Shown: positions 1-28,662, counted from the first letter of the stretch. The stretch: DNA of 28,662 nucleotides from Candidatus Hydrogenedentota bacterium (GCA_029974275.1 JARKSN010000137.1:1-28662), one strand, 5' to 3'. The notes: generated by a model not told the origin, from the letters alone. Numbers and translations: made by a program.

Positions 1-762
1 GAATTCCTTTTTTTTCAACAGTCCGTTGAGGACTTTGATGACCATGCTCTGCGCTTGGGGGGGCGGGGGCTGGCCTGTCGAAAGGGAGGATAATCCTTGC
101 CGTTGTTTGGGATCGAGCAAGGACATGAGCCGTTTGCCCGGGGAAGGTGCGGACGCGGCTCCTTGATCGTGCAAGGTTTTCAGGAAGAGCGGCCAATCGG
201 AGACATCGTCCGTCGACAATAGCCAGGAAGCGCCGGGCTGTTTGTCGCCGGGTTGTTTGTCGTCGGGCTCCGTATTTTTTCCGAACGACACGCCGGTAGC
301 CCTGAGGTTTTCGATGGCAGTTTCGCCGGTTTGGCTGTTGTAGGTCACTTTGTCGCCCATGAATTGGCTGATCTCGGCGGTGGAGCCGACCACGTCGCCG
401 GTGAAGATCATGCTGTTGGTGGAGAGATTCAACAGGGCGTATTTCGAGCGGATTTTCGCCTGGGGACTGTCCACGGCGACATTTCCTTTCAACTCGACCC
501 TATCGGGGCGTCCGCCTTCCGTGGCGGGAGAGGCGACGATGACTTCGTCGGCCTGGATGCGCGTCGGACGTTCCTCGCCTTCGGAGTAGATGGCGGCGCG
601 CACGTCGCCTTTGAAGTACATCGCTTTGTCTTTGGCGATGTTCGACGTATTCGCGCTGATGTCCATGCGCGACGCGCCGGGCGCTTGGGCCGCCGCGGAG
701 GTTGTCGCGGCGCATGCGATCAGGGCCAATGCCATCGTCGTGAATTTTTGGCGCTTCCTCAT
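1..762 (-). CDS. lptA: LptA/OstA-like periplasmic beta-jellyroll protein with C-terminal extension (3' end runs off the window)
   Basis: Not in the ORF track; translated by hand from ATG 762 and open to base 1 (MRKRQKFTTMALALIACAATTSAAAQ...MYFKGDVRA...VELKGNVAV...MIFTGDVVG...). It has a Sec signal peptide and repeated 'GxV' jellyroll strands, and its start overlaps the lptC stop (ATGA). Confidence 0.6.
   Translation of the reverse strand, partial: MRKRQKFTTMALALIACAATTSAAAQAPGASRMDISANTSNIAKDKAMYFKGDVRAAIYSEGEERPTRIQADEVIVASPATEGGRPDRVELKGNVAVDSPQAKIRSKYALLNLSTNSMIFTGDVVGSTAEISQFMGDKVTYNSQTGETAIENLRATGVSFGKNTEPDDKQPGDKQPGASWLLSTDDVSDWPLFLKTLHDQGAASAPSPGKRLMSLLDPKQRQGLSSLSTGQPPPPQAQSMVIKVLNGLLKKKEF
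231..269. repeat. 15-bp tandem repeat (~2.5 copies) encoding a DKQPG linker in the LptA-like ORF
   Basis: cgccgggctgtttgt / cgccgggttgtttgt / cgtcgggct. Confidence 0.7.
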
Positions 763-1337
763 GACTCGTCCTTCCCGCTGAACTCGAACGATCCTTGCAC
801 TTTGTGTAACTGGATGTATTGCGTTGGGTCGGGTCCTGGATCGGGGCGCAGTCGCATCCCTTCTGCGCGCATGGTCATCCCTTGTCCCGTAATGGTCACG
901 GGATGATCGGTGCGCGCTTCTCGTTCGCTGTCGATCCAGGTAATCTCTTCCATCTCTATCGTATACGTTCCCGTTTCCAGGGTGACGCCTCCTCCGAGGG
1001 TGGCGCTTTTGCTGACGCCGTCAAATCGCGCGTTTGCGGAATGGAGAAGGTGTTCCGCGTTGTCGCGTCCGTACAGCTTCGCCTGGGCGTCTTCGATTTG
1101 CCAGAGGTTCTCGCCCAGCAGCTTACACTGTGGCGAGGTGACTTCAAAACTCGGTTTCGGGTTGGCGGTTCCCAAGGCATCGTCGAAAAACGCCAGGCGC
1201 ATGCTGCCCCACATGCTGAAGTTCGAGGAGGCTGCCGGAGCGGGCGTTCCGGATGGCGGCGTCGCGGGCGGGACCTTTGCGGAACCGCATCCCGCAAGGG
1301 CCGCCAGGATCGCCGCTATGGCCGTCCCGCGAACCAT
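759..1337 (-). CDS. lptC: LptC-like LPS export protein, with lipoprotein-type signal
   Basis: Start reassigned to ATG 1337, just after the coaX stop (MVRGTAIAAILAALAGCGS). The C-terminal half reads as an LptC jellyroll (ARFDGVSKSATLGGGVTL...EEITWIDSEREARTDHPVTITGQGMTMRAEGMRL). It lies directly upstream of the lptA-like gene. Confidence 0.65.
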   Translation of the reverse strand: MVRGTAIAAILAALAGCGSAKVPPATPPSGTPAPAASSNFSMWGSMRLAFFDDALGTANPKPSFEVTSPQCKLLGENLWQIEDAQAKLYGRDNAEHLLHSANARFDGVSKSATLGGGVTLETGTYTIEMEEITWIDSEREARTDHPVTITGQGMTMRAEGMRLRPDPGPDPTQYIQLHKVQGSFEFSGKDES

Positions 1338-1339
1338 CG

Positions 1340-2113
1340 TTATGCCTTTGTGTTGCGCCGATAGAGCGCCTTGAGCCCTTTCAGCGTCAGGTATGGATCG
1401 ATGTGATCGATGCGGCGCGCAATCCCGGCAACGGCTTCGACCAATCCGCCGGTCGCGACGACGGTGGGAGGCGTTCCCATTTCCTCGGCCATGCGCGTGA
1501 TGAGGCCGTCGACCAAATCCGCATAGCCGTAGGTCAGCCCCGATCGGATATGGGTCACGGTGTCGCGGCCAATGACGTTGGGGGGGCGGGATATCTCGAC
1601 GCGCGGGAGTTTCGCGCATTTTTCGAACAGGGCGTCCGCACTGATGGCAATGCCGGGAACGATGACGCCGCCTCGGTATTCGGCGTTGGCTGTAATGGCG
1701 TCGAAGGTCGTAGCCGTGCCAAAATCAAGCACGATGAGGGGAACGTCCGGAAAGGCGTCGACGGCGGCGACGGCGTTGACGATGCGGTCGGCTCCGACTT
1801 CTTTGGGGTTCTCGACCTGGATCGTCAGGCCGGTCTTCAGGCCCGGCCCCACCATGATCGGCTCGACGCCGAATGCGGCGCGGGCCGCCGCCAACACGTC
1901 CCGGTTCAAGGGGGGAACAACGCTGGAGATGCAGCATCCCGTGACGTCGTGCGCCGCGAGGCCTTCCTGGTGGAGGAACATGTGGAGGAAAATGCGCAGT
2001 TCGTCTTCCGTGCGATGGGCCTCGCTGACAATGCGCCAATGGCCGCGCAGATCCTCGCCTTCATAGAGGCCTATAACGGTGTTCGAATTGCCTACGTCCA
2101 TCACCGCCAACAT
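1340..2113 (-). CDS. coaX: Type III pantothenate kinase
   Basis: Motifs DVGNSNTVIG, ISSVVP, EVGADRIVNA, VLDFGTATTFD, GGVIVPG, VVATGG, LTLKGL. Confidence 0.96.
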   Translation of the reverse strand: MLAVMDVGNSNTVIGLYEGEDLRGHWRIVSEAHRTEDELRIFLHMFLHQEGLAAHDVTGCCISSVVPPLNRDVLAAARAAFGVEPIMVGPGLKTGLTIQVENPKEVGADRIVNAVAAVDAFPDVPLIVLDFGTATTFDAITANAEYRGGVIVPGIAISADALFEKCAKLPRVEISRPPNVIGRDTVTHIRSGLTYGYADLVDGLITRMAEEMGTPPTVVATGGLVEAVAGIARRIDHIDPYLTLKGLKALYRRNTKA

Positions 2114-2116
2114 GGA

Positions 2117-2857
2117 CTAGACCCCTTCAACCACGTGTATTTCGCCGGAGATCAAACGGCGATCGCCTTGCCGCGTGCGCAATACCAGCGCCCCTTGGGT
2201 GTCGATATCCACCACGGTTCCCTCGAGGCCGTCCGAGCGCACCATGCGCCCTTTGATGCGGCATGCATCGGCCCATTCCTCGCGCACGCGGTCGTAGTCG
2301 CCGGATCGCAATACCATGACCTGTTCGTCGAAGGCCGTCAAAACCGCGTGGAGGATGGCGCCCCGATCGCAGGAGCGGCCAGTCCCCCACTCCACGGACG
2401 TCGCTTTGTCTTTCAGATCAGGGGGGAAGTCGTCCGGGCGATGATGGACGTTGATCCCGATGCCCACGACGGTTCGTCCGCTGCGTTGTTCGACGAGAAT
2501 GCCGCAGAATTTTTTGCCGTCCAGCAACAAATCGTTGGGCCATTTTATCGCGGGGGCGCATATGGGGTCCAACGCGTTGCGCACGGCAAGGGCCGCCGCC
2601 AGGGATATGCCGTCGAGCGCATCTTCCAGCGCGATGCTGAACCATAGCCCCAACCCTGGCGCGCTGTGCCAGCTCCGTCCGTGGCGCCCCTTGCCGGCCG
2701 TCTGCGTTTCAGCGATGACGACCGTGCCGTCTCCCCCCGCTTCCCATGCGAGAAGGTTTGTCGAGGCGGTCTTGTCGCATAGCACGAGGCGCGATCCGAC
2801 GACGACGGTTCGCGGCGTGGGGATGCGCAACGGAGTCAATCGGGCGTTCTCAGACAT
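2117..2857 (-). CDS. birA: Biotin--[acetyl-CoA-carboxylase] ligase lacking an N-terminal HTH (monofunctional type)
   Basis: STN, AETQTAGKGRHGRSW, IKWPNDLL, KFCGILVE, VVGIGINV and a C-terminal GALVL/SGEI. At 246 aa there is no room for a DNA-binding domain. Confidence 0.93.
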   Translation of the reverse strand: MSENARLTPLRIPTPRTVVVGSRLVLCDKTASTNLLAWEAGGDGTVVIAETQTAGKGRHGRSWHSAPGLGLWFSIALEDALDGISLAAALAVRNALDPICAPAIKWPNDLLLDGKKFCGILVEQRSGRTVVGIGINVHHRPDDFPPDLKDKATSVEWGTGRSCDRGAILHAVLTAFDEQVMVLRSGDYDRVREEWADACRIKGRMVRSDGLEGTVVDIDTQGALVLRTRQGDRRLISGEIHVVEGV

Positions 2858-3701
2858 TGGCGATCTCGAGCGAGATGTCCACGGCGGGCGCGGAATGAGT
2901 CAACGCGCCAACGGATACGACATGGACTCCGGTGGCGGCGACATCGCGAAGGCGTTCAAGGGTGATGTTGCCGCTGGCCTCGAGGATCACGTCAAGCCCC
3001 CGGACGCGTTCGACCGCCTGCCGCATCTCGTCGATCCCCATATTGTCGAGCAGGACGGCGTCGGCGCCGGCCTCGATCGCTTGCTCCAATTCGTCGAGAT
3101 TCGTCACTTCCACGCCGATCTTCATCAGGTGGTGGGTGACGCGCTCGGCGCCCTGGACGGCCTTGGCTATTCCGCCCGCGCCGACGATGTGGTTTTCTTT
3201 GATGAGAACGCCGTCGAACAAGGCGTAGCGGTGGTTGGAGGCGCCGCCATGCACCACTGCCTGTTTTTCAAGTTGACGCAGGAGCGGCGTTGTTTTGCGA
3301 GTGTCGCACAAGCGCACGTTCAGGCCTTCGACCGCGGCGACGTATCTGGCCGTGGTCGTGGCGATTCCCGAAAGGTGTTGCAGGAAATTGAGGGCCACGC
3401 GCTCGCCCATGAGGACCGCGCGCGTATAGCCTTGGAATCGCGCAATGATATCGCCCTTGGCAAACCGATGGCCGTCTGCCAAGGCATGGTAATCCGTGAT
3501 TTCCGCGTCGAGACAATCGAACACGGCGCGGAATGCAAGAATCCCGCTCAGCACGCCGTTCTGTTTGGCCAACAGTGTGGCCTCGCACCGAACTTTCTCG
3601 GGAATGGTCGCGTTGGTTGTGATGTCGCCTTGACCGATATCTTCGTCCAAGGCCACTCGAACAAGGGTGACAAGCCAGCGCCTCACGCGTCTCTCCTCCA
3701 C
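2850..3701 (-). CDS. nadC: Nicotinate-nucleotide pyrophosphorylase (quinolinate phosphoribosyltransferase)
   Basis: ALDEDIGQGDITT, ERVALNFLQHLSGIAT, DTRKTTP, NHRYAL, LIKENH, VLLDNM, EASGNI, SVGALTHSA. An alternative GTG start at 3686 has a better RBS (GGAGGAG). Confidence 0.96.
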   Translation of the reverse strand: MEERRVRRWLVTLVRVALDEDIGQGDITTNATIPEKVRCEATLLAKQNGVLSGILAFRAVFDCLDAEITDYHALADGHRFAKGDIIARFQGYTRAVLMGERVALNFLQHLSGIATTTARYVAAVEGLNVRLCDTRKTTPLLRQLEKQAVVHGGASNHRYALFDGVLIKENHIVGAGGIAKAVQGAERVTHHLMKIGVEVTNLDELEQAIEAGADAVLLDNMGIDEMRQAVERVRGLDVILEASGNITLERLRDVAATGVHVVSVGALTHSAPAVDISLEIANV

Positions 3702-3716
3702 GTATGCAAACGGCGG

Positions 3717-3746
3717 AGTGTATCATGATTGGGGGAGCAATTGCGA
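3717..3746 (-). promoter_or_regulatory. Candidate sigma70-type promoter for the nadC operon
   Basis: Minus strand reads TCGCAA-N18-TACACT, with an extended -10 TG, shortly upstream of nadC. Confidence 0.35.
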
Positions 3747-3806
3747 TATCGAGATGCCGAGACATCGCGCGTTGGACGCAATGGGTTTGTTTCCTTTGGG
3801 AAAACT

Positions 3807-3855
3807 GCGCAGATTTTGCGCGCTTTGATCCGATCTGGGTGAGCATGGGTTGCAC
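3807..3855 (+). promoter_or_regulatory. Candidate upstream activator sites for a sigma54 enhancer-binding protein
   Basis: Perfect inverted repeat GCGCA-gattt-TGCGC (3807-3821) and a related GAGCA-tgggt-TGCAC (3841-3855). They are centred about 119 and 85 bp upstream of the predicted start site (~3933). Confidence 0.45.
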
Positions 3856-3906
3856 GCCTGAAGGGACGAGGGGCGTGCAGAGGGGCGAATGTGCGGAAAT
3901 ATTTGA

Positions 3907-3922
3907 CGGCACAAGAATTGCT
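3907..3922 (+). promoter_or_regulatory. Sigma54 (-24/-12) promoter
   Basis: CGGCACAAGAATTGCT, with GG(3908-09)-N10-GC(3920-21), closely matches the consensus TGGCAC-N5-TTGCW. It lies 70 bp before the first plus-strand gene, and a sigma54 activator is encoded at the end of the same block. Confidence 0.8.
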
Positions 3923-3991
3923 TCTAGTCAATCGTGAGCGTGATGGCGTAGAATGAAGGCGCCAAGAATCGAACAAAAAGGAGATACGGTC

Positions 3992-4585
3992 ATGAAACTT
4001 TTGATAGCGTTCGTCGTGGTCCTGTTTGCCGGCGCGACCATGATCTTCACCGGCAGCAACGCCGTTTGGGCGCAGGATGAAAGGCCGCGCATGGATCGGG
4101 AGCGGGATGGAAATTCTCCGGGCGGCGGCAGGCGCGGCAACGCGGATCCGGCGCAGATGACCGAGCGCATGATGAATCGAATGAAAGAAGGCATGGAGGC
4201 CACCGATGAAGAGTGGCAGGTTATAGCGCCGCGTCTTCGAAAAGTGATGGAGCTTCAGCCTATGCCGCGGTTTGGCGGAATGGGCCCCCGTCAGGGACGT
4301 CCGGCGGAGGCGCAGGGCACTGCGACGCAGGGACCTGCGGGCGGGCAAGCCCGGGGCGGCGCACGAGGGCCGTTTGCCGGAGCCAATGTGCCGGAGGCGG
4401 ATGCGTTGCAAAAGGCGATCGATTCCAAGGAATCGACCAATGAAGAGCTAAAGCAGGCCATGAAGGCCTACCGCGACGCTCGAAGCAAGCAGGAGAAGGA
4501 GTTGCAGCGCGCCCGGCAGGAACTTCGAGATGTGCTGACGTTGCGTCAAGAAGCCCAGCTCATGTTGATGCGCCTTCTAGACTGA
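3992..4585 (+). CDS. Secreted helical protein with LTxxQ motif (Spy/CpxP/ZraP-like)
   Basis: RBS AAGGAG at 3978-3983 and a signal peptide MKLLIAFVVVLFAGATMIFTGSNAVWA|Q. It has Gly/Arg/Met-rich loops and a coiled-coil C-half ending ...RQELRDVLTLRQEAQLMLM. Confidence 0.6.
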   Translation: MKLLIAFVVVLFAGATMIFTGSNAVWAQDERPRMDRERDGNSPGGGRRGNADPAQMTERMMNRMKEGMEATDEEWQVIAPRLRKVMELQPMPRFGGMGPRQGRPAEAQGTATQGPAGGQARGGARGPFAGANVPEADALQKAIDSKESTNEELKQAMKAYRDARSKQEKELQRARQELRDVLTLRQEAQLMLMRLLD

Positions 4586-4606
4586 CGTGTTTGTTGCGAA
4601 GATGAG

Positions 4607-4671
4607 GCCTTCCTGCATGCGCCGCTGCGTGCAGGAAGGCGTTTGTCCATGCAGCGCCGTCTGCATTTTTT
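4607..4671 (+). terminator. Two consecutive hairpins, the second followed by a T-tract (intrinsic terminator-like)
   Basis: gccttcctgcatgc-gccgct-gcgtgcaggaaggc (14-bp stem with one G-U pair, 4607-4640), then atgcag-cgccgt-ctgcat followed by ttttt (4649-4671). Confidence 0.6.
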
Positions 4672-4744
4672 CGCGGCGCAACGCGGAGCGCATCTCGCCG
4701 TTTTTTCCGGGCGGGTTGCGCGTTGATGAAGCGTTTGGAACGGT

Positions 4745-6436
4745 GTGAAAGTCGCACGCATGATGAGCGAATTGCTGGATGACATGGTGGCTTCCCGTCA
4801 GATTTCCGCGGGAGACGCCGCGTGCTTGAAACAACAGGTTCAGGATCGCGGGACGGATGCGGCGCAGACCGAGAGTTCGGTGCTGCGCTGGCTAGCCCGC
4901 GAGTATGATATCGCTTATACGGACCTGGAGGGACTTGAGCCGGACCGGGAGGTATTGTCCCTTTTTCCCGCCCGGGTGCTTCTGAAGCAGGAGCTTCTGC
5001 CGCTTCGCCGGGCGGAAGGGGCGATCGAGATTGCCTTGAGCCATCTTTTCGCGACGGAAGGCCTGGATATGCTCAAGGCCTTGACAGGCGTCCGGTTCAA
5101 GCCGGTGTTGGCGCCGCGCGAGGCGATCCGCCGCGAACTGAAGAAGCATTTGGGGGTGGGAGCGGATACGCTGGACACGATCGAGGAGCGATCGCCCATT
5201 CAGGTGCTGGAGGACGGAGACGAAGAGGACGTGGATTTGGCGGAGGCCGCCGAGGATGCGTCGATCATCCGGTTCGTCAATCAGGTATTGACCGACGCCA
5301 TCGCGTTTCGCGCCACGGACATCCACCTCGAGCCTTTCGAGGATGAGTTGCGCATCCGGTATCGGATTGATGGCGTGCTCCAGGATGTGCCGATGCCGGC
5401 TCAACTCAAGCGGTACCAGCCGGCGATTGTGTCGCGCATCAAAATTTTGAGCCGCCTGGACATCGCCGAGAAACGGCTTCCGCAGGATGGACGCATCAAG
5501 GTCCGGCTGAAGGACAAGGAAGTGGACGTGCGCGTTTCGCTCATTCCGATGTTGCACGGCGAGGCGGCCGTGTTGCGATTGCTGCAGCAAGACGCCGCCT
5601 TGGAGGGCTTGACGCGCTTGAAAATGGGGCCGCGCGAGCAGCGGCTCTTTGAACGGCTCCTGGGCGTGCCGCACGGGATTATCCTTGTCACGGGGCCTAC
5701 GGGAAGCGGCAAAACGACGACCCTCTACGCTGCGTTGAATCAGATCAACGACAGTTCGCGCAAGATCGTGACCATCGAGGATCCGGTCGAGTATCACATA
5801 CGCGGGATCAACCAAATTCAGGTGTCCGAAAAAGCCGGTCTGACGTTCGCCCGAGGCTTGCGTTCCATATTGCGCCACGATCCCGATGTCATCCTCATTG
5901 GCGAAATCCGCGACGCCGAAACCGCCCAGATCGCCGTCCAGGCGTCGCTGACGGGCCATCTCGTTTTTTCGACGCTGCACACAAACGACGCGCCCGGCGC
6001 CGTGACCCGACTGGTGGACATGGGCGTGGAGCCCTATCTGGTCGCTTCCTCGTTGGAGGCGTGCATGGCGCAGCGTCTGGTGCGTGTTTTGTGCGCCCAT
6101 TGCAAGGAGGTGGATCGATCGGCTACGGCGCATGCCCTTGCGCGCCAGATCGAGTTGCCCGAGGGCGTTTCCCTTTTTCGCGCGATGGGCTGCGAGCGGT
6201 GTCGCCATACGGGGTTTCAAGGACGTCGCGCCATCTTTGAGCAGATGCTCATGACCGATGAGATTCGGCAGTTGATTCTGGGACAGTGTTCTTCGGTGTC
6301 CATACGCGAAACTGCCCGGCGCCAGGGAATGCGGCTTCTTGCCGAAGACGGTTGGCGGCTGGTGCGTGAAGGCGCTACGACGGTGGATGAGGTGTTGCGC
6401 GTTTCAAAAAATCAATCGTTTGACGAAGCAGGTTGA
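4745..6436 (+). CDS. gspE: Type II secretion ATPase GspE/PulE
   Basis: ATDIHLEP, LDIAEKRLPQDGR, Walker A GPTGSGKTT, TIEDPVEY, LRHDPDVILIGEIRD, STLHTNDA, and a Zn module CAHC...CERC. The start may be ATG 4760. Confidence 0.95.
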   Translation: MKVARMMSELLDDMVASRQISAGDAACLKQQVQDRGTDAAQTESSVLRWLAREYDIAYTDLEGLEPDREVLSLFPARVLLKQELLPLRRAEGAIEIALSHLFATEGLDMLKALTGVRFKPVLAPREAIRRELKKHLGVGADTLDTIEERSPIQVLEDGDEEDVDLAEAAEDASIIRFVNQVLTDAIAFRATDIHLEPFEDELRIRYRIDGVLQDVPMPAQLKRYQPAIVSRIKILSRLDIAEKRLPQDGRIKVRLKDKEVDVRVSLIPMLHGEAAVLRLLQQDAALEGLTRLKMGPREQRLFERLLGVPHGIILVTGPTGSGKTTTLYAALNQINDSSRKIVTIEDPVEYHIRGINQIQVSEKAGLTFARGLRSILRHDPDVILIGEIRDAETAQIAVQASLTGHLVFSTLHTNDAPGAVTRLVDMGVEPYLVASSLEACMAQRLVRVLCAHCKEVDRSATAHALARQIELPEGVSLFRAMGCERCRHTGFQGRRAIFEQMLMTDEIRQLILGQCSSVSIRETARRQGMRLLAEDGWRLVREGATTVDEVLRVSKNQSFDEAG

Positions 6437-6472
6437 TGGAGCATAGATAGGAAAAGGGAGCGATAGCGCGCT

Positions 6473-7699
6473 GTGTCCATGCACTACCGAGCGGTGCGCC
6501 ACGACGGCGCAATCGTCGAGGGCCGTTTGCAGGCGGCCGGTCGCGAGGAAGCCCTGCGCCTGCTGGAGAGTGAAGGGCTTCGCCCTATCGCCGTCACGGA
6601 TTCCGCGGTTTCGACGGGAACGCGAGTGCATGGCCTCTGGGCGCGGCCCGATAGAGACAAGAGGCTTCCGCATCGCGTGGTGGAGGAATTCACCCGGTAA
6701 TTGTCCAGTCTGCTTGCGGCCGGCGTATCGCTCAGCCGGTCTTTGAGCATTCTCCATCGCGAAGCGACCCTGCCCGCCGCCAAGGCGCAGTGGAAGGCCA
6801 TCCATGATTCCGTCGTGGACGGCATGCCATTGGCCGCCGCGATGGCCAAACATCCGAGAACCTTCCCCAAAGTCTACATTGCCATGATTCAAGCGGGCGA
6901 GACCGGCGGGTTCCTTGCCGCGGTGTTGGGCCAGATCGCCGACTTCCAGAACCGCAGCCGTGAAATGCGCGGCAAGGTGGGATCCGCGATGATCTATCCG
7001 GCGGTGCTGTTGATGCTGGCGGTCGTGGTGCTTGTTTTTTTGATGGTGTTTTTCATTCCGCGCTTCAAAATGATCTTCGCGGGATTTGGGGCGCAGTTGC
7101 CGCTTATCACGCGGGTTATTGTCGGATGCAGCGAGGGTTTGTCGCAGTATGGCATATACATTGCGGCGGCGGCGGCGGGTGTCGCCGTTTGGGGGCGTCA
7201 CTGGCTCAAAACGGAACGCGGCAGCCGCGTCTGGCAGCGGCTGCTGTTGCGCATGCCATTGGTGGGGCCTCTAAAGGGGCGTTATGCCATGGCTCGTTTT
7301 TGCCGGATGCTGGGAACGCTTCTCGAGGCGGGGGTTCCCTTGATCTCGGCGTTGCGCGTGGCGTGCGAGTCGCTCGGCAACCAGACGTTGGCCGATGCGT
7401 TGCTTGCGGCGATCGATCGGGTCAAGAAGGGCAGCAGCCTCGCGGCGAGTCTGCGGGATTGCCGATCGATCTTTCCGGGGACGGTCCTCGAAATGGTGAG
7501 CGTCGCGGAAGAAACGGGGCGGCTCGACAGCGAGTTGTTGCGCGTGGCGTCCGTAACCGAGCAGGACTTGGAGCGTCGGCTGCGCACCACGGTCTCGTTG
7601 GTCGAACCGATGATGTTGTTTGTGATGGCGGGGTTTATCGGCGCCATTTTTGTGGGGATGGTGATTCCCATTTTCTCGTTGCAGGATTATATCAAGTGA
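6473..7699 (+). pseudogene. gspF: Type II secretion inner-membrane platform protein GspF/PilC interrupted by one in-frame TAA at 6698-6700
   Basis: ORFs 6473-6700 and 6701-7699 are in the same frame and read ...VEEFTR*LSSLLAAGVSL.... Downstream motifs AGETGG, SAMIYP, RFCRMLGTLLEAGVP, EETGRL and VEP are intact. The stop could also be a sequencing error. Confidence 0.8.
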
Positions 7700-7718
7700 A
7701 CACAAGGAGGAATCGCGG

Positions 7719-8162
7719 GTGGTAACGACACGACACAGCATGCGACAGGGGTTGAGGGGGGCGCGCGATCGGGCAGGTTTCACGTTGGTGGAATTGCTTC
7801 TGGTGCTGGCCATCCTCGCCACCCTGGCGGCCATTGTCATTCCCAAATTCGCGGGACGCACGGAACAGGCCAAACTGACCGCGGCAAAGGCGCAAATCGC
7901 CAATCTTGGCACGGCTCTTGATTCCTACGAGGTCGATACGGGGGCGTATCCCAGTGGAAACGACGGTCTGCGCGCGTTGCTCGAGAGGCCGGGCAATGTC
8001 GATGGATGGCGCGGACCTTACATGAAGCAGGACATTCCTCTGGATCCATGGGGTCATCCCTATGTTTATGAGTTTCCCGGAAAACGCGGCGAAAACCGCT
8101 ATGATTTGTATTCCTTCGGGCCGGACGGACGGGCGGGCACGGACGATGACGTCACGAATTAG
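7719..8162 (+). CDS. gspG: Major pseudopilin GspG
   Basis: RBS AAGGAGG 7704-7710. Class III signal G|FTLVELLLVLAI, plus WRGPY, DPWGHPYVY and YDLYSFGPDG. Confidence 0.95.
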   Translation: MVTTRHSMRQGLRGARDRAGFTLVELLLVLAILATLAAIVIPKFAGRTEQAKLTAAKAQIANLGTALDSYEVDTGAYPSGNDGLRALLERPGNVDGWRGPYMKQDIPLDPWGHPYVYEFPGKRGENRYDLYSFGPDGRAGTDDDVTN

Positions 8163-8694
8163 TCCACGGATCGGTCTTGACGCGGCGTTGCGGAAGAACG
8201 GCGCCGGGATCACGCTCATTGAATTGATCCTGGTGATGGCGGTGCTGGCGACGGTGATGGCGGTGGCGGCGCCTCGATTTTCCGGCTTCGCGTCGGGCCG
8301 GCGATATGATGCCGAGTGGAATCGCTTTGTGGCGTCGGTTCGTTATGCGCGCAACGAGGCCGTGTCACGATCGGCCCCGGTGGAGATACGGTTCCGTCCT
8401 GACGGAGCCGGGTACCATCTGTCGGGCGGCTTTGGGTTCGCTTCGCCCGCGACAATAGTCACCGATCATGTGCTCCCGGCGGAAATGGCCTTTGAGTTTC
8501 CGGGAAACGCCTTGTTCCGGCAGGGAGCCGTTTCCGTGTTTTTCGGCGCGAACGGCACGGTGGACGAGGAGAGTCCGCAGGAAATCCGTCTGGTGGAGCG
8601 GCAAGGCGGGTTTTCGCGATCGATGTTGCGCGATCCGATGCTGGGGTATGTCGTTTCCCGGGGAGGCATGGATGAACGACCCCGGACGCCATAG
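8146..8694 (+). CDS. gspH: Minor pseudopilin GspH/FimT-like
   Basis: G|ITLIELILVMAVLA and RYARNEAVSR. Follows gspG; start reassigned to ATG 8146. Confidence 0.8.
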   Translation: MTSRISPRIGLDAALRKNGAGITLIELILVMAVLATVMAVAAPRFSGFASGRRYDAEWNRFVASVRYARNEAVSRSAPVEIRFRPDGAGYHLSGGFGFASPATIVTDHVLPAEMAFEFPGNALFRQGAVSVFFGANGTVDEESPQEIRLVERQGGFSRSMLRDPMLGYVVSRGGMDERPRTP

Positions 8695-9082
8695 ACGCGG
8701 GAAATCATCCGGAGGCTTCACGCTGGTGGAGGTTCTTGCGGCGATGTTGTTCATGGCGATTGTGATACCGGTGGCTGTGGAGGGGATCGCCATCGCCGGA
8801 CGCGCGGGCGTAGCGGCCGAACGACGGCGCGAGGCGGCACAGTTGGGCGATGCCCTTTTGACGCAGAAGGTGGTGACGGGCGAGTGGCAGGATGGCGCCC
8901 AGGCGGGCGATTTCGGAGCGGATCATCCCGGGTTTCGGTGGGAATTGACCACAACGGACTGGGATCAGGACGCGATGTGCGTGGTTAGCGTCGAAGTGAT
9001 GTTCACGGTGCAGGGGCGTTCGTATTCCGAACGCCTTGACACGCTGGTTTCGGAAAACGCCTTCGCGGTCTCGATGCCATGA
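8672..9082 (+). CDS. gspI: Minor pseudopilin GspI-like
   Basis: G|FTLVEVLAAMLFMAI and GDFGADHPGFRWE. GGAGG lies upstream of ATG 8672, and the gene order fits. Confidence 0.8.
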   Translation: MNDPGRHRRGKSSGGFTLVEVLAAMLFMAIVIPVAVEGIAIAGRAGVAAERRREAAQLGDALLTQKVVTGEWQDGAQAGDFGADHPGFRWELTTTDWDQDAMCVVSVEVMFTVQGRSYSERLDTLVSENAFAVSMP

Positions 9083-9762
9083 AACGGCTTTCTCGCGATA
9101 TGCCATCGAGCGGATTCACGCTGCTGGAGCTTTTGCTGGGGACCGTCATCTCGGCGGTTCTGCTTGCCGCCTTGTACGGGGTTTATCATGGGGCGTTGAG
9201 CAGTCAAAGCCGTGCGTATGCGGTTCTGGAAGAAGCGGCCCCCCGAGGATACGCCGTGGACATCATCCGGAGGGACCTGCAAAACATGGCTCCTCCGGGC
9301 GGCTTGTTGAGCGGCCATCTCCTGGGCCAGCCGCAGAACGAGGCGACCTACCGCCGGGACGCGCTTGAGTTGTATGCAACCACGGGGCGCCTGAGCGAGG
9401 CGGCTCCATGGGGAGAGATTCAAAGAATCGCCTACGCCTTGGAGAAAATCGATGATCGGTCCGATGCGTTTCGGCTTGTGCGCACGGTGACGCGCAACCT
9501 TCTCCCCGCGGCTCTTGAGGACTCGGGAGAGCCCACGGCGCTGATCGAAGGAGTGAACTCGTTCGAGGTTCAGTATTTCGACGGCCTGGCGTGGATCGAT
9601 TCTTGGGACTCGACGGCGATGGATAATGCACTTCCTCTTGCGGTCCGCGTGCGGATTGGATTCGAACCGATCCGCGCCACGGGTGCGGTCCCTCGCCCGA
9701 TCGAGATCGCCTGCGAAGCGCTTGCTCAGCGTCCGGCGCCGAGCGCCGGTTCGGGGTCATAG
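9079..9762 (+). CDS. gspJ: Minor pseudopilin GspJ
   Basis: G|FTLLELLLGTVI, IRRDLQN, and FEVQYFDGLAWIDSWDS...LPLAVRVRI. Confidence 0.88.
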   Translation: MKRLSRDMPSSGFTLLELLLGTVISAVLLAALYGVYHGALSSQSRAYAVLEEAAPRGYAVDIIRRDLQNMAPPGGLLSGHLLGQPQNEATYRRDALELYATTGRLSEAAPWGEIQRIAYALEKIDDRSDAFRLVRTVTRNLLPAALEDSGEPTALIEGVNSFEVQYFDGLAWIDSWDSTAMDNALPLAVRVRIGFEPIRATGAVPRPIEIACEALAQRPAPSAGSGS

Positions 9763-9763
9763 C

Positions 9764-11161
9764 ATGAACGCAGCGCCTCCCCCGCTCTCCCAACGGCTTC
9801 GCCCCGGCGGCGCGCGCCGCTCGCGTCAAGGAATGGCGTTGATCGTAGTGATATGGATAGCGCTTGGCCTGGTGGCCGTGGCGTTGCTGTTCGGCGATGG
9901 CATGCGGATGGAGTACCGGGCCGCAGCCAACAGCGCCGCCGCCATCGAGGCGGGACAGACCCTCGAAGGCGCCCACCGCTATCTCGCGTTTGTCTTGGGC
10001 AACACGACCTCGCCTGGCGTCTTTCCGGATGCCGCCTCGTGTCTGACCGAGAACGTTCCCGTCGGAGAGGCTTCACTCTGGGTCATTGGGCGAACGGACC
10101 AAGACATTGTCCTTCTTGACCTTCCGCATTTCGGATGGGTCGATGAGGCGTCGAAGCTGAATCTGAACACAGCGACGCGAGAAATGCTCGAGGCGTTGCC
10201 GGACATGCCGCCCGATCTCGCCGCCGCCATTGTGGATTGGCGCGATCCGGATGACGATCCGGAACCCAATGGGGCCGAGTCGAATGCGTATCACGGAAGC
10301 GAGCTAAGTCATGCCTGCAAGAATGCGCCGTTCGAGAGCGTCGAGGAACTGCGTTGGGTCAGGGGAGCCACGTTGGCCCTTCTCTGGGGGGAGGACACGA
10401 ACCTAAACGGCATGCTTGATCCGAATGAGAACGATGGGAACGCCTCGTTTCCTGACGACAATGCCGACGGCAAGCTCCGGCGCGCCTTGACGGATTTTGT
10501 GACGGTGTTCAGCGAGGAGCCGAACACGCGCCCGGACGGATCTCCCCGCATCGATGTGCGGCGCTGGCAACGGCGGGAGATGAGCGAATGGCTGGAACAA
10601 TCCGTCGGCGCGGAGAGAGGCGCCCAGATTACGAATGCGATCCAGCAAGCAGGGGGACGCATCGAGAGCGTGCTCGAGTTCTACCTGACGGGCGGAGTTA
10701 CGGCGGACGAGGCAGCTAAGCTCGACGATTCCTTGACCGCCCACGATGGTCCCGTGGTGCAGGGACGCGTGAATGTGAACACCGCTCCGCGCGAGGTGTT
10801 GCGGTGTCTCCCTGGAATTGGCGACCGATACGCCGATGCGTTGGTGACGTTTCGCCAAACCAAGACCGCCGATCAATTGGCCTCGCCGTTGTGGCTTCGC
10901 GATGTTGTGGACCCCGCGAGCGCCGCGTTGGCAGGGCCGTACATCACTACGCGATCTTACCGGATTTCCGCCGACATAGCGGCGGTTGCCGCCCATGGAC
11001 GCGCGATCCGCCGTTCCTGGATGGTGTTCGACACGAGCCGTGGACAACCGATAGTCTTGTACCGTTCCGATCGAACGCATGCCGGATGGCCGTTGGGAAT
11101 GGGCGTGCGCAACGCATCCGCGTCGATGTCGATCCGGAAAGCATGGGAGGGCATCTTGTGA
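9764..11161 (+). CDS. gspK: Minor pseudopilin GspK
   Basis: G|MALIVVIW (no E5, typical of GspK), DEASKLNLN, AIVDWRDPD, KNAPFESVEELRWVRG, RVNVNTAPREVL, LPGIG. Start reassigned to ATG 9764. Confidence 0.9.
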   Translation: MNAAPPPLSQRLRPGGARRSRQGMALIVVIWIALGLVAVALLFGDGMRMEYRAAANSAAAIEAGQTLEGAHRYLAFVLGNTTSPGVFPDAASCLTENVPVGEASLWVIGRTDQDIVLLDLPHFGWVDEASKLNLNTATREMLEALPDMPPDLAAAIVDWRDPDDDPEPNGAESNAYHGSELSHACKNAPFESVEELRWVRGATLALLWGEDTNLNGMLDPNENDGNASFPDDNADGKLRRALTDFVTVFSEEPNTRPDGSPRIDVRRWQRREMSEWLEQSVGAERGAQITNAIQQAGGRIESVLEFYLTGGVTADEAAKLDDSLTAHDGPVVQGRVNVNTAPREVLRCLPGIGDRYADALVTFRQTKTADQLASPLWLRDVVDPASAALAGPYITTRSYRISADIAAVAAHGRAIRRSWMVFDTSRGQPIVLYRSDRTHAGWPLGMGVRNASASMSIRKAWEGIL

Positions 11162-12576
11162 TATTTCCGCGGCTGAATATCCCGCAACGCGGCGCCATCC
11201 TTGTCTTTTCTCTCGGGCCCGACGCGGTCGAGGCTATCCGCGCGCATCGCCGGGATAAGAGCGCTTCTGTCTCCCAGCCGTTTCGCTTTCCTCTTCCCGC
11301 CGCTGCGTTCAAAGACGAACCCGTGCAGACGGGGATCGCGTTGCTGCGTCATCTGCATGAGGCAGGAGTCTCCTCGCGACAGTGCATCGTATGCATTCCG
11401 TTGAACTGGAGCTTTTCTGCAATCGTGGATTTTCCCAGCCTTTCCGAAAGCGATCTCGAGGGCTTCATGACCTTTGAGGCAGAGCGGCGCTTCCCACTTC
11501 CCCCGCATGAATTGACGTTGCGCCTGTTGCGTCCGCGCACCGAAGAGAGCGGGCAGCGCGCTTTGTTGCTGGGGGTTCCATCCCATTATTTGTCTAACGT
11601 GGAGGCGGCTCTCAGGGCTGCGAGGCTGCAGCCGAAGGCCATTACGTTCGCCGTGTCGGCGCTCGCTGAGGAGCACGCAGGGACCGCCTGCGCCGTGCTC
11701 CGGGCTGACCCGGGAATCGTGGATTTGGCTGTCGTGGATCATTGCGGCGCACTGGCGCTCCGCAATGTGATCTGGTCGGAATCCGCTTCCGATCCGCCCA
11801 CCGTTGCGGAGGCCCATGAGATAGCCCGGCAACTGCGCATCACCCTATCCTCGCTCGCGCCCGCGCAGCGAGACGAGATCAAAACGGTCGTCGCGCATGG
11901 CGGGAGAGACTGGCCGTCCGAGTTCCAGGATGCTCTCGCACATGCTTTTGCCGCGCAAGGGTTGATGACGAACCGTGGAACCGTTTCTCCCGAAATCATT
12001 GGCGCGGACGTTTCTCCTGCCCTGCTTGCCACGGCAATGCGTCATGGGCGCGGCGAACCGTGTGCCGTCAATCTTATGTCGCGCCGAAAAGGACGCCTCC
12101 AATCGTATGCGCGTTGGTCGTCTCGGAATTTTCGCCGGGCGGCGGCGGCCCTGGCATTGATCGCCGTCCTTGTAGCAGCGGGGTATTGGCGGCAGGGACG
12201 CCGCCTGGCGGAGCTTGAGAAAGCCTGGGCCGCCATCGGCCCGCGGGTAGAGTCGGTGAAAATGTTGCAGGATCGGGTTCGCCTGTACCGTTCCTGGTAC
12301 GACGAGGCGATCCCCAGCCTATCCATTGCCCATGGTCTCGCGTCCGCTTTTCCAGAGGAGGGATCTGTCTGGGTGAAATCATTGAGCATTAAGGATGGGG
12401 CGATCGCGACTTGCTCGGGTAGCGCCCGCAGTCGCAGCGAGTGGATGCAAGTGATGGAGAAATTGGGAAAGGACGGCGCGTTGGATGATTTGCAGGTGGT
12501 TCAAACGCGCGGCGACGCACCGCTTGGATTCACGTTGACATTCCACTGGAAAGGAAAAGACGCCAGTGGCTCCTGA
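11158..12576 (+). CDS. GspL-like / PilM-PilN-like assembly platform protein
   Basis: GTG overlaps the gspK stop. A long cytoplasmic region (FEAERRFPLP, ALRAARLQP) is followed by VNL, one TM helix, a coiled coil and the PilN-like FPEEGSVWVKSLSI...SGSARS. Confidence 0.7.
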   Translation: MIFPRLNIPQRGAILVFSLGPDAVEAIRAHRRDKSASVSQPFRFPLPAAAFKDEPVQTGIALLRHLHEAGVSSRQCIVCIPLNWSFSAIVDFPSLSESDLEGFMTFEAERRFPLPPHELTLRLLRPRTEESGQRALLLGVPSHYLSNVEAALRAARLQPKAITFAVSALAEEHAGTACAVLRADPGIVDLAVVDHCGALALRNVIWSESASDPPTVAEAHEIARQLRITLSSLAPAQRDEIKTVVAHGGRDWPSEFQDALAHAFAAQGLMTNRGTVSPEIIGADVSPALLATAMRHGRGEPCAVNLMSRRKGRLQSYARWSSRNFRRAAAALALIAVLVAAGYWRQGRRLAELEKAWAAIGPRVESVKMLQDRVRLYRSWYDEAIPSLSIAHGLASAFPEEGSVWVKSLSIKDGAIATCSGSARSRSEWMQVMEKLGKDGALDDLQVVQTRGDAPLGFTLTFHWKGKDASGS

Positions 12577-13099
12577 ACGCAGGAAACAGCTTTTGCTTGC
12601 CGTCGCCTTGATGTGCATGGGGGCGTTTGCGTTCGATCGGCTGGCGCTAACTCCCGGCCTTGTCGTGTGGAACGAGCGTTCGGCCCGAATTCTGGAGCTT
12701 GAAAAGAACATTGCCGAAAGCGACGGGCTTTTGCAGAGAGAAACCGCGTTGAAAGAACGGTGGGAAAGCATGAAGGAGCGCTCCCTGCCTGCCCGGGTTT
12801 CCGACGCCGAATCGACGGTGTTGCAATCCGTCGGCCGTTGGGCGGGCGACAGCGGCCTGAGCGTGACTTCCTTGAAGCCTCGGTGGAACCGGCTGGGGCC
12901 GATGGCCCAGACTTTGGAGTTTCAGTTGGAGGGCAGCGGCAACATGGAGTCGGTGGCGAAGTTTCTCTATGCTTTGGAAACGGATCCCCTGCCGCTTAAG
13001 GTGGAGGACATGTTGATTTCAGCGCAAGATGATCAAGGAGACCGGCTGGTTCTGAGCGCTCGTTTCTCAGCTCTTGTCCTTGAGGAGACGTCGCCATGA
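12566..13099 (+). CDS. GspM/PilO-like protein
   Basis: N-terminal TM helix, coiled coil and a ferredoxin-like C-domain (SGLSVTSLKP...LEGSGNMESVAKFLYALE..PLPLKVE). Confidence 0.75.
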   Translation: MAPERRKQLLLAVALMCMGAFAFDRLALTPGLVVWNERSARILELEKNIAESDGLLQRETALKERWESMKERSLPARVSDAESTVLQSVGRWAGDSGLSVTSLKPRWNRLGPMAQTLEFQLEGSGNMESVAKFLYALETDPLPLKVEDMLISAQDDQGDRLVLSARFSALVLEETSP

Positions 13100-13740
13100 C
13101 GCGAACGTTTGTCGTAAGAAGCATGGGCTTCCTGCTGCTGTTCGTCGCGATCGGATGGGCCTGTGCGGAATCTCCCGTTTTGCCGGAAGCGACGGAGGAA
13201 ACGGCAGGGGCGGCGGAAAGCGGCGCGTCCGACGCTTCTGGTTTTGACGCGTTTCGCCTTCTTCTCGAACGAAACATCTTTAACGCGAAGCGAACGAGCC
13301 GTCCGGCAAGCGAGGCGAAGTCCGCTGCGCCTCCCTCCCCAAAGCAGAGGGTGCGTCTCATGGGCGTTTGTCTGGACGCCAATCGCCGCGTCGCGCTTTT
13401 TGAGGAAAGCGACGACGTCTCCCCCATCGCCATCGAATTGGGCGGTTTCATAGCGGGGCATCGCATCCAGGAAATCCGCGTAGACGCCGTGGTGATGGCA
13501 AGCGAGGCCGCGACCGTGGAACTTTCGGTGGGGGCAGGGCTAAGCCAAGACAAGGACGGCCATTGGGCGGTCGTGGAAGCGTCCGCCATACAACGTTCTG
13601 GCGCCGTATCGCCGGGCGCGAAGCCGAAATCCGATCCGGAAAATGCCGCCGCCGAGACGCCGCGCGGCGCGTCCGAAAAAGCCGTTTCCGATCCCGCGGA
13701 AAAACTGCGCGAACGCAGAAGAAGGGAGCTTGGATCATGA
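13096..13740 (+). CDS. GspC/PilP-like protein (HR domain, no PDZ)
   Basis: N-terminal hydrophobic segment, ERNIF, and VRLMGV...VALF...GGFIAGHRIQEIRVDAVVM. It lies directly before the secretin genes. Confidence 0.6.
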   Translation: MTRTFVVRSMGFLLLFVAIGWACAESPVLPEATEETAGAAESGASDASGFDAFRLLLERNIFNAKRTSRPASEAKSAAPPSPKQRVRLMGVCLDANRRVALFEESDDVSPIAIELGGFIAGHRIQEIRVDAVVMASEAATVELSVGAGLSQDKDGHWAVVEASAIQRSGAVSPGAKPKSDPENAAAETPRGASEKAVSDPAEKLRERRRRELGS

Positions 13741-15215
13741 AAAAGGATCGCATCAAAACCGCTTTGATCACTGCGGTTTGTTTGGCGTGTCTGGGTTTTC
13801 CGCCAATGGCCGGCGGGGAGCCTCAAATAGAGGCCGCACAAGAGCGCGCCGCGATCGTGTCCAGCCCTGTCCAGGAAAAAGAGCCGTTTGACGAGGCGCT
13901 ACGCTTCAATTTCAACGATGTTCCGTTGGATACGGTGCTTGACTATTTGAGTCAGGCGGCGGGCTTCGTCATCCTTCGCGAGGTTCAGGTCGAAGGGCGC
14001 GTAAGCGTCGTGAGTCATCAGCCCCTCACCAAAGACGAAGCCGTGGAATTGCTGAACACGGTCTTGAACGAAAAAGGTTTCACGGCCATTCGCAGTGATC
14101 GCACGCTGACCATCGTGAAAAGCGAAGACGCCGGAAAGCGGAACATCCCTGTTCGGACCGGAAATGTTCCCGAGGCCATTCCCGCCTCAGGTCAGATGGT
14201 CACCCAGATCATTCCCGTGCGCTATGCAGACGCCAGCCAGCTTCTGGACAATCTGGCCCCTCTCCTGCCGTCGTATGCGGTCGCCAACGCCAACAAAAGC
14301 AGCAACGCCATCGTTCTCACGGACACGCAGGCCAACGTCAAGCGCATGACGGAGATCGTCCGCGCTTTGGATACGTCGATATCGGCGATTTCCGAGATCA
14401 AGGTCTTCACGCTCACCTACTCGAAAGCGGCCGACGCCGCCAAGCTGCTGAACACGCTCTTCCAGCCTCCATCGTCGCAGCAAGGGGCCAACGCCGCCAG
14501 TCCCATGAACCAATTTTTTCAGCGCATGCGCGGCGGGGGCGGGGGCAATCCCCCTCAGGAGCCATCGGACAGCGCCGCCAAGCAGGCTATCTCACGGGTC
14601 CAGGCCGTGGCTGACGAACGGACGAATTCGGTGGTGGTGACCGCTCCTGGCGAATTGATGCCACTTATCGGCGAAGTCATTGAACAAACCGACAAGTTCA
14701 CCATGCCGAGCACGGAAATCCGCGTCTTCGCGCTCCAATACGCGGACGCGGAGGAAATGGCGCAAGTGGTCAACGACTCATTCGAGCAGACCGGCGCAAC
14801 GTCGGCAACGAGCGGCGCGCAGCAGACGCCGCGCATGTTTGGAGGGACCCGCGGCGGGCAGAATGGGGGCGGGCAGACCCCGCAGGCAACAGTCAACGAT
14901 GCGGTGCGCGCCGTGGCGGATTTCCGGACCAACTCGGTGGTGGTGACCGCGGAGTCGACCCTGATGGATCAGATCGCCAGGGTGATTGAACGGCTCGACA
15001 GCAATCCCGCTCGCGAACAGAAAGTGTTCATCTACAAAATCACGAACGCCGATCCCGAGCAGGTGGCCAATATCATGCAAGGCATGTTTTCTCAGTCGCG
15101 CAGCGCGTCTTCAACCCGTCCCGCTCAGGAATCGACGCGGACGACAACAGGACAGAGCGGCGCCAACGATGCCCAATCATCAAGAACGCGCTCGACGTCG
15201 ACTCGAAGTCAATAA
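13737..15215 (+). CDS. Secretin N-terminal subunit (N0 plus NolW-like repeats, no beta-barrel domain)
   Basis: ATG 13737 overlaps the upstream stop, and a signal peptide follows. N0 reads LRFNFNDVPLDTVLDYLS...GRVSV. Repeats begin TQIIPVRYADA, IKVFTLTYSKA, IRVFALQYADA and KVFIYKITNADP. The protein ends in an S/T-rich tail at TAA. Confidence 0.85.
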   Translation: MKKDRIKTALITAVCLACLGFPPMAGGEPQIEAAQERAAIVSSPVQEKEPFDEALRFNFNDVPLDTVLDYLSQAAGFVILREVQVEGRVSVVSHQPLTKDEAVELLNTVLNEKGFTAIRSDRTLTIVKSEDAGKRNIPVRTGNVPEAIPASGQMVTQIIPVRYADASQLLDNLAPLLPSYAVANANKSSNAIVLTDTQANVKRMTEIVRALDTSISAISEIKVFTLTYSKAADAAKLLNTLFQPPSSQQGANAASPMNQFFQRMRGGGGGNPPQEPSDSAAKQAISRVQAVADERTNSVVVTAPGELMPLIGEVIEQTDKFTMPSTEIRVFALQYADAEEMAQVVNDSFEQTGATSATSGAQQTPRMFGGTRGGQNGGGQTPQATVNDAVRAVADFRTNSVVVTAESTLMDQIARVIERLDSNPAREQKVFIYKITNADPEQVANIMQGMFSQSRSASSTRPAQESTRTTTGQSGANDAQSSRTRSTSTRSQ

Positions 15216-15258
15216 TGCGGATTGTCGCCTGGAACGGCGCGGCGGGAGGATATCGAAC

Positions 15259-16497
15259 ATGCGTATGGACATGCGGTGGATGCAAGCGGCGATCTTGGCG
15301 ATCCTCGCCCTTTGGAGCGTTGAAAATGCGACGGCGCAGGCGCGCGCGGCGCAACGGCAGACCGGTTCTACGTCCCAAAGTCAGAAGGCCGGTCTTCGGG
15401 GGGACGCCCTCATCCAATACGACGAGAACACCGGATCGCTCATCATTGTGACCGATGAAGAGACGAACGCCGAGATAGCCAAAGTCGTGGAGAGTCTTGA
15501 CAAGCCCGTGCCGCAAGTTTTGATCAAGGTTCTGTTCCTTGAAGTGACCCACAACAATGATCTTGATTTGGGTCTAGATGGATTGATTACCGAGGAAAGG
15601 AGACGGCCTTTCAGCACGCAAGTGAATTCGGACACGGTGCAAACCCTTTTCGGCGTCGCGGGCGAGACCAGCGGCGGCTTCTACCGCATTATCCGGGACG
15701 ACGTGAACGTGACGTTGCGCGCGTTGGCGCAGGTGTCCAAGCTCGAAGTGCTGTCGCGTCCATCGATTTTGACGCGCAACAATAAGTCCGCCGTCATTAC
15801 CGTGGGACAGGAAGTTCCCTTCATCACCAACAGCCGGATCACCCAGGACGGACAAACCCTCAACACCGTTCAGTACAGGGATATCGGCATCATCCTCCAA
15901 GTTACGCCGCACATTTCGGAGGATGGCCTCGTTGCCATGGACGTCACGCCGGAAATCTCCGCGCTCACCGGCCAAACCGTCCCCATCTCTGAAAATGTGA
16001 ACGCCCCCGTCTTCGCAAAGCGATCGGCCACCACATCGGTGGTGGTGCCCGACGGCAACACCGTCGTTATCGGCGGCTTGATGGAAGACAACAGCACCAA
16101 AAACGACAAGAAGGTGCCGCTTTTGGGGGACATTCCCGTGTTGGGCACAGCCTTTAGCCGGAAAATCAAATCAAAAAGCAAAACCGAGCTTCTCATTTTT
16201 CTGACGCCGCGCGTGGTTCAAGGCGCGAGCGATTTGACCAACATGACTACCACCGAAAAGGGCAAGGGCGTTCTCTCGCCCAAGGCATTCCCGGAAGAAC
16301 AACTCGACCGTTTTCTGGATAAGCCCAATGGCGAGACGCCCGCGTTGCCCGAAGGAATCCAACCCGTTTCCAACGCAGAACAACCAGCAGCCGATGTGGA
16401 AGCGACGGCGGAAACAAAGCCTGACGCGCCGGGGACCGAGGCGCCCCCGGACAAAAGTGCAAAAAAGAAAAAACGTTTCTTCAAATCGAAATCATAG
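15259..16497 (+). CDS. gspD: Secretin C-terminal subunit (GspD secretin core)
   Basis: RBS GGGAGGA and its own signal peptide (MRMDMRWMQAAILAILALWSVENATA|Q). Motifs include LDKPVPQVLIKVLFLEV, VLSRPSILTRNN, QYRDIGIILQVTPHI, TVVIGGLM, KVPLLGDIPVLG and KTELLIFLTPRVV. Confidence 0.9.
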   Translation: MRMDMRWMQAAILAILALWSVENATAQARAAQRQTGSTSQSQKAGLRGDALIQYDENTGSLIIVTDEETNAEIAKVVESLDKPVPQVLIKVLFLEVTHNNDLDLGLDGLITEERRRPFSTQVNSDTVQTLFGVAGETSGGFYRIIRDDVNVTLRALAQVSKLEVLSRPSILTRNNKSAVITVGQEVPFITNSRITQDGQTLNTVQYRDIGIILQVTPHISEDGLVAMDVTPEISALTGQTVPISENVNAPVFAKRSATTSVVVPDGNTVVIGGLMEDNSTKNDKKVPLLGDIPVLGTAFSRKIKSKSKTELLIFLTPRVVQGASDLTNMTTTEKGKGVLSPKAFPEEQLDRFLDKPNGETPALPEGIQPVSNAEQPAADVEATAETKPDAPGTEAPPDKSAKKKKRFFKSKS

Positions 16498-16502
16498 GAT
16501 TT

Positions 16503-16528
16503 TCCGGCGCACGCCGCACGGCGCCGGA
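16503..16528 (+). other. Intergenic GC-rich hairpin without T-tract
   Basis: tccggcgc-acgccgcacg-gcgccgga, between the secretin and kinase genes. Confidence 0.45.
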
Positions 16529-16538
16529 TCTAACGAAG

Positions 16539-17981
16539 ATGTTTTCACGACGGAACGGCATAACCTATGGACTGCTCGCCTTGGCCGGCGCCTTGATATG
16601 CGCATGGCAGGGATATGAGCACCTGCGCGCCACGGAAATGGCCCGCTCTGCGTTGCTTCATCGGGCTCTCGACATCTCGAACACGCTGGGGGTGGTGTTG
16701 CGCTCGCAGGGAATATTCGGCATGGTGCGTCAGTCGCGCCTGGAAGCTGCGTTGCGCGAACTGATCCAGTCGGGCGAACTCACGTCTGTGGCCTTGCTTT
16801 ATGCGTCCGGCGAAGTAGCCGCTTCAGCAGGGCCGCTCCCTCAAATGGAAACGGCCTCCTTGGTCAAAGAAGGATTTCACTGGAGTTCCGCCGAACTCAT
16901 CGTCGTCAATCCCGTCGATTTGGGCGGCGATTCGGAAGCGGGCGACACGCCGCAGACCTCCATCGTCATTCCGGAGGGGGAGGCGATGGACCGGTATCGC
17001 CCGCCGCGTCCACGCGATGACAGGGATCGCGACGACAGACAACGCGAACATCGGCGCGCGCCAGCGTCTTCGCCTCAATTTGGGCGTCCTTTCTGGATGA
17101 GCGAGCAGCAATATCGCGACTTGGTGAGCAAACAGGGCGTGCATTATTTTGTCTTGACGCTGTCCACGGGCAGCTATCGGGCATTGTTGCAGCGCGACCT
17201 TCACACCCGGATATTCTTGGCCGGCATTGCGCTTGTTGCCGTAGCGGGTCTTGGGTTGGCTTGGCGCAACGCGGAACGCTCCTCCGCGTTGCAAATGGAT
17301 CTGCTTCGTGCGGATGAAATGAACCGGCACCTTCGTGAAATGAATTTGGCGGCGGCAGGGTTGGCGCACGAAACGCGCAATCCGCTCAACGTCATCCGCG
17401 GATTTGCCCAAGTGTTCTCGCGGCGCGATGACGTGCCGGGCGATGTCCGCGAAACGTCATGGCGCATTGCCGATGAGGTAGACCGCGTCACCGATCGGCT
17501 CAACCAATTCATCGCCTATTCGCGTCCGCCAGAAGCGAAACCGGTTCCTGTTGATCTAAAGGCTGTCGTCAGGGACGTCGCCCGGACTCTAGAAAGCGAC
17601 CGCGAGGACAAGCAAATCGTCTTGGAACTGAGCGGTCCGACGCTGACGGTCGAGGCGGACGAATCGCTGCTTCGCCAAATCGTGTTCAATCTGATGCTGA
17701 ACGCGATTCAGGCGCTGCCGCATGGCGGCAGCCTTTGGGTCCAGCTTGCATACGCCCTTGACGGCATGGCCAGTCTGGAGGTGCGCGACAATGGACCCGG
17801 CGTGCCAGAGGCCGCGCGGGAAGACATTTTCCGTCCGTATTTCACGACTTCGGAGCAGGGCACGGGGCTGGGTTTGGCGGTGGTGCGTCAGGCCGTGCTT
17901 GCGCACCGCTGGAGCATTGTCTACGCGCCCGCCGATTACGGGGGCGCAATCTTTCGGGTGAGCGGATTACGGGTGGTGTAG
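16539..17981 (+). CDS. Membrane sensor histidine kinase (NtrB/ZraS-like)
   Basis: Two TM helices flank a periplasmic domain. H-box AAGLAHETRNPL, N-box NLMLNAIQA, G1 VRDNGPGV, F-box IFRPYFTT, G2 GTGLGLA. Confidence 0.93.
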   Translation: MFSRRNGITYGLLALAGALICAWQGYEHLRATEMARSALLHRALDISNTLGVVLRSQGIFGMVRQSRLEAALRELIQSGELTSVALLYASGEVAASAGPLPQMETASLVKEGFHWSSAELIVVNPVDLGGDSEAGDTPQTSIVIPEGEAMDRYRPPRPRDDRDRDDRQREHRRAPASSPQFGRPFWMSEQQYRDLVSKQGVHYFVLTLSTGSYRALLQRDLHTRIFLAGIALVAVAGLGLAWRNAERSSALQMDLLRADEMNRHLREMNLAAAGLAHETRNPLNVIRGFAQVFSRRDDVPGDVRETSWRIADEVDRVTDRLNQFIAYSRPPEAKPVPVDLKAVVRDVARTLESDREDKQIVLELSGPTLTVEADESLLRQIVFNLMLNAIQALPHGGSLWVQLAYALDGMASLEVRDNGPGVPEAAREDIFRPYFTTSEQGTGLGLAVVRQAVLAHRWSIVYAPADYGGAIFRVSGLRVV

Positions 17982-17982
17982 C

Positions 17983-19383
17983 ATGCAACAAGACGCAAAA
18001 AACGGCGGCGCAGTGAAGTCTCCGGATCGGGATCCGGCGCGCATATTGGTCGTGGATGACGATGAAAGTCAGCGGAGTCTTTTGTCGTCGTTCCTCACGA
18101 CACAGGGTTTTCGCGTCGTAACCGCAGGTTCCGGAGAGGAAGCGTTGGCCGTGATGGGATCGGAGCCGTTCGACCTGCTGATCTCCGATGTGCGCATGCC
18201 GGGCCTGTCCGGCCTGGAGATGCTGCGGAGGCTGCGTCATGCGGAGAATCCCATTCCTGTGTTGCTGGTCACCGGCTATGCCGACATCCGGGACGCGGTC
18301 GGCGCCATGCGGGACGGCGCCGCCAATTATCTCGAAAAACCCATAGATTTGGATGAATTGCTAGAGTCGGTCCGTCGTTCGATCGGTTCTTGGGACGTCT
18401 TGAAGGATCCCCAGCCGGATGTGTTGCCGATTCCGGCATCGGTTGTCGCGCAAAGCCCTCAGATGCGCCATGTCCTCCAGGAGGCTGCCATCGTGGCCGC
18501 GTCCGAAAGCCGTGTTCTTATCACTGGCGAGAGCGGCGTTGGCAAGGAAGTGATAGGAGACCTTATCCATGCATGGAGCGCTCGTTCAGGCGGTCCGCTG
18601 ATTAAAGTGAATTGTGCGGCTATTCCGGAAACGCTCCTTGAGAGCGAACTGTTCGGGCATGAGAAAGGGGCTTTCACCGGCGCCTCGGCGCAACGCATCG
18701 GTCGTTTTGAGGAAGCAGCGGGGGGAACGCTTTTTTTGGATGAAGTCGCCGAGATGTCCTCGGGATTGCAGGCCAAGCTGCTGCACATCACGCAAAATGG
18801 CGCTTTCCAACGCGTTGGATCGAATGTGGACCGATTTTCGGATGTACGAATTGTTGCTGCAACAAACCGAAATATCGAAAAGGAAATTGCGGAAGGCCGT
18901 TTTCGGGAAGACCTATACTATCGGCTGAATGTCGTGGAAATATACGTGCCGCCACTGCGTGATCGGCCAGCCGATATTCTGGCCATGGCTCATGCCTTCG
19001 CGGAACACTTTATGAAACACAAGGCCCGCTTTTCTCCGCTAGTTGTTTCATGTCTGGAACTATATGAGTGGCCCGGAAACGTAAGGGAACTGCGAAACGC
19101 AATGGAACGCGCCACCTTGATGGCGCGTGGTGATTTGATTCTCCCGGAACACTTGCCCAAACGTGTCCAAGAAGCCGGGCATAGCGCCGCGATTGAAGGG
19201 AATGAGGCCGCTCCTCGTGGAAAACGCATTGAGGAAATGGAACGGGTTTTCATCCTCCAGACGCTACGGGAACATGGATACAATCGCACCGAAACAGCCC
19301 GGGCCTTGGGTCTCAGCCGCCGCGCCTTGATCTATAAAATCAGGCGTTATCGAGAACAGGGCCACGCGACGGAAAGTCCGTGA
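17983..19383 (+). CDS. Sigma54-dependent response regulator (NtrC/ZraR/AtoC family)
   Basis: REC domain (ILVVDDD, SDVRMPG, KP), Walker A GESGVGKE, ESELFGHEKGAFTGA, LFLDEV, FREDLYYRLNV, WPGNVREL, and a Fis-type HTH NRTETARALGLSR. Confidence 0.96.
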   Translation: MQQDAKNGGAVKSPDRDPARILVVDDDESQRSLLSSFLTTQGFRVVTAGSGEEALAVMGSEPFDLLISDVRMPGLSGLEMLRRLRHAENPIPVLLVTGYADIRDAVGAMRDGAANYLEKPIDLDELLESVRRSIGSWDVLKDPQPDVLPIPASVVAQSPQMRHVLQEAAIVAASESRVLITGESGVGKEVIGDLIHAWSARSGGPLIKVNCAAIPETLLESELFGHEKGAFTGASAQRIGRFEEAAGGTLFLDEVAEMSSGLQAKLLHITQNGAFQRVGSNVDRFSDVRIVAATNRNIEKEIAEGRFREDLYYRLNVVEIYVPPLRDRPADILAMAHAFAEHFMKHKARFSPLVVSCLELYEWPGNVRELRNAMERATLMARGDLILPEHLPKRVQEAGHSAAIEGNEAAPRGKRIEEMERVFILQTLREHGYNRTETARALGLSRRALIYKIRRYREQGHATESP

Positions 19384-19515
19384 GGGAGAAAGCAGGCGAT
19401 GGTGCAGTGTTGACTTTCTGGACCACGAACCATTTCGCAATTATGTTTTCGTCAACCATTGGTTAGGCAGGGCGCGGGCATCACAGGCGAAAATGATCGG
19501 GTACGATTTCGCGGG

Positions 19516-21582
19516 TCATTTTTGAACGCCCCGATCGTATGTGTCCAACTTGATCTCCGGGCTAGAACGCGGTTTTCCCCATGTTTCCATGATCGCAATC
19601 CCCGTGACCAACATCGTAATCGCGACGAGCAACACGCCCCATGGAAGACCGTGCTGCTCCAAACTTCCATCGTTGAAACGGGCCTGCAACGGCGCGGGGA
19701 GCTTTTGGGTGGCGGTCAGAACGGCAAACGCATTGACGATGAAATGCGTGAACATGCTGAGGTAAATCGATCGCGAACGAAAAACCATGTAGGCAAGCAC
19801 CACTCCCATTATGCCTGTCAACAGCACGCGGTATATGGTGAGGTGAAATAGGCCGAACATGCCGCCCACCAGCGCCACGGCGGCCCATCCTGGCAAGCTT
19901 TGACGCAGTCCCGAAAGCAGCGCCCCCCGAAACAGCAGTTCTTCGCAAATGGCCGGGGACAGGGCGATGATGGCTAACAGCGCCCACACGCCCACGCCGG
20001 TTTCCTGGGTTTTGAAAAGCCCCGCCATGATGTCGGCCATTTCCTGCGGCATGGGAAATGTGCGGTTATGCCATGCGCCGAGTTGGAGCAGCAATATGGT
20101 GACCGAGGGCGCCATCAACAACGTCGCCCCAAATGCCCCCGGCGTCGGCGTCTGCAGATTGAGGCAACTGGCAAGGCGGACCTTGAAGAACCACGGTATC
20201 AGCACGGCAACGGGCAAGATAAGCATCCATTGCGTCGCCAGAAGCCCCCAGAAGAGATTTTGGGTTTGAAGGTAGGATCCGACGTAGAAAATGAGCAGCA
20301 GCGCCAGTGCGTACTGGGCGATGGCCAGGCCGCTCGTGGGCGCGAGACGTGGAATGAAATCGGCGCGTCGCATGCTCAACGGAATGCCGCGTTCTTCGGC
20401 AAGGATCACTTCTTCTCGTTGAAATATCCAGACGGCAACCGCCAAGGCCAGCGCGGCAAACACGGTCGTGCTCACCAGAACGGCGAATATCTGCTGGGCC
20501 GTGGCCGTTCCCATCAGGAGACCGCGAAACAGCAAGACAACGTTGGTGATGGGGATAAACTGCGTCGCCAGTGAAAGTTTTGCGCCGGGCGGCGCGGCGA
20601 ATGCCGGGGGCAAGACCAACAGGAGAAGGAAGGGCGCAAGAAAGTTTTGGGCTTCTTTGAAATTCCGGCAGAAGACCGCTATGGACATCATCACGGCGGA
20701 AATGAAAAACGCCAGCGGCACCAGCACCAGGAGAAGGACCGCCGCCGCCTCGGGGGGGAATTGGATGTCAAACGCGCCGATTTCGTGCTTGAGATTGCTG
20801 AATTGGAAGGCGAGCGTGGCGAGCATGCTGCCGAGGTTCAGCAGCCCCGTCAACATCGCCAACGCGAATACGGTCAAAAATTTCCCGAGGACGATCTCGA
20901 CTTTCGATGTCGGCGTGGATAGAAGCGTCTCAAATGTGCCCCGTTCTTTCTCTCCTGCGGTGATGTCAATGGCGGGGTAGAAGGCCCCCATGGCCAGCAT
21001 CGCAATGAGGAGGATAGGCAGGACCATGCCCAGCACCGTGCCGGAACGCTTGGCGGGGGAGGCGATGCTTGTGGACTCGACTTTGAGCGGCTGTACGAAG
21101 TCCTCGCTGAGGCCTCGAGCGGATAAGCGTTCTGAAAGGAGTTCTTGTTTTTTCTTTTGCAGCGTCTCGGCGATGCGGCGAGAGGCCTCACGCGATGGCG
21201 TTTCGGTCTCGTCGAAGCGGATTTCCACGGATACCGTCTTGCGCTTGGCGAGCAGTTCTTCGATAGGCGCGTGCGTCACGATCCAAGCGTCCAGGTTGCC
21301 GTCTCGCAACGCGGCTTCGGGGTTTGCCTCATCGGCGACAATCAGGCGAGGCGTTTGGGCGAGCCATCCTTTGAGCGTTTCGGCGCCGGGCCCCGTGACG
21401 GCAAGCCGCGATTGGGCGTTTTCCGTCTTGTGCATCTGCATGATGGCCGCTTGCGATCCAAGTATGAAAAGGGCCGGGTAGAGCAGCACGGGGATGCCTA
21501 TCATGGCCATCAGGGTGCGCTTGTCGCGCAGCATATCGAGAATTTCCTTGCGGAAGATGACTGCGACGATCGTCATATTCAT
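19516..21582 (-). CDS. NatB-like ABC-2 permease fused to a CPBP (Abi/CAAX) intramembrane protease domain
   Basis: Start ATG 21582 overlaps the natA stop. Permease motifs KEILDMLRDKRT, AGEKERGTFETLL, GKFL and KEAQ; CPBP motifs CEELLFRG, FGLFH and HFIVNA. Confidence 0.88.
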   Translation of the reverse strand: MNMTIVAVIFRKEILDMLRDKRTLMAMIGIPVLLYPALFILGSQAAIMQMHKTENAQSRLAVTGPGAETLKGWLAQTPRLIVADEANPEAALRDGNLDAWIVTHAPIEELLAKRKTVSVEIRFDETETPSREASRRIAETLQKKKQELLSERLSARGLSEDFVQPLKVESTSIASPAKRSGTVLGMVLPILLIAMLAMGAFYPAIDITAGEKERGTFETLLSTPTSKVEIVLGKFLTVFALAMLTGLLNLGSMLATLAFQFSNLKHEIGAFDIQFPPEAAAVLLLVLVPLAFFISAVMMSIAVFCRNFKEAQNFLAPFLLLLVLPPAFAAPPGAKLSLATQFIPITNVVLLFRGLLMGTATAQQIFAVLVSTTVFAALALAVAVWIFQREEVILAEERGIPLSMRRADFIPRLAPTSGLAIAQYALALLLIFYVGSYLQTQNLFWGLLATQWMLILPVAVLIPWFFKVRLASCLNLQTPTPGAFGATLLMAPSVTILLLQLGAWHNRTFPMPQEMADIMAGLFKTQETGVGVWALLAIIALSPAICEELLFRGALLSGLRQSLPGWAAVALVGGMFGLFHLTIYRVLLTGIMGVVLAYMVFRSRSIYLSMFTHFIVNAFAVLTATQKLPAPLQARFNDGSLEQHGLPWGVLLVAITMLVTGIAIMETWGKPRSSPEIKLDTYDRGVQK

Positions 21583-22328
21583 GGTGTCTGGCGCACTTCC
21601 TTGTCCACGAGCGTCAGGAACGCGTCCTTGAGGTTGTCCGTCGCCGTTTCGGCGTACAGGTCTTCTTTTGTTCCGATGGCGAGAAGCGTTCCGGCGTGGA
21701 TCAACGCGACGCGATCGCACAACAGCTCGGCCTCGGTCATATAGTGCGTCGAGAAAATGATGCTGCGCCCGCGCGCCCTGGCATTGGCGATGAATTCGAG
21801 AATGGTCCGGCTCGTCATGATGTCCAGCCCCAATGTCGGTTCGTCGAGAATGAGAACGGGCGGGTCGTGCATCATCACGCGGGCGATCGAGACGCGTTGG
21901 GTCTGTCCGGTGGAAAGCTCCTCGCAGCGCCTATCCAGGAACGATGTCATGTCGAGCAAAGCACTGAGTTCCGCGATGCGCTCGACGATCCGGTCGTCAA
22001 GCATGTGGTACAGGCTGCCGAAATATCCCAGCAGTTCGCGCACGGTCAAACGGCCGTATAGTTTGGTGTTGCCCGAAAGAAATCCCAAGTGACTGCGGGC
22101 TTCTTCCGGCTGGTCCTGCGTGGGCAGTCCGCCGATCCAGCAGCGGCCCGAGGTGGGACGGATGATTGCCGCAAGCATGCGCAGCAGCGTTGTCTTGCCC
22201 GCGCCGTTGGGGCCGAGCAAGCCGAGAATCTCTCCGCTGTCGACGCGAAATGTGGCGTCGCGCACGGCTTCCACCGGAGCGCCGCGCGCCGGGTGAAATG
22301 TCTTGCACAAATGCAGCGTGCGTATCAT
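21579..22328 (-). CDS. NatA-like ABC transporter ATP-binding protein
   Basis: GLLGPNGAGKTT, signature LSTGQ, ILDEPTLGLD, FSTH. Confidence 0.92.
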   Translation of the reverse strand: MIRTLHLCKTFHPARGAPVEAVRDATFRVDSGEILGLLGPNGAGKTTLLRMLAAIIRPTSGRCWIGGLPTQDQPEEARSHLGFLSGNTKLYGRLTVRELLGYFGSLYHMLDDRIVERIAELSALLDMTSFLDRRCEELSTGQTQRVSIARVMMHDPPVLILDEPTLGLDIMTSRTILEFIANARARGRSIIFSTHYMTEAELLCDRVALIHAGTLLAIGTKEDLYAETATDNLKDAFLTLVDKEVRQTP

Positions 22329-22402
22329 GAACGGTTTCGCGAGTCCTTCCGGGAAGCGTTACAGCCTTTGGCGTTGCGTCGTATTCTCGTACGCATGCGC
22401 AG

Positions 22403-22432
22403 AGGTTTGCACCTTCCCCCCCGCTCTGTCAA
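22403..22432 (-). promoter_or_regulatory. Candidate sigma70-type promoter for the ABC transporter genes
   Basis: Perfect TTGACA (22432-22427), an 18-nt spacer, and a weak -10 AAACCT preceded by TG. Confidence 0.3.
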
Positions 22433-22480
22433 ATTCCCGGTCGCGCCGACAGGGTCCGGAACTTGGCGGCTGGACACGGA

Positions 22481-23086
22481 TTACAAAAACAAAGCCCGAT
22501 CCGCGCACATGAGATCGAACAGGCTATAGCCCAATTCACGCGCCAGGACGTCGAGCCGCACGATAGGGAGCCCTAATACATTGTAGTAGCAACCGTTGTA
22601 GCCCGCCACCAAAAGGCTGCCCGGCCCGTCGACGGTGTAAGCGCCAGCGCGATCCGTGGGCTTTACCGCTTCGACGAAGCGGTCGATTTCGTGGTCGCTC
22701 AAGTCGCGAAATCGCACATCCGTGCATTCCCAGCCTTCGGCGTGCGCGTTGGCGCTCGTATCGATCAGTGAAAGTCCTGTATACACTTGGTGGATATTCC
22801 CGCTAAGCGTTCGCACCATGATGCGGGCTTCGTCGAGGGTGGCGGGTTTTCCCAACACGTGGTCGCCGGCAAAAACGAGCGTGTCGGCGGCAATGACGAG
22901 TGAGGGCGCATCCAGCCGTGCAGCGACATCGTCGCGTTTGGCGCGGGCGTTCGAGACCACCATCTCGTGGGGACGCCCATTGAAATGCTCGTCGACGCCG
23001 CTGGCGATGACGTCGAAGTGCAGCCCGAGCGCCGTCAGGAGGGCGCGACGTCGCGGCGATGCGGATGCAAGAACAATGCGAATCAC
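22481..23086 (-). CDS. maf: Maf family nucleoside triphosphate pyrophosphatase
   Basis: IVLASASPRRRALL, IAADTLV, LGKP, LSGNIHQVYTG, AGAY, G.YYNVLGLP. Confidence 0.94.
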   Translation of the reverse strand: MIRIVLASASPRRRALLTALGLHFDVIASGVDEHFNGRPHEMVVSNARAKRDDVAARLDAPSLVIAADTLVFAGDHVLGKPATLDEARIMVRTLSGNIHQVYTGLSLIDTSANAHAEGWECTDVRFRDLSDHEIDRFVEAVKPTDRAGAYTVDGPGSLLVAGYNGCYYNVLGLPIVRLDVLARELGYSLFDLMCADRALFL

Positions 23087-23805
23087 GGCGTTGTCGAACC
23101 TTTCGCGGCCTGAGGAGCGTCCGCCTGAGCGGATGCCTCGGGGAGACGTTTTCCGTCCTGCTCGACCGTTCCCGCGCGTTTTCCGTTGTCGATGATCGTC
23201 GTGCCCGCAGGAAGGACCAAAACAGCGTCGTCCGGCTTCACGGGGGCGTTGACCCGGAAGTCGCTCAGACGGGTAATCACTTCTGAATCAGGACCATTCA
23301 CGATGTGAACCATGCAAGGGAGATAATCTTTGTCTTGCAGATACAGGCGGGTTTTTTCGAAGAGTTTTTTTTCGCCTTTGGGGGTGAGCATGAGCCCCGC
23401 CGCGGCGCGAGACTCGCCCACCGGAAGAAACGGTTCCAGAACATAGGCTTCGCGCAACCGCGCCGCGTCCGCCTCAAACCCTATGTACAACGCCTCCATT
23501 TCGGCGTCCGGCGTATCGTATATCTGCACTTGGCCCAACTCTGCGTCATACTCATACACCTTCGCGCCATCAATCAAATAGACAATTTCGGGTTTCGCGT
23601 AGCGAAAAATGATCCGGCGCGGCGCTACGTACAGGAGCGTGCCCGAGACCTTCTCCTTCTGTTCCATGTTGAGGTCTTCTTGCACGAAAGAGGCCGACAC
23701 GGAATGCACGTTGGCGCGTTTTATGGACAATTCCTTCAGAAACGCATCGAGACTGGGAGGCTCCTGGGCGGCTATGGAAGCCATTAGAAAAATTGCGGAC
23801 CACAT
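23083..23805 (-). CDS. LolA-like outer-membrane lipoprotein carrier protein
   Basis: RBS AAGGAGG before ATG 23805 and a short signal peptide. SVSASFVQ...SGTLLYVAPRRIIFRYAKP...LIDGAKVYEYDAELGQV and LMLTPK follow the LolA pattern. Confidence 0.75.
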   Translation of the reverse strand: MWSAIFLMASIAAQEPPSLDAFLKELSIKRANVHSVSASFVQEDLNMEQKEKVSGTLLYVAPRRIIFRYAKPEIVYLIDGAKVYEYDAELGQVQIYDTPDAEMEALYIGFEADAARLREAYVLEPFLPVGESRAAAGLMLTPKGEKKLFEKTRLYLQDKDYLPCMVHIVNGPDSEVITRLSDFRVNAPVKPDDAVLVLPAGTTIIDNGKRAGTVEQDGKRLPEASAQADAPQAAKGSTTP

Positions 23806-24022
23806 TCCTGTTCCTCCTTGATCGAACGACTCTTTCTGGGCGATCGTCAAGCCGTTTCATCGCTCCGTTGAAAACGCGAACGATCTACGCCATTAATGAC
23901 GCGAACGTTCGGGAAGTTTCCCCGGATTTCGCGCCGCGCTTCTTGGAAACGAACGGTTTCTCTGCCCAGGGAAAAATCGATTGGCTCCGTTTCCCTCTCG
24001 GTCTCGCGGCTGCGTATCGTTC

Positions 24023-24832
24023 TTAGCGACCCAGCTCGCGGGCCCGTTGAAACGCCGCTTCCACTCCAGCGCCGATCAGGGCTTTGAACCCGCCTTCCTG
24101 AAAACGTTTCAGCGCCGCTTCGGTGGTGCCGCCCTTCGATGTCACTTTCATGCGAAGCTGCGCCGCGGACTCGCCGGATTCGACCAGCAACCGCCCGCTG
24201 CCCAGCAGAGTCTGCTGCGCAAATGTCGCCGCCTGCGCCTCGGACATGCCAAGTTCCACGGCCGCGTTCACCAAACACTCGACCATATAAAAAAAATAGG
24301 CCGGACCGCTTCCGCTTAGCGCCGTAACGGCATCAATCCTCTCCTCCGAAAACCGTTCGGCAATGCCGACTGCGGCAAAAAGCGCCTGGGCGGTCGCCGC
24401 ATCGGCTTCGGTGCACCTCTCGCACAGAGCATAGCCTGTGGCGCCCGCACCGACTAGGGCTGGCGTGTTAGGCATCGCGCGCACGACACGCGTTTGCGAT
24501 CCGAGACGATCCTTGAAATAGCGAATGGGAAGTCCCGCCGCGATGCTGACTAGAAGCGTGCGCGCGGTAAGGCCCGGCCTGATCTGGGCGAGAGCCTCGT
24601 CCATGGATTGGGGCTTGACGGCGAGAAGAAGGGCGTCCGACTGCATGGCCAGATCCGCAGGGTCTTCCGCCCAGCGGATGCCCAACGTGGCCGTTCGTCC
24701 GCGTTTTGCAGGATCGGCATCGTAAACAAACGCGCTCGCCGCGGCTATCACGTCTTTTTCGATAAGTCCTTTGGCAATGGCTTCTCCCATGTTGCCGAAA
24801 CCGAGAAAACCCAGCGTCCCATCGATAACCAT
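24023..24832 (-). CDS. proC: Pyrroline-5-carboxylate reductase
   Basis: GFLGFGNMG, LAVKPQ, VSIAAG, RAMPNTP, TALSGSGPAY, VTSKGGTT. Confidence 0.97.
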   Translation of the reverse strand: MVIDGTLGFLGFGNMGEAIAKGLIEKDVIAAASAFVYDADPAKRGRTATLGIRWAEDPADLAMQSDALLLAVKPQSMDEALAQIRPGLTARTLLVSIAAGLPIRYFKDRLGSQTRVVRAMPNTPALVGAGATGYALCERCTEADAATAQALFAAVGIAERFSEERIDAVTALSGSGPAYFFYMVECLVNAAVELGMSEAQAATFAQQTLLGSGRLLVESGESAAQLRMKVTSKGGTTEAALKRFQEGGFKALIGAGVEAAFQRARELGR

Positions 24833-24838
24833 GCCGCC

Positions 24839-25345
24839 TTACTCCTCTCCGGCTGCGTCGCGATCCGGCGTCTCGCGCAGATCACGTATGACGGCGATCT
24901 CGTCGCACCCGGGAAACATCGTGCACCGCACGCAGTCTTTGAAAACCTTATGGGGCAATTCGCTCTTTTCAATGCGCACAAAATGGCGCCGCTCGAAAAA
25001 TTCCGGAATGCGCGTCAGGGCATACGCTTTGGATATGCTGAGAGCGCGCGCCTCGTCCAGACAGGCCAGCAGCAACCGTTCGCCGATGTCACGCCCCCGG
25101 AGCCGTTCGCTTACGACGAGGGAACGTATTTCCGCGAGATCCGCCGTGTCGATGTGGAGCGCGCAACAACCGCCGACGCCGTCCTCATCGGCATAGACGG
25201 TGAAATCGCGCAGATGTTCATAGATTTCCATCAAGGATCGAGGCAGCAAGGCTCCCGTCGTCGATGCGTCGTCCACAAGCCGTTTGATGCCCTGCGCATC
25301 TTCCACCGTTGGCTTGCGTATGCAGGCCTGCTTCGCCTTCGTCAC
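24839..25345 (-). CDS. GNAT N-acetyltransferase, short ArgA-like (N-acetylglutamate synthase) type
   Basis: LLPRSL..IYEHLRDF, GCCALH, LAEIRSLVV, RGRDIG, YALT..PEFF, LPHKVFKDC..C. RBS AAGGAG precedes the GTG. Confidence 0.85.
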   Translation of the reverse strand: MTKAKQACIRKPTVEDAQGIKRLVDDASTTGALLPRSLMEIYEHLRDFTVYADEDGVGGCCALHIDTADLAEIRSLVVSERLRGRDIGERLLLACLDEARALSISKAYALTRIPEFFERRHFVRIEKSELPHKVFKDCVRCTMFPGCDEIAVIRDLRETPDRDAAGEE

Positions 25346-25418
25346 GGATCGCGCTCCTTATCTCGTTTGCTTCCTGGCGAACGCCATACGCCTGGGGAAT
25401 CCGCCAAAAAACGAGGCG

Positions 25419-25447
25419 AGTCTACCACATCCGGAGCGACGGTGCGA
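25419..25447 (-). promoter_or_regulatory. Candidate sigma70-type promoter for GNAT-proC
   Basis: TCGCAC-N17-TAGACT with an extended -10 TG. Confidence 0.4.
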
Positions 25448-25498
25448 CGAAATGAGGGCTAGCAAATTTTTGCGGCCCAGAACACTGCGAATCGTCCC

Positions 25499-26020
25499 TC
25501 ATTGCATCTCCAGCACGCAATGGGTAATGGCGTCTTTTTGCTCGAACCGCGCCGTAAAGCGGCGTTGCTCCTTGACCCAGGATAGTTCGTGCGGAGAATG
25601 GATGTCTTGGCCGGAAGAAAGGGACCATTTTGTCGCCGCCGCCTTCTCCTTATAGAACGCAAGGACCTTGTCGAGAGATGCAGGCGCCTCGCATCGCAGC
25701 AGTGCGCTTGCGCCTCGCGGAGCCTTGCTATAGACCACGATACGACTTCCCGGATAAAGGGGAATGTCTTCTGGAAAGCCTTCAGGAAGGGCCACGGGCG
25801 ATTCGTCGGCGACACGCTGCAGGGGGGCGTCAGCGTAGATTGAGGTCATGCCCTCCTGCGGATCGTCCGAGGCGATGGAAGAGTGTTCCGGGCGAGATGG
25901 CCCCGTCGGATCGATGGGCTGCGCCTGTTGCGGAGGCTGCGCCGTATCACATGAGGTCATGAGCAAAAATAGCGACAACGCCAAAACCGGTGTTGCAACC
26001 GACAGGAATATGCGATTCAT
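25499..26020 (-). CDS. Hypothetical lipoprotein
   Basis: RBS GGGGAG and MNRIFLSVATPVLALSLFLLMTS|C with a lipobox-like Cys. A Pro/Gln linker precedes LPEGFPEDIPLYPGSRIV. Confidence 0.7.
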   Translation of the reverse strand: MNRIFLSVATPVLALSLFLLMTSCDTAQPPQQAQPIDPTGPSRPEHSSIASDDPQEGMTSIYADAPLQRVADESPVALPEGFPEDIPLYPGSRIVVYSKAPRGASALLRCEAPASLDKVLAFYKEKAAATKWSLSSGQDIHSPHELSWVKEQRRFTARFEQKDAITHCVLEMQ

Positions 26021-26055
26021 CTTGGTTATATGCTCCCCAGGGTCGCACGCGCCGC

Positions 26056-26085
26056 AGTATAGAGCGGGGCCGCTCATGAAGCCAA
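26056..26085 (-). promoter_or_regulatory. Candidate sigma70-type promoter for the lipoprotein gene
   Basis: TTGGCT-N18-TATACT, 35 bp upstream of ATG 26020. Confidence 0.35.
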
Positions 26086-26131
26086 AGGCTTCCGAACGGC
26101 CCCGCGCGTTAGGCCTACTTTGCCACAGTCA

Positions 26132-28660
26132 CTACTTTGACGACTGGATGACTATCGATCCGCCGCCTAGAACGGTCGTTGGATCGGCGTCCATCTCCGC
26201 GCCAAGCAGATTGTCGTAGATCGCCGTCTCCACGCCACCGGCCTCCGAGTAAATCCGAATGCGGAACGTGTCCGGGGCTCCTTTCGCCTTCAAGTTACCA
26301 TCGATCGCGCTCAGGAAGAATTTATAGCTTCCCTGACCGTTGATCGTGCCAACGCCTTTATAGGTTGCCTTGGAACCCGCGCACACCAGCCACTCGTACG
26401 AGCTGGAGTGGAAGTTCAAGTCGCCTGCCTTGAACTGGAATTCGGTCTGGCCGGTCGGCACGTTCGAGCCCTTCTGATATTTGGACACGAACCCGAAGTT
26501 CGCCTTGCCCGTCAACGCGGGATTAGGCGCATAGGCTCCGGCGGGAGAGTTGATCCAGCCGCCGCCCGTCACAAAGCCGCCGTTCGGATCGTACACCGGC
26601 AAGAAAATGCTTTCCGGTTCGCTCACGTTGCCGCTGGCGTCAACGCCTCGAACAGAAATTGTGTAGATGCCTGTCGTGGACAGACCCGACACGCTTACTG
26701 TCGCCACCACACTAAGGGCAGGCTGCGCGATCGCATCCATCGGCTTCCACGTGAGGCCTTCGTCAAGACTGTATTCGGCGGAGACGACGTTCGTGCCGAG
26801 ATCGTCGATGTGAGCCGTCACCGTGAACGGTTTGCTCACTGCAACAGGATTCGGCGTGGCATTCACCAACGACACCACCGGGGCCGTCGTGTCGACCACG
26901 TTCACCGTGCGCACAACCTGCGACGCCGCGTTGCCAGCGGCATCCGTCACGTCGTACGTCACCGTGTACGAACCCACAACATCCACGTTCACGTTGCTGA
27001 CCGCCACGATCGAACCCGTCAGGTCGCCATCGTAGTTGTCCAGCGCCGTCGCGCCAGCATCGCTGTACGCGCCGTGAACTTCAACCGTCACGGGGCTCGC
27101 GCCCAACAGCGTGATCACGGGGGCCGTCGTGTCGACCACGTGAACGACACGCACGATCTGCGCCGCCGCGTTGCCGGAACTGTCTTGCACGTCGTAGCTG
27201 ATCGTGTATGAACCCACGGTGCTCGGCACGACATTGTTCTGGGTCACAATTTGGCCCGTCAGGTCGCCATCATACAGATCGGAAGCGGTAGCGCCTGCAT
27301 CAAAATACGCAGCGCCAACCTCGATCGTCACCGGCGAGGTTCCGTTGAGCGTGATGACGGGAGGAGTGGTGTCCGTAACGGTCACCGACATGACGACTTC
27401 CGACTGCTGGCCTTCATAACCGTCGAAAGAGGTAACCCGAACCGCGTGCGCACCCTTGGCAAACATCTGGGTCAGGCTAAGGTCGGCCGCCGAAGGAGGT
27501 CCGCCCGCCGCAACGATTTCCGTTTTCACGATGACACTGTCCACTTCCCATGTCACCGTCAACGCATCACCGTCGGCGTCTTCGGTGTGTACGTGCAACG
27601 TCACCGACGCACCCTGGCCGGATGCGGCCTCTTCGGTCACGGCTGGAGTAGAAGTGGTAATCGTCGGCTTTCTGTCCGCGATGCCCGTCATATCCGCCGT
27701 AACCGTCGGAGCGTTCAACGCGTTGCTGACGATGATGAGACTGCCGAATTTTTCGCCCGGATATGCCGTATCAAAGGCAACATCCACGAACCCGGAACCT
27801 CCCGGCGTCAACGGGGAGAGCAACGCGCTGCCCGTCACCTGGAAACTGCTCGGATGGACGCCGCCAATCGAAACCGAGTTGATCGTCAGGTCGCGCGTTC
27901 CGGTATTTTGCACGAAGATCCGCTGCGAACCCGTCAGTCCCGTTCCGGTTTCGTTTACATTGAAGTCGATGGGATATCCCGTCACGGAAATCTGAGGACC
28001 GATGTCCAGCACAAACGCGTGACTCACCGCCGTGCCTACCGGAACGAGGATCGTCCACACTTGGCCGGCCGTCATGAACCCGATAGGGATCGGCGCATAG
28101 CCATTCACCGTGAAACTCACCTGCGCGGCGGTGTCGGTCGCGCTGGTGTTCACCAGGAAGTACTGTTCATATCCCTCGAAATCTCCCGTCAATTTTACGC
28201 GCTCAATAAGCTGCTGGGGTGAAACCGCGGCAAGCGCTGCGTTAACCCGGCTCTTGTTCCAATAATCAGAGCGCGCAAAGCCCGCCGTCGCCGGCCCATC
28301 GGTCAACGTTGGAATCAAGGGCGTGTAGAGCCCGGCATTGTAAACGCTCGGGGCCGTGAGCACGCTCGGATGCGTCGTCGCGCCCGTCACGATATTGTCA
28401 TTGAACGAAGGCATGCCGCTGGCCAACTTGGCTGCGGTCATGTTTGATATTGTCGTAAAGCGGCCCTGGAAATTCGTATCTGTCGACGTCGTCTGATTGT
28501 TACAGTCCACCGATGCGCTCGACGCCTCGACGATCGAACCGTGTAATTTGACCATGCCGGGCGCGCCCGCGCCGCCCGTGCCGCCGTTGCCGCCTTTGCC
28601 GCCCGCGCCGCCCGTGCCGCCGGAACCGCCGCCGCCGCCCCAGCCGCCGGTGCCGCCGGT
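26132..28660 (-). CDS. Large extracellular/surface protein (5' end outside window) with Gly-rich repeats, several Ig-like domains including two DUF5011-type repeats, and a conserved C-terminal beta domain
   Basis: The frame stays open upstream of the track's Met 28555 to the window edge (TGGTGGWGGGGGSGGTGGAGGKGGNGGTGGAGAPG). Repeats read DTTPPVITLNG/DTTAPVITLLG...DAGATA.D.YDGDLTG.IV...GSYT..YDV.D..GN. The C-terminal domain reads VYDPNGGFVTGGGWI...GGGSIVI. Confidence 0.85.
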   Translation of the reverse strand, partial: TGGTGGWGGGGGSGGTGGAGGKGGNGGTGGAGAPGMVKLHGSIVEASSASVDCNNQTTSTDTNFQGRFTTISNMTAAKLASGMPSFNDNIVTGATTHPSVLTAPSVYNAGLYTPLIPTLTDGPATAGFARSDYWNKSRVNAALAAVSPQQLIERVKLTGDFEGYEQYFLVNTSATDTAAQVSFTVNGYAPIPIGFMTAGQVWTILVPVGTAVSHAFVLDIGPQISVTGYPIDFNVNETGTGLTGSQRIFVQNTGTRDLTINSVSIGGVHPSSFQVTGSALLSPLTPGGSGFVDVAFDTAYPGEKFGSLIIVSNALNAPTVTADMTGIADRKPTITTSTPAVTEEAASGQGASVTLHVHTEDADGDALTVTWEVDSVIVKTEIVAAGGPPSAADLSLTQMFAKGAHAVRVTSFDGYEGQQSEVVMSVTVTDTTPPVITLNGTSPVTIEVGAAYFDAGATASDLYDGDLTGQIVTQNNVVPSTVGSYTISYDVQDSSGNAAAQIVRVVHVVDTTAPVITLLGASPVTVEVHGAYSDAGATALDNYDGDLTGSIVAVSNVNVDVVGSYTVTYDVTDAAGNAASQVVRTVNVVDTTAPVVSLVNATPNPVAVSKPFTVTAHIDDLGTNVVSAEYSLDEGLTWKPMDAIAQPALSVVATVSVSGLSTTGIYTISVRGVDASGNVSEPESIFLPVYDPNGGFVTGGGWINSPAGAYAPNPALTGKANFGFVSKYQKGSNVPTGQTEFQFKAGDLNFHSSSYEWLVCAGSKATYKGVGTINGQGSYKFFLSAIDGNLKAKGAPDTFRIRIYSEAGGVETAIYDNLLGAEMDADPTTVLGGGSIVIQSSK
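26881..27360. repeat. Two tandem 240-bp (80-aa) Ig-like domain repeats
   Basis: gggccgtcgtgtcgaccacgt occurs at 26881 and 27121, and cccgtcaggtcgccatc occurs at 27015 and 27255. Both pairs are exactly 240 bp apart. Confidence 0.9.
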
Positions 28661-28662
28661 GC
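28556..28662. repeat. Low-complexity (GGX)n-coding repeat
   Basis: gccgccNNN 9-nt periodicity up to the window end. Confidence 0.85.

Follow-up and report, generated by a model that had tools for sequence, protein, structure and literature searches.

The type II secretin encoded in the window, as we call the 28,662-nucleotide stretch of Candidatus Hydrogenedentota DNA analysed here, is divided between two adjacent genes that part in the middle of a folded domain. That this two-gene state is real and functional is close to certain, given the gene anatomy, a conserved split, signal-peptide features, a cut that falls in a loop, and selection seen on both halves. The overall explanation, in which the two-gene GspD is authentic, was fixed long ago and operates by the mechanism proposed below, we consider probable, and comparison of the sequences makes it fairly probable that the half domains borne by the two chains complement each other physically.

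Anatomy of the two genes and their operon

Gene 1 (13737–15215, plus strand) encodes the 492 amino acid N-chain, which comprises a signal peptide, an N0 domain (amino acids 57–123, 13905–14105; Pfam PF21305, 44.7 bits), three whole Secretin_N domains (PF03958, three stretches, 133.3 bits), an orphan first half from the last N domain and, finally, a polar tail. The orphan half (amino acids 427–452, 15015–15092) has the form strand-helix and aligns with residues 322–350 of P0124, a fused single-chain relative of 769 amino acids; taken alone, the C-terminal fragment of gene 1 matches positions 1–26 of the 69-position Secretin_N profile (E 0.016). The tail that follows (amino acids 453–492 and stop codon, 15093–15215) is a low-complexity stretch of 40 residues rich in S, T, R and Q, ending at a TAA stop at 15213–15215, and is the surviving left part of the ancestral loop.

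The two genes are separated by a 43-nucleotide spacer (15216–15258, plus strand) in which a GGGAGG ribosome-binding site (15244–15249) can be read directly, ending nine nucleotides upstream of the gene 2 ATG. Gene 2 (15259–16497, plus strand), shifted by +1 in frame with respect to gene 1, encodes the 412 amino acid C-chain. Its first 28 residues (15259–15342) have the make-up of a signal peptide: a charged start leads into a hydrophobic stretch and then A-Q-A (amino acids 26–28), after which cleavage would occur by the −3/−1 rule; here and throughout, signal peptides were called from hydrophobicity and the −3/−1 rule rather than with a trained predictor. There follows a 19 amino acid linker of Q/S/T composition (amino acids 29–47, 15343–15399), modelled with pLDDT below 50 in the mature C-chain, which is the surviving right part of that ancestral loop. 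Next comes the orphan second half of the last N domain (amino acids 48–86, 15400–15516), aligned with residues 434–472 of P0124 and matching by itself Secretin_N profile positions 26–69 of 69 (E 3e-5); in the C-chain model it forms a strand, a strand and a helix at pLDDT 82–87. The profile segments found in the two genes, 1–26 and 26–69, are thus complementary. The secretin core, or pore domain (amino acids 155–321, 15721–16221; PF00263, 173.2 bits against a cut-off of 27.5), is followed by a C-terminal extension, and the fold of the C-chain model matches the type II secretins 5zdh, 6hcg, 5wq7 and 5wln (E about 1e-16 to 1e-15). Against the GspD equivalog profile (TIGR02517, NCBIfam), gene 1 covers positions 1–336 of 600 with 217.8 bits and gene 2 positions 281–600 with 253.1 bits, neither reaching the cut-off of 351.35 bits.

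Most of this anatomy had been read from the DNA in a first-pass annotation, which described gene 1 as N0 plus Secretin_N repeats with a half repeat from about 15018 and a polar tail, and gene 2 as a frame of its own with a ribosome-binding site, a fresh signal peptide, a Q/S/T linker, the missing half from about 15403 and a full secretin core. Pfam mapping agrees with both descriptions, the half repeats starting at Q428 of gene 1 and D49 of gene 2, and the frame, the GGGAGG site and the signal peptide (by hydrophobicity and A-Q-A) are as it had stated. One point needs amendment. The cut does fall in the last N domain, at the place of GspD N3 as claimed, but gene 1 carries N0 and three whole N domains, so the one that is split is the fourth of its kind. 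Conservation is high in each of the orphan halves, with a mean majority-residue fraction of 0.64 for that of gene 1 as against 0.34 for the polar tail, and of 0.70 for that of gene 2 as against 0.31 for the linker; these half-domain values are about those of parts of intact domains. The further proposal of the first-pass annotation, that the half repeats rebuild one domain and give a two-chain channel, draws indirect support from the complementary profile segments and from this conservation.

The secretin genes close a run of genes on the plus strand that constitutes a GspD-type setting, with T2SSE, T2SSF, GspH, T2SSJ and T2SSK matches upstream. The type II secretion operon starts with a GspE-type ATPase (4745–6436; T2SSE 458.6 bits, MshEN) and a GspF-type inner-membrane platform protein (6701–7699, its start possibly further upstream; T2SSF 199.5 bits in two stretches), and continues with pseudopilin genes (8062–11161; GspH, N_methyl, T2SSJ, T2SSK_1st and T2SSK) that include a GspH-like gene at 8062–8694, a GspJ-like gene at 9079–9762 and a GspK-like gene within 9626–11161. 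Three open reading frames (within 10804–12576, 12566–13099 and 13096–13740, together 10804–13740) have no Pfam match. GspL/M/C-like assembly proteins are the usual occupants of this place in the operon, and position suggests such a role for the three; the last of them overlaps the start of gene 1 by the sequence ATGA. Downstream, also on the plus strand, Pfam identifies a sensor histidine kinase (16539–17981) and a sigma-54 response regulator (17983–19383), and the kinase is likewise found downstream of the split secretin in four related Hydrogenedentota-type loci. A scan of 13000–17000 gave no promoter-like sites and terminator-like sites at chance level only. The sole contig from an RNA library covers 15562–15721, inside gene 2, and possibly represents DNA carry-over.

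Distribution of the split and the site of the break

The first-pass annotation had proposed looking for the same two-gene arrangement in other genomes, and it is readily found there: 47 of 84 related loci are split alike, 32 are fused and the remaining five are ended by the end of the contig. With the same layout recurring in 47 of 84 loci, the split anatomy is more than a matter of chance. The split loci bear the phylum labels Hydrogenedentota, Sumerlaeota and Verrucomicrobiota, and the fused loci that of Planctomycetota. The layout seen in the window (strand-helix and tail in the first gene; signal peptide, linker, strand-strand-helix and core in the second) is that of the whole two-gene clade, and in 47 of 47 split loci the N gene immediately precedes the C gene, both being on one strand. 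Most spacers measure 4–79 nucleotides and are spread over all three frame classes, the second gene being in frame with the first (spacer a multiple of three) in 21 of the 46 loci measured. Within the organism's own phylum, an orthologue is present in 11 of 121 genomes, always within an open frame of 374–626 amino acids, and four orthologous loci (56–63% identity) are all cut at one point, with differing spacers and frames. The 120 top-scoring relatives of gene 2 that come near it in length are all 306–480 amino acids long and score at least 384 bits, as against 324 bits for the best fused relative. Of the 150 top-scoring cluster representatives for gene 1, 66 are N-only proteins and end no more than 90 amino acids past the half domain. 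A metagenome-assembled genome labelled 'uncultured Akkermansia sp.' also carries the split; the best 120 relatives of its C-half include no Akkermansia muciniphila-named protein.

A tree built from 83 secretin cores has a single branch (SH-aLRT 100) that parts 46 split from 32 fused rows, such that a single change of state accounts for all of them, and the C-half from the window falls inside the split clade in a group of six rows (SH-aLRT 96). Four paralogous secretins from the same genome were used as an outgroup; their branches, of 4–9 changes per column, give no usable root. A 507 amino acid open frame on another contig of the genome was rejected as a second split, being a different, single-chain protein that adjoins a chain-length determinant-like gene. 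Since the cut has been inherited across several bacterial phyla, we take it to be an arrangement that works rather than a damaged gene.

The junction is also intact in contigs from three other studies. One of these bridges 14700–15696 with seven substitutions and no gaps; a second, about 95% identical, covers the whole stretch with in-frame deletions of six and three nucleotides in the tail as its sole gaps; and a third (15067–15315) does not differ from the window. Together with the signal-like segments described next, this upholds the earlier view that the split is not a frameshift artefact.

A hydrophobic 11-mer (mean Kyte–Doolittle value of 1.7 or more) precedes the second half in 46 of 47 split loci; the one locus that lacks it looks frameshifted in its assembly. 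Database C-halves tell the same story, 109 of the best 120 relatives having such an 11-mer (1.9 or more) near the N-terminus and 80 of these 109 having a small-x-small motif followed by Q in the first 50 residues. By contrast, no hydrophobic segment was found in the loop of any of 80 fused relatives, where the maximum value was 1.26. As far as these sequence comparisons go, the signal peptide on the second half is a novelty of the split forms.

The nearest single-chain relatives are the fused GspD proteins of Planctomycetota (P0124 and those of loci L060–L107), which are 45–53% identical to the window over the C-half and in which the two half domains are colinear. Like the window, they have a long polar stretch in the last N domain, after helix 1 and before strand 2; unlike it, they keep this loop continuous, and they stand on the opposite side of the one branch that separates split from fused forms. 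The loop is 28–112 amino acids long in the 80 fused relatives examined. AlphaFold2 modelling of this region of a fused relative (400 amino acids) returned a strand (162–168) and a helix (174–185), then residues 188–255 with pLDDT below 50, then two strands (273–277 and 282–288) and a helix (289–302), so that in the one fused relative modelled the break-site loop is predicted to be disordered. The earlier suggestion of an evolved fission in a loop is supported by the 47 split loci, the single tree branch and the long, modelled-disordered loop of the fused forms.

Assembly of the two chains and rival explanations

We propose that gene 1 and gene 2, at the end of the gspE-F-pseudopilin operon, are probably carried on one transcript, with gene 2 translated from its own ribosome-binding site; both this co-transcription and the stoichiometry of the two chains are things that we infer. 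Each product would be exported by Sec and its signal peptide then removed. The C-chain (half domain, core and C-terminal extension) would form the outer-membrane barrel, and the N-chain (N0, three N domains and a half) a periplasmic vestibule reaching the inner-membrane platform. The two chains would be held together because the C-terminal strand-helix of the N-chain is proposed to complete the N-terminal strand-strand-helix of the C-chain, the completed pair making up one ring-building N domain directly beneath the barrel. The tail and the linker would then be the two remnants of a long disordered loop at which the ancestral gene was cut.

Several other explanations can be set against this one. 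The genes might be real without any domain being rebuilt, the C-chain serving alone as a short secretin and the N-chain as a periplasmic adaptor that binds elsewhere or transiently. Short secretins with little N-terminal region do occur among the matched structures (RcpA, 8odn; phage pIV, 7ofh), but the orphan halves are conserved roughly as intact parts are whilst the adjoining tail and linker are not, the halves sum to exactly one Secretin_N profile, the N gene is directly upstream at all 47 split loci, and a lone half domain would leave its hydrophobic core exposed; we regard such an arrangement as unlikely. The direction of the change could also be the reverse of that proposed, with two genes ancestral in the clade and the Planctomycetota forms the product of a fusion. 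The tree, with a single change between two sister clades, no root and long outgroup branches, accommodates this, but more distant secretins are single chains (824–1028 amino acids in the same genome, 682–1217 amino acids in relatives), as are the solved GspD, PilQ and InvG, and a fusion would need the clean deletion of a signal peptide lying inside a domain. As the outgroup and one of the two ingroup clades are fused, parsimony makes the ancestor fused; even on an unrooted tree, comparison with the more distant single-chain secretins therefore points to fission rather than fusion, which we rate as quite improbable.

Two further readings would make the split a formality or an accident. Recoding, by ribosomal frameshifting or stop read-through, might yield one full-length chain from both genes, and read-through is formally possible in the 21 of 46 loci where spacers are multiples of three and the second gene is consequently in frame. 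In the window, however, the frames differ by +1 over 43 nucleotides; elsewhere the spacers fall in all three frame classes, a read-through chain would have a hydrophobic membrane-spanning segment midway through a periplasmic domain, and gene 2 has a ribosome-binding site of its own, all of which leaves recoding very improbable. Adjacent open frames in different frames are, equally, the usual signature of an indel, as expected of a pseudogene or an assembly error in a normal gspD. Yet the same break, complete with signal peptides, is seen in 47 loci under at least three phylum labels and is retained in the contigs of three other studies, and both halves and the pore domain are still highly conserved, so that the chance of a simple frameshift is next to negligible.

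Returning to the fixed two-gene GspD, two loci (L067 and L071) have gone further and encode a three-gene secretin, with middle pieces that are 71% identical. Their second cut falls at this loop too, but in a preceding N domain, and is again accompanied by a new signal peptide. A search with the middle piece in a class-level sample matched 8 of 151 genomes, with a separate short frame only in the query genome. We raise tentatively, and with more doubt than conviction, the idea that the helix 1–strand 2 loop of the ring-building domains is a general and repeatedly used fission point, giving a modular secretin in which a separately exported vestibule clips to the barrel as one chain completes a sheet of the other, perhaps with a swap between adjacent protomers; in the three-gene form the vestibule itself would consist of two subunits. 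Were this so, barrel insertion would be uncoupled from vestibule assembly, and the half domains would constitute a natural, self-assembling split-domain pair functioning in the periplasm.

Relation to known secretins and significance

Secretins are viewed in the field as single-chain homo-oligomers, and in every solved secretin matched in this work the N domains and the pore belong to a single chain. Canonical GspD (PulD, XcpQ, EpsD; PDB 5wln, 5wq7, 6hcg, 5zdh) shares with the window both its domain order, from N0 through Secretin_N to the core, and its type of operon, and 5wln (E 3.5e-38) and 5wq7 are the best sequence matches among solved structures. The window differs in having two polypeptides and two signal peptides, a break within the N domain next to the barrel, and one extra N domain.

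The 'split secretin gene' of the literature is RhcC1 (NolW)/RhcC2 of rhizobial type III secretion, so described in parts of PMC3574062 and PMC3973906. There too secretin function is distributed over two genes, for an N-terminal and a pore-bearing piece, but the two genes lie apart and the boundary between the pieces falls outside any domain. RhcC1 of pNGR234a has a type III N0 domain and one Secretin_N match (profile positions 1–63 of 69), and its RhcC2 is a complete Tad/CpaC-type secretin (PF13629, BON and Secretin). The pieces in the window are not of Rhc type: their N0 is that of GspD, and Pfam finds neither PF13629 nor BON in either of them. A passage of Abby and Rocha 2012 (PMC3459982) shows RhcC1 and RhcC2 to have different origins, which makes the Rhc pair a partial gene replacement, not a fission. 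A fixed fission of a core component is described elsewhere in the type IV filament superfamily, in a section of Denise et al. 2019 (PMC6668835), for TadB/TadC of the Tad pilus inner-membrane platform; unlike the present case, as that section presents it, this concerns a platform protein in which a whole T2SSF domain lies on either side of the cut and no signal peptide was gained. Our literature search, which covered few subscription-journal papers, found no report of a split GspD.

For database annotation, the consequence is that thousands of entries of about 350–450 amino acids named 'GspD' or 'hypothetical protein' are halves and not fragments (4628 short proteins match at E 1e-60 or better), and type II secretion systems may be under-called in these phyla by annotation rules that look for a single full-length secretin. 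For the secretin family, a two-chain form (three-chain in two genomes), cut inside a folded domain, has been retained across several phyla, and barrel and vestibule need not be covalently joined. Such proteins offer a periplasmic split-domain pair as a candidate tool for protein engineering, and a natural experiment on how secretins assemble and are coupled to the inner-membrane platform.

A secretin encoded by two adjoining genes

Upstream of gene 1 and on the same strand, Pfam searches identify GspE (4745–6436, + strand), GspF and pseudopilins resembling GspH, GspJ and GspK. Three ORFs with no Pfam match lie between the pseudopilins and gene 1, at the usual place of GspL, GspM and GspC, with the last of the three overlapping the gene 1 start. 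Gene 1 (13737–15215, + strand) encodes the 492 amino acid N-chain and gene 2 (15259–16497, + strand) the 412 amino acid C-chain. Pfam mapping of both ORFs places a GspD-type N0 domain at residues 57–123 of the N-chain and matches Secretin_N to three stretches of it. The apparent first strand and helix of another N domain start at nt 15018, and the chain ends in 40 polar residues before the TAA at 15213–15215. In the 43 nt intergenic spacer, the sequence GGGAGG (15244–15249) is separated by 9 nt from the ATG of gene 2, the frame of which is +1 relative to gene 1. The gene 2 product opens with charged residues that lead into a hydrophobic stretch and then A-Q-A (residues 26–28); after a 19-residue Q/S/T linker, the later portion of an N domain starts at nt 15403, and the Secretin pore domain occupies residues 155–321 (173 bits).

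Searched by itself, the C-terminal fragment of gene 1 matches positions 1–26 of the 69-position Secretin_N profile (E = 0.016), and positions 26–69 are matched by the mature gene 2 N-terminus (E = 3e-5); by these matches the two half pieces sum to exactly one domain. The anatomy proposed in the first-pass annotation (N0, repeats, half domains, tail, RBS, frame, linker and core) is borne out in every detail. The NCBIfam GspD model aligns to gene 1 over positions 1–336 (217.8 bits) and to gene 2 over positions 281–600 (253.1 bits), with neither reaching its cut-off of 351 bits. At 97% identity, the nearest database cluster to gene 2 bears the label Candidatus Hydrogenedentes.

Beyond the pore domain, residues 322–412 of the C-chain (16222–16494) comprise a P/E/A-rich stretch and a lysine-rich tail. 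Alignment of the mature C-chain reveals a short conserved motif following the barrel, with nearly invariant E, L and F columns, that may stand in for the pilotin-binding S-domain of classical GspD. Downstream of gene 2 lie a histidine kinase and a sigma-54 response regulator (16539–19383, Pfam). A histidine kinase is also found 3′ of the split secretin in all four orthologous loci of the same phylum, and the kinase in the window has a long, periplasmic-looking N-terminal part. Kinase and sigma-54 activator may form a dedicated regulator of this T2SS. A scan of 13000–17000 found no promoter-like sites, and terminator-like sites at chance level only.

The possibility that the split is a frameshift artefact, discounted in the first-pass annotation, can be set against both related loci and independent sequence. 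A search of 41 related genomes found four orthologues (56–63% identity; four genera, two families), all with the same split layout: the N gene closes with the half domain and a polar tail, and the next gene supplies a hydrophobic signal-like segment followed by the other half domain, with spacers and frames that vary from locus to locus. Orthologues at E 1e-70 or better occur in 11 of 121 sampled genomes of the phylum, all 11 within open frames of 374–626 amino acids. Contigs from three other sequencing studies also keep the junction. One (X3) bridges 14700–15696 with seven substitutions and no gap, another (X2) is identical to the window over 15067–15315, and the third (X6), from a strain that is ~95% identical, extends across the entire stretch and differs in length only by 6 nt and 3 nt deletions in the polar tail of gene 1 that keep the frame. 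Over 15150–15300 none of these contigs carries an indel that would join the frames, and the gene 1 stop codon and gene 2 start codon are untouched by the 40 substitutions listed (13 further substitutions exist). The two-gene state of the secretin is essentially certain to be real.

The position of the cut and the second signal peptide

In P0124, a fused GspD of 769 amino acids, the first half of the divided domain in the window aligns to residues 322–350 and the second half to residues 434–472. Across 80 fused relatives the stretch between the halves measures 28–112 amino acids (median 73.5), which is approximately the length of the window's tail (40 amino acids) and linker (19 amino acids) together. 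The fold of a secretin N domain is strand-helix-strand-strand-helix, and an AlphaFold2 model of the fused-locus region (29 sequences, mean pLDDT 62.8) agrees with this: a strand (162–168) and helix (174–185) at pLDDT of about 87–92 are followed, after residues 188–255 at pLDDT below 50, by strands 273–277 and 282–288 and helix 289–302 at about 91–93. The preceding N domain displays the same pattern, with its loop at 88–119. Because the low-pLDDT residues 188–255 fall there, the model places the cut site in a predicted-disordered loop between helix 1 and strand 2. This alignment and model uphold the earlier claim of a break at a loop inside the last N domain.

A second signal peptide appears, from hydropathy, to be a novelty of the split forms. 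Among 47 split loci (see below), 46 possess a hydrophobic 11-mer with a mean Kyte-Doolittle (KD) value of at least 1.7 in the interval from the upstream gene's stop to the second half (at least 1.9 in 45), whereas the highest such value in the equivalent stretch of the 80 fused relatives is 1.26; the fresh signal peptide ascribed to gene 2 is thereby supported. The sole split locus with no signal-like segment is L068 (3290–4100), where the reading frame looks displaced both at the close of the N-chain tail and ahead of the second half, probably due to an indel error in that assembly. Of 120 C-halves from the database, 109 pass a KD of 1.9 and five more score 1.77–1.88, the others having truncated starts. 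A small-x-small motif followed by Q is present within the first 50 residues of 80 of the 109, fitting expectation for signal peptidase I, cleavage by which follows the −3/−1 rule. Spacers of split loci have a median of 29.5 nt (most 4–79 nt) and fall into all three frame classes. One possible route to the signal peptide is tandem duplication with complementary deletions, the second copy keeping the original signal peptide.

In two genomes the secretin is encoded by three genes (L067:1952–5035 and L071:1919–5014), with middle pieces that are 71% identical. The first piece combines a signal peptide, N0, one intact N domain, the opening half of the domain after it and a G-rich tail. The middle piece, which carries a signal peptide of its own, supplies the closing half of that divided domain, then one complete N domain and the opening half of the final one; in the third piece a signal peptide precedes the closing half of the final domain and the pore. 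The extra cut lies in the loop after helix 1 of another, earlier N domain, at the same structural position, and on this comparison would be a second, independent cut. The middle piece is matched in 8 of 151 genomes of a class-level sample but is a separate short frame in the query genome only and in none of the seven other matching genomes, so the three-gene form is rare.

The spread of split and fused forms

The best 120 near-length relatives of gene 2 are all 306–480 amino acids long (384–855 bits), with labels that include Hydrogenedentes, Omnitrophota, Sumerlaeota and Verrucomicrobiota, whilst longer relatives top out at 324 bits and are fused GspD proteins of 725–1188 amino acids, mostly labelled Planctomycetota. 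We classified 84 loci (80 from species-level genomes and the four phylum orthologues) and found the two-gene arrangement in 47, a fused gene in 32 and a locus cut by a contig end in five. The split loci are labelled Verrucomicrobiota (36), Hydrogenedentota or own-phylum handles (five), Sumerlaeota (two), no phylum (one), and Bifidobacterium, Kapaibacterium and Cyanophyceae (one each); of the fused loci, 31 carry a Planctomycetota label and one a Chloroflexota label. The Kapaibacterium (L116) and Cyanophyceae (L115) rows are nearly identical to Verrucomicrobiota partner rows, and the Bifidobacterium row (L108) pairs with a Verrucomicrobiota row (SH-aLRT 99). A further row, L097 (Anaerolineales label), also pairs tightly in the tree; SH-aLRT for the L108 and L097 pairings is 99–100, and the partners of all four are Verrucomicrobiota or Planctomycetota. 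These four odd labels probably reflect binning contamination in the MAGs concerned.

An unrooted maximum-likelihood phylogeny was computed from 83 secretin cores, without the partial rows L105 and L111. One branch with SH-aLRT 100 separates 46/46 split rows (plus two scored as undetermined) from 32/32 fused rows (plus three), and a single state change accounts for all split and fused rows. As the tree could not be rooted, the reading of the event as a fission depends on parsimony.

Searching 1.84 billion cluster representatives with gene 1 yielded 9429 matches. The best 150 comprise 66 N-only proteins (no pore domain, and a C-terminus at most 90 amino acids from the half domain), six fused chains (846–1181 amino acids), 76 giant proteins and two unclear cases. 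With a verrucomicrobial C-half as query, 4628 of the 8000 candidates scored are short proteins matching at E 1e-60 or better. The giant proteins (P0243, P0245–P0247 and 72 others) exceed 1500 amino acids, reaching 5532, with 6 to 33 stretches each matched to the N-chain and a secretin core in 73 of the 76; their make-up suggests secretins bearing dozens of N domains. The window's own genome also encodes tandem short secretin genes (G000:C295, L007, 1387–3485, − strand; 360 and at least 339 amino acids; Secretin 116.5 and 73.3 bits), the first stop overlapping the second start, which may form a heteromeric secretin of another system.

The "split secretin" of the literature is RhcC1/RhcC2 of rhizobial type III systems (PMC3574062, PMC3973906). 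The RhcC1 encoded on pNGR234a combines a T3S N0 domain with a single Secretin_N match (profile positions 1–63 of 69), and its RhcC2 is a full secretin of the Tad/CpaC type that includes PF13629 and BON domains. Abby and Rocha (2012, PMC3459982) show the two to be of different origin, so that RhcC1/RhcC2 is a partial gene replacement, an event that differs in kind from the window's cut inside a domain. The "gene fission" of Denise et al. (2019, PMC6668835) refers to TadB/TadC rather than to secretins. We found no report of a split GspD in the literature searched, subscription journals being mostly outside its coverage.

One domain probably re-formed from two chains

Conservation, taken as mean majority-residue fraction, was compared in alignments of N-chain ends (n = 43) and C-chains (n = 76). 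The orphan first half scores 0.64, as does the latter part of the intact N domain beside it, and stands well above the tail (0.34); the orphan second half scores 0.70, the linker 0.31 and the pore domain 0.80. These values show both orphan halves to be under selection, as read from the alignments. As modelled (mean pLDDT 76.7), the mature C-chain has a disordered linker leading to two strands and a helix (pLDDT 82–87) and then barrel elements, and this model matches the T2SS secretins 5zdh, 6hcg, 5wq7 and 5wln at E of about 1e-16 to 1e-15. Because the half domain is so well conserved, it is most simply explained if the partner half supplies the remainder of the fold.

Two adjacent genes of the T2SS operon are kept as two, with signal-peptide features on each product. 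We propose that they are co-transcribed, with translation of gene 2 starting independently, and that both chains would be exported by Sec and then cleaved. The C-chain would form the barrel, and its initial two strands and helix would be completed by the terminal strand and helix of the N-chain. The rebuilt domain would be a single ring-building domain beneath the barrel, tethering N0 and the other N domains; in GspD, N0 and the N domains contact inner-membrane GspC. Overall, this is a real, ordinary-looking T2SS operon whose two-chain secretin is unusual and conserved, and in which one domain is likely to be re-formed from two chains.
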